A stretch of 64,000 nt of DNA from an archaeon (GTDB taxonomy: Archaea > Methanobacteriota_B > Thermococci > Methanofastidiosales > NM3), in contig RXIG01000015.1 of the NCBI GenBank assembly GCA_004212155.1, positions 13,040 through 77,039 on the forward strand, given 5' to 3'. Under the pieces are notes generated by a model. That model was not told the DNA's origin. It saw only the letters and a program-made list of their open reading frames with translations, and did not search any database. This document shows positions 1-64,000 of the stretch, piece by piece. Numbering within the stretch: the stretch's first letter is position 1; each line of letters starts with the position of its first letter. A program made the translations under genes and the position numbers.

Positions 1-545
1 GGAGCGGGAAGCGTCACGTAGAGGTTCCACGGAAGCGGGTCCATGTCGCGAAGCACGTCCGGATTGGTACCGTTGGTAACAAGGAACGTGGTGAATCCCT
101 CCTTCGTGTACTCCTCTATCAGTTCGGGAAGAAGAGGATAACATGTGGGTTCGCCCGAAAGCGAAATCGCCACGTTGTTTGGGGTTTGCGCCTCCTCGAG
201 CTTCTTCTTGTTGACGCGGTCGAGCACGCCCTGGTATCCAGACAGCAGCGTACGCTGTGCCTCGATCGACTCTTCGACGATGTACTTGGGTGCATCGACG
301 TCCGGCGGTACGTCCTCGGTGAAACGTACCGGCCTCCAGCAAAAGAGGCATTTTTGCGTGCACCAGTTGACAGCAGGCGTCATCTGGAGGCAGCGATGCG
401 ACTTGATGCCATAAAACTTCTGCTTGTAACAGACTCGGTCGCGCATCAGGCTCTCCTTCAGCCAATGGCACAGTTTCACGGCGGAATGGTCGCCCACCAG
501 CTGATATCGCTGTTTCCTTAACAGCTCCCGGGTAGATTCCTTCAT
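1..545 (-). CDS. taw1: 4-demethylwyosine synthase TYW1/Taw1 (radical SAM); N-terminal part, runs off the window start; not in the ORF track
   Basis: Manual translation from ATG at 545: MKESTRELLRKQRYQLVGDHSAVKLCHWLKESL...CYKQKFYGIKSHRCLQMTP..WCTQKCLFCWR...AISLSGEPT...TFLVTNGT. Has CxxxCxxC; ATGA overlap with the DHH gene stop. Confidence 0.95.
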   Translation of the reverse strand, partial: MKESTRELLRKQRYQLVGDHSAVKLCHWLKESLMRDRVCYKQKFYGIKSHRCLQMTPAVNWCTQKCLFCWRPVRFTEDVPPDVDAPKYIVEESIEAQRTLLSGYQGVLDRVNKKKLEEAQTPNNVAISLSGEPTCYPLLPELIEEYTKEGFTTFLVTNGTNPDVLRDMDPLPWNLYVTLPA

Positions 546-1483
546 TTCCGTTTTCCCCTTAGCGTTGTCACAACGGTGTCGAGCACGCGATCTGTGGCAC
601 TCTTGAAGTCTGAAACGTTCTTGGCGCCAGCCGCGGGCGGATGTCCACCGCCGTCCCCGTCGAACTCAAGCCCAACCTCGTGCATGATGGCCGACAGATC
701 GACCCCTTGTTCGATCGCCCTGGTCCCTGCGCGTCCAACGATGCGTTGGCCCTTCTTGTCATTAACGATGATGGCCACGTCGGCACCAAGATTCAGTATG
801 TTGCGGGCGATAAACGACTCGAACGATCCTATCGATGTCTTTACCACGATGTATGAACCAGCCCGAACGACGCGCATGCGCTGCAGTGCCTTGAACAGGG
901 CGATCCTTTGCGAATACGACACCTCCTCCCGAAACATCGTGTAGATGTCCTGGAAATTGATATCGTCGCCGACCATCTCTGATAGTGTGGCAAAGGTCTC
1001 ACGCGTCGCATAGCGAAGGTGTCCCGTGTCGGTCACGATGCCGGCGATAAGCGCCGTCCTGATGACGGTGTCGCGAGGCTTGCCAAGCACCTCCCATACC
1101 AGTTCGGCGTTCGATGTGGCACATCGGCGATACGCCACGCAAGCATCGAAGGCGGTCGTCGCGTGATGGTCGATGATAGCGAGATTGTCCGTCCCGGCAA
1201 GGAGATCCCTGCATCCCTCGAGAAGGGCGGGGGACGACGTGTCGAGGACGAGAATCGCATCGGGTGCGACGGATAGAACACCAAGCGACTCGTCAAGCTC
1301 ATGGAGCAAAAGCGATGCCGAACGGGAGATGCCGTCACAACGTATGGAGACATCCTTTTTTGAATAATACCGTTTGATCGATAGGGCGCAACCTAGGGCG
1401 TCCGGATCAGCGTTGCTATGACATAAAATCAAGAGGTGTCGGCTCTTTTCGAGAAAGAGCCGCACGGATTCACATGAGCTCAT
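542..1483 (-). CDS. DHH/DHHA1 family phosphoesterase (NrnA-like)
   Basis: HSNADPDALG, LDT, IDHH, TDTG and GGGHPPAAG motifs. Confidence 0.9.
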   Translation of the reverse strand: MSSCESVRLFLEKSRHLLILCHSNADPDALGCALSIKRYYSKKDVSIRCDGISRSASLLLHELDESLGVLSVAPDAILVLDTSSPALLEGCRDLLAGTDNLAIIDHHATTAFDACVAYRRCATSNAELVWEVLGKPRDTVIRTALIAGIVTDTGHLRYATRETFATLSEMVGDDINFQDIYTMFREEVSYSQRIALFKALQRMRVVRAGSYIVVKTSIGSFESFIARNILNLGADVAIIVNDKKGQRIVGRAGTRAIEQGVDLSAIMHEVGLEFDGDGGGHPPAAGAKNVSDFKSATDRVLDTVVTTLRGKRK

Positions 1484-1852
1484 TTAACTTCCTTGTGCGC
1501 CAGCCGATGAACCAGATGTTCCAAGCATCTCCTGTATCTTCTTCTGGGATTCCTGGAGCTTTGTCCTCAATCGGGTTTCCTGGCGCTCGAGCGTCGTCTT
1601 TCTCAACGAGAGGGTCTCCTTTCGCTCTGAGAGTTCTTTCTCCACTGTCTCTTTGTCGCTCTTGAAAAGCACGGAACCCGCACTCTTGTATACCTCCTCG
1701 TTCGTGAGCTTTCCAAGCTCTTCGAGGGTGGAGTCGATGTCCTTGAGCTCCGCGTCGACAGACTGTAACTGAGAAGCGATCATCTGATACTGCTGTTCCA
1801 GCTGTTGGAACTGCGTTATCTCTTGTTGTACGTTTTGGGGTAAATTCTGCAC
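1484..1852 (-). CDS. pfdB: Prefoldin subunit beta
   Basis: LPQNVQQEITQFQQLEQQ...VYKSAGSVLFK coiled-coil/beta-hairpin pattern; GTG start at 1852 after GGTGA SD (track start 1885 is probably too long). Confidence 0.92.
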   Translation of the reverse strand: MQNLPQNVQQEITQFQQLEQQYQMIASQLQSVDAELKDIDSTLEELGKLTNEEVYKSAGSVLFKSDKETVEKELSERKETLSLRKTTLERQETRLRTKLQESQKKIQEMLGTSGSSAGAQGS

Positions 1853-1942
1853 ACAATCACCATCCGAATCTTTCCTTTCATCCATTTATAAAGCTTAGCC
1901 TATGGGACCCCGGTATCCACGCGGTGGAGGCACACAGGGCCG

Positions 1943-2827
1943 CTAGGTATAGATCTCGGGCCCATCCTCGCGCACGATGAGCGAATGCTCTGCCTGGGTG
2001 ACATTTCCGCCATCTGATTCCTTAAGCACGCTAAACGCATATACCGATGAGGACCGTACGAGATACTTCAGCGCAAACTCCGCCTTGCGCTTGGAATATA
2101 TCTTGGAAAGCCATCGCTGCGCAAAGGGCAGCGTATTGTAATTGTTCTTGATGGTGGCTAGCATCTTTCGTGCGAGTTGAAGTCGCACCGGCCTGTCCGA
2201 GATATACTTGAATATGAGGTACGTTTCGTCGTCCATGACGCTGCCTGCCCCGTCGGTGGCAAACGGTTCGATAGCGATCACATCACCCTCCTTGAGCTTG
2301 ACCCCTGCGCCAACGTCGAGGTTCGGAATCGAGGGGGCGCTATGGGCCACATACTGCTCAAGCCCGTGGCCGGTGAGGTTCTCGATTGGAACAAGCCCAT
2401 ACGAGCGTATTGTCTCATCGATGACAGCACCGATCTCGTTGGTCTGGATGCCGGGTCGCACGACCTCGAGTGCCGCCTTAAGTGCATCCCTGCTCGCCTT
2501 GACGAGGTCGTCGTCAGGGCTATCGACACGGACCGTGTACGCTGTGTCCGCGATGTATCCCCCCACGTGCGCGCCCATATCGATTTTCACATAATCCCCC
2601 TTCGTGAAGGTACGCGGATCGTCGAGCGTGGGCGTATCGTGGGCAGAGATGTTGTTGACCGAGATGTTGACCGGGAAAGCGGGCGCCCCGCCGTACTCCC
2701 TCGTCTTGTCCTCTATGAAGTTGGCGACGTCCACGTAGCGTGCCCCCTCGACCACTAGCGGTCGGGATTCCTCCTTCAGACGCCGCACGATCTCTCCTGC
2801 CTTGATGTAACACTCATAAGAATCCAT
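1943..2827 (-). CDS. map: Methionine aminopeptidase type II
   Basis: AFPVNIS..AHDT, KIDMGAHVGGYIADTA, NLTGHG, AIEPFAT, QAEHS metal ligands. Confidence 0.96.
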   Translation of the reverse strand: MDSYECYIKAGEIVRRLKEESRPLVVEGARYVDVANFIEDKTREYGGAPAFPVNISVNNISAHDTPTLDDPRTFTKGDYVKIDMGAHVGGYIADTAYTVRVDSPDDDLVKASRDALKAALEVVRPGIQTNEIGAVIDETIRSYGLVPIENLTGHGLEQYVAHSAPSIPNLDVGAGVKLKEGDVIAIEPFATDGAGSVMDDETYLIFKYISDRPVRLQLARKMLATIKNNYNTLPFAQRWLSKIYSKRKAEFALKYLVRSSSVYAFSVLKESDGGNVTQAEHSLIVREDGPEIYT

Positions 2828-2924
2828 TACTATCCCATTAGAGATGACAAAGGGAGGATTATAAAGGTTGTCCTAGAAAAAGAGAAATAATTTAAACCCA
2901 TTCACATATCTACTCTGTGATATC

Positions 2925-3437
2925 ATGGACGGAGATGAGAGATACGAACGCTACGAGGCGATGGCATATGAACAGGGTGCGCGACATGTTCGCTTCATCA
3001 CGCCAGACGATATAAGGCTCGACCCCCGTTGCTATCTCAAGTGCAAGTACGGCTGCGAGGAATGGGGGAGGAAATGGACGTGCCCGTCGACACCTGGGAG
3101 GATCCCCCTGAACGAGTTCAAGAAGATGCTTGACAGGTACTCCACCGTAATGCTCATACATGCGCCAACGGAAAATAAGAATCAGGAGATCTCGTTTTCC
3201 ATCGAACGCCAGGCGTATTACGACGGCCTTTACTTCGCATTCTCGATTGCGGGATGTCACCTCTGCGAACCATGCATGTTCCCCGATCCATGCCCGTACC
3301 AGTACAAGGCGCGTCCATCTATGCAGGCAATGGGGATCGATGTGTTCGCCACGGTCCATGCACTGGGACTGCCCCTAAAGACTCTCGTATGTCCAGACGA
3401 CGAGGAGAACTGGTATTCGCTTGTGTTGCTCGAGTGA
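2925..3437 (+). CDS. Cys-rich putative metal-binding protein (DUF2284-like)
   Basis: KCKYGC..WTCP, GCHLCEPC..CPY..ARPSMQAMGIDV. Confidence 0.8.
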   Translation: MDGDERYERYEAMAYEQGARHVRFITPDDIRLDPRCYLKCKYGCEEWGRKWTCPSTPGRIPLNEFKKMLDRYSTVMLIHAPTENKNQEISFSIERQAYYDGLYFAFSIAGCHLCEPCMFPDPCPYQYKARPSMQAMGIDVFATVHALGLPLKTLVCPDDEENWYSLVLLE

Positions 3438-3441
3438 TCTG

Positions 3442-4626
3442 ATGACAAACAAGCTCTATCTTGACGATGCATACATGCGCGGATGTGTGAGCACCGTCGT
3501 ACGAAAGGAAACAGGAACGCACGGCGACATCCTCGTACTCGACACGACCTGTTTTTATCCCGAAGGCGGCGGTCAGCCGTGCGACACAGGCACCATAGCG
3601 GGCCACAGGGTCACGCATGTGTGTGCAAACGACGGTGAAGTGCTCCATCATATCGAAGGTCGGTGTACTGACAGGACGGTCGAATGCATGCTCGACTGGG
3701 ACAGAAGGATCGACCACATGCAGCAGCATACCGGCCAGCACATCATCTCCCACGTCATATTCAGACATTTCGGCGCCGAAACGGAGTCGCTCCACATAGG
3801 CGCGCGACATTCCACGATAGACATACCTATTACTGAGCTCACGGGAGACGATATTCGTACGATCGAGGATGAGGCAAATGCGATCATCAGAGAGGATCAT
3901 CCCATCCATTGCTATGTCGTACGTACAGTCGATATCGGAAAGCTTCGAAAGGCTCCGACAGTGGGAAACGACGTACGCATCGTCGAGATCGAGGGCATCG
4001 AGAAGACACCATGCGGAGGAACGCACTGTTCCAGCAGCGCGGAGGTGGGACTCGTCCACATACCGCACTGGCACAAGAAGGGACACTGCTGGCGCATTGA
4101 GTTCGTTTGCGGCTTGCGGTGCCTTACATTGCTAAGGGAGCATGGGGCTGTCATCAATGCGATGTCAGCGCGTCTTGACGCCCCTCCTTCATCACTTGAT
4201 GAGCGGCTCTGCGCGCTAAAAGAGGAAAAGGAGGCCCTCTATCGACGCACGCAGGATCTCATGAGACAACGGGCGCGCCTGGACCTCGAGAAAGCGCTGC
4301 ACGATGCATGGAACGTGGACGGCGTAAAGATCGTCAGCGCCAGTTATGACGAGGTGGAACGCGCCAGGGAACTCGCACGCCTTGCTGTAACGACTAAACG
4401 GTGCGTTGCGCTGGCGGCGACATGCTCATCCCGGGGTGCTACCCTCTTTTTCGCCTCATCAAAGGACAGCGGCATCGATGTGCGTGATGCAATGAACGAA
4501 GCCCTCGCCCCCATTGAAGGGAGGGGTGGCGGCAGCATGCACTTCGCGACGGGGCACGGCCCGGCCGGTGGCGCCATGCCTGAGGCGCTCAGGCGGGCAT
4601 GGAAGGTAGTTGCAGGTGAGCGGTGA
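3442..4626 (+). CDS. alaX: Alanyl-tRNA editing protein AlaX (large form with C-Ala/DHHA1 domain)
   Basis: FYPEGGGQPCDTG, HMQQHTGQH, CGGTH, C-terminal GRGGG. Confidence 0.9.
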   Translation: MTNKLYLDDAYMRGCVSTVVRKETGTHGDILVLDTTCFYPEGGGQPCDTGTIAGHRVTHVCANDGEVLHHIEGRCTDRTVECMLDWDRRIDHMQQHTGQHIISHVIFRHFGAETESLHIGARHSTIDIPITELTGDDIRTIEDEANAIIREDHPIHCYVVRTVDIGKLRKAPTVGNDVRIVEIEGIEKTPCGGTHCSSSAEVGLVHIPHWHKKGHCWRIEFVCGLRCLTLLREHGAVINAMSARLDAPPSSLDERLCALKEEKEALYRRTQDLMRQRARLDLEKALHDAWNVDGVKIVSASYDEVERARELARLAVTTKRCVALAATCSSRGATLFFASSKDSGIDVRDAMNEALAPIEGRGGGSMHFATGHGPAGGAMPEALRRAWKVVAGER

Positions 4627-5783
4627 TGACCCACTCCCGACGCCGCGTGCTCCTCATCTCGTCGCTGGGGCATGCATACAGCCACGCATGCATGTTATCG
4701 ATACCTCCATTGCTCCTCCTGCTCAGGGACGAGTTCAGCCTGAGCTTCACGCTCATATCGCTGGCAGTGACCGCGTCGGGCATCCTCTTTGGCCTCGGGG
4801 CGCTCCCCTTCGGGCCCCTCTCTGACCGCATAGGTGCGATACGTGTCAACATCATCGGCGTCGTCCTTGCCATCGTGGCAGGCCTGGGCCTCTACTTCGC
4901 TACATCGTCTTACGTGTTCGTATCATTCCTGCTCCTGCTCGGCATCGCATCGAGCACGTACCACCCCTCGGCGTTCAACATGATATCGTGCATGTACACA
5001 TCCGAGATGGGGCGCGCCTTTGGCATCAACGGCATGATAGGAAACGTCGGACAGATAGGTGCGCCCATCACCGCGGGGTTTATCGCATACACGTGGGGAT
5101 GGCGGCCTGTCTTTCTCCTGCTTGTCGCCATAGGGATCGTCGTGCTCGCACTCCTTGTCTCCGTGCGCACATTTTCTTTCGAAAGCCCACCATCTGAAGA
5201 GGGGGGGCGATCGTTCATGCTGGCCCGCCCCTTCCTTCTATTGCTCGTCATCACAATGCTTGGTGGCCTTGCCTACCGGGGCATCGTCACGATGCTGCCC
5301 TCATACACCTCAATAATATTCCAGCAAAACACGTTCGAGGGCGGAACGCTCGTCACGCTCCTGCTCCTCATGGGCGGCGTCTCCCAGATCATCGCCGGAG
5401 AGCTGCGCGATAGGCTCGGCGCCTCCAGGCCATTTCTTGTCACCACGCTGCTTGCGCTCGCAAGCGTCGCGATCATGATGACAGATACGTATTCAGCCCT
5501 GCTTGTCGGCCTTATACTCTTCGGATTCAGCTACTTTGCGATCAACCTCTACACGAACACGATAATAGGGGAGGTGGCGCCCACGGGGCAGAAGGGCACG
5601 GTCTATGGCATCATGTTCTTTGCCCGGTTCGGGCTTGCATATGTTGCCCCTTTCATCGTCGGTGCCGTCACCGACCTCTACTCGATACGCTACCTCTTCC
5701 ACATCGCTGCAGCGTTCCTCGTCGTGCTTGTCATTTTTACGGCATACTTCTATGCCACGCGCTCACGTTCCGTGACGCCATGA
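4623..5783 (+). CDS. MFS transporter
   Basis: About 12 hydrophobic segments; motif A GPLSDRIG repeated as GELRDRLG. Confidence 0.9.
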   Translation: MMTHSRRRVLLISSLGHAYSHACMLSIPPLLLLLRDEFSLSFTLISLAVTASGILFGLGALPFGPLSDRIGAIRVNIIGVVLAIVAGLGLYFATSSYVFVSFLLLLGIASSTYHPSAFNMISCMYTSEMGRAFGINGMIGNVGQIGAPITAGFIAYTWGWRPVFLLLVAIGIVVLALLVSVRTFSFESPPSEEGGRSFMLARPFLLLLVITMLGGLAYRGIVTMLPSYTSIIFQQNTFEGGTLVTLLLLMGGVSQIIAGELRDRLGASRPFLVTTLLALASVAIMMTDTYSALLVGLILFGFSYFAINLYTNTIIGEVAPTGQKGTVYGIMFFARFGLAYVAPFIVGAVTDLYSIRYLFHIAAAFLVVLVIFTAYFYATRSRSVTP

Positions 5784-6998
5784 TGAGAGATAGGCGCATT
5801 GCTCCTCATCCAGCTCGTCGATGGATATCGACGACGCCGAAAGGCGCATGCGTGCAACACGTTCGTCGATATCCTGCGGCACGCCGTAGACGCGCGGCTC
5901 GAGGTGATGGCCGAGGATATGGGTTGCACAGAGCAGCTGCAGGGCAAAGCTCATGTCCATGATCTCCGCGGGATGCCCGTCGGCGCATGCGAGATTTACA
6001 AGCCTTCCCTCTCCAAGGAGGTGGAGCCACGCATCACCGATGCGGTAGCTCATGATGTCCTTGCGAGAGAACCGTTGCTCCTCTGCAAGCTGTTCCAGCC
6101 CGACGACATCGACTTCAACGTTGAAATGTCCTGCGTTGGCAAGAATCGCACCGTCCTTCATCGTTGTGAAATGGCGCTGGCGGATCACCTTGTTGCATCC
6201 CGTGGCCGTGACGAAGATGTCGCCGATTCGGGCCGCCTCGTCCATGGTCATGACCCGAAATCCGTCCATGTGGGCCTCGATGGCCTTGATGGGATCGACC
6301 TCGGTGACGACGACGTTGGCGCCCAGTCCCTTTGCGCGCATGGCAATACCTCGCCCGCACCAGCCATATCCGGCCACCACGAACACCTTGCCTGCGATAA
6401 TGAGATTGGTCGTGCGCATGATGCCGTCGAGTGTCGACTGCCCCGTGCCGTACCGGTTGTCAAATAGGTACTTGCACTTGGCGTTGTTGACGGCAAACGC
6501 AGGGAACTTCAAGCTTCCCTCGCGCTCCATGGCCCTGAGCCGGATGACGCCTGTCGTCGTCTCCTCGCACAGGCCCTGCACGGACGGCAAGAGATCGTCG
6601 CGTTCGGTGTGTACGAGATGCGCCAGGTCCCCACCATCATCAATGATGACCGACGGGCCTATGTCGAGGGTCTTGTTAAGATTCCGGTAGTACTCCTCGT
6701 CATCGATGCCGTAGCGCGCATTGACCGTGACGCCCCGCTCATGCAAGGCGTAGGCCACATCATCCTGTGTCGTTAGCGGGTTGCTTCCGCACAATGCTAC
6801 CTGTGCGCCGCCCTTGTGGAGCACATAGGCCATGTAGGCTGTCTTGGCCTCGAGATGGAGACAGCACGAGACGGAGGCTCCCTCCAAGGGACGTTGAGAA
6901 GCAAACTGTTTTTCCAGGGCGGAGACGACAGGCATGTGGGATGCTGCCCACTGTATCTTGCGCTCGCCGGATTTCACGAGATCGTTTGAATCGCTCAT
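5763..6998 (-). CDS. ahcY: Adenosylhomocysteinase
   Basis: HLEAKTA, SNPLTTQD, EETTTG, FDNRYGTGQS, GYGWCG, GRLVNL, GHPAEIMDMSF. Confidence 0.97.
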   Translation of the reverse strand: MSDSNDLVKSGERKIQWAASHMPVVSALEKQFASQRPLEGASVSCCLHLEAKTAYMAYVLHKGGAQVALCGSNPLTTQDDVAYALHERGVTVNARYGIDDEEYYRNLNKTLDIGPSVIIDDGGDLAHLVHTERDDLLPSVQGLCEETTTGVIRLRAMEREGSLKFPAFAVNNAKCKYLFDNRYGTGQSTLDGIMRTTNLIIAGKVFVVAGYGWCGRGIAMRAKGLGANVVVTEVDPIKAIEAHMDGFRVMTMDEAARIGDIFVTATGCNKVIRQRHFTTMKDGAILANAGHFNVEVDVVGLEQLAEEQRFSRKDIMSYRIGDAWLHLLGEGRLVNLACADGHPAEIMDMSFALQLLCATHILGHHLEPRVYGVPQDIDERVARMRLSASSISIDELDEEQCAYLSSWRHGT

Positions 6999-7105
6999 GA
7001 GAGAAACGACGACCTCATCATTTTTTAAGATTCCCTCGAAATCACGTTCTAGGGGAGAGAAATGATTCTTTGATCAACGATACGGGTCAAAACAGGGCTA
7101 TCAGT

Positions 7106-7117
7106 AAAATTTATAAA
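7106..7117 (+). promoter_or_regulatory. BRE/TATA box of the tRNA-Thr promoter
   Basis: AAAATTTATAAA about 28 nt upstream of the tRNA 5' end; similar box upstream of tRNA-Glu. Confidence 0.7.
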
Positions 7118-7144
7118 CAAAAATGAATTGGTCTTCTACGTGTT

Positions 7145-7221
7145 GCCCCGATGGCTCAGCATGGTAGAGCGTCCGCTTGGTAAGCGGGAGGCCGCGGGTT
7201 CAAATCCCGCTCGGGGCTCCA
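7145..7221 (+). tRNA. tRNA-Thr(GGT), CCA encoded
   Basis: Acceptor GCCCCGA/TCGGGGC, anticodon loop TT-GGT-AA, T-loop TTCAAAT. Confidence 0.96.
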
Positions 7222-7278
7222 TGTCATGCGCAAAAAGAGAAAACTTTTTAACGTATACGCGATAAAAAGCAGTGAAAT

Positions 7279-7356
7279 GGCCCGATCGCCAAGTCTGGGA
7301 AGGCGCTAGACTGAAGATCTAGTATTTCGCCGGTTCAAATCCGGCTCGGGCCACCA
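7279..7356 (+). tRNA. tRNA-Phe(GAA), CCA encoded
   Basis: Acceptor GGCCCGA/TCGGGCC, CTAGA-CT-GAA-GA-TCTAG anticodon arm. Confidence 0.96.
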
Positions 7357-7456
7357 CCCTCTTTTCTTCACGCTCCTTTTTTGCTTAGAATCACAGTTTG
7401 TAAGCATTTTTAGAGAAATGTATTTATACAGCCTTTAAGGAAAGTTAAACGATAAT

Positions 7457-9277
7457 ATGCCCCATAGCGCAAAAAAAACCTTGCCCATTTTTCTAATCTT
7501 GCTCGCTCTAATAATATTGCCATATCAGTTCAATTTTAGCTATGAGGCACTATACACTGATGCGCTTACCTTCGGTCTGCCATTTTTCATGTTTATAGCA
7601 GGGTACGTCGTCATCGTCAACTACTCCGTCAGGGCACTGAAACGTTCGATGGGCATACTCGTGTTCGCGCCCATACCTTGGGCACTGGCAGAGGTGCTCT
7701 GGGCACTCACGAACAACGATGGGGAGGTCCTGGCCTACTCGCTCTCGTTCGATGTGTTCTACTTGCTCGGATTTGCGATCTTAGTCGTTGCGCTTGTGAC
7801 GGCATATCCGGTCCTCCGACAGTATGTCAAGGCCCGGGCCCAGGCCATCGCCCTCTGCATCACGATGATTGCGACAGTTGCGCTGGGGTACTACTTCCTC
7901 GGATACCGCGGTGAATCGATCGATGGACAGACCATGAGGATGACTGCCATCTACCTGGTCTTTGACTTGGCCGTGCTCTTCTTTGCCCTCAGCTACACGT
8001 GGGCAACGATCAAACACCGCCTCAGCCCGTTTTGGGCATGGCTTCTCGTCTTCACACTTGTGACCATTGCGGCTGACACGCTCTACGGCATTCGTGCGCT
8101 TGAGGGAACGTATGCGCCCTACGCGCTCCCCTCCATGCTCTTCAACGCGGCCTATGCGGCCTTGCTCGTAGGGTTCCTATCGTTTGTCGATGTGCGCTCG
8201 GCACTTCTCAGAGACGTCGATGAACGCTATTACGAGATATTCAATCACAGCGGTGCTCCGACGATAATGGCCGATGGCGCGCACAACGTGCTCCTCGCCA
8301 ATCAGCAGTTCGAACAGATGACAGGATATGAGGAGAAGGAGGTAACGGGCGAGATGAAGTGGCCCGAGCTCGTCGATGCAAAGGACCGAAAGTCGATACT
8401 GCTGCTGCTCAACCGTATGGAGAACGTCGGCACGAAAAAACCGCTCACGCGCGAGCTCAATCTGCATACAAAGGACGGAAGCGCCCTGTGTAGCAGCGTC
8501 ACGTTTAGCTTCATACCGGAGACCGACCTCATTGTGATCACGATCTTTGACCTCACGGAGAGGAAGAAGCTGGAAAACGAGCTCAAACGCATCAACGAGG
8601 ACCTGCAAAACTTCACGTTTACCGTCTCGCACGACCTCAAGGAACCGCTTCGCAACATCTCATCGCTGGCAACATACCTCAAGCGCGACTACCAGGACAA
8701 GCTTGACGACATGGGCAACGAGTTCCTTGACATGCTCGTTAACTCTGTCTCCACGATGTCGCAGCTCGTCGACGACCTGCTGACGCTCTCACGCATAGGG
8801 CGCAAGAACGTCGACTTCTCGTTCGTCGACATCAACAATCTCATCAACGAGGTGCTCGGCGACATACAAAACTACGTCAAGGAGCGAAATGCCGAGGTTC
8901 GCTACGAGAATCTGCCCAAGGCCATGGTGCAAAAGACATGGATTAAGCAGGTCTTTCAAAACCTTATAACTAATGGCATCAAGTTCAACGACTCCCCGCA
9001 GCCTACCGTCGACATCACCTATAAGGACCACAACTTCTTCTACGAGTTCATCGTGAGGGACAACGGCATCGGTATCCCGCAAGAGTACAAGGACAAGATA
9101 TTCAAGCTCTTTGAGAGGTTGCACTCCACAGAGGAATACGGCGGTACTGGCGCAGGACTGGCCATCGTGAAAAAGATCGTCAAGGAGCACAGGGGAGACA
9201 TATGGGTGGAAAGTGAGGAGGGTTCTGGCTCCACGTTCCACTTCACGATCGAGAAGTTCTTCATAGGGGGAGAATGA
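7457..9277 (+). CDS. Membrane-bound PAS-domain sensor histidine kinase
   Basis: 7-8 N-terminal TM segments, PAS (ANQQFEQMTGY), H-box SHDLKEPL, N-box NLITNGIKF, DNGIGI, GTGAGLAIVKKIV. Confidence 0.93.
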   Translation: MPHSAKKTLPIFLILLALIILPYQFNFSYEALYTDALTFGLPFFMFIAGYVVIVNYSVRALKRSMGILVFAPIPWALAEVLWALTNNDGEVLAYSLSFDVFYLLGFAILVVALVTAYPVLRQYVKARAQAIALCITMIATVALGYYFLGYRGESIDGQTMRMTAIYLVFDLAVLFFALSYTWATIKHRLSPFWAWLLVFTLVTIAADTLYGIRALEGTYAPYALPSMLFNAAYAALLVGFLSFVDVRSALLRDVDERYYEIFNHSGAPTIMADGAHNVLLANQQFEQMTGYEEKEVTGEMKWPELVDAKDRKSILLLLNRMENVGTKKPLTRELNLHTKDGSALCSSVTFSFIPETDLIVITIFDLTERKKLENELKRINEDLQNFTFTVSHDLKEPLRNISSLATYLKRDYQDKLDDMGNEFLDMLVNSVSTMSQLVDDLLTLSRIGRKNVDFSFVDINNLINEVLGDIQNYVKERNAEVRYENLPKAMVQKTWIKQVFQNLITNGIKFNDSPQPTVDITYKDHNFFYEFIVRDNGIGIPQEYKDKIFKLFERLHSTEEYGGTGAGLAIVKKIVKEHRGDIWVESEEGSGSTFHFTIEKFFIGGE

Positions 9278-9717
9278 CTGTGATACGAAGAGGGATCCTC
9301 ATCATCGAAGACAATATGACAGACGGGCTCGTGATCAAACGGACACTGTCAAAACACCTTACAGACGACATAACGATCGTCCGTGATGGCATGCAGGCGA
9401 TCAACGCGCTTTCGGAAAAGCTCAAGTCGCGCCCTTCAAAGGAGGACGTCGTCATGCCACGCCTCATCACGCTCGACCTTAACATGCCGAAGATGAACGG
9501 GTTTGAGCTCCTCGACCGACTGAGGGAGCACGAGGACACGAAGTCGATACCGATCATCGTACTCACGTCGTCGCAAATACCTGACGAGATCACTCGGGCC
9601 TACCAGATGGGCGTGAACAACTATGTGGTCAAGCCCACCGACCACGAGAAATTCGAGCAAACAATAGAACAGATCTACCACTACTGGTTCGAATTTTCCA
9701 GAATACCAGAGGATTGA
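9274..9717 (+). CDS. Stand-alone response regulator receiver (Rcp1-like)
   Basis: IIEDN, LDLNMPKMNG, IVLTSS, YVVKP. Confidence 0.92.
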   Translation: MTVIRRGILIIEDNMTDGLVIKRTLSKHLTDDITIVRDGMQAINALSEKLKSRPSKEDVVMPRLITLDLNMPKMNGFELLDRLREHEDTKSIPIIVLTSSQIPDEITRAYQMGVNNYVVKPTDHEKFEQTIEQIYHYWFEFSRIPED

Positions 9718-9723
9718 TCCACT

Positions 9724-10404
9724 ATGGAAGAAAACACATCTGAAGGCCCTCACATCCTCTACATAGAGGACAACAAGGCCGACGTGGTAATAATGAAACG
9801 CGTTCTCGAGGAGATATTCCCCCAGGGATACTCGCTTGACACGACCCCCGTCGGTTCGACGGGACTGACCAAGCTCAAGACGAATTACTACGACTTTGCC
9901 ATCCTTGACTACAAGCTGCCCAGGATGAACGGGCTTGAGATCTTGCAGAACATGAAAAATGAGGGCATCGACACTCCTGTCGTGGTGGTAACAGGACAGG
10001 GTGACGACGAGGTCGCCGTCAAGGCGCTTAAAAACGGTGCATATGACTACCTGATCAAGGGCAAGCTCGACACCAAGGAGGCCAAGTTCTCCATACTCGA
10101 GCTGTGGAACCTCGTCAACTACATGAAACGTGATGCGAACATCGAGATGTTTTCCAGCCTTACCCAAAAGCGCACCACGATCGATGTCATCGCGGACATC
10201 CTCCAAAGCGCCCTCAACGGCATAGGCAAGACGACGCTCGTCTTCAAATCGAACATGAACTTCAAGCGCATAGAGAAGTATCTCGTCTTCCTGCTGGCAA
10301 AGGGATTCCTCCGTCTCGACCAGGAGGAGAAGTACACGACGACCGAGGACGGAAAAAGGCTTTTGAAGGCAATAACGGAGCTCAAGGCACTCCTTAACAA
10401 GTAA
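9724..10404 (+). CDS. Response regulator, REC domain plus archaeal winged-helix DNA-binding domain
   Basis: REC (IEDN, LDYKLP, VVTGQG, YLIKG) followed by KRTTIDVIADIL..GIGKTTLVFKSNMNFKRIEKYLVFL..KGFL..YTTTEDG. Confidence 0.85.
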   Translation: MEENTSEGPHILYIEDNKADVVIMKRVLEEIFPQGYSLDTTPVGSTGLTKLKTNYYDFAILDYKLPRMNGLEILQNMKNEGIDTPVVVVTGQGDDEVAVKALKNGAYDYLIKGKLDTKEAKFSILELWNLVNYMKRDANIEMFSSLTQKRTTIDVIADILQSALNGIGKTTLVFKSNMNFKRIEKYLVFLLAKGFLRLDQEEKYTTTEDGKRLLKAITELKALLNK

Positions 10405-10428
10405 CGCTAATCCCGCTCAGCAAGGGAT

Positions 10429-10606
10429 TGGTGGGGACGGCGGGATTTGAACCCGAGTCCACGGGTTTCTCCGATTTTTCTCGCACAAAAGAATGTGCGT
10501 GCTCCATAGATTCGTCATCCATGGGCGACGCCCATGTCCGTAAACCCGTAGCAACGCTCAAATGATCTCTGGAGCCCATGATGATAGGCCTCTACACTAC
10601 GTCCCC
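10429..10606 (-). tRNA. tRNA-Trp(CCA) with 102-nt intron (10467-10568) at position 37/38
   Basis: Acceptor GGGGACG/CGTCCCC plus ACCA; anticodon CCA; bulge-helix-bulge with CTCC/GGAG helix. Confidence 0.93.
10467..10568 (-). ncRNA. Intron-encoded box C/D guide RNA for 2'-O-methylation of pre-tRNA-Trp positions 34 and 39
   Basis: Guide ACGGGTTT followed by D'-like CGGA; C'-like ATGACGA; guide TGGAGC complementary to the anticodon loop. Matches the established euryarchaeal tRNA-Trp intron architecture. Confidence 0.8.
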
Positions 10607-10702
10607 ACGTGCAAGAATAAGAGAAAAAATAATGTTTTTAAAGCTTTCCCTTTGTGTGGCTTTGGTATGACACATGGGCCGATGGCCCATGTGATAGCAC
10701 CA

Positions 10703-11653
10703 TCAGATACAGAGCTTTCCGGGGACCTTCGGGAAGAGCGCTGCGTCCTCGATGCGTTCAAACCCACATATGTACCGAACGAGGCGTTCCACACCGATGC
10801 CGAATCCCGACGATGGGGAGAGACCCTTTGATGCCATCTCGAGCAGGATCGAGAAGTCCTTGGTGTCCTGTTCCTTCTTGTGTATGCGCTCGACGATGCG
10901 GTCGTATTCGAACTCCCGCTCCCCGCCCGAGGACGCCTCGCCGAATCCCTCCGGGTAGATGAGGTCCATGTCGCGCAGGATCCCCTCCTGCTCCGGGTCC
11001 TCGCGGTCGTAGAACTCCCTGTCGAGCAGAGGGATATCAACGATCCAGAACGGTTCGGTAGCCTCCTTTGAGAGCACCTCCTCGAAGTCGGGGCCATGCT
11101 CCTCCTTGGCCTGGGTATATGAGACGCGCTTGAACGGCTTCGAGGGGACCTTGATCTCCCTTCCAAAGAACCCAAGCTCTTCGGAGAGCGCCTCCTTGCA
11201 ATACTGCATGAGTCCAACATACATCCTTTCCATTAAATCCATAGACACGTCCCTCGGCGCATCCTTGAGCTCGAGGTCGAGCTGCGTGAATTCGAACAGG
11301 TGACATCCGCTCTCGGCCTTGTCCTCGCATTCGAATCGAAGATTAGGTGAAAAGCAGAAAATCTTTTCTTGAGAGAGGAGGGCAAGCTGTTTGTGGAAGA
11401 TCATCGACTTCGTCAGCTGGTATTTGTGGCCATAGCATGTCAACACCGGATCGAGCGTTGGGTGGTTGAGGGGGTCTGTGAGGGGAGAGAGGATGACCGG
11501 TGGAATCTCCACGAATCCCTCCTTGAAGAGGTAGTCTCCCAAATACCGCCTCACATGCGTGTGGACCTTCATTGCGGTTTGCATTTCCTTTGATGTCAGA
11601 CGCGTGTAATGGTAATCCGCGACCTTTTCCTTGAGTTCATTAGTGACCATCAT
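10703..11653 (-). CDS. asnA: Archaeal asparagine synthetase A (AsnRS-like, no anticodon-binding domain)
   Basis: ILSPLTDPLNH, LTKSMIFHKQ, SPNLRFE, HLFEFTQLDLE, SGGERE, GFGIGVERL; no OB fold. Confidence 0.9.
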   Translation of the reverse strand: MMVTNELKEKVADYHYTRLTSKEMQTAMKVHTHVRRYLGDYLFKEGFVEIPPVILSPLTDPLNHPTLDPVLTCYGHKYQLTKSMIFHKQLALLSQEKIFCFSPNLRFECEDKAESGCHLFEFTQLDLELKDAPRDVSMDLMERMYVGLMQYCKEALSEELGFFGREIKVPSKPFKRVSYTQAKEEHGPDFEEVLSKEATEPFWIVDIPLLDREFYDREDPEQEGILRDMDLIYPEGFGEASSGGEREFEYDRIVERIHKKEQDTKDFSILLEMASKGLSPSSGFGIGVERLVRYICGFERIEDAALFPKVPGKLCI

Positions 11654-11758
11654 AAAATTGATGACGATGATGTGGATATATATAACTTTCGTCTTTCAAT
11701 AAGTCATACTGTAATATAATAGTAAAATTTATATAGTCCATTACGACAAAATGAAAGC

Positions 11759-12211
11759 ATGGAATCAAAACTTTACGACGAGAAGGACCTTCGCATACTA
11801 GAAGCGCTTAAAAAGGACGGCAGAAAGCCGACATCCAAGCTATCAAAGGAACTTGGAATACCCCGTGTTACCATCCATCAACGCATCAACAAGATGATCG
11901 CAAACGGGATCATCCGAAAGTTCACTGTCCGTCCCGACTATGGCAAGTTGAAAAAACCTGTTACAGCGTTCATACTCATATCATTTGTCTCCAATCCGCA
12001 GGTTAGCCAGCGCGAGCTTGCCTCGAAGATATCGCTCATGAGCGGCGTTGAGGAAGTATTTATCATCTCGGGCGAGTGGGATCTTTTGCTCAAGGTCCGG
12101 GCCGCATCCGCTGAAGAGGTCGGATCGCTCATCATCGACAAGTTGCGCACGTTCGAGGGAGTGGGAAAGGCAACGACCTGCATCAGCTTCAGTGCGGTAA
12201 AGGAGGAGTGA
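11759..12211 (+). CDS. Lrp/AsnC family transcriptional regulator, divergent from asnA
   Basis: DLRILEALKKDGR HTH; ISGEWDLLLKV RAM domain. Confidence 0.93.
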   Translation: MESKLYDEKDLRILEALKKDGRKPTSKLSKELGIPRVTIHQRINKMIANGIIRKFTVRPDYGKLKKPVTAFILISFVSNPQVSQRELASKISLMSGVEEVFIISGEWDLLLKVRAASAEEVGSLIIDKLRTFEGVGKATTCISFSAVKEE

Positions 12212-13204
12212 TTAGTCCTCCAGCGCTGAATGGTAATAGAGTATGGGGTCGTCGATGACGAAAAACATCTTCTCCGCCGAATCGTAGATGACCCGCTTGT
12301 TTGTGTCGATGGCAAGGTCGACGAGATCCCCAAGGTATGAGACATAGACCATCTTCTCCCATTTTTCACCAGGATAGATACCCTGGCTGATCCACTCGTC
12401 ATACTTGCCCATGTTGGCGGTGCCACCACCACTGGGACGGCGGCCATGCCATGCTATGACGATGGCTGCGAGCACAAACGCCACGCATGCTGCCAGAGGC
12501 ACGTAGATGTCTGAGAGCGTGTTTTGCACCTGTCGTTGTTCTGCCGTGTAGTAGTTTTTCGTGTCCGAGCTTGTCGCTGAGGACATGTCAAACGCATAAT
12601 AGTCGGGACCAAACGTCACGGGAAGTGACATGTACGTATCTTCGGATATCGTTGTCGAGGCAATCGAACCGTCGTAGACGAGGTGCGTCACTATCTCGCC
12701 CTCGCTGCGTCCCACAGACGCGCCAAGGCTATCACGAATCTCCATGATGCGCGCGCGCAGCATTGCCGCATCAAGCACGAACGAATCGGAGATCGTCCCC
12801 TCGCCTTCCACGCTGCCTGAGCTTGACGACAGGGGGATGCGCTTGCTCCAGAACGCGACCCCGTCATCGTTTTGCTCCATGAGCATGAGGTATGTCTCCG
12901 TCGAGACGTCAGCAGAGGCATCACTCACTGTCGGTTCGAACATGAACGAGAAGTCAACGGTAGCATTCGGCGATACGGCATAGAAGTAACCGGCCATGTC
13001 ACTGAGTACGGTGCCCATATCATAGACGGGGTTCTCCTCGGTCACCGTTGCACTGATCGAATATGTGCCTGAGTACGTGTATCCGTAATCGACCGTTTTT
13101 ACGGTCTCGGTATGATAATCGGTATATTCCCAATATGCCCAGCCGCATGACCCGGCCAATCCGGCAATTGCAACGATAAGCAAGACCTTATGGAGCGCAT
13201 TCAT
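12212..13204 (-). CDS. DUF5305-like membrane protein
   Basis: N-terminal TM, extracellular Ser/Thr-rich beta region (ATVTEENPVYDMGTVL..YF), second TM, C-terminal DEWISQG..LGDLVDLAIDTNKRVIYD. Confidence 0.7.
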   Translation of the reverse strand: MNALHKVLLIVAIAGLAGSCGWAYWEYTDYHTETVKTVDYGYTYSGTYSISATVTEENPVYDMGTVLSDMAGYFYAVSPNATVDFSFMFEPTVSDASADVSTETYLMLMEQNDDGVAFWSKRIPLSSSSGSVEGEGTISDSFVLDAAMLRARIMEIRDSLGASVGRSEGEIVTHLVYDGSIASTTISEDTYMSLPVTFGPDYYAFDMSSATSSDTKNYYTAEQRQVQNTLSDIYVPLAACVAFVLAAIVIAWHGRRPSGGGTANMGKYDEWISQGIYPGEKWEKMVYVSYLGDLVDLAIDTNKRVIYDSAEKMFFVIDDPILYYHSALED

Positions 13205-13234
13205 GTGATCCCATCATATTCTAACATATTTATA

Positions 13235-14377
13235 TTAAAACGTTTTTATGTTTCGGCTGCGCGACCTCCCTCGTTCGGCCTTTCCCACCTCATTTCGAAG
13301 CACGAAAAGGATCGGCAGCGACAGGAGGATGGCAATGGCGTCGATAACGATCAGCGGTGCGTAGGGATGAACGTCCCTGAGCGCGAACGTGACGTCATGA
13401 GGTAGTATGCCAAGGTAGACATCGATCGTCACGTATGCCTGGTAATACCCTGGAGAGGCGGGCGCATGCACCACGTACGGTATGCGTTTTGTCAGGCCCC
13501 CCTCGAGCACCATCGACTCGTCGGGAATGGAGACGATGCCCTGCTGTTCACGCGTATGGACGTAGACGGGTATGAATCCGCTATTGTGCACCGCAAGGTA
13601 CTGTGTCACCGTTTCGCCGATGTGCACCGCGCGAGCGTTGGTCTGTCCTTCCGTCGCCACGATATCGATGCGGTTGTGCTGCGTCATCGACAGCATCGAT
13701 ACGGTCGTCGCCAGAACGATGAAGAGTATGAACGCGGCATAGATCGTATAGGGTGATCCTTTCTTCTTCACTTCCCGGGAGCGGGACCTTTTCCCAAGCC
13801 GCATGCGGGATGATGCGATGTCTGCCACGATGGCCACTATCGAAAGTATGATCAGTGCAAAGAGGACCTGGCCCAGTGGTCCATCCGGCCGCTCGAATCC
13901 GATAGCATTGAAAAAACGCCGGGTGACGGAATCAAGAGCACCGGATATGGCCTCGATGGCACTGCCAAGGCGCGGGATTGCCAGGACGCTTCCGCGCCAC
14001 TGCACCACGCGTCCGGCTATCTGTTCGCGATTGACAAGCGGTTCGTTATGCGTCCCAGCCTGGTCGGTAAACGTGTTATTATCACCTTGTGTGACAAACC
14101 CCTGTGGCGTCTCGCCCACGATCCTATGGGTGACAAATTCATAGGGGAGGTTTTCCGCTCTGAACGTGATGACGTCGCCTACCGAATAATCATCAACGAT
14201 CTGGGAGGGTATGATGAAAAAACCGTCGCCGGGACTGAGTTGGGGTTCCATCGACGCGGTCTGTACATACGCGACGCCTACGGGTTCGTTGACTAGACCG
14301 CCAATTATGATCGGGAAGAAAAGGAAGAGGACAACAAGGTAAACAGCTGATTCGATGAGCGTTCTCGTCTTCACCAT
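13235..14377 (-). CDS. Signal peptidase I, SipW/Sec11 (S26B) type with C-terminal extension
   Basis: TASMEP (Ser), GD, VTHRIVG (His), TQGDNN..D; extra TM segments and an Ig-like segment. Confidence 0.85.
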   Translation of the reverse strand: MVKTRTLIESAVYLVVLFLFFPIIIGGLVNEPVGVAYVQTASMEPQLSPGDGFFIIPSQIVDDYSVGDVITFRAENLPYEFVTHRIVGETPQGFVTQGDNNTFTDQAGTHNEPLVNREQIAGRVVQWRGSVLAIPRLGSAIEAISGALDSVTRRFFNAIGFERPDGPLGQVLFALIILSIVAIVADIASSRMRLGKRSRSREVKKKGSPYTIYAAFILFIVLATTVSMLSMTQHNRIDIVATEGQTNARAVHIGETVTQYLAVHNSGFIPVYVHTREQQGIVSIPDESMVLEGGLTKRIPYVVHAPASPGYYQAYVTIDVYLGILPHDVTFALRDVHPYAPLIVIDAIAILLSLPILFVLRNEVGKAERGRSRSRNIKTF

Positions 14378-14386
14378 GATCCCCCG

Positions 14387-15370
14387 TCAATAATACGAGA
14401 CAATATCCACGGGCTGGATCGAACCGCCCACGTTCGCATAGTACTGGGCATCGTATACGCCCAGATAAAGGCTATCCCATTTGTCCAGCGTATATGACGA
14501 CCCGTCGTGTGTTTCCACGACAACGCCTTGATTCCTGTTGATATCGACCACTATCGCAGACATATCATTGTAATCTTCCCATTCCACATAGTAATAGAAG
14601 TATCCGTTGATGTTTCCATTCCACAGATTGGTATCGACGCCTAGGTCTTCAAACATTTTTGAAGGGGGATGTGTGCGAATACTGCCACCGGATGTCAGGA
14701 CCGCATATGCCTTTTGCCTAAGGTACTCCGCATTTGAGGGCATCGTGTGGTCACGGGGGTCGTACGTTTCCCCCTCACCTGTCGTTGCGACAACGGCGAT
14801 CCTGTCTAGCGTGACGATGGGGCTGCCTGCGGCGGTCGTGAGTATGATGTCGAGATCGTCGATGAGCGTCTCATCGCCACTAAACGACAAGGCGTTCACG
14901 TCGACAGAAATAGAGACCTGTTCGCCGCTTCCCACGTAAATACCCCCGGTCTCGATGTTGACACCGTCCCTCACGAACGTCACGTTGTCCGAGTGGGCCC
15001 CTTGATCGATGATCGAAAGGTAGAGCTCTTGATTAAGATTGTTCGTGAGAAGGATTACATCATATCGCGATTCCTCGCTTCCCGCCTGGATGTCCTCAAT
15101 GTAGAGCTCATAGGCCCCATCGCCATCTGTGTCCAGGAAGTAGGAATCGGTACCTGGGGACAGGGCTATCAAGCCGGCAGGATCCTCGGCCAGCGCAAGA
15201 GACGTCTCACGCTCTACAAACACGCTCGAGTAGGCGCCAGTTCCCATCATGACAAGAATTGCGACGATGAGACAAAATCCAGCTACAATATACCCTTTCA
15301 ATCCAAATCCCCATTTTTTCTCGTATTCCTCTAATATAAACTTATCCTGCATAACTTCGACCAACGCCAT
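14387..15370 (-). CDS. Secreted acidic protein with SipW-type signal peptide (DUF1102/TasA-like); start may be 15352
   Basis: Hydrophobic stretch followed by GTGA|YSSVFVERETSLALAEDPAGLIAL; beta-rich; adjacent to the SipW-type peptidase. Confidence 0.6.
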   Translation of the reverse strand: MALVEVMQDKFILEEYEKKWGFGLKGYIVAGFCLIVAILVMMGTGAYSSVFVERETSLALAEDPAGLIALSPGTDSYFLDTDGDGAYELYIEDIQAGSEESRYDVILLTNNLNQELYLSIIDQGAHSDNVTFVRDGVNIETGGIYVGSGEQVSISVDVNALSFSGDETLIDDLDIILTTAAGSPIVTLDRIAVVATTGEGETYDPRDHTMPSNAEYLRQKAYAVLTSGGSIRTHPPSKMFEDLGVDTNLWNGNINGYFYYYVEWEDYNDMSAIVVDINRNQGVVVETHDGSSYTLDKWDSLYLGVYDAQYYANVGGSIQPVDIVSYY

Positions 15371-15405
15371 TGTAGAAAGCGCTTTAAAGCAGTATGAGCG
15401 AATAA

Positions 15406-16104
15406 GTGATGATGCTGCCAGTGACCCCGCTCATCGATGAACCGGCACTCGTGATCGAGAGCGATAAAAAGACACTTGTCATCGCCGACACCCATGTTGG
15501 TATCGAATACGAGCTGCTTAAAAAGGGTATCAACATCCCTCACCAGACTGAACAGGTGAAGGCATCCATAGAGCGTATCATAGGCATGACCGACGCCAAG
15601 CGGCTCGTGCTCCTTGGCGATGTGAAGCACAACATACCGACCGTCTCGATACTGGAAACGAAGACTGTGCCACGGTTCCTCGACTTCTCGATACCCGTCG
15701 ATATCGTGAAAGGAAATCATGACGGTTCGATAGAGGCGCTTACCTCCGCTCCCGTCCATCCCTATCTCACACTGGACGGCATCGTGCTCAGCCATGGTCA
15801 CAGGAACGTGCCAGAGATGCCATTCGAGACGCTCATACTAGGCCACTCGCATCCCGCCATCGAGATCACCGACGAGCTTGGCAATCGAACGAAGGAGAAA
15901 TGCTGGATACGCGGGACATTCCCCGATGGCCGCGACATCATCATCATGCCTGCGTTCAATCCCCTCATCACGGGCATAACGTTCAACGGCAACCAGGACC
16001 GTATCCCGGGATCGCTCTTTCGATCTCATTCGGTCGAAGAGCTCTCAATGACGGCATACCTGCTTGATGGAACATATCTTGGCCACGTTGCGGACATCAC
16101 ATGA
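15406..16104 (+). CDS. Calcineurin-like metallophosphoesterase
   Basis: ADTHVG, LGDVKH, KGNHDG, HGH, GHSHP, MPAFN. Confidence 0.9.
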   Translation: MMMLPVTPLIDEPALVIESDKKTLVIADTHVGIEYELLKKGINIPHQTEQVKASIERIIGMTDAKRLVLLGDVKHNIPTVSILETKTVPRFLDFSIPVDIVKGNHDGSIEALTSAPVHPYLTLDGIVLSHGHRNVPEMPFETLILGHSHPAIEITDELGNRTKEKCWIRGTFPDGRDIIIMPAFNPLITGITFNGNQDRIPGSLFRSHSVEELSMTAYLLDGTYLGHVADIT

Positions 16105-16197
16105 AGCACGAATCATCCCGTCTGATGCATACAGCAGAAGGGGGGCGTATGAGCGCCTTTTATGCGTAGCGCTCATGGGTCCGATGATAAAACGCCT

Positions 16198-17301
16198 TCA
16201 TATGAGGAACGAACCGTTCTCGTAGAACAGCTCGCCGTCGGCATAGACCTTGCCGCCGTCTCTCATGTCCTTGAGTATGTCGAGGTGTATGGACGATTCG
16301 TTCTTGCCAATGCTGGGATCGGGAGAGAGCCCGAGTGCGAGATGCATCGTGCCGCCCATCTTCTCATCAAAGAGCATCTCCTTGGTGAACTCCTTCGCTC
16401 CGTAGTTGGTGCCGATGGCAATCTCGCCCACTTTGCTTGAACCCCCATCAAGCGCGATGACGTCGTCAAGGAGCTTCTGGCCCTTGGCGGCAGACGCTGA
16501 GACGACCTCGCCATCCTTGAACGTGAGGCGCACGTCCTCTATCTCGTTTCCCATGTAGATAAGGGGGTAGGTGAACCGTATCGTGCCCTGGGCGCTGTCC
16601 TCAACGGGGCATGTGAACACCTCGCCGTCGGGGAAGTTGATATGACCGTCGCAGTTGAGCCATGTTCGCCCTTTTGTGGAAAACGTTATGTCAGTATCCT
16701 GTCCAACATACCTGATCTCATCCTTGTTGTTGAGCCACGTGCATATCTTTTCCTGTTTGGCAGAGATGTCCTTCCACGCCCGGATGGGGTCATCCTCGCC
16801 GAACAGGCAGGCGTTGTAGACAAAATCCTCGTACTGCAAAAGCGACATCGATGCCTCCTGCGCCTGGGCGTCTGTGGGATATGCCGTGAGCACCCATTTG
16901 TATTCTCCCCTTCGTTCTCGTTCGCTTACTGCCTTGATCATGTCCGCATATGCCTTCTGGGTGCGAGCGAGCCTGGAAGAATCGACTCGTGAAAACGCCT
17001 TCGTGTTCGTCTCTGCGATGAACTCTATGGCCCTGTCAACGGTGCGGTAGAGATAATCGATGGATATGTCCACCTGGTCGAGCTGCGCATCGCTGGCGTA
17101 TTCAAAAAAAATCTCCTTGGCATGGTGCGATTCGGGATAAAGGATCGGATATGCCCCCGCCTTTAGGACCTCTTTGTATGCCTCTAACATAGCTTGTTCG
17201 GCGCATGTGGGTCCAATGATGAGGACCTTCATCCCTTCCTTGACCCCTGCTGAGTAATTGACCATGACATTTGCAAGCTTTTCAAGATAATCTCCTTTCA
17301 C
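16198..17301 (-). CDS. Aminopeptidase, M29 (AmpS/AmpT) family
   Basis: NFPDGEVFTCP, GEIAIGTN, LFDEKMGGTMHLALG, NESSIHLD; GTG start at 17301 preferred. Confidence 0.92.
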   Translation of the reverse strand: MKGDYLEKLANVMVNYSAGVKEGMKVLIIGPTCAEQAMLEAYKEVLKAGAYPILYPESHHAKEIFFEYASDAQLDQVDISIDYLYRTVDRAIEFIAETNTKAFSRVDSSRLARTQKAYADMIKAVSERERRGEYKWVLTAYPTDAQAQEASMSLLQYEDFVYNACLFGEDDPIRAWKDISAKQEKICTWLNNKDEIRYVGQDTDITFSTKGRTWLNCDGHINFPDGEVFTCPVEDSAQGTIRFTYPLIYMGNEIEDVRLTFKDGEVVSASAAKGQKLLDDVIALDGGSSKVGEIAIGTNYGAKEFTKEMLFDEKMGGTMHLALGLSPDPSIGKNESSIHLDILKDMRDGGKVYADGELFYENGSFLI

Positions 17302-17356
17302 GAAAATCACATTTGAAATAGATACGGGAGATAAAAAGGTTAACTGCAAAAAAAGA

Positions 17357-17872
17357 TTATCCTGAAGGCCCTTTATTGGGGGAACACAAAAAGATGACAT
17401 CCTCACCATGCACGTGGCGTTGTTCTACCCTGAAAATGCGCTCTATGGACTCGCCGATCTCGTCGAACATGGGTTTGTTCAGATAGGTAAGGAGGCAGCG
17501 TCCGCGCGGATGCAGCACGCGCCCTATTTCTCTCAATGCGGCATGGTAGTCTGGAATGTTTTGAAGCACGGTAAAAGAGAAGACCCAGTCGAAGTGATCG
17601 TCGGGGAAGGGAATGTCCGTTGCATCCGCCTCTCTCGCGTTCATGCGCCGTGCCGCCCGCATGAGCATGCCGGGCGATATGTCAATGCCATCGATGTCTG
17701 ATCCCAGGTATTCTGCAAGCAAGCCCGTGCCGCACCCTACATCCAGCACCCGCCCGCATATGGGGCCTGTAAGCGATAGTGCAAATCTATACTTGTCCCG
17801 CTGGATGGACCTGTAGCGAGCATCATAGTGGGGTGCGGAAGCATCGTAGCTTGCCGCAATGTCCTTTTCCAT
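17357..17872 (-). CDS. Class I SAM-dependent methyltransferase
   Basis: VLDVGCGTG, GIDISPGML, IPFPDDHFD. Confidence 0.9.
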   Translation of the reverse strand: MEKDIAASYDASAPHYDARYRSIQRDKYRFALSLTGPICGRVLDVGCGTGLLAEYLGSDIDGIDISPGMLMRAARRMNAREADATDIPFPDDHFDWVFSFTVLQNIPDYHAALREIGRVLHPRGRCLLTYLNKPMFDEIGESIERIFRVEQRHVHGEDVIFLCSPNKGPSG

Positions 17873-17949
17873 GGTGAACACACATCTCCGAACAGTAAAA
17901 AAATCTTTGCCCACATTCATCAGGAAAAAGAGGGACCACTTTGAAGTCA

Positions 17950-18798
17950 CTATCGGATGGCAAGCACGAGCATGAGTGTGAGAAGCCCCCCCAGCGCTAT
18001 GTTGATGTAGGGCAGGACCCAGTAGACGCGCCTGATATCCAACGTTTCGTCTGCAAGCAAGGCAGCCGGAACGAGGGGATATGCCAGAGACAGGAAGCTG
18101 AGCACGTGCATGTCACTCAGCACAATGGCGAGTATGGCCAATATGCCCCAGAAAACGAGGCATAGCGCAAGTGAAGCCCGATGCCCCAAAAAGGTCGCTG
18201 TCGTGCGGATGCCTGCTGCCGCATCGTAGGTGATATCGGGGATTGCGGAGAAAAGGTGCATGGCGGCGATGTGGCAATACCCTGCCACCACAAGGACAAG
18301 CGAGGGAAGCTCGCCAGCGGCGAGATGATATGCGAATATGCCGGGCATCACATAGAGCATGTTCGAGGAGAAGTCGATAAATGGTATGCCCTTGAATCGC
18401 AGCGGAGGGGCGCTGTAGAAGTAGGAAAGCAGGAGGAACGTGGCAAAGAGTGCCCGTAGTACCATGCCATCCTGCACGACCATCAAAACGATGCTCAGCA
18501 CGACGACGAAAGCGAGCACCCTGCTGAGCTCCGAGCGCTGCGAGGATGCAAGGCGAATCTCCTTTTCCCCCTTTTTCGGATTGCCTTTGTCGGTGGCAGC
18601 GTCCCAGTAATCGTTTACGCCATATATGAGGATATTGGCTGGAACGAAAAAGTAGAGCAGGTAGATGAAATACTCGGGCCTGTAGAATGCAGCCCATGAT
18701 TGTGCCGCGATGCAGTACCCCACGACGAACGTGCCTGCGGTGTAGATCCAAAATCGTGGCCGGGAGAGGCGTAGATAGTAGCGTGCCCGCTCATACAT
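17950..18798 (-). CDS. lyeJ: UbiA-family prenyltransferase, lycopene elongase/hydratase (LyeJ/CrtEb-like)
   Basis: LSRPRFWIY, IYGVNDYWD..TD..NPKK, YSAPPLRFK, AMHLFSAIPDI..D..AGIRTTA; located in a crt cluster. Confidence 0.85.
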   Translation of the reverse strand: MYERARYYLRLSRPRFWIYTAGTFVVGYCIAAQSWAAFYRPEYFIYLLYFFVPANILIYGVNDYWDAATDKGNPKKGEKEIRLASSQRSELSRVLAFVVVLSIVLMVVQDGMVLRALFATFLLLSYFYSAPPLRFKGIPFIDFSSNMLYVMPGIFAYHLAAGELPSLVLVVAGYCHIAAMHLFSAIPDITYDAAAGIRTTATFLGHRASLALCLVFWGILAILAIVLSDMHVLSFLSLAYPLVPAALLADETLDIRRVYWVLPYINIALGGLLTLMLVLAIR

Positions 18799-19696
18799 TG
18801 CGACATTCCTCTGTACCCATGGCGTTGGTGTAGATGCTCATCTTCCCATAGGGGTTGATGAGATTTTTCAGTCCATGGACGAGTATGAAAAACGATGTTG
18901 GCTTGACCTTTTGACGGTAGACCACGAGTGGGTCTTTGTATATCTTGTGCGCCGTCCACAGGTACATGTCGGATGCCGTCTTAATGGGCACGAGGTAGCG
19001 CCGGGGAATGTATGAGAACCCCTCCTCGGCCCGCTCCATCCATGCAAGATAGCGCCGTATCTGGATGCGGACACAGTGTGCGAATTGTTCAGGATGGGTC
19101 GATACGGCCTCGTAGTCGAGACTCGTAAGGCCGCATGCCCTCATGTCGCTTTCGGGAAAGTAGCGGCGCTTGAGTCCTATGTCCTCGTTGATGTCCCGTA
19201 TGAAGTTGATATACTGGTATGCTCGTCCGAGATACCGTGCAGACATGTCTGCCTCGGGGGGAAGCCTCATGATACGCGCCATCATCAGCCCAACCACCTC
19301 TGCCGACCCGTAGAGGTAGGTCTCGACCTCCTCCATGGTGGTGTAATGTTCCTTGGTGATGTCCATCTCCATGGATGCAAAGAACGCATCTATCCACGAC
19401 TGGTCGAATCCCATCCGCTGTTGCAGCTCGACGAAAGAGTCGATGATCTCGTCGCCGGCGGGCACCCCGCCAAGAGCAGCATGGTAACGCTCTTTAAATG
19501 AGTAAAACTCATCGGCCTGTTGTGGGATGGAATCTACATAATCGTCTGCCGTGCGTACGAACGCATAGAGCCTCGTCACATCCTTTTTCACATCGGAAGG
19601 GAAGAACTTGCTACTGTAAAAGAATGTGGTACTGCCCTTCCTGAAGATAGAGTCCAACACCCGCTCCGACATGCCATCACTGTTCATTTTTTTCAA
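18791..19696 (-). CDS. crtB: Phytoene synthase
   Basis: [46 protein letters not shown]. Confidence 0.93.
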
Positions 19697-21158
19697 CGAG
19701 GTCGCTCACTATCTGGGATGCTATGAGCGTCATCGGGACGCCTATCCCCGGATGCGTGTACTGACCCGTGTAATAGAGATTGTGTACCTTCTTGCTCCGA
19801 TGTGCGGGCCGCCATACCGCCGTTTGTTTGAGGGTATGTACGATGCTGAGCGCAGTGCCCTTGTAGGCATGGTAGTCGTTTGCGTAGTCGTTGACCGCGA
19901 AGATGCGCTTGCTTACGATATGGTCGCGTATGGTCATATCCACCGTGTCTTCGAGATGATCCATTATCTGGTTGAAGAATCGTTCACGCAGCTCCGGCGT
20001 GTCCTCGAGACCGGGAGCGAGCGGAACGAGTATGAAGAGCGTTTCACCGCCAGGTGGTGCAAGGCCCGGGTCGGTCTTTGAAGGCACGTTAACATAGTAG
20101 GATGGCGACTTTGGCCATGCGGGCGAATCGGATTCGAAGATCTCATCGAAGTTTCTTGCCCAGTCGCGGTCGAGGAACAATGAATGGTGTCGCAATTTTT
20201 CGATTGTTGTATCGATGCCTACAAAAGCAACGAACGCGGATGGAGCAAGTATGCGGGAATCCCAGTACTTCTTGTCGTAGGTCTGATACTCCTCGGGTAT
20301 GAGTTGGAGCTCGCTGTAGGGGTAGTCTGCGTTCACGACGACGACATCGGCGTCAATCTCCCGATTCTCTGTCACCACAGTCGTGGCCCTGCCCTCCTTG
20401 ACCTTTATCTCGGTGACGTCCTCACCAAGGATGACGTGAGCGCCGTTTTCCACCGCCAGCTCGTATATGCTGGATGCAACCCTGCCCATGCCCCCTTCGG
20501 GGAACCATACACCAAGGGAGAAGTCAACATACGACATCAACTGATATATGGCGGGCGTGATCTTGGGGGAGCCGCCAAGGAATCCTATGGAATACTCGAG
20601 GATCTTTATGGCCTCATCACTTGAAAAGTACTTGCGTACGAGGTCGTCGAGATTGCCGAACACGCCAAGTTTCGTGCCCTTGCGCAGCATGTCCCAGCTC
20701 AAAAGATCGAGGACGCTCTTGTAATCCTTGTAGAGCGTTCCCTCCATCGCGGTATCGTACTTGACCTTGGCAAGATCGAGGAACTCGCGAAGCTTCTCCC
20801 CACCGTTAGGTTCGAGTTTGTTGAAGAGTGCCACGTTCTTCTCGAAATCGGCATGCACGTCGACGATGTTGTCATGGGAAAAGAAGATACGGTATTGGGG
20901 GTCGAGACGCTGGAGCTCGTAGAAATCTGCAGGCGTCTTGCCAAACAATGCGAAGAACTCCTCGAACACATCGGGCATAAGGTACCAGGAAGGGCCCATG
21001 TCAAATTGGAATCCCTTATCTTTGTGCACTCGCGCCCTGCCGCCGTATAGTTCATTTTTCTCCACGAGCGTGACATCATGTCCCTTGTGCGCAAGAAGTG
21101 CGGCAGCGGCAAGCCCGCCAAATCCAGAGCCCACTATTACTATGCGTTTTCCCTTCAT
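19677..21158 (-). CDS. crtI: Phytoene desaturase / carotenoid desaturase (CrtI/CrtD family)
   Basis: [42 protein letters not shown]. Confidence 0.9.
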
Positions 21159-21275
21159 GAGTAGTATTCGATTAGAGAAAATATAAACCTATTCTACGGT
21201 TGCAGTGCGACAAGAATTCATTTTTTAGACAATCCCTTGCACAACAAATAAAAATCTTGAAACGGTTCCAAATAC

Positions 21276-22034
21276 ATGGTGCGTACACCGCGCATTCCCA
21301 TCGCTGGCCTTTGCTGCTTTTTCGTAGGTATTGTGGGTATGCGGTTCACGGCAACGACGCATGCGCCCGCTATCTCCGGCATCTTCATCATCGCCCTTGC
21401 AGTACCGAGCATATACTACCTTACTCGATGGGTCGGGATTGCCAGGGGTGTGGCCATCGTTGGGTTGCTTGGGTCGCTCTCGCTTGTTATCGAGGGAAGC
21501 GCCATCCTTACCGGCGTGCCCTATGGGGAGTTCCAGTATACCGGAGCTCTTGGACCCCGTCTCTTCGACGCTGTGCCGGGCATCGTGGCATTCGCCTACC
21601 TGCCATTGCTCTTTGGAAGCGTTGCCATGGCAGGACATGTATGGCGTGGCGTCCCATGGAGGTTCGTGGCGTCTGGCGCTTTGTTCCTTGTTGCCATCGA
21701 CAGTGTACTCGACCCTGCCATCGTGCATGCGGGATTATGGGCATGGAAGACGGAGGGCGCCTACTACGGCGTGCCTCTGATAAACTTCATCGGATGGGCC
21801 GCCACGGGTACGGTGTACACTGCTCTCTTCTTTCTGATGGTGAGAAGACCATTGCGCTCCCATAGAACGGTACCTATTTCCATCGCTTCGAGCCTCATGC
21901 TCATCCTGCCCCTATGGACAGGATACCTCCTTCGTGAAATGCTCATCGTGCCCGGATGCCTGGGGATCGCGCTCTCGCTTGCCCTTGGGATGACCTACGT
22001 ACGTCAAGCTGACTGGGCGAGCAATTCACCATGA
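21276..22034 (+). CDS. cruF: Carotenoid 1,2-hydratase (CruF-like)
   Basis: IEGSAILTGVPYGEFQY..LG, D..LDPA, YYGVPLINFIGW; divergent from crtI. Confidence 0.85.
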   Translation: MVRTPRIPIAGLCCFFVGIVGMRFTATTHAPAISGIFIIALAVPSIYYLTRWVGIARGVAIVGLLGSLSLVIEGSAILTGVPYGEFQYTGALGPRLFDAVPGIVAFAYLPLLFGSVAMAGHVWRGVPWRFVASGALFLVAIDSVLDPAIVHAGLWAWKTEGAYYGVPLINFIGWAATGTVYTALFFLMVRRPLRSHRTVPISIASSLMLILPLWTGYLLREMLIVPGCLGIALSLALGMTYVRQADWASNSP

Positions 22035-22082
22035 CGCAGCTATCTAAAAGCTTAAATACGGCCACGGCGAAACGTCCCAAGA

Positions 22083-24371
22083 ATGGCACATAAGGGATTT
22101 ATCGTCCATGCAACCACAACGGTCGAGGACGGCCACCCATTCATAATCCTCTATGGAAGGTTCACAAACAACGAAAGCTTCAAGGCCCTCGTGCCGTATG
22201 CGCCATATTTCTACATAAGGGAACGCGACGTGGAAAAGGCGCGTCCGCTTATCGATGGCACGATAACTGCGCATGATGCCCGCACCTTTGACGATGAGCC
22301 CGTTGCGAAGGTGACGGTCCAACTCCCTTCATCCGTCCGACACCTCCGAACGGCGCTGGAGGAAAAGGGCATCGAGTGTTACGAGGCCGACATCAAGTTC
22401 GAGATGCGTTATCTCATCGACATGGACATCAGAGGATTTGTCACGCTAAAGGGGCCCTCCCACAGAGACGGCAGGGTCGACCACGTGTTCGTATCTCCTG
22501 CCGTCGAGGCGGCAGACCGCCAGGATCTCAAGCTGCGTGTGCTCTCCATTGACATAGAGACGAGCGAGCAGGGACTCGACGACACTTCGGCACCCATCTA
22601 CTCCATCGGCCTCTACGGGGACGGCATCCAGGAAGTACTCTTCAACGGTGCGCCGTGCGAGGGCGCCACCCACTGTGCTGACGAGAAGGCGCTCTTGCAG
22701 GCGTTCAGGCGGCGAATCCTCGACAACGACCCCGACGTCATCGTGGGATGGAACATCGTGGACTTTGACATGCACTACCTGATGGAAAGATTCAAGGCGC
22801 ACGGCATTCCATTTGATATAGGGAGAAGTGAGGCGACGCTCCATCTCAGGACCGAGAGCTCGTTCATCCGGGCCTCCCGCGCACAGGTTGAGGGCAGGAT
22901 GGTGCTGGACGGGATGCACCTGCTGCGCGACTACTTCTATCGATTCGATGACTACCGGCTCGATACCGCGGCACGGGAACTCATAGACGAGGCGAAGCTA
23001 CGATTCGATGGCGACATGACCGCGCTCTACGAGAGCGACCCTGCAATGCTGGCACGCTACAATCTCCATGACGCGTATCTCGTCTACCGCATTCTGGAAC
23101 AAGAGCGCCTCATTGAGCTTACGATGATGCTTTCGACGCTCACTGGCATGCAGATGGACCGGGTAAAGGCATCGATTGCAACGCTCGACTCACTCTACCT
23201 GCGCCGAGCGCGCTCGATCTCGCTCGTCTGCCCGTCGGTAAAAGGAGGTACGCGCATCGCAGTTGCGGGCGGCTACGTCGAGGAGCCCGATGTTGGCATC
23301 TACGACCATGTGCTGCTCTGTGACTTCCGGAGCCTTTACCCCTCGATCATCGCCACGTTCAACATCGATCCCCTCACATTCGACAAGGGCGACATCTGCG
23401 CCCCGAATGGCGCCTGTTTTGGCACGGGGACGTCTGTCATTCCCGCTCTCGTTCTTGAGCTGCTCGAGGCGCGGCAGACAGCAAAGGCCAGCGGCGAGTA
23501 CACGAAGCAGTTTGCCATCAAGATCATCATGAACTCTATATTCGGCGTGCTTGGCAATCCCAACTGCCGATTCTACAACTCGGATATCGCAAACGCCGTC
23601 ACCTCCTTCGGACGCCAGATCATCCAAACCACGGCAGATGTCGTCGAACGCATGGGGTATCACGTCATCTACGGTGACACGGATTCCATCTTCGTCCTCT
23701 CTCGAGCCGATGATGCCAAGAGCGCACGAGAGATAGGACAACGCATCGAACGCGAGATAAACGCCTTTTACAAGGAGTACATACAGAAGAACTTTCATCG
23801 TGAAACGCATATCCACCTCGAATTCGAGACCCATTTTGAACGGTTTTACCTTCCGCGTCAACGCCATGACGAAAAGGGGGCAAAGAAGCGCTATGCCGGC
23901 CTCGTCGACGGGAAGCTGCGCATCGTCGGCCTCGAGTATGTCCGACGCGACTGGACCCAACTTGCCAAGGAGTTCCAGTACGAGCTGCTCAGGAAGGTAT
24001 TCTTCGATGAGGATTACCAGACGTTCATACGCGATTACGTGCATGACCTCAAAAAGGGACGCCATGATGAGAAGCTTGTCTACCGCAAGCGTCTGAGAAA
24101 AGGCGTCGATGAGTATACGAAGACCACACCGCCCCATGTCAAGGCGGCACGCCAGCTCGGGCCGCGCGTGCACGAGAACGGCATGCTCATCGAGTACCTC
24201 ATGACAAGAAAGGGTCCCCAGCCGGCGCAACTCGCCCACGGCATCGACTATGCGCACTATATCGAGAAGCAGATACGGCCGATAGCGACATCCGTTCTCA
24301 CCCTCCTTGGCCTGAAGTTCGAGGATGTGCTGACCGGTGGCTCACAGAAGAAACTGACCGATTTTCTCTGA
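22083..24371 (+). CDS. polB: Family B DNA polymerase (Pol II-like) with 3'-5' exonuclease and C-terminal PIP box
   Basis: SIDIET, GWNIVDFD, YNLHD, DFRSLYPSII, KIIMNSIFG, YGDTDS, KKRYAG; terminal QKKLTDFL. Confidence 0.93.
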   Translation: MAHKGFIVHATTTVEDGHPFIILYGRFTNNESFKALVPYAPYFYIRERDVEKARPLIDGTITAHDARTFDDEPVAKVTVQLPSSVRHLRTALEEKGIECYEADIKFEMRYLIDMDIRGFVTLKGPSHRDGRVDHVFVSPAVEAADRQDLKLRVLSIDIETSEQGLDDTSAPIYSIGLYGDGIQEVLFNGAPCEGATHCADEKALLQAFRRRILDNDPDVIVGWNIVDFDMHYLMERFKAHGIPFDIGRSEATLHLRTESSFIRASRAQVEGRMVLDGMHLLRDYFYRFDDYRLDTAARELIDEAKLRFDGDMTALYESDPAMLARYNLHDAYLVYRILEQERLIELTMMLSTLTGMQMDRVKASIATLDSLYLRRARSISLVCPSVKGGTRIAVAGGYVEEPDVGIYDHVLLCDFRSLYPSIIATFNIDPLTFDKGDICAPNGACFGTGTSVIPALVLELLEARQTAKASGEYTKQFAIKIIMNSIFGVLGNPNCRFYNSDIANAVTSFGRQIIQTTADVVERMGYHVIYGDTDSIFVLSRADDAKSAREIGQRIEREINAFYKEYIQKNFHRETHIHLEFETHFERFYLPRQRHDEKGAKKRYAGLVDGKLRIVGLEYVRRDWTQLAKEFQYELLRKVFFDEDYQTFIRDYVHDLKKGRHDEKLVYRKRLRKGVDEYTKTTPPHVKAARQLGPRVHENGMLIEYLMTRKGPQPAQLAHGIDYAHYIEKQIRPIATSVLTLLGLKFEDVLTGGSQKKLTDFL

Positions 24372-24477
24372 ATGCCCCCGGCGGATCCATGCCCTCAAAA
24401 GGCCAGCGTCCTGCACGGCAATATTTAAAAGCATATAAAAATAAGGAAGGTCAACAAGAGCTAAACGAGGCATCATC

Positions 24478-26910
24478 ATGGAGAACGTTGAGAGCGCGAT
24501 ACGGGAGATAAACATCGAGGACGAGATGAAGGAGTCCTATCTCAACTACGCAATGAGCGTCATCGTGAGCCGGGCACTCCCCGACGTACGTGATGGGCTC
24601 AAACCAGTACAACGCCGCATACTGTACTCAATGTACGAATCCGGCATCACATCATCAAAACCGCACAAGAAATCGGCACGCGTCGTTGGTGACGTGCTTG
24701 GCAAGTATCATCCTCATGGTGACAGCGCCGTCTATGACACGATGGTCCGCATGGCACAGAACTTCTCCATGCGCTACCCGCTCATCGACGGACAAGGCAA
24801 CTTCGGTTCGGTCGACGGAGACTCTGCGGCCGCAATGCGCTACACCGAGGCCCGTCTCTCAAAGATTGCCGAAGAGCTTGTGCATGACATTGACAAGAAT
24901 ACGGTCGACTTCGTCTTCAATTACGACAATACGATAGAGGAACCGACCGTGCTCCCATCGATGGCGCCCAACCTGCTCCTCAACGGCGCATCAGGTATCG
25001 CGGTGGGCATGGCGACCAAGATCCCGCCACACAACCTATGTGAGGTCGTGGACGGCATCACGGCGCTCATCGACGACCCCGACATGGAAGACAAGGAGCT
25101 CTTCTCGATCATCAAGGGGCCGGACTTCCCAACAGGTGGCATCATCTACGGGGGGTACGGCATCATTTCGGGTTACAAGACGGGAAGGGGTCCGATACGT
25201 GTTCGCTCGCGCGTCGACATCGAGGAGAAGGAAACGGAAAAGCGCATCATCGTGAACGAGATACCCTACGAGGTCAACAAGACTACACTGCTTGAGCAGA
25301 TCGCCGAACTTGTCAAATCAAAACGCATTGATGGCATACGCGACCTGCGCGACGAGTCTGACAGGAGCGGCCTTCGCATCGTCATCGACCTCAAGAAGGA
25401 GGCAAACGCCAACGTCATTCTCAATCAACTCTACAAGCATACCAACATGCAGACCACGTTCGCCACGAACATGCTCGCACTCGTCGACAACAAGCCGATC
25501 GTGCTTACGCTGCGCAAGCTCATACGCTACTATCTGCAGCACAGATTTACCGTCATACGAAACAGGACCCAGTACGACCTCGACAAGGCGCTGCAGCGTG
25601 CACACGTCCTTGAAGGCCTCATCACGGCACTCGAACACCTCGACGACGTGATCGCCATCATCAAGAAGGCAAAGAATCCGGAGGAAGCACGCACTGCGCT
25701 CGTTGAGTCGTTCGGATTGAGCGAGACCCAGGCACAGGCCATACTCGACATGCGCCTAGCACGCCTCACCAACATGGAACAGGAAAAGATCAGAACAGAC
25801 CTTGCAGAGGTACTTACACAGATCGATGACTACCGGGACATCCTGGCCCACGACGAACGCGTCTATGTCATCATCAAGGCTGAGCTCGCATACCTGAAGG
25901 AGAAGTACGGCGACAAACGACGGACGGAGATCGTATATGATGGCACCGACTTCGAGGACGAGGATCTCATCCCTGAGGAGGACGTCGTCATCACGGTATC
26001 ACACGAAGGATACATCAAACGCACACCCATTGACACCTACCGTATGCAGCGTCGCGGAGGCGTCGGAGTGATGGCATCGAGCACCAAGGAAGAGGACTTC
26101 ATAGAACATATCTTCATAACGAACACGCACGATTACATCCTCTTTTTCACCAACACGGGAAAGGTCTACTGGAAGAAGGCGTATCAGATACCAGCAGGCG
26201 GCAGGGCGTCAAGAGGCAAGGCCGCCATCAATCTCATCAACACCGACCCGGGCGAATACATATACGCCCTTATACCCATAAAGGACTTCACCGATTACCA
26301 CTACCTCTTCTTCACGACGAAGAAGGGATATGTGAAAAAGACCCCTCTCTCCGCGTTCTCGCGCCCTCGTGCAGGCGGCATCATCGCACTCACGCTCGAG
26401 GACGATGATGAGCTCATGAAGGTACGAAAGACCGATGGCAACGACCTGATCATGCTCGGTACGAGGAAGGGCAACACGATCCTCTTTGATGAAAACGACG
26501 TAAGGCCTATGGGACGAAGTGCGCGGGGCGTGCATGGCATACGCCTCAAGAAGAAAGACGAGGTCGTCGGCATGGACATCGCACATGAGGGCGACAAGGT
26601 CTTTTCCATCACAGAACATGGCTATGGCAAGCTGACCCCAGTCTCCGACTACCCCTTGCAGCGTCGTGGCGGGATGGGCGTCAAGAACATCAAGACAGGG
26701 AGCCGAAACGGCGATGCGATCGCCCTCAGGACTGTGAAGAGGGGCGATGAGCTCATGATCATCAGCGCCGACGGCACTATGATCCGTACGCATACGCAAA
26801 ACATCTCTACCCTTGGCAGGAACACGAAAGGCGTGATAGTCATGCGGCTTCGTGAAGGTGACAAGGTCAGCGCTGTCGCCCGCATTCCCGAAAAGATCGA
26901 AGAAGAATGA
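24478..26910 (+). CDS. gyrA: DNA gyrase subunit A
   Basis: [34 protein letters not shown] catalytic Tyr, GyrA-box QRRGGVG, beta-pinwheel repeats. Confidence 0.97.
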
Positions 26911-26941
26911 GCAATCGTGCAAACACGATGTTCCAACAAGG

Positions 26942-27014
26942 TGGGCTCGGCGGGATTCGAACCCGCGATATCAAGGTCCGAAGCCTTGCGCCCTATCCAC
27001 TAGACTACGAGCCC
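26942..27014 (-). tRNA. tRNA-Arg(TCG)
   Basis: GGGCTCG/CGAGCCC acceptor, CAAGG-CT-TCG-GA-CCTTG. Confidence 0.95.
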
Positions 27015-27089
27015 ATCCTATTACATACCCCACCGTTTAAAAAAGTTATGGGATTATGGGGACATCGACCATGCGATCCCTTTTGCCAT

Positions 27090-28436
27090 CTACACGATAT
27101 GCGGGATGTCGGAGGTGGACGTGGGGAATGCAAACATCGCTTCCTGCAGATCGCTCGCATGAAACCCCTTCCTGATGGCAAGTGCCAATACGTTGATCAT
27201 GTCTCCTGCCTGCGGCGCCATGATGTGTGCGCCAAGCAGGCGGCCACTTCCCCTCTCTTCAATGACGCGGCTCCAAGCATGGGTGTTTCCCACCTGGCGC
27301 GATGATAACCACGACGAGAGGTCGTGCTCGCGTACGACAACATCCAGCCCCTGCTTTTTGGCCGATTCCTCAGTATGTCCGACCGATGCCACCTGCGGGA
27401 TGCCAAACAGTATCGATGGCACGGCATCGTAATCGATGGTCGAACGATTCCCGTTGAGAATGTTGTCGGCAACGATCTGGCCTTCGCGAATGGCAACGGG
27501 CTGGAGCGGCGGGGAGACGCCTCCGACGGCGTCACCTGCGGCATAGACAGCCTCGTTTGACACGCTCTGAAGATGGTTCGTCACGGCCACGCCCCGCGGG
27601 GAACGTTCGACATTGCCTGCGGAGAGGTCGAGCGCATCGAGCTGTGGCACGCGTCCGGCACCGTGGACCACGAGGTCAGCTGCATACCTCCTTTGATCGC
27701 CCGACGTTTGCACCGTATATTCATCGCCATTCCATTTGACACCGGTCACGGGCGCATTCACGACTACGTTGATGCCCGCATCCCTAGATGCCTCCACGAA
27801 GTGTTGCACGAGCACCGGATCGAACTGTTTGAGGGGCTGCTCGCTTCTGTGGAGGATCGTTACGTCCGCGCCTGCGCGTGCGGCAACATGCGCGAACTCG
27901 AAAGAGATGTATCCTCCGCCCACGAAGACGATGCGGGCAGGAAGCTCATCGAGCCCTAGGAAGTCCTCGTTCGTGACGAGATGATCGGCGCCGGGGAACG
28001 AGAGCTGCCGAGGCATCGCCCCGCTCGCTATAACGATGTGTGTTGACGAAAGCGACGTGCATCCTACCTTCATCGTCGAGGAAGATATGAAACGCGCAGT
28101 GCCCTGGAACGAACGTATGCCCAGTTGCTTGTACTCCTCAAGTCGAGCCTCCGTGACGGGGTCGGTGAACTCTCGCTTGAACGCGACAAGACCCGGCCAA
28201 TCGACAGGTGCGGGAGACGCAAAGACGCCTTTTTCAGAAAGTGAACGGTGATGTTCACCGATCGTCGATGCTCCCACAAGCACTTTCTTCGGGGTGCATC
28301 CACGCAGCGCACACGTCCCCCCGAACGGGTCATGGTCGACGACCGCCACTGAAAGGCCCTCATCGTTACATGCATGGGCAACAGTATTTCCCGCACTGCC
28401 AGAACCGATTACCACGACATCGAATTGATCCATCAT
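27090..28436 (-). CDS. Pyridine nucleotide-disulfide oxidoreductase (glutathione reductase/Lpd family)
   Basis: GSGSAG, GGTCALRGCTPKK redox disulfide, GGGYIS, AAGD; C-terminal FPT instead of HPT. Confidence 0.9.
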   Translation of the reverse strand: MMDQFDVVVIGSGSAGNTVAHACNDEGLSVAVVDHDPFGGTCALRGCTPKKVLVGASTIGEHHRSLSEKGVFASPAPVDWPGLVAFKREFTDPVTEARLEEYKQLGIRSFQGTARFISSSTMKVGCTSLSSTHIVIASGAMPRQLSFPGADHLVTNEDFLGLDELPARIVFVGGGYISFEFAHVAARAGADVTILHRSEQPLKQFDPVLVQHFVEASRDAGINVVVNAPVTGVKWNGDEYTVQTSGDQRRYAADLVVHGAGRVPQLDALDLSAGNVERSPRGVAVTNHLQSVSNEAVYAAGDAVGGVSPPLQPVAIREGQIVADNILNGNRSTIDYDAVPSILFGIPQVASVGHTEESAKKQGLDVVVREHDLSSWLSSRQVGNTHAWSRVIEERGSGRLLGAHIMAPQAGDMINVLALAIRKGFHASDLQEAMFAFPTSTSDIPHIV

Positions 28437-28490
28437 GACACCATATGCTAATAGAGAGCTAGATATTTAAAAGATTGCAAGCTAGGCATT

Positions 28491-29315
28491 GTGATGGCCA
28501 GGGAAAACGATGAATGGGTGCGTTCATTTCAGCGCATCATCTATGCTTATTACAACGAGCACAAACGGCCATTTCGGTGGCGCGAAACGCACGATCCGTA
28601 CGCCATACTCGTCTCCGAGGTCATGCTGCAACAAACGCAGACATCGCGTGTTCGGGACAAGTACGATGCGTTCCTAACGGCTTTTCCGACGTTTGAATCG
28701 CTTGCGCAGGCGCCCACAGCCGATGTGCTCGAACTCTGGCAGGGGCTCGGCTACAACAAGCGCGCGCTTTCACTCAAACGGACGGCAAAGGTCATCATGG
28801 AACGACACGGCAGCAAGCTTCCCTCAGACGAATCCGAGCTGCGTGCGCTTCCGGGAATCGGAACATATACTGCCGCCGCCCTACGCGTGTTCGCGTTCAA
28901 TGTGCCTGCACCCGTCATTGACACGAATGTCCGCGCGGTCTATATACATTTCTTCTCTGACGGCTCGACGAATGTGCGAGACACAGACCTGCTGCCCCTG
29001 ATACGCGACACGTTCGACACGGACCATCCGAGGGAATGGGTCTATGCACTCATGGACTATGGTGTATATCTCAAAAGGAACATGAAAAATCCCGCGCGCA
29101 ATAGCACGGCTTACAAGAAACAATCTCGGTTCGAGGGATCGAACAGGCAGGTGCGTGGCATGATAGTGCGCTTCCTCCTCGATGGAAAGCACTCGGCAAG
29201 AGAAGTCGCCAAAGGGATCGATATTGACGAGACGATGGTCAAAAAGGCCCTTGAGACGCTTGTCAAAGACGGCATCTTGACATGCCGAGATGACACCTAC
29301 GCCATCGTTTCATAA
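28491..29315 (+). CDS. HhH-GPD DNA glycosylase (MutY-like) with C-terminal winged helix
   Basis: PYAILVSEVMLQQTQ, GLGYNKRA, LPGIGTYTA, IDTNVR, ALMDYG. Confidence 0.88.
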   Translation: MMARENDEWVRSFQRIIYAYYNEHKRPFRWRETHDPYAILVSEVMLQQTQTSRVRDKYDAFLTAFPTFESLAQAPTADVLELWQGLGYNKRALSLKRTAKVIMERHGSKLPSDESELRALPGIGTYTAAALRVFAFNVPAPVIDTNVRAVYIHFFSDGSTNVRDTDLLPLIRDTFDTDHPREWVYALMDYGVYLKRNMKNPARNSTAYKKQSRFEGSNRQVRGMIVRFLLDGKHSAREVAKGIDIDETMVKKALETLVKDGILTCRDDTYAIVS

Positions 29316-29323
29316 CGATGCTC

Positions 29324-29812
29324 CTACCGTTCGTGGAGCATGCGGGCCATCGTCACAAGCTCCTCGACCTCCTCTGGCGATGAGTATCCATTCCCACGCC
29401 ACCTGATGAACCCGCTCTTGTCAAGGAGGAACGCATAGCAGATGCCACGATCCTCAAGCGCGAGAAGGGAGCTATACACCTCGAAGTTCCCATAATAGGT
29501 AACTACGTTGTGATGCCTCTTTTCAGGGACGCCGGCACGCATGCCATCATCGATGAATCGTGAGAACATGCGCCCCCACAATCCCGCGATCATGGGGACC
29601 TCGAAGTAGGTATATCGCCCCGCTCCACACAGATGGCGTTCGAATGGGCCGATCCATGAATCTACCATGCTTTGTGCCTGGCGCTCGAACGCGAGTACGA
29701 TGAGCGCCACCATGCCCTGGGCGTCATCGGGGAGCGTTACGTCGCGCTGATCGAGCGCATGCCCCCGTATCTGGGGAAACCGTTCACCGACCACATCTTC
29801 TGTCTCCGGCAT
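29324..29812 (-). CDS. ATP10-like thioredoxin-fold protein
   Basis: FPQIRGHAL..VTLP..LIVLAFERQAQSMVDSW..FLLDKSGFIRWRGNG. Confidence 0.6.
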   Translation of the reverse strand: MPETEDVVGERFPQIRGHALDQRDVTLPDDAQGMVALIVLAFERQAQSMVDSWIGPFERHLCGAGRYTYFEVPMIAGLWGRMFSRFIDDGMRAGVPEKRHHNVVTYYGNFEVYSSLLALEDRGICYAFLLDKSGFIRWRGNGYSSPEEVEELVTMARMLHER

Positions 29813-29861
29813 AGTACTACTGTGCACTGAGACCATAAAGATATTTGTCCACAAAACGGCA

Positions 29862-30473
29862 TCAGCTGTGCGTGCGGGGCGTGATCACGCGTTCGAGCAG
29901 GGTAAACGACACATCGATGAATATGGCGATACCTATTGTGGGAAGGGATCCGGCGATGATCTTGTCGGTATTGAGATTCGAGAGACCAGAGAATATGACA
30001 GAACCCAATCCCCCGCTTCCGATGATGGCGGTGAGTATGGCGATACTGTTGGCCAGGATGGCGGCGAACTTCATGCCTGCGAACATGGCAGGATACGAGT
30101 GTGGGAGACGTATGTATCGTATGATCTGCCATTCGGTGAGGCCGAGGCCCCGGGCCGAGGAGACGGCCGACGCATCGATGTCCTTGAGGCCGATATAGGT
30201 GTTCTTGATGATTGGAAGGAGCGCGCGGACGACGATGGCTATGACCGCGGGTGTGAACCCGATGCCGAGAAGCGGTACGACGATGGCCACGACGGCAAAG
30301 CTTGGAATCGCCTGGAGCAGGTTTGCCAATGTCAAGACCGCATTCGAGAGCCGCTTGCTGAAAAGCGAGAGTATGGCAAGCGGTATGGCCGTCACCACGC
30401 TGAAAAACAGTGCCCCGTAGGTGAGGGTGAGATGCTGTATCGTTGCATTGGTAAGCGTATCAACGGGTACCAT
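29862..30473 (-). CDS. Osmoprotectant ABC transporter permease
   Basis: QAIPSFA, LLPIIKNTY, EAA-like SARGLGLT, IGSGGLG. Confidence 0.9.
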   Translation of the reverse strand: MVPVDTLTNATIQHLTLTYGALFFSVVTAIPLAILSLFSKRLSNAVLTLANLLQAIPSFAVVAIVVPLLGIGFTPAVIAIVVRALLPIIKNTYIGLKDIDASAVSSARGLGLTEWQIIRYIRLPHSYPAMFAGMKFAAILANSIAILTAIIGSGGLGSVIFSGLSNLNTDKIIAGSLPTIGIAIFIDVSFTLLERVITPRTHS

Positions 30474-31122
30474 CGCGGTTCACCTCCAGACGATGCTCGA
30501 TCATCCCGGCGACCGAATCAAGGATGAGTGCGAGCAAGCCGACCCATAGTCCCGTGACGATGATAATGTCCTTGTCATAGAGCTGAATGCCCGTCTGTAG
30601 GGGGGCACCGAGACCGCCTGCCGCGATGAGACCGCCAAGTGTTACGACCCCCATGGTGAAGACGAGGGCGATGCGTATGCCTCCTGCGATGAGCGGAAGA
30701 GCAAGGGGAAACCGTACTTTGCGTAATATCTCGGAATCGGAAAGACCGAGTGCCTCGGCAACGAGGATATGCTCCTTGTCCACGCTCGTAAGGCCCGTGT
30801 AGGTGTTTCGTGCGATGGGGAGGATGGAGTAGATGATGGACGTGACGATCGTTGGCTTCATACCCAACCCCAGAAGAGGAAGCAGCAGCACGAGGAGCGC
30901 AAGCGTGGGTATCGTCTCTGCTATGTTGAGAACGTTGAAAAGCACGGTTGCGACACGGAATCGGCGATAGACGATGACGCCCACAATGATGCCGACGATG
31001 CTCGCGACGACGAGGGCAATGGCGAACATGGTGAGGTGTTCGACCGTCCGCTGCGTAAGCTGCTGCAACTCCCATACGTCCATGATTCGATCGATGATGT
31101 TCATGGCAACACACTCATACAA
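30460..31122 (-). CDS. Osmoprotectant ABC transporter permease
   Basis: ETIPTLAL, ILPIARNTYTG, AEALGL, IAAGGLG. Confidence 0.9.
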   Translation of the reverse strand: MYECVAMNIIDRIMDVWELQQLTQRTVEHLTMFAIALVVASIVGIIVGVIVYRRFRVATVLFNVLNIAETIPTLALLVLLLPLLGLGMKPTIVTSIIYSILPIARNTYTGLTSVDKEHILVAEALGLSDSEILRKVRFPLALPLIAGGIRIALVFTMGVVTLGGLIAAGGLGAPLQTGIQLYDKDIIIVTGLWVGLLALILDSVAGMIEHRLEVNRDGTR

Positions 31123-32254
31123 GTCGCAGCAACGTTTCGTTCATGCTGATAATGCCCGTTGGTTGCCCATCGCGAGACGTGACGACGGCCATGGGAATGC
31201 CATGCGCCTTCATCTCGGATAGGGCCGCGGGAAGAGAATCGTTGGCATCGAAGATGAGTGGTTCGAATGCGTGGTCGCGCAGGCGGCCTTGGGCGTCACG
31301 GTAGAGGGAAAGCGCATTGACCAGTCCGATGATCTCCCCACCCTCCACAGCAAGGGCAACTTCGATGTCATGTTCATGCATTGAGGACAGGGCGTCCTTG
31401 CTGTCCATGCGCCCATCGAGCAGATGATCGTCATCAAGGGCATACGCCACATCGCCGACACACATCGTATCGACATGCTTGTACTTCTTGTTCGCATCGA
31501 CTATATCGGCGACAAACGCGCTCTCGGGATGAAATATCAGTTCATATGCGGTGCCGACCTGGTCAAGCGAGGCATCGCGCATGATGGCAATCCTGTCGCC
31601 CAGCTTGAACGACTCCTCAATATCGTGCGTAACAAAAAGGATGGTCTTGCCGAGCTCCTCCTTGATCTTGGCGAACTCGTCTTGCAGCTGCATGCGCAAG
31701 ATTGGGTCGAGCGCGCCGAATGGTTCGTCCATGAGCAGTATGGGGGGGTCCATGGCGAGGGCGCGAGCAAGACCAACACGCTGCTGCTGACCGCCGCTTA
31801 GCTCCTGTGGATAACGCCCGGAAAACACCTCTGGCGGTAGGGCGACAAGTGAGAGCAGTTCGTCGACGCGGGCATTGATATCGTCACGGGTCCATCCTTC
31901 GAGGCGCGGTATGAGCCCGATATTCTCGCGAACGGACATATGGGGGAACAATCCGATCTGCTGTATGACATATCCCATGTTGCGACGTAGCGTAACGGGG
32001 TCATGACCCCGTATATCCTGTCCGTCGATGGATATGCTGCCCTCATCAGGTTCGATGAGACGATTCACCATGCGAAGCGTGGTGGTCTTGCCCGAACCGC
32101 TCGGGCCGATAAGGACGAGCAGCTCACCGCCGATGACATCAAGGCTCACGTCACGTACTGCATAGATCGATCCGTACGTTTTTGTCACATGGGATATGGT
32201 AATCCCTTGGATCTTGTCAAAGAGGCGTCGCGAGGTCACGGGAACGATCCCCAA
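31115..32254 (-). CDS. Osmoprotectant ABC transporter ATPase with CBS domains
   Basis: GPSGSGKT, LSGGQQQRV, LLMDEPFGALD; C-terminal CBS pair. Confidence 0.93.
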   Translation of the reverse strand: MGIVPVTSRRLFDKIQGITISHVTKTYGSIYAVRDVSLDVIGGELLVLIGPSGSGKTTTLRMVNRLIEPDEGSISIDGQDIRGHDPVTLRRNMGYVIQQIGLFPHMSVRENIGLIPRLEGWTRDDINARVDELLSLVALPPEVFSGRYPQELSGGQQQRVGLARALAMDPPILLMDEPFGALDPILRMQLQDEFAKIKEELGKTILFVTHDIEESFKLGDRIAIMRDASLDQVGTAYELIFHPESAFVADIVDANKKYKHVDTMCVGDVAYALDDDHLLDGRMDSKDALSSMHEHDIEVALAVEGGEIIGLVNALSLYRDAQGRLRDHAFEPLIFDANDSLPAALSEMKAHGIPMAVVTSRDGQPTGIISMNETLLRLV

Positions 32255-32266
32255 AGGCAGGAAGGA

Positions 32267-33166
32267 TTACTCCGTGAGGAGTCCCTGGTCGACAAGGAAG
32301 TCGTATGCTATGTCGCGCGGCTCGCGCTTTTCAACATCGTATTCGTAGTTGAGCGCCCGCATCGTGGCCGTATCGATGAGGTCGTTGAGCATGGCAAGCG
32401 ATTCCATGAGCTCATCGTTGTCGGCGAGCTCCGCACGGGTGATGAGTATGGCATCATACGGCGGGAACGCGGCCTTGTCGTCCTCGAGCAGCACAAGGTC
32501 ATACATGTCGACACGAGCATCTGTAGTGTAGGCACTTATGGCGTCCACCTCGTTGTTCTTGATGGCCTCGTACATGAGCGTTGGTTGCATCTGTTTCACG
32601 CTGCCAAACGTGTAACCGTAGACCTTTTCGACCTGTGGGAGCCCGTCCTGTCGTGAAGCGAACTCAGGGTCAGTGCCTATACTGAATGTGGCACCGTACT
32701 GTCCAAGCTCGGTAAGCGTCTCCACGCCATATGTAACAGCCCAATCCTCGTAGACGGCAATGGCATAGTCGTCACGGAATCCGGGCCGCGCGGCGATCGA
32801 TATGGAGTCCTCCTCCATAAGCTTCTCCTCGGCAGCAGCGTATATGGTCGACACATCCCAGGTATCGGGTGCGGGAAGCTTGAAAATAACGTTATATACC
32901 GTACCGGTATATTCAAGATACATGTCGATCTGACCTTTCTTGAGCGCCTCGTAGTTGACAAGCGTGCCGCCGAGACCCTCACGGACCTCCGTATCGTATC
33001 CATGCTCCTCGAGGAGGAGAGCAGCCATGTGAGCTATGATATATTGCTCGTTAAAGAGTTTTGAGCCGATCACGACCGTCTCATCGCCGTCTGAGGACCC
33101 AATGCATCCGCTTGCACAGACGACCATGATCGCTAGTCCGAACAGTGCTATCTTTCGAAACATCAA
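32267..33166 (-). CDS. Glycine betaine/choline ABC transporter substrate-binding lipoprotein
   Basis: Lipobox ASGC, IGSKLFNEQ, EYTGT, EFASRQDG, YTTDAR, LEDDK..FPPY. Confidence 0.92.
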   Translation of the reverse strand: MMFRKIALFGLAIMVVCASGCIGSSDGDETVVIGSKLFNEQYIIAHMAALLLEEHGYDTEVREGLGGTLVNYEALKKGQIDMYLEYTGTVYNVIFKLPAPDTWDVSTIYAAAEEKLMEEDSISIAARPGFRDDYAIAVYEDWAVTYGVETLTELGQYGATFSIGTDPEFASRQDGLPQVEKVYGYTFGSVKQMQPTLMYEAIKNNEVDAISAYTTDARVDMYDLVLLEDDKAAFPPYDAILITRAELADNDELMESLAMLNDLIDTATMRALNYEYDVEKREPRDIAYDFLVDQGLLTE

Positions 33167-33342
33167 AAAAACACCATATCACATAGAGAACATCATAATT
33201 TATATTTTGCCCAAACTATGCGCTAAAACGTCCTTTGCAAAAAGAACAACAAGATGTAGCAGAAATAATCCCTGTAATCGGAGGAATACAAAAAACAGTT
33301 AAGGATGAAATATGATAATGGTATAACACTACGAGGCGATCT

Positions 33343-34195
33343 AATGAACGAACCCACCGTGGAATTGATCGAGCCTTCATGGCTCGAAGATCGATTGGAT
33401 AAGGATATTCGTATCCTCGATGCTCAACCAAACATACACGACTATATCCAGGAACACATCCCCGGAGCGGTCTACTTTAACGAAGGATTGCTCAGGGTGC
33501 CATATCTGGGCAGACCGGGCGCTTACGTTGACGACGAGGTCGTGACGCACAACTTCGAGAGGGTCGGCATCACACCTTCCACCCCTGTGGCCGTTTATAC
33601 TGCCAAGGGCGTTTTCAGCAAGATGGGGGAAGGACTTGCACAGACGATGATGGCGTACTCGCTGGCACGATTTGGTGTCGAGAACGTCTATGTGCTCAAC
33701 GGCGGGCTTGATCGATGGAAGGAAGAGGAAAGGGAGCTCACGCAATTATTCCCCTCGATCGAGGAGTCGACATATGCGATGAAGAAATGGGACTCATTCG
33801 TCATTGAATACGACGAGTTCAAAGAGGTCAAGGACAACGACGGGGTGACATTGCTCGATGCTCGACCCTCTTCCTTTTACACGGGGCAGGGCCCCTGGAT
33901 CAAACCGGGACACATCCCCGGCGCCATCAACCTCCCATGGAAGGGGCTTATGGCGGAAGGCAATCCCATGCAACTCAGGAGCATAGACGAGATACGAGAC
34001 GTCCTCGATGAGAAGGGCATCTTCGAAGACAACTCCATCATATGCTCGTGCGGCACCGGAAGGGAGGCCACCAACGAGTTCCTTCTCTTCAAGTGGTACC
34101 TAGGCTTCCCCGACGTTCGCATCTATGAAGGATCGTTTACCGAGTGGTCGTCATATCCGGACAACCCGACCGTTACCGGCCCTCTCCCATGGTAG
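33343..34195 (+). CDS. Tandem-domain rhodanese sulfurtransferase
   Basis: EHIPGAV, LNGG..W, GHIPGAINL, CSCGTGRE, IYEGSFTEW. Start approximate (MNEPT at about 33343; track start 33305). Confidence 0.9.
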
Positions 34196-34206
34196 GGGGT
34201 GGTCTC

Positions 34207-35574
34207 ATGCTGTTTGAGAGGATAGAATCCGAGGGACTGGCACATTATTCCTACATCATCGGAGACAGGACGCAGGCTATCGTCATAGACCCGCGCCGTG
34301 ACTGCGACATATATATCCAAAAGGCGCGCGAGGCAGGATGCCGCATCGCCCACATTCTCGAGACCCATCGCCATGAGGACTTCGTCGTGGGATCGATCGA
34401 GCTCTCCGTCAAGACAGGTGCACAGATATGGCATGCCGACGCAGACCTCAACTACAAATACGGCACCGCGGTCCAGGATGGGCAGGAATGGCGCGTGGGT
34501 CGATTCAAGATAGAGGCGGTAGAGACGCCCGGCCACACAACGGGAAGCATGAGCTACCTGCTCTATGACCCGGACAAGACACCATGGGTCGTCTTCACGG
34601 GCGACACGCTCTTTGCAGGAGGTGTGGGGAGGACTGACCTCCTGGGAACAGACCGTATCGAACAGATGTCAGGATACCTCTACGACAGCATATTCACATC
34701 GATACTTTCCCTCAATGACGGCGTCATCGTTTGTCCTGCGCATGGGTCTGGGTCCGTATGTGCCGAATCGATAGCAGAGAGGACGTGGACGACAGTGGGA
34801 CTGGAGAGGAAGTTCAATCCTATGCTCCAATTCGATGACCGTGAGACGTTCATCAAAAACGTGGGCAAGGAGCTCGAGCGTCCCCCCTACTTCAAGAAGA
34901 TGGAAAAGCTCAACGTGCGCGGACCGCCGCTCCTCAGCTCTTTGCAACGGCCCGCAGCGCTCTCGCCTCTCGACTTTGAGGAACGCATGGAGGATTCCTT
35001 CGTTCTTGACACCCGTTTTGAGCTCGAGTTCGGCGCGGCCCACGTACCTGGCGCCCTCTCCATTTGGGAACAGGGGCTTGCCAGTTTCGTTGGGTGGTTC
35101 GTTCCCTACACGAAACGCATTATACTTGTCCCACGAACGGAAGATCCCCTCCCCGCACTGACACAGCTTTACCGGATGGGATATGACGATGTGGCAGGAT
35201 TCCTGCCAGGTGGCATGGTGGCCTGGCATATGTCCGGCAGACCCAGCGAACGGATAGAGACGATGACGGTCCAGGAGTTGTGCACTAGGATAGATGACAA
35301 GGAAGGCACGTGGATACTCGATGTACGTGGCAAGGGGGAGATAGCGCAAAATGGCGCGATACCTGGTGCCCACAATATCCACCTCACGCAGCTGCCCGAA
35401 GCCATAAACGATGTGCCAAAGGACAGAACCGTCTTCATCTTCTGCGGCAGCGGCCTGCGCTCCATGACTGCTGCAAGCCTGCTCAAGAGGAACGGATGGG
35501 ACAACGTCAAGGTCGTCCTGGGGGGCCTTGCCGGATGGAGCTCGTCAACATGCCCTCTTGATCAAACACCGTGA
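34207..35574 (+). CDS. MBL-fold hydrolase fused to two rhodanese domains (persulfide dioxygenase/CstB-like)
   Basis: LETHRHEDF, TPGHT, FTGDTLF..GRTD, PAHG, C-terminal CGSGLRS. Confidence 0.88.
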   Translation: MLFERIESEGLAHYSYIIGDRTQAIVIDPRRDCDIYIQKAREAGCRIAHILETHRHEDFVVGSIELSVKTGAQIWHADADLNYKYGTAVQDGQEWRVGRFKIEAVETPGHTTGSMSYLLYDPDKTPWVVFTGDTLFAGGVGRTDLLGTDRIEQMSGYLYDSIFTSILSLNDGVIVCPAHGSGSVCAESIAERTWTTVGLERKFNPMLQFDDRETFIKNVGKELERPPYFKKMEKLNVRGPPLLSSLQRPAALSPLDFEERMEDSFVLDTRFELEFGAAHVPGALSIWEQGLASFVGWFVPYTKRIILVPRTEDPLPALTQLYRMGYDDVAGFLPGGMVAWHMSGRPSERIETMTVQELCTRIDDKEGTWILDVRGKGEIAQNGAIPGAHNIHLTQLPEAINDVPKDRTVFIFCGSGLRSMTAASLLKRNGWDNVKVVLGGLAGWSSSTCPLDQTP

Positions 35575-35578
35575 ATCC

Positions 35579-36595
35579 ATGAATAAACGAAAGTTGATGG
35601 CAGGAGTGTTCCTGCTGTTGTGCATGCTTGCCGTCGATGTCAGCGCCCATGTTCCGCGGGAGAGCGCCGACAACACGAGCCTCGATACAGCATACCCTAT
35701 CGAGGATCCGCTGAAGTCGTGGGTTTTCTATGATGACATAGCGCATGTGGAACAAGTGCGCTACTACTCGTTCACGATGACCGCAGGACAGAGGATACGT
35801 GCTTCAGTATTTACACCCGATGGGGGTTCGTTCGCGCCTTGGCTAGTTGTCATGGGGCCTACGTTCGACATCTCAGGACCAGTGTTTCCCAATGTGGAGT
35901 TGCCGGATTCATACGGTGCGCTAGTCTACGAGGGATTCAAGCGGGGAGCGGAGTATGAACCGTTCACGCCTGGCGCCTATTATTACACTGCAGAAGCAGA
36001 CATCGTCGTCTCCGGCAACGGCACATACTATATCGCTGTGGCATCCCAGGACGGCACAGGCCCCTTCGGGCTTGCACTCGGCTATGAGGAACGCTATATG
36101 CCCATCGAATGGGTGCGAGTCGCAACCGATGCAATAAGGATACGTATCTGGGAAGGAAAGTCTCTTATAGAAATATTCTATCCTTATGTGGTTGCAGGCA
36201 TTGTATTGTTTGGACTCGCCTGGAAGAAGATGCGTGAAAAAACTAAGACGATAAACGCCTTTATGGGCATAACGCTCATCGTTGCAGCGCTCTACTGTGG
36301 AAGCGGGCTAGCTGTGCTGCACCACTGCTTGGTGTCGGTGGCATTGGCGGGGGTGGGTCCGACCGTCGTTGTGACACTCATCTTTGCAGCACTCCCCCTC
36401 GTCCTTGGTAGAGCGGTATACCGCCTCGGATGGGGTCGTGCGTCCACAAGTGTGGACAGGGCTGTTAGGGTAAAGCTTGCCCTCTATGGCGGATTGGGGC
36501 TGGTCGTATGGGCGGGATTGATCGCTGGACCGTTGATAGCGCTTGGAGGAAGCATGATGCCGCAGGGAGTACTTGTAACATCATCTATGTCATGA
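35579..36595 (+). CDS. Hypothetical exported membrane protein
   Basis: Signal peptide ending VSA|HVP, beta-rich extracellular domain, about 4 C-terminal TM segments. Confidence 0.65.
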   Translation: MNKRKLMAGVFLLLCMLAVDVSAHVPRESADNTSLDTAYPIEDPLKSWVFYDDIAHVEQVRYYSFTMTAGQRIRASVFTPDGGSFAPWLVVMGPTFDISGPVFPNVELPDSYGALVYEGFKRGAEYEPFTPGAYYYTAEADIVVSGNGTYYIAVASQDGTGPFGLALGYEERYMPIEWVRVATDAIRIRIWEGKSLIEIFYPYVVAGIVLFGLAWKKMREKTKTINAFMGITLIVAALYCGSGLAVLHHCLVSVALAGVGPTVVVTLIFAALPLVLGRAVYRLGWGRASTSVDRAVRVKLALYGGLGLVVWAGLIAGPLIALGGSMMPQGVLVTSSMS

Positions 36596-37184
36596 ATCCA
36601 TCGAGGGTGGCTGTCTCGTGGCTGCGCTCAACATTCATGGATGCAGACTTCTCTGCCTTTTTGGGTATGGATTTCCTAAATAGCTCCAGATTTCGCCGTT
36701 TAGGCCTGAACTGACTGTCGTAATAGACGCTCCATAACGAAGCAACCGAGGTATCGGTAATATCTCCCAGCCGCTCCTCAAAGAATCGAACAGTGGACTG
36801 AAGGGAATCGCCCCTGCACTTGAACAGGCCCCGGTCAGTATAGAGCGATATCCATGTCACATGGGGGTTGCCAAGTACGACGATAGTGTGTGGATACCGT
36901 CGTGCCAGGCGGTCGCAGACCATCTGTCCCACATCATGGTGGGGCCTTAAGTGCCCGTGAAGCACTACGTCTGACAACGGTGTGAGGCGAACGAATCCTG
37001 ACATCCTGTGAAGCTCCAATCGTACGGATGACACCATGGCACGGATCTTGGCGTCAATGCGTGTAGAAGCATGCTCAATCTCATATGGCGTCTTCTTACG
37101 CGCATGATTCATCAATGCTGGCGTCGCATTCTTATGACATGAAAGGTAGTCTAGGAAGTTGTTTGGCATGTTCATGATGTCCAC
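36585..37184 (-). CDS. DUF4130 / TIGR03915-like DNA metabolism protein
   Basis: ELHRMSGFVRL, PHHDV..LARRY, LWSVYYDSQF..RRNLELF..IPKK; overlaps the radical SAM gene. Confidence 0.8.
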   Translation of the reverse strand: MDIMNMPNNFLDYLSCHKNATPALMNHARKKTPYEIEHASTRIDAKIRAMVSSVRLELHRMSGFVRLTPLSDVVLHGHLRPHHDVGQMVCDRLARRYPHTIVVLGNPHVTWISLYTDRGLFKCRGDSLQSTVRFFEERLGDITDTSVASLWSVYYDSQFRPKRRNLELFRKSIPKKAEKSASMNVERSHETATLDGFMT

Positions 37185-38395
37185 CTGTCAAGCGTACACT
37201 CGCCCCAACCATTGATGAGGAGGAATGGGGATGCATGTTTCATCCTTGCACCAAGGTAGTGGAGCTGTCTCCTGGAAACGATTGGTTGGGATACCCTTGC
37301 GCTGAGTATCCGAGAAGCTGTGATGGGACCAATGCCGGGAACATGGAGGAGATCCTCATACGTTGCGACGTTTGGGTCAACGGGTCTGTCCAGCACAAGG
37401 CGAGCAAGTTCGAATTTGGGGTCCCGATTCGTGAGCGCACCTTCATCATCGAAGATGGCAAAGAGTTCCTCCAGGGGGAGCTTGTAGACGCGATAAAGCC
37501 AGTCGAGCTGGTAAAGGCGATGTTCTCTCCACCGTGGCTGCATCTTTTCATTTTCAAGCAAGGTGCCTTCCACGGGTGTGAATGCTGAGTAATAGACTCG
37601 CCGCACACTGTATCGCCTGTATTCCTTTATCGATGCACTAAAAATTTCATCATCGCGTTCATGTGCGCCACCGACGATCATCTGCGTCGTCTGTCCCGCT
37701 GGAAGAGGGATGTGCCGTTGTAGTGAGCAGATGTACCTTTGCCTGCGTAAGATGTCATTGACATAATCCTTGCTCGTAGATAGTTCGTCCATGCGTGAAG
37801 GAGAGACCGTCTCTATGTTTACGCTCACACGATCAGCAAGCTCAAGGCACTGTTTGATATGCTCCTTCGATGCACCCGGCAAGACCTTGAGGTGCACATA
37901 TCCCTGAAACGCATATCGGGTGCGGAGGATGTGCACAGACTCGATCATACCCTCCATTATATCATCGACATCCGAACCAATGCCAGAGCTAAGGAAGAGG
38001 CCTTCGATGTAGTTGCCGCGATACAACTGCACGGTAAGGCGGGCGAGTTCCTCGGGCGCATAGGCATAATCACCGGAGTGTGAAGCGCATGTCGAAGCGT
38101 TGGGGCAGTAACCGCACTCGTGAACGCAACTGTTGGTGTAGAGTGTTTTGAAAAGGCTCACGCAGCGCCCATCGTGTGAGAAGGAGTGGCATACGCCGCC
38201 GCTTGCAACATCACCTAACCGCTGGGTCCCCTTCGGAGTGCGCGAACAAGCTGAAGACACGCATATGTCATGCTTTGACCCCTCACCCAGTGCCCGGACC
38301 TTCGCCATGTCATACACTCCCTCACTGCCCAGGGGGCCAAGTGTATCGAAGCGGCTTTCGTTAGCCAAGTGCAGTATCTTATCGAGTGAAGTCAC
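37172..38395 (-). CDS. Putative DNA modification/repair radical SAM protein (TIGR03916-like)
   Basis: GVCHSFSHDGRCVSLFKTLYTNSCVHECGYC, YIEGLFLSSG, GQTTQMIVG, RVYYSAF, REHRLYQLDWL, HhH VPGIG. Confidence 0.9.
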   Translation of the reverse strand: MTSLDKILHLANESRFDTLGPLGSEGVYDMAKVRALGEGSKHDICVSSACSRTPKGTQRLGDVASGGVCHSFSHDGRCVSLFKTLYTNSCVHECGYCPNASTCASHSGDYAYAPEELARLTVQLYRGNYIEGLFLSSGIGSDVDDIMEGMIESVHILRTRYAFQGYVHLKVLPGASKEHIKQCLELADRVSVNIETVSPSRMDELSTSKDYVNDILRRQRYICSLQRHIPLPAGQTTQMIVGGAHERDDEIFSASIKEYRRYSVRRVYYSAFTPVEGTLLENEKMQPRWREHRLYQLDWLYRVYKLPLEELFAIFDDEGALTNRDPKFELARLVLDRPVDPNVATYEDLLHVPGIGPITASRILSARVSQPIVSRRQLHYLGARMKHASPFLLINGWGECTLDRWTS

Positions 38396-38451
38396 ATAGG
38401 AAGTAGGGTATCCAGATTAATAATATTTGAGAGAGCAGCAGTAAGGTGAGA

Positions 38452-39894
38452 TCATGGATGCGTTTCCATGCGTTCTACGTAGCGTGACATGTCGAACTTG
38501 CGTTCAAGACCCCTGTCGTTCATGTAGCGCACCTTTCCGAAGACCGGGCGTTCCTTCCATGGGCGGTCATGATTACCAAAGCACCAGGCAAGCCCTGCAT
38601 ATCCGTTCGGATCACGCCCATCGAGCTCATATCGATTGTTGAGCTCAAGTGCCCTCGAATAGGCGTCGGCTGGCGTTTCGCTCCACTCGAGGATCTTTTT
38701 TCCCCAGTACATGCGCATATACCCGTGCATCTTGCCTGTGTTGACCATTTCCTTCTGTGCTGCGTTCCAATACGAATCGTGCGTTCGGGCGTTTTCAAGC
38801 TCGTCGTAAGAGTATATATGTTCCCGTCTATCATCGGCATGGTCTTCAAGCGTTGCCCGGGCCCAGGAAGAGACGCCCATAAGCGTATCGTAGTTGGAGT
38901 TGTAATGCACATAGTTCATCGCAAGCTCTCTGCGTACGACAAGCTCCTCGAGGAACGCATCGGCCCCTTCTGTCTGGTGGCCCAACACCGTGCTTGCGAC
39001 AGTGACAGGTGAGATCTGTCCAAAGTGCAAATAGGATGACAAGTGTGAAACGCTGTCCTCAGCAGGGTCGTTGCGAAGCGATGCGTAGGTTGGCAGCTTT
39101 TGTTCCACGAACTCTGATAAAAGACGCTGTGCCACGCTCGTACCCCCCTTGAACGTCGAGGATAGCTGTCGTGTTCTCGTCTTCGCAAGCGTTCTGAGAA
39201 GCAAGCGCCGGTCCTTTTGCAACAACCCCGTCTCATCACGTTCAGACGATGTGATGGTGACCTCCTCGTGATGAGGTGCCACCAAGTATGTCAAGGCATG
39301 CTTCCATATCTTCGGTCGTATGGTGGCGGCAGAGTATTCCTCCTTCTGTGACGTAACACCCAGTGGTACCACGACGTTTGTCTCCACCATTACCATAGGG
39401 CATGTGACGGATGATGAGATTCGCTCCCTCCAGGCCTTGCCACTGCGAACATAGTCCGCATCGGTAACGAGAAGCGCGGCGTCCTCGGAGAGGGCTGTGA
39501 CGATTCCTTCTGGTTCACCCTTGCGTACGATGAATCCGATACCGCGGTTGGCAAGAGAACGCTTCACCTCATCGATGCCTTCGAGCATGAACGCATAGTG
39601 AAGCCCTGTCGCGAAAGGGAGTGAAGGTATGATGCAAAATAGTACGAGGACTGGCAGACGCAAAGCGTTTGCAGAGATGACCGCATACTCAAGCGCGTGA
39701 TTGTCCTCTGCGCGCTGCGATGCATGCATCCAGTAGAGCACATAGTCGCCGCCATGTCCTCCTCCTTGTGTTAGCAGGTGTATCCGTTCTGAGGCAAAGG
39801 GCAACTGTTCATCGGCAGGTACGTTGCTAATGAATTCCGCACCCCCCAATGTTATCTCGATGCCACCATAGCATGGTACTCCACTGGTAGACAT
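38452..39894 (-). CDS. phr: Class II CPD photolyase; true start probably near 39830
   Basis: VLYWMHASQRAEDNHALEYA, EYSAATIRPKI, SHLSSYLHFGQIS, EELVVRREL, GKMHGYMRMYWGKKILEW, DGRDPNGY, FGKVRYMN. Confidence 0.93.
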   Translation of the reverse strand: MSTSGVPCYGGIEITLGGAEFISNVPADEQLPFASERIHLLTQGGGHGGDYVLYWMHASQRAEDNHALEYAVISANALRLPVLVLFCIIPSLPFATGLHYAFMLEGIDEVKRSLANRGIGFIVRKGEPEGIVTALSEDAALLVTDADYVRSGKAWRERISSSVTCPMVMVETNVVVPLGVTSQKEEYSAATIRPKIWKHALTYLVAPHHEEVTITSSERDETGLLQKDRRLLLRTLAKTRTRQLSSTFKGGTSVAQRLLSEFVEQKLPTYASLRNDPAEDSVSHLSSYLHFGQISPVTVASTVLGHQTEGADAFLEELVVRRELAMNYVHYNSNYDTLMGVSSWARATLEDHADDRREHIYSYDELENARTHDSYWNAAQKEMVNTGKMHGYMRMYWGKKILEWSETPADAYSRALELNNRYELDGRDPNGYAGLAWCFGNHDRPWKERPVFGKVRYMNDRGLERKFDMSRYVERMETHP

Positions 39895-40690
39895 CGAGCA
39901 CGTACGACCCTTCCTTCTTGTGCATCACCTCACTAAGGAACGTGGCTAGGCGGGAACGTCTTGTCTCATCTCTAGCAACGAACCTACCCGCCAAGTCATC
40001 GACCGCCTCGCCGACAGATCCATAGGTCATCTCCATCTCCATCTTCGTTACTTCCATATTTGGGTAGATGCCCATGCCATAAAGCACGTTGTAGAGGAGA
40101 TTCGCCTTTGGCCCTGGAACATATGCGTTGCCGTGGATGCGCGGCCACGCCTTGATGTACAGCTCATCCCACGACGTGAGACCTGAAAACCACAGAAGGT
40201 ATACATAACCCGTTGATATGCCGACCATCTTTTTCAACGCAGAGCGAATGTCGTACATGCCAAGGGAGTATGATGCGATGACGACATCATAGCTGCCCTC
40301 GAGATCGGCATCAGCGTCCACGTCCTCCCATGTCTTTTGAATATAGTCGACATTTTCAACGTTCTCCTCCGCGATGTTGCCCTGGAGAAACTCGATCATG
40401 TAGGGCGCGGGTTCGATCGCCGTCACATGGGAAACAACACGAGACAAGGGTATGATTAGAGTCCCTGGGCCGGCACCTATGTCTAGCACCCTGCTCTCGG
40501 GGGATATGTCCATTGACTTCATGATCCTGCGCCCCTTGGCCCAATCATTTCCTTTGATGCGTTCATTGAACTGTTCCACGCGTTCGCGTGAGCTCCAGTA
40601 AAGGTCGTTCTTGCCAATATGCTTTGAAGCGAGATGGCGCTCCATGGTCGTGTGCCAAACTTCGTTCCAATCGATCTCTTCAATTTTCAT
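39827..40690 (-). CDS. Class I SAM-dependent methyltransferase
   Basis: VLDIGAGPG, VTAIEP, WEDV, YDVVIASYSL, LLYNVLYGMGIYPNM. Confidence 0.88.
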   Translation of the reverse strand: MKIEEIDWNEVWHTTMERHLASKHIGKNDLYWSSRERVEQFNERIKGNDWAKGRRIMKSMDISPESRVLDIGAGPGTLIIPLSRVVSHVTAIEPAPYMIEFLQGNIAEENVENVDYIQKTWEDVDADADLEGSYDVVIASYSLGMYDIRSALKKMVGISTGYVYLLWFSGLTSWDELYIKAWPRIHGNAYVPGPKANLLYNVLYGMGIYPNMEVTKMEMEMTYGSVGEAVDDLAGRFVARDETRRSRLATFLSEVMHKKEGSYVLDVYQWSTMLWWHRDNIGGCGIH

Positions 40691-40800
40691 CGCATCTCAC
40701 CCGGACATGTATCTGTACCGAGGGTATCTGTCCGACTGCATTCACCTTCCGCACAAGGAGGGTTGCCAGACAGACTGGCTCGTCGCTATGTGATACGCCT
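40691..40800 (-). promoter_or_regulatory. Long structured 5' leader, riboswitch-like candidate
   Basis: About 110 nt between a TATA-like box near 40825-40833 and the ATG; mutually exclusive helices next to the GGTGAG SD. Confidence 0.5.
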
Positions 40801-41031
40801 ATGCACGAAATAGCGCGTTGAACTTATTATTAATTAGGTGCTTCGACTTAAAGATATTCGGATATAAATCGATTCCATTTCGCCCAACAACCCCCCCGGT
40901 TGCTGGGAAACGCTGAGCGTCTGCCCGAATCGGGCATCGAAACAGGCAGAAATAGTGGCAGGAACATACGAATGCCTATGAAACAATGACAACGTGTCTC
41001 TACGATAGGGTCTCAGAAGAATAGTGAGGTA

Positions 41032-41119
41032 TGGTGCGGGGGATGGGATTTGAACCCACGAACCCCTACAAGACTAGGCCCTCAACCTAGCGCCTTTGAC
41101 CAATCTCGGCAACCCCCGC
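41032..41119 (-). tRNA. tRNA-Leu(GAG), CCA encoded
   Basis: GCGGGGG/CCCCCGC acceptor, CTAGG-TT-GAG-GG-CCTAG, long variable arm. Confidence 0.96.
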
Positions 41120-41260
41120 ACGGCAATGTACCATGACACGAGCCGCATCATCGTACACACGAGCCCACGAACGTGGACTGAGGTCTAACCAGTCTGGAGC
41201 ATTGGGATTTATAAACGTTTCGGAATTTTTTTGTTGGCGCTTCCTCAAGCATGAGATCGC

Positions 41261-42418
41261 TCACGTCACTGCGTTTCGCAGGCTGAGACACGCATCGTGC
41301 TCTAGAGCCCTGCATGTGCGAATAGATTTTTGCAGCTCTTCGACGCGCTCGACGGTAAAGTGTTGCTCCACAGTCTGGGAGGCATCCCATATCGCTTCAT
41401 CTATGGCCTCTGAGAGCCATTCGAGTTGTTTCAAGGCCTCGGGTCCTCGCTTTTCGAAGACGCGGGATTGTTCCTCTGTGAGCGAACGTACCTTGTATGC
41501 CGCATCCCAGTCCTCGGGAAGAGCTACGTTTGCTATATCAGACCACATCAATGCTGCCTCGTCAAAGTCTTCGGCAGCCTTGATCAGTGCATCATTGCAA
41601 ACCCATTCATATGCCTCGCGCAGGAAGGAAGCATACATCTTTCTGAAGGCGCTGCCACCGGTGCCTGCCTGCTCGATATAGAGCATCGTATTGTAGAGGC
41701 ACTCGAAAAGCGATTCTTCAGAAAACATGGCTGGCCACTTCGGTATTGTCATTGCCCACTTCTCCATGCCTGCCAGGCCCAGATTCGATATCGGGGGGTC
41801 GAGCATTCCGTTCGCACATTCAAGGATGGACGCCTTCAACGCATCGATCGTGATCCCCCACTCATCGGGCACTTCCAATTCGATCCACCTGTTACGGGCA
41901 GGAAACGGTGGTGCAGTCGATCCTCGCGCGGCACGCAGCTCGTCGACCGTCAACGTGAACGGATACTCGCTCCTGTCGGCCACCTTCACCTCCTGCGTCT
42001 TTTCGTCAAGTGAGAAGACGGTCACCGTATGTTCCCCAAAGTGTGATTTCGGGGGCATGTACATGTAGGGCAAATGGGCCATGTCGACATAGACGATGGT
42101 CGGTATGCCCTCCTCCAGCTGTGAGATGAGCGCGGCGTGTGCCTTCCTCTCGCTTGTCGTGTGCCGCACGGACGCAGAGGCGCCCACGCGCTCTGCAGCC
42201 TTGATAAAGAAATCGTCGCTTTTTGCTCCGCGGGTTCCGATGAACGGCGCGTTCATGTTCTTGGCATACCAGTAGATGAAGCCGATGCCACCGCCAAGCC
42301 CAAGGAGCATCTCTTCAGATGCGAAACAGCCGAAATGATGAAGTGTATGGCGAAGTGAAGCAGTCTGGCAATGCTTGCCGCCAAGCGTTGTGAATCCGGG
42401 GATGTGCGTGGTCGTCAT
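41261..42418 (-). CDS. BtrH N-terminal (papain-like) plus DUF4872-like domain protein
   Basis: GGKHCQTASL, SEEMLLGLGGGIGFIY, VDMAHLPY, HFGEHTV, GTGGSAFRKMY. Confidence 0.75.
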   Translation of the reverse strand: MTTTHIPGFTTLGGKHCQTASLRHTLHHFGCFASEEMLLGLGGGIGFIYWYAKNMNAPFIGTRGAKSDDFFIKAAERVGASASVRHTTSERKAHAALISQLEEGIPTIVYVDMAHLPYMYMPPKSHFGEHTVTVFSLDEKTQEVKVADRSEYPFTLTVDELRAARGSTAPPFPARNRWIELEVPDEWGITIDALKASILECANGMLDPPISNLGLAGMEKWAMTIPKWPAMFSEESLFECLYNTMLYIEQAGTGGSAFRKMYASFLREAYEWVCNDALIKAAEDFDEAALMWSDIANVALPEDWDAAYKVRSLTEEQSRVFEKRGPEALKQLEWLSEAIDEAIWDASQTVEQHFTVERVEELQKSIRTCRALEHDACLSLRNAVT

Positions 42419-42465
42419 CGTCTGACACCACACTACCATGGAACACACGACATATAACTATTTTT

Positions 42466-42942
42466 TCACACAAAGGTCGCATTGACCCATGCACCCACAA
42501 TATAGGTAACAAATATCACGACAACGGCGATAATGAGATGCTCTGCAATAACGCTCAACGCTGATTTGTTCTGGATGCGCGCGATGTAGAAGTTTGCAAC
42601 GATGAGAAGGAAAAATCCCCATGCAACACTTATGATCACCGCGTTGCGAAGACAAAACGTCATGATGGGTATGACAAACGTAAGTGCGAACACGAACTTT
42701 GATAGGAATGTGGAAACAGTAGACTCCCACACATGCGTGTCGTCGTTAGCGCACTTGGACTCCTCGGAGATGTGGATGCCAAGGGAATCGGAGAATGCAT
42801 CGGCTATCGCTATGGTGATTATGCCCCCTATGATGGCTGGTTCTGACTTCGTACCTGCATACAATCCCATGACAAGCCCTAGAGTCGTGATGATGCCCGA
42901 TGTCAGTCCAAAGCTGAACCCCGTCTTGAAGGAGTCCCTCAT
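42466..42942 (-). CDS. VIT1/CCC1-family membrane protein
   Basis: FGLTSGIITTLGL, AIADAFSDSLGIHISEES; 5 TM segments. Confidence 0.8.
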   Translation of the reverse strand: MRDSFKTGFSFGLTSGIITTLGLVMGLYAGTKSEPAIIGGIITIAIADAFSDSLGIHISEESKCANDDTHVWESTVSTFLSKFVFALTFVIPIMTFCLRNAVIISVAWGFFLLIVANFYIARIQNKSALSVIAEHLIIAVVVIFVTYIVGAWVNATFV

Positions 42943-42974
42943 ATATGTTACGAAAGCGGTCCAGTTTATTAATC

Positions 42975-44000
42975 TTATTGTGAATCGTTAGCGTCGCATG
43001 CCGCGTTAACCACGGCACGCATGTTCTCGATCGTGGTGTACGGAGGCACACCGCAAGCGGAACATACGACATCGACCCCATCGCAAATATTTCTGAGCGC
43101 CTCCATGTAAACATCTGTCGGTGACCCCATCAGCAGCGACCCCACCGTCTCCACGGACCCGACGAGTGCCATTCTGCCAGATAGAGCATCGTAGGCTTCA
43201 CGTGTTGAGCAGGCAGGCGCCTCGAACGAGAACGCAGAAAAACCAGAATCGGGCATATAGGGCAATATGGGTTCTACGTTGCCACAAATATGGAGATATG
43301 ATGGCACGTCGCGAATTGACCGTGAGAGCTTCCTATACCATGGCATGACGTCGATGATGAGCGAGCGTGGAACGAGCAGGTCGCATGATGCAGTCGCCTC
43401 GGGCACGTAGATGCTGTCGGCGCCCATGCCGATGGCCTCCCTGCAGATGTCGATGAGAAGATCTGTTGCAACGCCGATCGCATGGGAGAATCGCTCAGGG
43501 TCGCGCATCGAGAGATACAAGAGGTACTCGACACCCCACAGATTACCTGCAAGCGTGACCGGTCCAGTGATCACACGGGTACATGCGACCATGTCGCCAT
43601 GGCGCTCGACGATACGCTCAAAGCTCGAACGCACGATAGGGTTCCTGCCAGCATCGAGCGCCCCCTCCGGTATGGAACAGTCATAGGGGTCGACATCCTT
43701 CCATGGATACGTCTCCACGGCGGGATGACGGTCGATCGTGCCGATGTCGATCACCTCGTTGCCGGCGATCATGGTCGTCTCGGTGACGAGGTCGTTGTGG
43801 CTCACTATGCTGTCAAGACCCAGCACCTCGTATCGCGCACACTGCAGGGCACTCAGTGCGCGAGGGTCGTTGTGGCACTCGGGCCAGCTGACGCCGGCTT
43901 GTTCCATCAACGACACGACGAAGGTTGAAAGAAGGGTCGCAGAGGGACGGTCTGTACGCCCCCCCGTCAGTGCTGAAAGATGTCGGCGCTTCGGGGTGAT
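42975..44000 (-). CDS. MtaA/CmuA-family methylcobamide methyltransferase (UroD fold), apparent ATC start
   Basis: ITGPVTLA, YLHICG and CSACGV Zn ligands; frame stays open upstream of the track start as ITPKRRHLSALTGGRTDRP, after GGAGGT. Confidence 0.82.
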   Translation of the reverse strand: MTPKRRHLSALTGGRTDRPSATLLSTFVVSLMEQAGVSWPECHNDPRALSALQCARYEVLGLDSIVSHNDLVTETTMIAGNEVIDIGTIDRHPAVETYPWKDVDPYDCSIPEGALDAGRNPIVRSSFERIVERHGDMVACTRVITGPVTLAGNLWGVEYLLYLSMRDPERFSHAIGVATDLLIDICREAIGMGADSIYVPEATASCDLLVPRSLIIDVMPWYRKLSRSIRDVPSYLHICGNVEPILPYMPDSGFSAFSFEAPACSTREAYDALSGRMALVGSVETVGSLLMGSPTDVYMEALRNICDGVDVVCSACGVPPYTTIENMRAVVNAACDANDSQ

Positions 44001-44012
44001 GCACAGACCTCC

Positions 44013-44936
44013 CTAATCCCTCAGGCGCTTTCCCGTGAGGGATATGAAGACATCGTCGAGCGTTGGTTCAACAGAGGTAATGGACTTGATGGGTCTTCCC
44101 TCAAGAGCCTTGGCGATATCGAGAAGGAGTCCATCGCGGTCCTCGATGTAGAGCTTGAGCTCGCCGCGGGAGAAGAACGCATTCTTGATACCTGCAATAG
44201 ACCCCACGTCGTTGATGACCTGCTCATCCTCCTCGATCTGGATCGTGATGATGTTTTCGTGCTTCAACTGGCTCTTGAGCTTGGCAGGCGTGTCGATCGC
44301 CTGGATAACGCCCTCGTCGATGATTGCGACACGGTCGCAGAGATAATCTGCCTCCTCCATGTAGTGCGTCGTGAGGAAGACCGTTATCCCCTTCTTGTTC
44401 ACTTGCTTGATAAAGTCCCACATCATGCGCCTGGCCTGTGTATCCATGCCTGTGGTCGGTTCGTCGAGGAACAAGACCTTTGGGTCGTGCAACAAGCCAA
44501 GAATGACGTTAAGGCGCTGTTTCATACCACCCGAGAAGTCCTTGACTAGCGTCTTCTTACGCTCTGCCAACCCCATCGCCTCGAGGAGATGGTGTGAGCG
44601 CTCATTCAACTCCTTTCCCGGAACGTTGTATAATGTGCCGTACAATCGCAGATTCTGTTCAGCGGTCAGGAGGTCGTTGAGCGAGAGCTCTTGTGGAACG
44701 ATACCTATCATCTCCCTGATGCGCTTTTTGTCAAGAACGTTCACGCCGCATACGTACGCCTCCCCACTCGTTGGTTTGAGCTGCCCCGTGAGCATGTTGA
44801 TCGTCGTACTCTTTCCTGCGCCGTTCGGTCCGAGGAAGCCGAAGATCTCGCCCTCCTTGACGCCAAAGGATATTCCTCGAACAGCCTTGAATGATCCGTA
44901 TTGCTTTTCCAAGTTCGATACTTCGATAGAGTTCAT
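44013..44936 (-). CDS. ABC-2 type exporter ATPase
   Basis: GPNGAGKST, FSGGMKQR, FLDEPTTG, TTHYMEEA. Confidence 0.93.
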   Translation of the reverse strand: MNSIEVSNLEKQYGSFKAVRGISFGVKEGEIFGFLGPNGAGKSTTINMLTGQLKPTSGEAYVCGVNVLDKKRIREMIGIVPQELSLNDLLTAEQNLRLYGTLYNVPGKELNERSHHLLEAMGLAERKKTLVKDFSGGMKQRLNVILGLLHDPKVLFLDEPTTGMDTQARRMMWDFIKQVNKKGITVFLTTHYMEEADYLCDRVAIIDEGVIQAIDTPAKLKSQLKHENIITIQIEEDEQVINDVGSIAGIKNAFFSRGELKLYIEDRDGLLLDIAKALEGRPIKSITSVEPTLDDVFISLTGKRLRD

Positions 44937-46126
44937 GCAGCCTCACCCCTGTTGAGCATCATCATGCCCACGAAGAAAAATGCCACGGTAAACGCGCAGG
45001 CCACTGCAAGAGGCGTTGCGACCTCTGACAGGGACATCCCACGCACCATGACGTCCCTGAGCGCTTGGTTGATGTAGGTGAGGGGGAATATCTTCGAGAT
45101 CGTGTTCATCCACCCCTGGGAGACGGTAAAGAATATGCCCGAAAGTATCATCATCGGGAAGTTGACAAGCATCGCCAGTTGCGATGACTCATCCGCGGTC
45201 TTGGCCACCGTTGCGATGAGGAGGCCAATACCTATCATTACCAGCGTCCCGACGATAATGATGCCATAGACCAGCCACAACGACCCTGCGATATGGAGGT
45301 CGTAGAGCGTTACCGCCATGAGGAGCAGTATGGTTACCTGGAAGAGTATGATGACCATCTGGGAGATCATGTCCCCCGCAAGTAGCGATCCGCGGGAGAC
45401 AGGTGTTGACAGCAGCCGCCTGCGTATGCCCTTCACCCTGTCCTCGACGATACCCTCTGCCGTGCCCGTCACGCCCGTCCACAAGATCGCGAGCGAGACG
45501 ATGCCGGGGACGATGAAGTCGATATATTGCAAATCGGTCTCCTCCTTCGCATCGGCCGGCTTGACGTTCGTTGATATGGGTGATGCAATCGTCTTGATGA
45601 AATCTACCTGGTTGGTAGTGAGCACTCCATCTGTGACGGCGTTGTCAAGTTGCTGAATGAAGATCGACTGGGAAAACCCGCTTACAACGCTGTTGGTGAC
45701 ACCGAGCGCAACGCTTTGCTCGTTCGGGTCGGCCAGGGTGTCATAGAACACGGGGATGTCGACAGGGTCGTCGTGTCGTGGGGTCATCGACTCGGGCAAA
45801 AAGATCACCAGCACCGCATCGTATTCATCAATGAGGCGTGCGGCCTGTTCGTTCATGGCGGCACCGGTATCGGTAACGCGTTTTGCCCTTACCGCGTCGA
45901 TATCATTGAATTGGGCAGAGAACGCTTCGACCATGGGGTCTGTTATGCCACCCGCCGGTTCGACTATGACCGTGTCTATCGTGATATAGGCGTTGTCGCC
46001 ACCAAACGCGCTCCCAAAGAGCAGCATGAATATGAGAGGATATGCCACGAGGAAAACGAGCAATTTCTTCTGATGCCACGTTTCCATGAGCCCCCTCCAC
46101 GCTATGATTGCAATGTTGTGTACCAT
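44933..46126 (-). CDS. ABC-2 type exporter permease
   Basis: YPLIFMLLFG, YIDFIVPGI, EDRVKG..RLLSTP, ILSGIFF, FPLTY. Confidence 0.9.
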   Translation of the reverse strand: MVHNIAIIAWRGLMETWHQKKLLVFLVAYPLIFMLLFGSAFGGDNAYITIDTVIVEPAGGITDPMVEAFSAQFNDIDAVRAKRVTDTGAAMNEQAARLIDEYDAVLVIFLPESMTPRHDDPVDIPVFYDTLADPNEQSVALGVTNSVVSGFSQSIFIQQLDNAVTDGVLTTNQVDFIKTIASPISTNVKPADAKEETDLQYIDFIVPGIVSLAILWTGVTGTAEGIVEDRVKGIRRRLLSTPVSRGSLLAGDMISQMVIILFQVTILLLMAVTLYDLHIAGSLWLVYGIIIVGTLVMIGIGLLIATVAKTADESSQLAMLVNFPMMILSGIFFTVSQGWMNTISKIFPLTYINQALRDVMVRGMSLSEVATPLAVACAFTVAFFFVGMMMLNRGEAA

Positions 46127-46376
46127 GATATCACCAGGAGTAGTAACATTTTGATGGATGCGTCGCTTATTTTTATTATTTTCTATAAATAGTGAGAATT
46201 AATCAAAAAAGGAATAAAGATACAAAGATCACACTTGATAAAACAATGGAAAAGCAGATACCATATGAATAATCATTCGCAGAAAATGGTGACTTGTCAT
46301 CCAGGTTGCTAGATGCCTAGGGCAGAAAAGATGTGAGCTCGGCCCGTGTACGCCTCGATCGAATGAAGGTCCGGAG

Positions 46377-46450
46377 CGGACCCGCCGGGATTCGAACCCG
46401 GGATCTTCGGCTTAGAAGGCCGACGCCATATCCAACTTGGCCACGGGCCC
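46377..46450 (-). tRNA. tRNA-Arg(TCT)
   Basis: GGGCCCG/CGGGTCC acceptor, TCGGC-CT-TCT-AA-GCCGA. Confidence 0.95.
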
Positions 46451-46459
46451 ACAGAGTGT

Positions 46460-47035
46460 CTATTTGAGCTTTTTGACCTTGAGGACCTCGACACGTCTCA
46501 GTGGATAGATCTTCTTCGCCTTCTTGTAGATATCAGACGTGATCTTACCCAAGATGAGTTCCTGTATCAATGGCACCATTTCCATCTGGGAGGCGGTCTC
46601 TTTCATGTGCGCCTCTATGAGGTCCTTTACCGCTTCTGTCTGGGAGCTCTGCATGCGGCGTGGTGCGATAGCGCTGATCGTGACGCGTAGCTTCTTCCCA
46701 TCCTTCGTCCGAAGGTCGAGTATGTTGTCGAGCTTCGTGTTGTTCCTTCGGGTCTGTGAACGGATGTAGGAACGGAGCAATTCGTGCTGCTTGAACTCGG
46801 TATATGCGTTCTCACCCTGCACCTCATTGATGCTAAAGTACAGTTTGACATGGGATTTAGAGAAGTCCCCTGTCAGGTCTCGCAACGACGTCATCATGGT
46901 CCTGCCGACCAAGTTATCTGGGTTATTGGAAACTACTTCTCCAAGGCTCTGCTTGCCAAACATATCGGGAGCGTAGACGTTGTACCACTTCTTCGCTTTC
47001 CATGTATCTTTCATCTGTCCGGATCTTCTTGCCAT
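46460..47035 (-). CDS. rps3ae: 30S ribosomal protein S3Ae (eS1)
   Basis: KDTWKAKKWYNVYAP, LVGR..LTGDF, KKIYPLRRVEVLK. Confidence 0.96.
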   Translation of the reverse strand: MARRSGQMKDTWKAKKWYNVYAPDMFGKQSLGEVVSNNPDNLVGRTMMTSLRDLTGDFSKSHVKLYFSINEVQGENAYTEFKQHELLRSYIRSQTRRNNTKLDNILDLRTKDGKKLRVTISAIAPRRMQSSQTEAVKDLIEAHMKETASQMEMVPLIQELILGKITSDIYKKAKKIYPLRRVEVLKVKKLK

Positions 47036-47385
47036 AATCTCACCATAGACGCGTGTATATATAAACGTTGATAACAAAGGCGGATGGTGTTTACTTTTAA
47101 TAAACCCTTTTTAACGTTTTCGGATTTATAAGTGTGCCATCCCAATTCTTTTCACTAGAGGTGGCGAAACGAGTATATAAACCTATTCAATCCCTTATGA
47201 TAACACAATCCCAGATAAATGGTATTTTTGGATTAGGCATCCGACACTTCGCCGTTTTGCTGTCACACCGCCACAAAAAAGGATGAAAAAAGCATCAGTA
47301 AGCCCTGTAACGTGCAGATTCCCGTTCGAATGCATCGCCATTCATGACGAAACTTTTATAAACAAAAGAGAGATTTTCATACTGT

Positions 47386-47460
47386 GCTCCGATAGTGTAG
47401 TCCGGTCAATCATCCAGCCCTTTCGAGGCTGAGACCCGGGTTCGAATCCCGGTCGGAGCA
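47386..47460 (+). tRNA. tRNA-Glu(TTC)
   Basis: GCTCCGA/TCGGAGC acceptor, CAGCC-CT-TTC-GA-GGCTG; upstream TTTTATAAA. Confidence 0.96.
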
Positions 47461-47509
47461 CCTTTTATAAATCGATAGCTTTTTATTGGTCTTTTTGGTC
47501 GTATCTATC

Positions 47510-47866
47510 ATGGCAACGGTCCTGATTGTCGATGATGAGGAAGATATTCGTTTCATCTACACGCGGGCACTCGGGAAAAAGTACAACGTCTTGGCTGCCG
47601 AGAACGGGCAGAAGGCGATCGACCTCTACAAGCAGCATTCTCCCGATGTCGTGATAATGGACAGCAGGATGCCGGATATGGAGGGCATCGATGCAACCCG
47701 AGAGATCATATCATACGATGCCCATGCATGCATCATTGGTGCGACGGGGTACAGCGACCTTAGCTCCGAATTTAAGGATGCTGGCGCCGTAAGCGTCATA
47801 GAAAAGCCATTCTCACTCGAAACCCTTATGAAAACAGTAGAGAAGTATATCGGCGGCGACGTATAA
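47510..47866 (+). CDS. Stand-alone CheY-like response regulator
   Basis: LIVDDE, MDSRMPDMEG, ATG, IEKPF. Confidence 0.9.
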   Translation: MATVLIVDDEEDIRFIYTRALGKKYNVLAAENGQKAIDLYKQHSPDVVIMDSRMPDMEGIDATREIISYDAHACIIGATGYSDLSSEFKDAGAVSVIEKPFSLETLMKTVEKYIGGDV

Positions 47867-47966
47867 GATACCATATCGGGCCGCATTCTTGTATAATCTC
47901 CATTTATGTGCGAAGCCATATAACAAAAGACTTTTAAAGAGACATTATAATGGTAGTATCGAACGC

Positions 47967-48041
47967 AGCGGGGTGGGGCAGTTAGGAGTGCCCGGCGGGC
48001 CCATAACCCGCAGGTCAGTGGTTCAAATCCACTCCCCGCTA
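47967..48041 (+). tRNA. Initiator tRNA-Met(CAT)
   Basis: A1:U72 pair, GGG/CCC anticodon stem, anticodon CAT. Confidence 0.95.
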
Positions 48042-48214
48042 CCTTTTATTTACATCATCCTTACCGAATATGATACCCTATTTCACCCTTATTGTTGGGA
48101 CGGGTGTCATACGTGGACAGATAATACAAATAATCTATCGTTTATCTTGCACGTGGAGCGCATAAAAAGAAAAACTATTTAAACATGCACAAGGACTATA
48201 AAAAAGGGATAGAA

Positions 48215-48421
48215 ATGAGAATATCAAAATACTATGGATTGAAGATCTTCAACGACAAGGCTGAATATGTCGGCATAGTGAACGACGTCGTGCTCGAGTT
48301 CACCAAGGGCGAGGTCTTTGGGTTGGCCGTGGGGCAGGAACAGGGCATCGAGAACACCGCCATACCCTACAATGATGTCATAGCGGTTAGCGATATCGTC
48401 CTTGTCAGGTCACAGCGATAG
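48215..48421 (+). CDS. PRC-barrel domain protein (archaeal cell-division CdpB-like)
   Basis: MRISKYYGLKIFNDKAEYVGIVNDVVL..IPYNDVIAVSDIVLV. Confidence 0.8.
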   Translation: MRISKYYGLKIFNDKAEYVGIVNDVVLEFTKGEVFGLAVGQEQGIENTAIPYNDVIAVSDIVLVRSQR

Positions 48422-48427
48422 GGCGCA

Positions 48428-49672
48428 TCAAATTTCGTCCATCTTCTTTCCAAGCAGGAACGTTCCGTTCTGGATCATCTTCTGTAATCGTTTGGCCAAC
48501 TGATTGGCACGCGACCTGTTCGACTGCCTGAGCGTTATCGGCACGTCGGTTCCCTCTATTTCCATCGTCCCGCACGAACCTACGAACGCCCCCCCTGGGC
48601 ATATCGTCACGCACGCTCCGCAATTGTAACAACGCATCTTGTCGATGCCGCGCTTTGTCGTGAATGCATTGGTCGGGCAAAGCGTTTCGACATCACACAC
48701 CTTGCAATCGATGCATTTCTCAAAGACGTATCTGACCTCGTGGTCCTTATCCCGCCAGACGTCCCCATACGTGCCAGAGGCAAAAGGTATTCGATTGTGT
48801 ATCTCGGCGATCGGCAGCTCGATGTCATCGTCAGACACGCGAAGGTATGGCATGGTGGTCTCGGTCACGGGGATCGGTACCGCAACCGATGTGATGCATT
48901 CTGGTGTCTTTGACGTCTTGAAGCCCCCCATGTACTTTGATTCCATGTCACGAAGATCGCCATAAACGGAGAGGTTGGGCTTTTCAGGAGTGCTGCGCGT
49001 TCCCTGACCGATGACATATCCTCTGCCCCCGTTTAGCAGTATCCTCGTGCCAACGCCGATGGTGGAGAGGAGTGGGTCGTTTTCGACAGGATTGACCTCG
49101 CCGCATCCGCTTACCGACACCTCCTTGTACGGCCCCTTCAGGCCTGTGACGGAAAATATCGTCTTGACAGGGTCAGGCTCGCCATTTACGAAGGCCACAT
49201 AGTTCTTGAAGGCGCCGCGCGTGGTAAGGAGCTTTGAATAGACAAGGTCTTCAAGCGTGACGTGATTCTCGAATATGTTACCATCCGCCTCGACGCGGAC
49301 CTCTATCTCCTTGCCTTCGACGAGGTCACGAAGCACGTGACCTCCACCGTACTCCATGTTGGCATACGAAGTGCCATAGAGCAGGACATCCACGATGCCA
49401 AGGCTCTCGTTGGGGCACGGACCGGGATGTGCCGGGACCCCATTGAACCAAAACGATTCAGCCTTCCTGAACACCCCCTTCTCGGCCACGGGCACGGTAA
49501 GGGCTGCGACGGTGCCGGACATGATGCCACACGTGGCCGTCGTCACGACATCGACAGTAGAGGGCGAGACATCCTCTCCCTCGCGCAAAAGGCCCTTGAG
49601 CTCCTCAGCACTGTATACGACGGCCTCGCCCTTCTCAATCCTCCTGTTAATCTCCTCGATAGACTTGACCAT
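48428..49672 (-). CDS. Methanogenesis marker 16 metalloprotein (DUF39 family with ferredoxin domain)
   Basis: VDVVTTATCGIMSGT, GPCPNESLG, SGCGEVNP, CIDCKVC..CP, CYNCGACVTICP. Confidence 0.85.
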   Translation of the reverse strand: MVKSIEEINRRIEKGEAVVYSAEELKGLLREGEDVSPSTVDVVTTATCGIMSGTVAALTVPVAEKGVFRKAESFWFNGVPAHPGPCPNESLGIVDVLLYGTSYANMEYGGGHVLRDLVEGKEIEVRVEADGNIFENHVTLEDLVYSKLLTTRGAFKNYVAFVNGEPDPVKTIFSVTGLKGPYKEVSVSGCGEVNPVENDPLLSTIGVGTRILLNGGRGYVIGQGTRSTPEKPNLSVYGDLRDMESKYMGGFKTSKTPECITSVAVPIPVTETTMPYLRVSDDDIELPIAEIHNRIPFASGTYGDVWRDKDHEVRYVFEKCIDCKVCDVETLCPTNAFTTKRGIDKMRCYNCGACVTICPGGAFVGSCGTMEIEGTDVPITLRQSNRSRANQLAKRLQKMIQNGTFLLGKKMDEI

Positions 49673-49784
49673 TCGATCCGACCCCTCACAAGACTTATCT
49701 CACGGAAGAAAAGAAAAAATACCTAGTTTGAAGATAGAAAGAGAGTATATTTAAATATTGTCCTGTCGATTCGATAGTGATGTC

Positions 49785-50837
49785 ATGAGACGTTTTTCGA
49801 TACGCCAATCCAAGAAAAGCGGCCTTCCGCCAGGCACGCTCATTCATGTGGGGCAAAGACATGTTGAGCATCCTTCGATATGGGTCATGGACTATGCGCC
49901 CGACCATCTTGATGAGCATACAGACATTCGCATCGATGATGCGCTGGCATGGCTCAAAAGCCCCAACGTGACGTGGTTGAACGTTGTCGGGCTCGATGCC
50001 GACTTCATAGGGCAGATCGGGAACGCACTTAACGTACATCCGCTCGTTCTCGAGGACATCCTCAACACCGACCACCGTCCGAAGGTCGAGGAGTATGATG
50101 ATTACTTGTTCATCGTATGCAAGGCCCCGCGCCACGATGACGGGGTTGCCGTGGAGCAGCTCAGCATGATCCTCTTCGGCACGGGCGTTGTATGCTTCCA
50201 TGAAAGGGGCAGTGATTTATTCAACGCATTGCAGGAACGGATTCGCTCACAACGGGGCTTCATACGTTCAAAGGGTGTCGACTACCTTGCCTACAGCATC
50301 CTCGATACGATAATCGACTCGTACTTCGTGACGGTGGAAATGATCAATGACACAGTCGATGACCTCGAGGAGACGCTCGTGACGGAGCCTACGACGGACA
50401 CGCTTCAGGCATTGCAGCACTGCAAACGCCATGCCATCATGCTCAGGAAGGCCATCTTTCCCATGAGGGAGGTCGCGTTCAGCCTGGAGAAGATAGGTGC
50501 TCCTTTTTTTGGTAGTGATGTGCGCCCCTACCTTCGTGACGTCTACGACCACTGCATACAGATCATGGACACGATAGAATCGATAAAGGACATGCTCTCT
50601 GGAATGCTTGACATCTACCTTTCTAGCACGAGCAACAAGCTCAACGAAGTGATGAAGGTCCTCACCATCATCTCAACCATGTTCATACCGATGACGTTCC
50701 TCGCGGGCGTATACGGCATGAACTTCATCCACATGCCCGAGCTCCAATGGCGGTATGCATATCCGGCAGTGCTATTGGTAATGGCCTCGATCGCCGGGGT
50801 TATGGCCTTGTTTTTCAAAAAGAGAGGGTGGTGGTGA
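49785..50837 (+). CDS. corA: Magnesium/cobalt transporter CorA
   Basis: GLPPGTL, HPLVLEDI..RPK, GVYGMNF..MPEL. Confidence 0.95.
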   Translation: MRRFSIRQSKKSGLPPGTLIHVGQRHVEHPSIWVMDYAPDHLDEHTDIRIDDALAWLKSPNVTWLNVVGLDADFIGQIGNALNVHPLVLEDILNTDHRPKVEEYDDYLFIVCKAPRHDDGVAVEQLSMILFGTGVVCFHERGSDLFNALQERIRSQRGFIRSKGVDYLAYSILDTIIDSYFVTVEMINDTVDDLEETLVTEPTTDTLQALQHCKRHAIMLRKAIFPMREVAFSLEKIGAPFFGSDVRPYLRDVYDHCIQIMDTIESIKDMLSGMLDIYLSSTSNKLNEVMKVLTIISTMFIPMTFLAGVYGMNFIHMPELQWRYAYPAVLLVMASIAGVMALFFKKRGWW

Positions 50838-51308
50838 CTACCGTCGCCTTTTTGTTAGTATGCGTTTGAGCTGTGTTCCGCAGATTTCACAGACGTAGTC
50901 CGATTCTGAGTCATAGGTGCGGCCGCATCCAGGACATCGCTTCTTCCATGTGACGACTGTTTGTATGCCCCTGGTCTTCGTGCTCAGCCAGGATACGCCC
51001 ATCCGCTCGGCAACGTTCTGAACACCGTAATCGTCGGTGCATACGGTGCCATCGTGCTCGTAGGCGAGTGCGATAACGCTTATATCGGCTTCTGAAAGGT
51101 CATCACCCGAACGCCGCTTCTCGTTGCGTACACGCTCGATCGCTTCTGGACCCGGGTCGCATACCACAAGCGTCCCAGCACTGAGGTGGGATGTGACAAA
51201 ATCATGTGATCGTTCATCACGCACCTCATCGAGCACCAGATGGGTGATAGCACACGGGCCGTCCGGCATGTGGCGCGATAGGAGCGCCGAGGTATCAAGC
51301 ACGTACAT
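50838..51308 (-). CDS. nob1: Nob1-like PIN endonuclease with Zn ribbon
   Basis: MYVLDTSA, LSEADI, TDDYGVQN, CPGC..CEICG; track start 51629 is too long. Confidence 0.9.
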   Translation of the reverse strand: MYVLDTSALLSRHMPDGPCAITHLVLDEVRDERSHDFVTSHLSAGTLVVCDPGPEAIERVRNEKRRSGDDLSEADISVIALAYEHDGTVCTDDYGVQNVAERMGVSWLSTKTRGIQTVVTWKKRCPGCGRTYDSESDYVCEICGTQLKRILTKRRR

Positions 51309-51312
51309 CGTA

Positions 51313-52062
51313 TCACACCCTGCGTATGAAGCGTGCTCGCTGCGTAGCTGCCGAGATGACGATGTGCTCACCCTCTTGGAACGTGACCACCGGTTGCCCG
51401 TCGATGATGACATAGCTGTCCTTGCCTCGATTTGACACGACCACATCAAACGTATCTGGGACAATGTAGGGGAATGCTTCCCTGAACAGGGGGCAGATGG
51501 GGGTGATGATGATGACCTCCGCCTTCTCATGCACGATTGACCCGCCCGCAGAGAGCGAATAGGCGGTGGAGCCGGTCGGCGTGGCGACGATGACGCCATC
51601 GCCATAGACCTCTTGTGTCTCCTCGTCAACGGTCACCGCGAGGTGGTCCATCTTGATGGGGGACGTTGAACGCACCACGACCTCATTGAGCACAGTACCG
51701 ATCGGGCGGTCGTCGTAGGTGACCGAGAGCTTCTTGCGTTCATCGACGTAGTGATTGTCAAGGATCGAGGGAATCGTGTCGATCTCATCGGGGGTGATCT
51801 CACACAAGAATCCGTACGTCCCCATATTGACGGTAAGCAACGGCGTCTCTCCGTACTGGCTGCAGGCGCGAAGGATCGTCCCATCGCCGCCGATGACAAC
51901 GATTGCGTCGACATCGGTGATTGGCGGCATGTTCAGGTATTCCTGCAAGGAGGGGTCAACATAGACATCATGGTCCTTTAGCAGCGAAGCCACCGATCGC
52001 GAGACCTCGACCGCCTCCGTCTTGTCGGTCCTCGACACAATGCCGATCTTCATTTGTATCAC
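51313..52062 (-). CDS. nadK: NAD(+) kinase
   Basis: GGDGTIL, LNE, GDGVIVATPTGSTAYSLSAGG. Confidence 0.95.
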   Translation of the reverse strand: MIQMKIGIVSRTDKTEAVEVSRSVASLLKDHDVYVDPSLQEYLNMPPITDVDAIVVIGGDGTILRACSQYGETPLLTVNMGTYGFLCEITPDEIDTIPSILDNHYVDERKKLSVTYDDRPIGTVLNEVVVRSTSPIKMDHLAVTVDEETQEVYGDGVIVATPTGSTAYSLSAGGSIVHEKAEVIIITPICPLFREAFPYIVPDTFDVVVSNRGKDSYVIIDGQPVVTFQEGEHIVISAATQRARFIRRV

Positions 52063-52812
52063 TTACTGGTTAAAAATACTTAATATTTTCTCGTGGATCT
52101 CTGGTGTGCTGCTTGCCACCAAGTTGATGTGATTGTCATCCATGCACAGAGGGGAACCATCGAGGGCGCTGACGACACCGCCAGCGTTCTCCACAACGAT
52201 CTTGCCTGCTGCAAAGTCCGTCGCGCGCATCTTGCCACGTACGTCGACGAGTGCCAAAAGGCTTCCGTGGGCAACGTAGCACATCTCGAGGGCGACCGAA
52301 CCCAGGCATCGCAGCTTGCTGCTGAAAGTACGCATTTCCTCGACATACCGTCCCCTGCGCGTATAAAGCGACACCATTGTCGACCGGTGCGTCCGTCTGA
52401 GCGGGCGGCCGTTTCGTAGCACCCCGTAGTCGCTCATTCCCTCAAACCATTCATCCCACGCGAGATTGCGTACAAGGCCGTACTCCTTCTCGCCATCAAG
52501 ATAGGCAAGTGATGTACAGTAGAAAGGCAGCCCAGCCATTGCATTGTTAGACCCGTCAACGGGGTCGAGTATGAGGGTGAAGTCATCACCGTATGAGATG
52601 GTCCCCGCCTCCTCACTGATGAGCGTGCATGCAATGTCGTGAGCCGTGATGTAATCGATGACCGCCTGTTCTGCAAGCTGATCGAAGTAGCGGGTCGTAC
52701 CGCCAAGCGAGCTCTCACCGACGACCTCGTGGGCTCGACCGGTACGGATGGACTGTATGAGCGATTGATAGATGTTTTCTGATAACTGCCAGCAAAGCGT
52801 TCGTTCGTTCAT
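52063..52812 (-). CDS. Inositol monophosphatase/FBPase-family phosphatase (possible NADP phosphatase)
   Basis: SEE, LDPVDGS, LRCLGS, DFAAG. Confidence 0.88.
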   Translation of the reverse strand: MNERTLCWQLSENIYQSLIQSIRTGRAHEVVGESSLGGTTRYFDQLAEQAVIDYITAHDIACTLISEEAGTISYGDDFTLILDPVDGSNNAMAGLPFYCTSLAYLDGEKEYGLVRNLAWDEWFEGMSDYGVLRNGRPLRRTHRSTMVSLYTRRGRYVEEMRTFSSKLRCLGSVALEMCYVAHGSLLALVDVRGKMRATDFAAGKIVVENAGGVVSALDGSPLCMDDNHINLVASSTPEIHEKILSIFNQ

Positions 52813-52821
52813 GATACCATC

Positions 52822-53286
52822 TCAATATAATAAAAGACAAAGCGAAACGCTGCATCCGCACTGTTTGACAACATGCGTCGCAGAAGTGACCTCGATCGAT
52901 TCGACCTCTGCATCCCTGGATGCGACCATGGCGCGGGCGCGACGGATTGCCTCGCGCTCGGCCTCCGTTCCGGAGCAGTGCCCATTGAACTCGGCAACGC
53001 ACCCCACTGTGGACGTGGTCGTGGCACACGCTATGGCCGATGATATCGTCGCTCCGGGCGTGTCGCTCTCGATGCGTGACATTACACAGTACATGAACGA
53101 TCCCTCCTGAATGTCGCGGACCTCGCTTAGTGGTGCCTGCCGGCAATAACGAGGGAGGATCGATGAGACGCCGATGAAGTTGAAGTTGGCAACGCCTCTC
53201 GCTCGAAGAGCCTCGTCGAAGGCGTTGAGAGGCGTATCCGAATCGGCATCAGTTGAGAGCAACACATAGCTGTGAGGTGCCAACAT
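52822..53286 (-). CDS. pdaD: Pyruvoyl-dependent arginine decarboxylase
   Basis: LNAFDEAL..GVANFNFIGVSSILP with Ser-Ser self-cleavage site. Confidence 0.88.
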   Translation of the reverse strand: MLAPHSYVLLSTDADSDTPLNAFDEALRARGVANFNFIGVSSILPRYCRQAPLSEVRDIQEGSFMYCVMSRIESDTPGATISSAIACATTTSTVGCVAEFNGHCSGTEAEREAIRRARAMVASRDAEVESIEVTSATHVVKQCGCSVSLCLLLY

Positions 53287-53416
53287 ACAACAAGATGCGG
53301 TCATGCGCTTTTAAAGTCTTTGTTGGGCATTTCTACGCAATAAAGGAGCAATAATTTCAAGATATAGAAAAGTTTATATGGTCGCTTTTAAAGTGAAGTT
53401 GATAATAGGTGATCAT

Positions 53417-53815
53417 ATGGGGACTACAAAACCAGAACGTGTTGGACAGCTCAAGGTAGGAAGATACATCGTCATTGATGATGAACCATGCAAAATCATA
53501 GCATATTCCACATCCTCGCCAGGAAAACACGGATCGGCAAAGGCGAAGTTGGATGCCAAAGGGCTTTTTGACCATCAAAAGCGGAGCCTCATCAAGCCCG
53601 TCGATGCGAAAGTGCCTGTTCCGATCATTGACAAGGCAAGCGCGATGGTGACCGCCATCATGGGCAACACCGTGCAGATCATGGACATGACATCGTATGA
53701 ATATTATGAACTTCCCATCTCAGACGACATCGAGGGAGACCTCCAGGAGGGCGCCCAGGTGGAGTATATGGAAACGATGGGACGCATGAAGATACTGCGA
53801 GTCAAGGGTTCATGA
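53417..53815 (+). CDS. eif5a: Translation factor aIF5A
   Basis: SPGKHGSAK hypusine motif; ATG at 53417 after GGTGAT. Confidence 0.96.
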   Translation: MGTTKPERVGQLKVGRYIVIDDEPCKIIAYSTSSPGKHGSAKAKLDAKGLFDHQKRSLIKPVDAKVPVPIIDKASAMVTAIMGNTVQIMDMTSYEYYELPISDDIEGDLQEGAQVEYMETMGRMKILRVKGS

Positions 53816-54654
53816 ACGAGGACATCTCCTTTTATACCTACAGAAAAACTGTGATACCCTTTTGCCTCACGGATATAACGGATGCTCGCTACGTCGTGAC
53901 AGGGCATCCATTTGACGGGACGCAGACGGGGCTCACGGGGGCCAGGCACGGACCCACGTCACTGCGCACTGCGATGTTCGAACTTGAACAGTACGATCTT
54001 GAGACCGGTGTCGACCTTTCACAGGTCCCTATAAGCGACATTGGCGACGTCGACTGTGTCCCTGGATCGTGTGAACAGACGTTCGAACGGATTGCACATA
54101 CCGTATCAGCATTCCCTTCAAACGTGTGTGCGGTGGGAATCGGCGGAGAACACTCGGTCACCTACCCCATCGTCACCACGCTCAAGCCCGATATGGTCAT
54201 CTCCTTTGACGCACATCCCGACCTCAGGGACGACTACATGGGTGTCACGCTGTCCCATTCGGCAGTGATGCGCCGCATCCACGAGGATGGCATCGACGTT
54301 GCGTTGATTGGCGTTCGCGAAGGCTCGCGCAATGAGGCAGAATATGCCCGAGACAACGGCATACCTCTCGTGCCCCCCGATCGCTGGGACACGTTCGAGC
54401 TCCCTCGCAAAAAGAACATCTACATCTCGATAGACCTCGATGTTTTTGACGCCTTTGTCAACGTTGGCAATCCTCTTCCTGGCGGCATGCCGTTTGACCG
54501 CGTATGTGACATGCTAAAAACACTTGCCAGGGAAAACTCTGTACAGGGCATCGATATTGTAGAGCTGTGCTCAAATGGCGTTGATGGAACTGCGATGCTT
54601 GCAGCAAAGCTTGCATTCAAGTTCCTTGCCTATGACATGCTCAATGATCGATGA
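53812..54654 (+). CDS. speB: Agmatinase (ureohydrolase family)
   Basis: GARHGP, GGEHS, DAHPD, SIDLDVFD. Confidence 0.9.
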   Translation: MNEDISFYTYRKTVIPFCLTDITDARYVVTGHPFDGTQTGLTGARHGPTSLRTAMFELEQYDLETGVDLSQVPISDIGDVDCVPGSCEQTFERIAHTVSAFPSNVCAVGIGGEHSVTYPIVTTLKPDMVISFDAHPDLRDDYMGVTLSHSAVMRRIHEDGIDVALIGVREGSRNEAEYARDNGIPLVPPDRWDTFELPRKKNIYISIDLDVFDAFVNVGNPLPGGMPFDRVCDMLKTLARENSVQGIDIVELCSNGVDGTAMLAAKLAFKFLAYDMLNDR

Positions 54655-54709
54655 GATGCAGGTGAATGGGTAACACTACGTTCGTTGCGAACGGGGTAAA
54701 AAAGAGACG

Positions 54710-54850
54710 TTACAAAGCTTTTGTATCTTCCACGTATTCGACCGCTCGCTCAAGGAACTCGGCCCACGACTTCGCCTTCAATCTGAGCCGCATGTCCCAC
54801 GCTCGCTCATAGAGATCTTCTTCACAGTTTTTTATTTCAATGTTTTTCAT
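54710..54850 (-). CDS. 46-aa ribbon-helix-helix-like protein (below the ORF-track cutoff)
   Basis: MKNIEIKNCEEDLYERAWDMRLRLKAKSWAEFLERAVEYVEDTKAL; SD AGGTGA upstream; own TATA box. Confidence 0.65.
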   Translation of the reverse strand: MKNIEIKNCEEDLYERAWDMRLRLKAKSWAEFLERAVEYVEDTKAL

Positions 54851-54930
54851 CGTATTCACCTGACGGGGAAGATAGGAGACAATTGAATCGTCTCCTATCT
54901 CGTAGTTTGAGGGGAGGTCAAACAGTTGTG

Positions 54931-54959
54931 TATATAATATTGCTCATCAATAGTATATA
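54931..54959. promoter_or_regulatory. 12-bp imperfect inverted repeat overlapping a TATA box (putative operator)
   Basis: TATATAATATTG-CTCAT-CAATAGTATATA, one mismatch. Confidence 0.55.
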
Positions 54960-55013
54960 AATCTATCGGTAAATCTAAGTAAAAAAATATCACAATACTA
55001 AACTAAAAAAATA

Positions 55014-55766
55014 TTAATAAGTATCGATGAAGAAGGAGCGATCGACGATCGCTATCTCATCTCCCAGCGATACCTCATCAACGTAGCCCACCCAGTACGA
55101 CACCATGCCTGGCCCGAAGAGCTCGACGTAGTGCTTGAGCTGATTGTTGAAATCGTATCCCATCTGATACGGTGAACCGAAGCTGCCCTTGCTCTCGCAC
55201 CAGTTGACCGTGATGCCGCCGATGACCTGGGGACAGTCGAAGAGGAAGTCGGGGGTCTTCTCCTTTCCTGCCATACGGCAGTCATCCTCGGTCATGTACG
55301 AAATGCACACATCGTCGAGCCAGGACTGTATTTGCTCCTCACAGAAGTTGCCTCGTTCCTTCTGGGCAGAGATGCCCTGGGGGGAGTAGATGAAGTCATT
55401 GTCGATGACCTCTTCGAACTCCTTTCGCATGCGTGTGTTCTTGATAAGGCCGGGATCGTGAAGGTACGCCTTGTACTGTTTCTTCGAGACGCCTAGCTGC
55501 TTGAGGATAAACGATGCGGTGAGAACGGGGGGGAACTCGCGTTCATCGGCGATCTTTAGGAGCGTCTTTCCGGATTCCCACTCCCGTGCCATTCGTTCGC
55601 TCTGGCGTGCGATGACATGAAAATCCTTTTTCGTCTGTCGCACGATCTTTTGTGAGAGTATGCTGTAGAGGACATCCTCTTGCACCTTGAAATGATGGGA
55701 AATGCGGGGTATGTCCCTGACACCCCCCAATCGACGGTATATCTTGTAAAACGTGTTCTTTCTCAT
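55014..55766 (-). CDS. TPD-domain protein, C15orf41/CDIN1-like PD-(D/E)XK nuclease fold
   Basis: KTPDFLF, WCESKGSFG, QLKHYVELFGPGMVSYWVGY. Confidence 0.78.
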   Translation of the reverse strand: MRKNTFYKIYRRLGGVRDIPRISHHFKVQEDVLYSILSQKIVRQTKKDFHVIARQSERMAREWESGKTLLKIADEREFPPVLTASFILKQLGVSKKQYKAYLHDPGLIKNTRMRKEFEEVIDNDFIYSPQGISAQKERGNFCEEQIQSWLDDVCISYMTEDDCRMAGKEKTPDFLFDCPQVIGGITVNWCESKGSFGSPYQMGYDFNNQLKHYVELFGPGMVSYWVGYVDEVSLGDEIAIVDRSFFIDTY

Positions 55767-55769
55767 AAC

Positions 55770-56420
55770 CTATATCACACCTTCGCATTCGGCTCGCAAT
55801 CGTTCCAGGAAGGCACTCATGAATGCATCTCTTTTTTCAGCGATGCGCCTTCCTTCCGATGTGAGCATCCTGTCCTTGATCTTGGATAGCTTGACCTTGT
55901 ACTCCTTGATTGGCGAATGGGACGTATGGTCGACGGCCAGGTCATCACCATGCTCTCGCTCGAACTCTTCCACGAGGCGCTGATTGTGTTCACCCGCATA
56001 TGCATAAGCGCGAGCGATGCCTATGGCGCCGATAGCATCGAGCTTGTCGGCATCGTAGAGCACGCGCGCCTCGAGGGTCTCGGGCATCAAGCCGTCCCTG
56101 AAGCGATGCGTGGCGATGCAATGGACGACCTTTTGTATGAACGTGTCCTCAAATCCCATATCTGCAAGCAGCCCTTGGGCCAATTGCGCACCCTTGCGCG
56201 CATGGCAAACGGATATGTCGCGTTCCTCAAAACCCCTGCCGATGTCATGAAGATATGCTGCACAGGACAACACTTCAAGGTCTGCACCCTCTATCCTGCC
56301 TATGTGCATGCAGAGATTGTGCACGCGTTCCACATGATCCCAATCATGGGTGGGGCGCGCATCATCGAAGTAGTCTCGAGCTATCCTGATGAGCGATTCA
56401 GGCAGTACACTTGCTTTCAC
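55770..56420 (-). CDS. HD-domain phosphohydrolase
   Basis: HDWDHVERV, YLHDIG, HRF, YDADKLDAIGAIGIAR; GTG at 56420 chosen from TATA spacing. Confidence 0.9.
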   Translation of the reverse strand: MKASVLPESLIRIARDYFDDARPTHDWDHVERVHNLCMHIGRIEGADLEVLSCAAYLHDIGRGFEERDISVCHARKGAQLAQGLLADMGFEDTFIQKVVHCIATHRFRDGLMPETLEARVLYDADKLDAIGAIGIARAYAYAGEHNQRLVEEFEREHGDDLAVDHTSHSPIKEYKVKLSKIKDRMLTSEGRRIAEKRDAFMSAFLERLRAECEGVI

Positions 56421-56578
56421 GTTCACAAATACGTGTCTTTGTTTATAAGTTTTTTTAAAAAACATTCGTTGCAGTGCGAGGACATATAGGTGCATTACCC
56501 CGCATCAACGACACCTTTAAAACCTTAATCCTTGAAAAACTTATAAAGGAACCGTGACGATTTCGGTAAAGTGATGAC

Positions 56579-57259
56579 ATGATTGACAGGTACGTGGCTT
56601 ACAGGCATGAGAAAGGCACGGTACAACAGGTAGACGAGACCGTGGCAGTAGAACACTCTCTTTCCATACAATGCGATGGATATGATCACGCCTTTCTCTG
56701 CAGCCCCGAAGACCTGGAGGAGCTTGCCCTCGGGCACCTGAAAACTACGGGTCTCATCTCACACATCAACGACATAGCAGACATCTCCTTTGAGAAAGGT
56801 CATACCCGTGTTACCATACGGCGTGCCGATACTGCATCACCCCGACACGAGCACCATGTGCCACGGGTGAAGATGAGCACTGATGACCTCATGTCGCTTG
56901 CGCCATATGCCATGGCTCACTCCCCCCTCTTCGCGAAGACTGCTGCGTTCCACTATGCGTTCATCTTCGACGCAAATGCCACCCCCCTGCAGAGCGCATG
57001 CGATATCGGCAGATTCAATGCGATAGACAAGGCAGTTGGCATCTGTCTGAGGGAGGGGTTGGCGCTTGAGGGTACGGTACTCTTCACGACAGGGCGCATC
57101 ATGACGCTGACAGTCAAGAAGGCACGAAACTGCGGTATCGCCATCATCGTATCCAAGGCGCCCCCTACGCTCCAGGCGATAGAGTCAGCACGGGACGCCG
57201 GCATCTCCATCATAGGATTTGCACGAGGCGACAGATATACCGTCTACACGGAAGAATGA
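56579..57259 (+). CDS. fdhD: Formate dehydrogenase accessory sulfurtransferase FdhD
   Basis: VAVE, SPEDLEELALG, TAAFH, DIGRFNAIDKAVG, TGR, IIGFARG. Confidence 0.88.
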   Translation: MIDRYVAYRHEKGTVQQVDETVAVEHSLSIQCDGYDHAFLCSPEDLEELALGHLKTTGLISHINDIADISFEKGHTRVTIRRADTASPRHEHHVPRVKMSTDDLMSLAPYAMAHSPLFAKTAAFHYAFIFDANATPLQSACDIGRFNAIDKAVGICLREGLALEGTVLFTTGRIMTLTVKKARNCGIAIIVSKAPPTLQAIESARDAGISIIGFARGDRYTVYTEE

Positions 57260-57822
57260 CAATGGACCGGATAAGCATTGCTATCCTCTGTGGAGGGCGG
57301 GCCCGACGCTTCGGGAGGGATAAATCGTTTTTCAACTACCATGGAAAACCGCTCTACCGTTACGCGTATGATGAGCTAGCCCCCCTTTCCGACGACATCT
57401 TTCTCCAGTGCGGCAAGAAGGACACGCACACTTACGAGGTACGCAGCCACAACGACGACTATCTTGAAATTGGGCCGCTTGGAGGCATCTACTCGGCGCT
57501 CAGGCATGCTCGTCGCCCGCGTGTCTTCATGATAGCGTGCGACATGCCGTGCATAACGAAACGGTTCGTAACGACACTTCTCGAAGAATGGGGCGACATC
57601 GTTGTCCCAGTATGGGAGAATGGATACTTTGAACCGCTTTGTGCCGTCTATGCTCGCACTCTTGCCCCCCTCATCGAGTACAAGATGCTCCAGGGCGACT
57701 ACAAGATAGCGTCTCTTTTTGACGATGTTGACGTAAAAGAGGTAAAAATAGAGCCCCTTATGGAAAGGGGCGTCATCCCCGTGGGGATGTTCAAAAACAT
57801 TAACTACCCCAGCGATCTATGA
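57256..57822 (+). CDS. mobA: Molybdenum cofactor guanylyltransferase
   Basis: LCGGRARRFGRDK, GPLGGIYSAL, ACDMP, EPLCAVY, NINYPSDL. Confidence 0.93.
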   Translation: MTMDRISIAILCGGRARRFGRDKSFFNYHGKPLYRYAYDELAPLSDDIFLQCGKKDTHTYEVRSHNDDYLEIGPLGGIYSALRHARRPRVFMIACDMPCITKRFVTTLLEEWGDIVVPVWENGYFEPLCAVYARTLAPLIEYKMLQGDYKIASLFDDVDVKEVKIEPLMERGVIPVGMFKNINYPSDL

Positions 57823-58653
57823 CTGTTCGCACGTCCACTTTCGCACTTCGCGGTGATGTTCCGAGATGTAGCGCGTGATGATGACGGAAACGAAGGCGAT
57901 GGTACCAAGCTTTCCTCCGCCACCGGGAACGAGATCGACCGTTGCCGTGTAGAGCATAGCGACGAAGATGCCTGCGATGGCAAAGTGTACGGGCCTGTCG
58001 AAGATGCGCGGAAACGCCGTCATGCCGGCAAAGGAACCCGAGTAGGCGACAAACGCCAGGGTCGCACCATACGTAGCGGAGATCTCCGGGAACAGGAGCC
58101 CGGCGATCAATCCTACGGTCGCAGAACCCAGCACCGCATCGGCGCATTTGTTCGTGAAGACGCGTATGAAGACGTCCTTTCTGAGGTAGTACGTTGCGAC
58201 CGTCGATATGACGCCAACGAGCAACACGAAGAGGAACCAGCTCACGGTCAATGATTCCAGGGCTGCGCCACTTACCGCATTGTACTCCACGCCAGCGATG
58301 GCAAGCACTACAAGCGAGAACAACACCGCCATGAAAGCGGTGGTGCCGAGCTTGCCGCCGTGCCCGAAGAAGTATCCCTTCCATGCAACAAAGATCACTC
58401 CGGCAACTGCCCCGAAGAGAATCGTGTAGTATATGGTTGGTATAACGCCACATGAGCACATGCCGACAAACGACCCGCAAAAAATCTGGGGGGAAAGCTT
58501 GTTGAACACGGCGCCGCCAATAAGACCAACGATGGCCGAGGCAACGACGCCACCCAATCCAAGCTCGTTGTTGAGATACCATGCTGCGATGGTACCGGCT
58601 ATGACTGCCACTATCGAAATCACGTCTTTTTTATCTATATCCATCCTATCCAC
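57817..58653 (-). CDS. Internally duplicated polytopic membrane protein of unknown function
   Basis: About 9-10 Gly-rich TM segments; paired motifs CGSFVGM/SGSFAGM and GGKLGTTAF/GGKLGTIAF. Confidence 0.75.
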   Translation of the reverse strand: MDRMDIDKKDVISIVAVIAGTIAAWYLNNELGLGGVVASAIVGLIGGAVFNKLSPQIFCGSFVGMCSCGVIPTIYYTILFGAVAGVIFVAWKGYFFGHGGKLGTTAFMAVLFSLVVLAIAGVEYNAVSGAALESLTVSWFLFVLLVGVISTVATYYLRKDVFIRVFTNKCADAVLGSATVGLIAGLLFPEISATYGATLAFVAYSGSFAGMTAFPRIFDRPVHFAIAGIFVAMLYTATVDLVPGGGGKLGTIAFVSVIITRYISEHHREVRKWTCEQS

Positions 58654-58666
58654 CTAAAAATACAAG

Positions 58667-60715
58667 TTATACTATCGCTTCAATGCTGCACGCGCATACC
58701 TTGAGTTCAGGTATCTTCGCAATTGGATCGAGTGCGGGGTTGGTGAGGAGGTTGGCTGCGCATTCCTTGAAGTGGAATGGGATAAATACCGTCTCCTCAG
58801 GTACCCGGTCCGTAACATATGCAGGTATGTCGATCGTGCCACGACGTGTGCTCACGCGCACTGCCTGGCCATCGCTTATGCCGAGCTTGGCCGCGTCGGC
58901 GGGGTGTATCTCCACGTATCCTGTAGGCACCTCCTTGTTGAGGGGGCCGCTACGGCGCGACATGGTCCCCGTGTGGAAGTGGAAGAGTATGCGGCCTGTC
59001 GTCAGGGTAAATGGGTATTTGTCGTCAGGAAGCTCTGCCGGAGGCCGGTAAGGCACGGCGAAGAAGTGGCCCTTTCCCCTTTTGAACTCACCCTTGTGAA
59101 GGTATGTTGTACCATCATGGTCGGGGGTGGGGCACGGCCACTGGAGATATCCTCGCTCATCAAGGCGTTGGTATGAGATGCCGCCATAAAGCGGTGTGAG
59201 CGAGGCGATCTCGTCCTGTATCGCTGCAGGGGACTCGTAGTCGAACTGGTCTGAGCCCATCGAACGGGCAAGCTCTGATATGATGACCCAGTCGGGCTTG
59301 GACGAGCCGATGGGCTCGATCGCCTTCCTTACGCGCTGAACGCGCCTGTCAGTGCCCGTGAACGTGCCGTCCTTTTCCAGGAACGAGGCACCGGGGAGCA
59401 CCACATCGGCGATCTCGGCGGTCTCGGTGAGGAAGATGTCCTGCACGACTAGAAAGTCCAGCGTATCAAGCGCCTCCCGAACATGGGATATGTCGGGGTC
59501 TGAAATCATTGGATTTTCTCCCATGATGTACATGCACTTGATCCTGCCATCGGCTGCCTCGTTGAGGAGCTCGACGACGGTAAGGCCCGGCGTCTCCGGG
59601 ATTGACTCGTCCATGTTCCATCCCTTCTCGAACTTCTCGCGGGAAGCTGGGTCGGTCACGGCCTGGTAGCCTGGAAAGACGTTGGGGAGGGCGCCAAGGT
59701 CGCATGCGCCCTGCACGTTGTTTTGTCCACGAAGCGGATTGACGCCCGTGCTTGCCTTGCCCATGTTGCCCGTGAGCATGGCGAGGTTCGCACATGACTT
59801 CACGTTGTCGACACCTGTTGTGTGTTGAGTGATGCCCATGCTGTAGATGATCGACGCGCTCTCGGCGTTTGCAAACATACGTGCCGCGTCGATGAGGTCA
59901 TTTCTGGGTATACCTGTTATCTCCTCGACATGTTCGGGGGTGTAGTGCATGACCTCCTCAAGGAACTCGTCGTAGTTCTCTGTGCGCTGCTCGATAAACA
60001 TCTCGTCCGCCAGGCCTTCGTTGATGATGACATTCATGATGCCGTTGAGCCACGCCACGTCGGTGCCAGGACGCTGTCGAAGATGAATGTCTGCTATCGA
60101 TGCGAGCTGAATCGAACGCGGGTCAACAAGTATGATACGCGCGCCCCGCTCCTTTGCACGATATATCCTCGTGCCGATGAGCGGATGCTGCTCTGTCGTG
60201 TTTGAACCTGTAATGAGTATGCAATCGGCATCCTCGACCTCGGGAATGCTGTTTGTCATCGCGCCGCTGCCGAACGCCGCGGCAAGCCCTGCGACGGTCG
60301 AGGCGTGACAGAGCCTGGCGCAGTGGTCGACGTTGTTGGTCACGATAACGCTTCGTGCGAACTTCTGCATGAGATAGTTCTCCTCGTTTGTCGTCTTTGC
60401 AGACGAGAGGAGACCGAACGCAGACGGGCCGGACGTATCCTTGATCTCCTTGAACTTCGATGTGATGAGGCTGTAGGCCTCTTCCCACGTCGCCTCGCGA
60501 AACGTTTCGCCGTCCCGGATGAGTGGCGATGTAAGCCTATCAGGGCTGTTAACGAAGTCAATCGCGTTCCACCCCTTGATGCAAAGCTTTCCCTCGCTCA
60601 CAGGGTCCTCCTTGCATGGCATGACGCGTTTTGCCTGACCGTTGACGACCTCGACATAGTATTTGCATCCGCATCCGCAATACGGGCACGTGGTAAGCAC
60701 TGCTTCATACTTCAT
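58667..60715 (-). CDS. fdhA: Formate dehydrogenase alpha subunit (Mo/W-bisPGD, Cys ligand)
   Basis: CPYCGCGC..LCIKG, NNVDHCARLCHAS, PLRGQNNVQGACD, TTGR..HFHTGTMS. Confidence 0.95.
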   Translation of the reverse strand: MKYEAVLTTCPYCGCGCKYYVEVVNGQAKRVMPCKEDPVSEGKLCIKGWNAIDFVNSPDRLTSPLIRDGETFREATWEEAYSLITSKFKEIKDTSGPSAFGLLSSAKTTNEENYLMQKFARSVIVTNNVDHCARLCHASTVAGLAAAFGSGAMTNSIPEVEDADCILITGSNTTEQHPLIGTRIYRAKERGARIILVDPRSIQLASIADIHLRQRPGTDVAWLNGIMNVIINEGLADEMFIEQRTENYDEFLEEVMHYTPEHVEEITGIPRNDLIDAARMFANAESASIIYSMGITQHTTGVDNVKSCANLAMLTGNMGKASTGVNPLRGQNNVQGACDLGALPNVFPGYQAVTDPASREKFEKGWNMDESIPETPGLTVVELLNEAADGRIKCMYIMGENPMISDPDISHVREALDTLDFLVVQDIFLTETAEIADVVLPGASFLEKDGTFTGTDRRVQRVRKAIEPIGSSKPDWVIISELARSMGSDQFDYESPAAIQDEIASLTPLYGGISYQRLDERGYLQWPCPTPDHDGTTYLHKGEFKRGKGHFFAVPYRPPAELPDDKYPFTLTTGRILFHFHTGTMSRRSGPLNKEVPTGYVEIHPADAAKLGISDGQAVRVSTRRGTIDIPAYVTDRVPEETVFIPFHFKECAANLLTNPALDPIAKIPELKVCACSIEAIV

Positions 60716-61488
60716 TCGTATTCCTCCTTCGTGATCACAGGATTTTGTTCATCAAGCGAACGGCCTGCCATGTAGCCAAACAGTTCCTCCAAGTCCTCGC
60801 GCAATAGGTGGCTGAGCGTCATGAGCGGAATGCCTGTAGGGCACGCCTTTTCGCACTCACCGCAACCGATGCACTTGCCAGCAACATGGAATGCCCTGAT
60901 CAAATGGTAGATGGGAAAGTCGGGGGGCAGCCTGCCGCGTTTCACCCAGAGGGGGTTTTCGAGTTCGCACTCCTTGCAAAAACAGACGGGACAAGCGTTG
61001 CGACACCCGTAACACTTGTTGCACTTCTCGAGCTGTTCATTCCAAAAAGCAAGCTTTTCCTCCCCCGACATCTGTCGGTAGGTGTCGTAGGTGTCGCGCG
61101 TCCAGTTCTCAAGCGCCGTGCCGACCATGAGTGAATCGGGATATGGTTTTGAACAGTTGCACTCCTTTGCAGTGTCGCTGTCGCAGGCGATGCCGATGAC
61201 CGTTATCGAGTCGATGTCTATCTGGTGGTTCTTGGCAAGCTCGATCAAGCTGCGTTCCTCGCACCCTCTGCAAACGACCGCCAATCTGAGGTCGGGGCCC
61301 TCCTCGAGGAGGAGCCTGACGACCGATGCGACAGGATACCGGGAATCGACGACCATGAGGGGGAGTTGATCTGCGTCTGTAAAGAAGCATGGGCGGACGG
61401 TGCCATGCATTTCCTTGAGGCCGACGATACCGTCGATGTCATCCCGGGCCAATATCTCGGCCGCAACGGCGCGCAACTCATCGTTCAT
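60712..61488 (-). CDS. Short FdhB/FlxB-like 4Fe-4S dicluster subunit
   Basis: AVVCRGCEERS..GIAC, CNKCYGCRNACPVCFCKEC, CIGCGECEKACP. Confidence 0.82.
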   Translation of the reverse strand: MNDELRAVAAEILARDDIDGIVGLKEMHGTVRPCFFTDADQLPLMVVDSRYPVASVVRLLLEEGPDLRLAVVCRGCEERSLIELAKNHQIDIDSITVIGIACDSDTAKECNCSKPYPDSLMVGTALENWTRDTYDTYRQMSGEEKLAFWNEQLEKCNKCYGCRNACPVCFCKECELENPLWVKRGRLPPDFPIYHLIRAFHVAGKCIGCGECEKACPTGIPLMTLSHLLREDLEELFGYMAGRSLDEQNPVITKEEYE

Positions 61489-61921
61489 ATGTTTCACCTC
61501 CAGTGAGATGAAGCGGATTTGGCCCCATCTGCTCGATCTCGTCAGTAAGGGACTGCATCGTCTGAGAGAACTTCTCACCCTCGGCTGCAGATACCCACTC
61601 AAGCCTGAGGCGGCGCTCGTCGATGCCCATGTGGGAGAGTAGACGCTTGAGTACGTCGATGCGTTTTTTCGTTCGATAGTTTCCATCGACATAGTGGCAA
61701 TCGCCAGGGTGGCATCCGCCTATGAAGACAGCGTCAGCACCGGTCTGAAATGCCTTGAGAATCATCTCCGCATTGATGCGTGACGAACACATGACCCGTA
61801 TGATGCGTATGTTTGGGGGATACTTCATTCGAGAGGTGCCCGCCATGTCTGCTCCTGCATAGCAACACCAGTTGCAGAGGAATCCCACGATCTTTGGTGT
61901 CCACTGTTGTTTCTCCATCAT
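61478..61921 (-). CDS. mvhD: MvhD-type [2Fe-2S] adaptor subunit
   Basis: GFLCNWCCYAGAD, RVMCSSR, GCHPGDCHY..GN, WVSAAEG. Confidence 0.94.
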   Translation of the reverse strand: MMEKQQWTPKIVGFLCNWCCYAGADMAGTSRMKYPPNIRIIRVMCSSRINAEMILKAFQTGADAVFIGGCHPGDCHYVDGNYRTKKRIDVLKRLLSHMGIDERRLRLEWVSAAEGEKFSQTMQSLTDEIEQMGPNPLHLTGGETYER

Positions 61922-63867
61922 AGCACCTCCAGCAGTTGTGCGACGATCTGGTCGTTCCTGAAGTGATTCATAGAGATCGATCCTGAGGGGCATGCAGCGG
62001 CACAGCTACCGCACCCCTTGCACAGAGCCTTGTTTATCGTCATGACCCCGCGTTTTTCATCGAAAGCGTGCGCCTCATACGGACAGAGCTGTTCGCACGT
62101 CCTGCAGCCCACGCAGCCATCCTCGTTGACGATGGCAATGATGGGTTCCGCATCGATGTAGTCCTTGGAGAGAAGGTTGACCACGTGTGAGGCCGCACCG
62201 CATGCCTGAGCCACCGAATCGGGAATGTCCTTTGGTCCCTGTGCGCAGCCTGCAAGGAACACACCGTCGATCACCGTATCAACGGGCCGGAGCTTGGGAT
62301 GCGCCTCGAGGAAGAACTTATCGCTACTCCTCGAAAGATGGAGCATCGATGCGATGCCGTCAGCAGATGATGGCGGCCTGAGTCCCGCACCAAGGACGAC
62401 AAGGTCTGCCTCCACCTCGTAGGGCTCCCCTAGGAGCGTGTCCTCAGCCCGCACATGAAGCCGTCCATCCTCCTCGTAGACCTCGGCTGCATTCCCGCGC
62501 CGGTAATGGACGCCCTCCTTTTGCACGCGCTCGTAGAACTCCTCGTAGCCCTTTCCGAACGCTCGCATATCGGTATACATGACGGTAACGTCGGTATCAG
62601 GGAGCTTTTCCTTGATCAGATGCGCTTGCTTTGCGATGTACATGCAGCAGACGCGCGAACAATAGGCGTTCCCAACGCGCTTGTCGCGCGAGCCGACACA
62701 TGAAACGAACACGACCGACCTTGGGACCTTGCCATTGATGAAAAGCTTCCCGCCGGTAGGTCCATTTGGGGAGAAGTATCGCTCGAGCTCGAGCCCGGTA
62801 AGAACGTTCTCGAAGCGATCGTAGCCGAACTCAGGGCGCTGCTTGGCCTGGAACTCGTTGTACCCCGTTGCCACCACGACGGCGCCCACATCGAACTCAT
62901 GGAACCTTTCGGCCTGTTCGAAATCGATTGCCCCCCTGTCGCACGCTTCAACACAGCTGGGCGACTTGCCGCACTTGCCGCGCGTGATCATGAGGCAGCG
63001 GTCGGGGTCGATGGTGTACTTGAGCGGGACCGCCTGCGGGAATGGAACGTAGATGGCCGAGCGCTTGGCGAGACCGTAATCAAAATCACTTGGGATGCGC
63101 CCTGCGAGCCTGCAGGCCGAAGCGCATTGGCCACATCCGGTGCACGCCTCCATGTCCACGTAACGGGGGCGTTCGCGCACCGTGACGTGGAACGAACCCA
63201 CCGACCCATCGATACGTTCTACCTCGCTGTAGGTGAGGAGCTCGATATTGGGGTGGCGCGCCACGTCGACCATCTTCGGCGTGAGGATGCACGCCGCGCA
63301 GTCAAGCGTTGGGAACGTCTTGTCGAACTTGGCCATGTGCCCGCCGATCGAGGGCTCCCGCTCGACGAGATAGACCTTATAACCCGAGTTCGCAATGTCG
63401 AGGGCCGACTGGATGCCTGCGATGCCGCCGCCGATGACGAGGGCATTATGGGTAACAGGTATCTTTGTGCTTTCCAACGGTTCGAGGAGAGAAGCCTTTG
63501 CAACCGCGCTCTTCACAAGCGATATGGCCTTTTCCGTCGCACGCTCCTTGTCCTCGTGCACCCATGAGCACTGCTCACGGATGTTTGCCATCTCGAGGCA
63601 GTAGGGATTAAGCCCCGCATCACTGACAGCAGCACGAAACGTAGGTTCGTGCATACGTGGCGAACACGCGGCCACAACGATGCGGTCCAGACCGTGTGTG
63701 GCAATATCGGACTTTATCATCTCCTGTCCCGGATCGGAACACATGTACTGGTAATCCTTGCACACCGCAACATTCGCTACATTCTTGATGGTCTCAACAA
63801 CGTTATCGATATTTACCGTCGATGATATGTTGACACCGCAATGACAGATATAGACTCCTACCTTCAC
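61918..63867 (-). CDS. hdrA: Heterodisulfide reductase subunit A
   Basis: VYICHCGVN, ACSPRMHE, NIREQCSW, GGGIAG, KTFPTLDCAAC, CVGSRD..CSRVCC, GPKDIP, ferredoxin motifs. Confidence 0.97.
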   Translation of the reverse strand: MKVGVYICHCGVNISSTVNIDNVVETIKNVANVAVCKDYQYMCSDPGQEMIKSDIATHGLDRIVVAACSPRMHEPTFRAAVSDAGLNPYCLEMANIREQCSWVHEDKERATEKAISLVKSAVAKASLLEPLESTKIPVTHNALVIGGGIAGIQSALDIANSGYKVYLVEREPSIGGHMAKFDKTFPTLDCAACILTPKMVDVARHPNIELLTYSEVERIDGSVGSFHVTVRERPRYVDMEACTGCGQCASACRLAGRIPSDFDYGLAKRSAIYVPFPQAVPLKYTIDPDRCLMITRGKCGKSPSCVEACDRGAIDFEQAERFHEFDVGAVVVATGYNEFQAKQRPEFGYDRFENVLTGLELERYFSPNGPTGGKLFINGKVPRSVVFVSCVGSRDKRVGNAYCSRVCCMYIAKQAHLIKEKLPDTDVTVMYTDMRAFGKGYEEFYERVQKEGVHYRRGNAAEVYEEDGRLHVRAEDTLLGEPYEVEADLVVLGAGLRPPSSADGIASMLHLSRSSDKFFLEAHPKLRPVDTVIDGVFLAGCAQGPKDIPDSVAQACGAASHVVNLLSKDYIDAEPIIAIVNEDGCVGCRTCEQLCPYEAHAFDEKRGVMTINKALCKGCGSCAAACPSGSISMNHFRNDQIVAQLLEVL

Positions 63868-64000
63868 CTAGTTCACCCCTTTTTTCACATCCTTGACCTT
63901 CTTGACGATGTCCCTCGTGGAGACAAGGTTCATGTGGAGGCCGAGGTGCTTGTGCTTTGATCCGAACGCCAGGCCGAGGAGCTGATTTAAGTGGAGCACG
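63868..64000 (-). CDS. hdrB: Heterodisulfide reductase subunit B, C-terminal fragment
   Basis: Manual translation VLHLNQLLGLAFG..HLGLHMNLV..KGVN*, abutting the hdrA start. Confidence 0.8.
   Translation of the reverse strand, partial: VLHLNQLLGLAFGSKHKHLGLHMNLVSTRDIVKKVKDVKKGVN

Follow-up and report, generated by a model that had tools for sequence, protein, structure and literature searches.

Clamp-docking-like tails on both subunits of an archaeal radical SAM-HhH/DUF4130 gene pair located next to a DNA photolyase gene

Results and Discussion

We found that both subunits of an archaeal radical SAM-HhH/DUF4130 pair end in clamp-docking-like tails, which suggests that a widespread radical SAM DNA enzyme acts on DNA at the clamp. 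The pair is encoded in a 64,000-nt stretch of archaeal DNA (the window, i.e., the whole stretch analyzed). Tethering to the clamp (PCNA) by these predicted docking tails is well supported: the tails are conserved, stand where other homologues have PIP or beta-clamp peptides and resemble the PIP boxes of the same genome, and a complex model agrees. We consider that the pair is probably a clamp-recruited two-subunit radical SAM enzyme that processes damaged DNA bases, i.e., a repair enzyme rather than one for routine modification. The pair would represent a short archaeal version of TIGR03916/COG4277 plus TIGR03915/DUF4130, an enzyme that is widespread and biochemically uncharacterized. Subunit 1 would join a helix-hairpin-helix (HhH) domain to a radical SAM core, and subunit 2 would supply a DHHA1-like nucleic-acid-binding module. 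In the proposed mechanism, the tails, xx[ST]L[DE]x[WFY], would serve as a Gln-less PCNA-interacting peptide that brings the enzyme to DNA-bound PCNA at a replication fork or a repair patch, where a damaged base, probably within single-stranded DNA, would be the target of 5'-deoxyadenosyl-radical chemistry.

Organization of the locus

The photolyase, radical SAM-HhH and DUF4130 genes are all on the minus strand, and the last two overlap, in agreement with the preliminary description of this DNA. The maximal ORF of the photolyase (38452..39894, minus strand, 480 aa) encodes a class II (phr2-type) enzyme that matches PF00875 (81.8 bits) and TIGR00591 (class II, phr2; 516.2 bits, E 1e-154, under the curated cut-off of 550.05). 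Its start codon is probably TTG 39804 (residue 31) rather than ATG 39894, because profile position 7 of TIGR00591 pairs with residue 37 and the TTG lies 22 nt past the stop codon of a class I SAM-dependent methyltransferase gene (39827..40690, minus strand), which is directly upstream, co-oriented and tightly packed. The 56-nt spacer between the photolyase and radical SAM genes contains an AT-rich box, AAATATTATTAAT (38415..38427, minus strand, read from the sequence), ∼20–30 nt ahead of the radical SAM start codon. This candidate TATA box may provide the radical SAM/DUF4130 pair with its own promoter.

The radical SAM-HhH subunit (37172..38395, minus strand, 407 aa) is a TIGR03916/COG4277-type homologue with matches to PF04055, HHH_3 (PF12836), HHH (PF00633) and TIGR03916 (323.1 bits, E 3e-96, under the cut-off of 343.5). 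The radical SAM cluster motif CxxxCxxC (C90, C94 and C97; 38105..38128, minus strand) is invariant in the radical SAM alignment A1 and kept in 98% of the 125 sequences of a second alignment, made of the window protein and 124 representatives. The HhH DNA-binding domain, recognized by the HHH_3 and HHH profiles, spans residues 338–379 (37259..37384, minus strand), and model pLDDT is >90 across residues 300–400. The nearest solved radical SAM folds include, among the matches listed, biotin synthase, HydE, lipoyl synthase and viperin; the substrates of these four enzymes are small molecules or proteins.

The DUF4130 subunit (36585..37184, minus strand, 199 aa), a short archaeal form, matches PF13566 at 56 bits (cut-off 27), and scores 54.7 bits against TIGR03915, far below the cut-off of 112.25 and over profile positions 97–235 of 243 only. 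Its fold matches include RecJ2 (Z 7.6, rmsd 4.4, 125 residues aligned), and in the structural model the subunit appears to be a DHHA1-like nucleic-acid-binding module. The 13-nt overlap with the radical SAM gene reported earlier (37172–37184) holds if DUF4130 starts at GTG; starting from the in-frame ATG at 37175, the overlap is reduced to a 4-nt ATGA shared with the radical SAM stop codon. The two genes are likely to be translationally coupled, and their products most likely form a heterodimer, by analogy with the bacterial pair, for which the part of a preprint available to us describes a confident AlphaFold 3 heterodimer with a narrow channel suiting single-stranded nucleic acid (bioRxiv 10.64898/2026.08.19.745780).

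C-terminal tails resemble the PIP boxes of the same genome

The C-termini ECTLDRW and TATLDGF noted earlier are present, each followed by two more residues (...GECTLDRWTS and ...HETATLDGFMT). Both are Gln-less PIP-like peptides: ECTLDRWTS forms residues 399–407 of the radical SAM protein (37175..37201, minus strand), and TATLDGFMT forms residues 191–199 of the DUF4130 protein (36588..36614, minus strand), following a low-confidence linker. The former has Thr and the latter Met at position 8; in canonical PIP boxes this position is occupied by an aromatic or large hydrophobic residue. Gln-less PIP boxes also occur in eukaryotic translesion polymerases. In single-chain models the two tails are less confident than the folded domains and each contains one short helix, which in the DUF4130 tail (pLDDT <50) covers residues 194–197.

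The PIP-type C-termini of this genome are QETLDQWF (FEN1), QSSLEGWF (PolB), QDTLARWF and QKVLDEWL (two Nre proteins), and QKKLTDFL (a second PolB). Apart from the Gln, both tails fit the FEN1/PolB/Nre C-terminal consensus, Qx[ST]L[DE]xW[FL]. They share with these clients the C-terminal location, the core [ST]-L-[DE]-x-aromatic and a short helical turn, but differ in lacking Gln at position 1, in carrying Thr or Met at position 8, and in having a radical SAM enzyme as cargo. The motif is rare in this genome: among 5508 stop-delimited ORFs with a length of ≥100 aa, 7 have [ST]L[DE].[FWY] within 14 residues of the C-terminus (internal control segments, 19/27540), and these seven include the adjacent radical SAM and DUF4130 genes as well as FEN1 and PolB.

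Conservation of the tails and positional equivalence to clamp-binding peptides

The preliminary description had proposed a comparison of archaeal and bacterial C-termini. The pattern xxx[LIM]xxW was found in the last 12 residues of 118 of the 120 closest radical SAM homologues, and within the last 16 residues of the other two. Of the 118 scored tails, 80 have D at position 1, 19 have E and none has Q. Among distinct tails from archaeal loci, the loose motif is kept in 90/91 radical SAM proteins and [LIM]xx[FYW] in 76/82 DUF4130 proteins, and the 11 invariant columns of the DUF4130 alignment A3 include L194. Judged from these alignments, both tails appear to be under selection.

Other homologues carry recognizable clamp-type peptides. 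Canonical PIP boxes (Qxx[LIMV]xx[FWY]) are found in the last 14 residues of 95 out of 116 neighbors of a Woesearchaeota homologue and in the last 25 residues of 100; the remaining 16 have none even in the last 25. The source-named members of this group are all archaeal (Woese-, Aenigm-, Nano-, Alti-, Hod- and Helarchaeota, and Methanofastidiosa). The ten bacterial radical SAM homologues examined (10 genera, 3 phyla) all end, or nearly end, in a beta-clamp peptide, QL[SAQ][LI][FLWG]. The window radical SAM tail, the canonical PIP and the beta-clamp peptide occupy the same position, right after a conserved PF(I/L)xxxG. The DPANN and Asgard homologues with canonical PIP boxes belong to the same family as the window protein and have the same gene order and tail placement; the differences are that Gln is replaced in the window protein and in the group labeled Methanothrix, Thermoplasmata and Methanofastidiosa, and that the window genome is among the few with a photolyase gene next door. 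The clamp peptide was absent from all five bacterial DUF4130/UdgX partners detected, and the tail on both subunits has so far been seen only in archaea.

Among 150 radical SAM representatives (50% identity), 37 tails have a Q-type PIP and 27 the strict beta-clamp motif, as compared to 14 and 2 of 3000 internal segments and 28 and 5 of 3000 shuffled tails, respectively, an enrichment of at least 25-fold over both controls; the 83 representatives with neither strict pattern include fragments, fusions and looser variants. The tails might alternatively be structural elements for subunit docking or active-site closure, the likeness to PIP and beta-clamp peptides being convergence on short amphipathic peptides. 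The Gln missing from both tails, the ease with which short motifs arise, and a complex model (below) that may echo solved structures would fit such a role, as would the radical SAM tail lying close behind the folded HhH domain; it begins only ∼8 residues past that domain in the model, a spacing that may restrict its reach. We consider this explanation very unlikely, as a purely structural element would not be expected to be QxxLxx[FWY] in archaea but QLSLF at the equivalent site in bacteria, the motif enrichment exceeds both controls, the motif is otherwise found in this genome on FEN1, PolB and Nre, and a ∼50-residue low-confidence linker precedes the DUF4130 tail.

Model of the DUF4130 tail with PCNA

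Structure prediction of a tail with PCNA, also proposed earlier, placed the tail of DUF4130 in the PIP-binding pocket with an ipSAE of 0.61. PCNA1 modeled together with DUF4130 residues 166–199 gave 0.62, 0.60 and 0.61, and the best of three controls reached 0.02; at least 69% of contacts were common to the runs and partner pLDDT was at least 45. L194 and F197 sit in the pocket and contact PCNA1 residues 39, 42–46, 124–128, 221–222 and 237–242. The mark used for such models was reached by 116/157 solved complexes and 2/215 mismatched pairs; since PIP-PCNA complexes have been solved many times, a pass indicates likeness rather than proof that this copy binds, and the high score may reflect resemblance to the solved PIP-PCNA structures. 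From this model we infer that the tails bind PCNA. The genome also encodes a second PCNA paralogue; PCNA1 was used here. Our literature searches found no paper linking the TIGR03916/DUF4130 family to a clamp and no radical SAM enzyme described as a clamp client.

Photolyase and other repair genes near the pair

Of the 96 distinct archaeal loci, six (L018, L019, L020, L022, L025 and L027) have a photolyase gene next to the pair, in each case immediately upstream and in the same orientation. The photolyase is a lineage-limited neighbor that weakly hints at pyrimidine damage without establishing it. In six other loci, which form a related, syntenic group, the pair adjoins a SplB-like radical SAM gene of the PA0069/Rv2578c type on the opposite strand (NF033668, 121–134 bits; weak TIGR04070), and therefore a link to pyrimidine or UV damage stays alive; no NF033668-type gene was found in the window genome. 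An AlkD-like gene neighbors the pair in one archaeal locus. The part of an earlier paper available to us puts DUF4130 in one group with UDGs and SplB-like radical SAM enzymes, and suggests that it might modify thymines (PMC3765255).

These neighbors bear on the proposal that the pair is an archaeal PCNA-coupled radical repair or modification pathway and possibly the dark anaerobic complement of the photolyase. The PCNA coupling gained support from the tails and the PCNA model. The second part, in which a PCNA-tethered, light-independent enzyme would reverse CPD, 6-4 or spore-photoproduct-like lesions by radicals, draws on the two sets of six loci and on the suggested thymine modification, but we consider it unlikely. 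Adjacency is confined to the 6/96 loci. In the Methanofastidiosum-like genus a photolyase is present in 13/17 genomes, adjacent to the pair in none and ∼27 kb away in two; co-occurrence among relatives is not strict either, with three carrying a photolyase without the pair and one the pair without a photolyase. The candidate promoter may separate the pair from the photolyase in this locus. The window radical SAM protein matched no spore photoproduct lyase model in the NCBIfam profile search, and no photoproduct lyase was found among the 50 fold matches listed for its model; by these two tests it is not a homologue of that enzyme. SplB and the SplB-like COG1533 proteins (PA0069/Rv2578c) are likewise radical SAM enzymes tied to DNA damage, but the window protein belongs to another family, matching neither in NCBIfam, and its system is further set apart by the HhH domain, by DUF4130 as a second subunit and by the clamp-type tail. 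Furthermore, the bacterial partners are uracil-directed glycosylase-like proteins, and therefore single-base lesions are indicated.

Comparison with the bacterial module and the case for repair

The part of a comparative-genomic study available to us describes COG1573-COG4277 as a putative UDG system for base excision, predicted to be controlled by LexA, and predicts SOS regulation of the COG1533 type in bacteria (PMC8565304). The association with a UdgX-type glycosylase mentioned in the preliminary description was seen in four annotated bacterial loci, where a 'UdgX family' fusion protein is directly downstream. The bacterial module (TIGR03914 UdgX-type UDG/TIGR03915/TIGR03916) shares with the window pair the radical SAM-HhH protein (35–42% identity over ∼90% of the protein), the DUF4130 partner directly downstream, and a C-terminal clamp-type peptide on the radical SAM subunit. 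In contrast, the window pair has no UDG domain or gene nearby, consistent with the earlier description: the sole PF03167 match in the 1.49-Mb assembly (89.8% complete) is on contig C24, and the window is on C17. The window DUF4130 protein is also short, without ∼90 N-terminal profile positions, the clamp peptide is of the PCNA type rather than the beta type and is on both subunits, and the window proteins score under the TIGR03915 and TIGR03916 NCBIfam cut-offs. To our knowledge LexA is absent from archaea, and therefore regulation of the archaeal pair must differ from that in bacteria.

Clamp-bound maintenance methyltransferases in eukaryotes mark new DNA, and clamp tethering would suit replication-coupled marking as well as repair. 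The pair could accordingly be a post-replicative DNA modification enzyme whose clamp tether marks newly made DNA. A SAM methyltransferase gene two genes upstream of the pair would be compatible with this; the NCBIfam family name leaves 'modification/repair' open, and the preprint, in the part available, interprets the complex as an enzyme that modifies nucleic acids in a SAM-dependent manner (bioRxiv 10.64898/2026.08.19.745780). We regard this alternative as decidedly unlikely. Our assignment of damage processing by the clamp-recruited enzyme, with a damaged base as the presumed substrate, is based on the LexA control predicted for the bacterial operon (PMC8565304), which is a comparative-genomic prediction and concerns bacteria, and on the repair genes that neighbor the pair in archaea. 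In bacteria, a uracil-excising UdgX-type domain is part of the partner protein or lies next to it, which also argues against routine modification. Finally, the pair is patchy in close relatives (24/41 genomes), and therefore more like an accessory repair function than a core modification.

Gene organization at the locus

The ORF listing and family matches confirmed the three co-oriented minus-strand genes of the preliminary description: a photolyase ORF (38452-39894, 480 aa; PF00875 and TIGR00591 matches), a radical SAM-HhH gene (37172-38395, 407 aa; Radical_SAM, HHH_3, HHH and TIGR03916) and a DUF4130 gene (36585-37184, 199 aa; PF13566), the last two referred to below as the pair. Upstream of the photolyase, a class I methyltransferase (39827-40690) was recognized by sequence match; the photolyase start is most likely the TTG at 39804, 22 nt past the methyltransferase stop. 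The spacer between the photolyase and radical SAM genes is 56 nt and contains an AT-rich box. A scan for bacterial-type promoters and terminators, a scan type unsuited to an archaeon, gave sites no commoner than in shuffled sequence. The 13-nt overlap described for the pair holds with the GTG listed as the DUF4130 start; an in-frame ATG overlapping the radical SAM stop TGA (37174-37172) gives an alternative overlap of 4 nt, and with either start the two genes are translationally coupled. There is also no uracil-DNA glycosylase (UDG) gene nearby, as had been stated: the sole PF03167 match of the assembly (1.49 Mb in 28 contigs, 89.8% complete) sits on another contig.

Family membership of the two subunits

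The radical SAM protein matched TIGR03916 at 323.1 bits (E 3e-96, profile positions 3-379 of 415) and did not reach the cut-off of 343.5, which is exceeded in 17 of 41 relatives' genomes; it was therefore filed as a divergent homolog and not as an equivalog. Its CxxxCxxC motif (C90/C94/C97) is 98% conserved and is followed by a C-terminal HhH region (PF12836 and PF00633 at residues 338-379). The only other family-model match was LipS2 (22.6 bits), and the models for spore photoproduct lyase (TIGR04070) and SplB-like COG1533 proteins gave no match at E up to 0.001. A PDB sequence search returned only a ComEA-like HhH chain. The structure model (mean pLDDT 69.7) is confident in the HhH region and less so in the last seven residues, and among solved structures its nearest folds are those of biotin synthase, HydE, lipoyl synthase and viperin. 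We considered, and rejected, a family-wide auxiliary Fe-S cluster with C45, C69 and C78 as ligands, these residues being conserved in just 51, 24, and 31% of 125 aligned sequences (124 representatives and the window protein). The same cysteines are invariant or almost so in the archaeal radical SAM alignment, and may be a feature of one clade.

The DUF4130 protein scored 56 bits against PF13566, exceeding the gathering score of 27; against TIGR03915 it scored 54.7 bits, below the cut-off of 112.25, and aligned to profile positions 97-235 of 243 only. By these profile matches it belongs to the Pfam family as a short form with its N-terminal part missing, and is not a TIGR03915 equivalog. In the structure model (mean pLDDT 82), core residues 10-140 are confident and a low-confidence stretch follows; the last 18 residues have pLDDT <50 and are predicted to form one short helix (194-197). 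The top fold matches were RecJ2 (Z 7.6, rmsd 4.4, 125 aligned residues), RecJ-Cdc45 (Z 7.3), GdpP and NrnA, with Z <8 throughout and no Foldseek E-value reaching 0.001; in RecJ2 and RecJ-Cdc45 the parts matched are the linker and DHHA1. A PDB sequence search with DUF4130 found nothing. These middling fold matches are in line with the DHH/DHHA1-like fold reported for DUF4130 in the accessible part of a preprint (bioRxiv 10.64898/2026.08.19.745780).

Of 104 archaeal loci (96 distinct), 94 have the DUF4130 gene immediately downstream of the radical SAM gene and in the same orientation. Outside the relatives, matches in control genomes include those of Caulobacter vibrioides and Thermus thermophilus. 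Linkage to a family-4-like UDG (TIGR03914/UdgX), to which the model name 'rSAM_link_UDG' refers, was found in none of the archaeal neighbors scanned. As far as the accessible portions of the sources go, DUF4130 has been grouped with SplB-like radical SAM enzymes and UDGs (PMC3765255), and COG1573-COG4277 has been described as a putative base-excision system of UDG type whose regulation by LexA is predicted (PMC8565304). We concluded that the pair belongs, as a divergent archaeal member, to a known, uncharacterized family, and that it is a variant of this family by virtue of its photolyase neighbor and of tails lacking the Gln on both subunits.

PIP-like tails in this genome and in archaeal relatives

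The preliminary description had compared the C-termini of both subunits with the PCNA-interacting peptide (PIP) box, noting that the Gln is missing. This proved accurate: the proteins end in ...GECTLDRWTS (radical SAM) and ...HETATLDGFMT (DUF4130), with E and T, respectively, at position 1. An aliphatic residue at position 4 and an aromatic residue at position 7 are in place near the C-terminus (L402/W405 and L194/F197). Position 8 is T in the radical SAM tail and M in the DUF4130 tail, so that the second aromatic residue of the canonical box (tested as Q-x-x-[LIMV]-x-x-[FWY]-[FWY]) is absent. Among 5508 stop-delimited ORFs of at least 100 aa in this genome, [ST]L[DE].[FWY] occurred in the last 14 residues of seven, compared with 19 of 27540 internal windows. 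The seven are both genes of the pair, FEN1 (...KQETLDQWF), a PolB (...RQSSLEGWF) and three ORFs without a Pfam match; the canonical pattern additionally matched two Nre proteins (...QDTLARWF and ...RQKVLDEWL). The local PIP consensus, as read from FEN1, PolB and Nre C-termini, is Q-x-[ST]-L-[DE]-x-W-[FL], to which both tails conform except at the Gln and at position 8.

A second PolB in the window (22056-24371, plus strand, 771 aa; PF00136 and PF03104) has a canonical PIP-type end, ...SQKKLTDFL, and is encoded about 12 kb from the pair; contig C15 carries the other PolB of the genome. On contig C9, a 126-aa ORF without a Pfam match (31139-31519, minus strand), 2.6 kb from FEN1, has the PIP-like end ...RSLEEYMGRR; it may either encode a small protein that binds PCNA or be an ORF by chance.

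Both tails recur in 24 loci of relatives. The pattern xxx[LIM]xxW falls within the last 12 residues in 118 of the 120 closest radical SAM homologs; the remaining two have it within their final 16. Position 1 of the 118 tails is D in 80, E in 19, G in 8, N in 4, T in 3, H in 2, A in 1 and Y in 1, and is never Q. A word-index search with DUF4130 gave only two close relatives, and the partner tails were taken from the loci instead. The pattern [LIM]x.[FYW] is present in the last 16 residues of 76 of 82 distinct DUF4130 C-termini (53 in the strict form), and three of the six others have the motif further from the end; the canonical Q motif was found in none of the 82. The tail Leu is one of 11 invariant columns in an alignment of 26 DUF4130 sequences. 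In the group to which the window belongs, this position has drifted from Gln towards Asp or Glu. One locus (L094), a 2.3-kb contig labeled as a Planctomycetaceae MAG, carries the pair with Methanothrix-type tails (...TLEMWQA and ...ASLDDFFL); this contig is probably mis-binned.

Clamp-type peptides in archaeal and bacterial homologs

A profile search of the radical SAM family covering 1.84 billion representatives revealed two kinds of tail, each right after a conserved PF(I/L)xxxG. By strict patterns, 150 representatives, which carry no taxonomy, comprised 37 with Qxx[LIMV]xx[FWY], 27 with Q[LM]x[LMI][FLW], three with the Gln-less form only and 83 with neither, the last including fragments, fusions and looser variants. 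In controls, the PIP and beta motifs occurred in 14 and 2 of 3000 internal windows and in 28 and 5 of 3000 shuffled tails, respectively. Among the neighbors of a Woesearchaeota member, 95 of 116 have a canonical PIP box in the last 14 residues and 100 of 116 in the last 25; all those with a source name are archaeal (taxon labels were taken from source names and plasmid records). All ten bacterial homologs, from ten genera (Pusillibacter, Acetoanaerobium, Thioclava, Phaeobacter, Agrobacterium, Acinetobacter, Ensifer, Azospirillum, Caballeronia and Gemmatirosa), have QL[SAQ][LI][FLWG] at or near the end, e.g., ...SSQLSLF and ...EQLALF, which we take to be the bacterial beta-clamp-binding pentapeptide. 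The five bacterial DUF4130/UdgX-fusion partners detected have no beta-clamp peptide. The comparison of C-termini proposed in the preliminary description thus gave PCNA-type tails in archaea and beta-clamp-type tails in bacteria at the same position. This switch of the C-terminal peptide with the domain is hard to explain without clamp binding.

Predicted complex of the DUF4130 tail with PCNA

The genome encodes two PCNA paralogs, on contigs C20 and C23, which are ∼28% identical to each other. Both are matched in 31 of 34 genomes searched of this order (own genome included), and each of seven relatives at class level, whose complete genomes are about 2 Mb in size, has one PCNA; the two paralogs raise the question of a heteromeric or specialized clamp.

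Structure prediction of PCNA1 (alignment of 16 rows) with DUF4130 residues 166-199 (26 rows) scored 0.62, 0.60, and 0.61, and the best of three controls 0.02. At least 69% of contacts were in common among the runs, with partner pLDDT of at least 45. In the model, L194 and F197 lie against PCNA residues 39, 42-46, 124-128, 221-222 and 237-242, which is the region of PIP peptide binding. The prediction of a tail with PCNA, suggested earlier as a check, thus placed the DUF4130 tail in the PIP pocket (0.61 vs. 0.02 for the best control), and it supports a DUF4130 tail that would sit in this hydrophobic pocket, to which canonical PIP boxes bind together with the interdomain connector loop. Of 157 solved complexes, 116 attain the mark used for such models, as do 2 of 215 mismatched pairs; since many PIP-PCNA complexes are among the solved structures, a pass shows likeness to them and not binding. 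Together, the C-terminal comparison and the model make tethering of the pair to the clamp by its tails a well-supported prediction.

Our full-text literature searches retrieved no paper tying the TIGR03916/DUF4130 family to a clamp. The preprint noted above models a bacterial heterodimer, and its accessible part mentions no PCNA, PIP or sliding clamp (bioRxiv 10.64898/2026.08.19.745780).

Photolyase and SplB-like neighbors

The photolyase scored 516.2 bits against TIGR00591 (class II, phr2; E 1e-154, positions 7-452 of 453). The cut-off of 550.05 is also unreached by all 21 relatives with a match, and the window protein matches the photolyase N-terminal domain PF00875; on these profile scores it is best called a phr2-type homolog. 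Its linkage to the pair, for which uniqueness to this genome had been weighed as a contrary outcome, is wider than that: a photolyase is directly upstream of the pair in six loci, namely the window, one locus of the same genus, two of a sister genus and two labeled Thermoplasmata (the NCBI taxon labels of close relatives are mutually inconsistent, and the placement of the organism is rough). Photolyase and pair do not strictly co-occur: among 41 relatives the pair is present in 24 and a photolyase in 21, and some genomes have either one alone.

In six other loci (L029, L030, L031, L034, L035 and L092), a PA0069/Rv2578c-type radical SAM gene adjoins the pair on the opposite strand. This SplB-like gene scores 121-134 bits against NF033668, below the cut-off, and weakly matches spore photoproduct lyase. 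A downstream MMPL transporter is common to these six loci and the Thermoplasmata-labeled photolyase loci (L025 and L027), in which the upstream slot is held by the co-oriented photolyase. No SplB-like gene was found in the own genome, so such a gene and the pair do not work together here. An AlkD-like gene is downstream of the pair in one locus, and other loci have unrelated neighbors that follow the synteny of the genus (among them an amino-acid kinase and a Pyridox_ox_2 gene). Both the photolyase and the SplB-like gene are minority neighbors among the loci, so that together they hint at UV or pyrimidine damage but do not amount to a conserved operon. Of the PCNA-coupled pathway proposed in the preliminary description as the photolyase's dark complement, the clamp part is well supported, as a prediction, by comparison and one model; the dark partnership is reduced to a minority possibility.

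Possible role of the pair

One search of the family, with E up to 0.001, yielded 7245 clusters by their representatives, and TIGR03916/TIGR03915 is among the more widespread 'DNA repair' gene pairs lacking known chemistry. A speculative scheme, which as a whole we consider improbable, is that TIGR03916/DUF4130 would be the first radical SAM clamp client in both prokaryotic domains, riding PCNA or the beta clamp; at a stalled fork it would directly reverse or excise a pyrimidine lesion that blocks replication, acting on the single-stranded template, and in this lineage it would share UV-type damage with the photolyase as the light-independent arm. The stalled-fork template was proposed as the site because it lacks the opposite strand from which excision repair would copy. 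If the pair is a clamp client, its place and time of action would be given, on DNA carrying a loaded clamp, and the experimental handles would be tail peptides, point mutants and PCNA-loaded substrates. Exchange of PIP-type for beta-type peptides is a strong comparative argument that could be used to find clamp clients in other uncharacterized families, and the Gln-less form would extend the variety of PCNA-binding peptides described from archaea. With a photolyase and SplB-like genes as neighbors, the first candidate substrates narrow to damaged pyrimidines.

Other ORFs around the pair

Two genes upstream of the photolyase is a BtrH_N/DUF4872 protein (41261-42448, minus strand), which matched a DarH-like acyltransferase model at 105.9 bits, below the cut-off of 300. 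On the other side, a 355-aa ORF with hydrophobic stretches (35528-36595, plus strand), unmatched in Pfam and NCBIfam, is convergent with the DUF4130 gene, has an 11-nt overlap with its 3' end, and is conserved in the same-genus relative.
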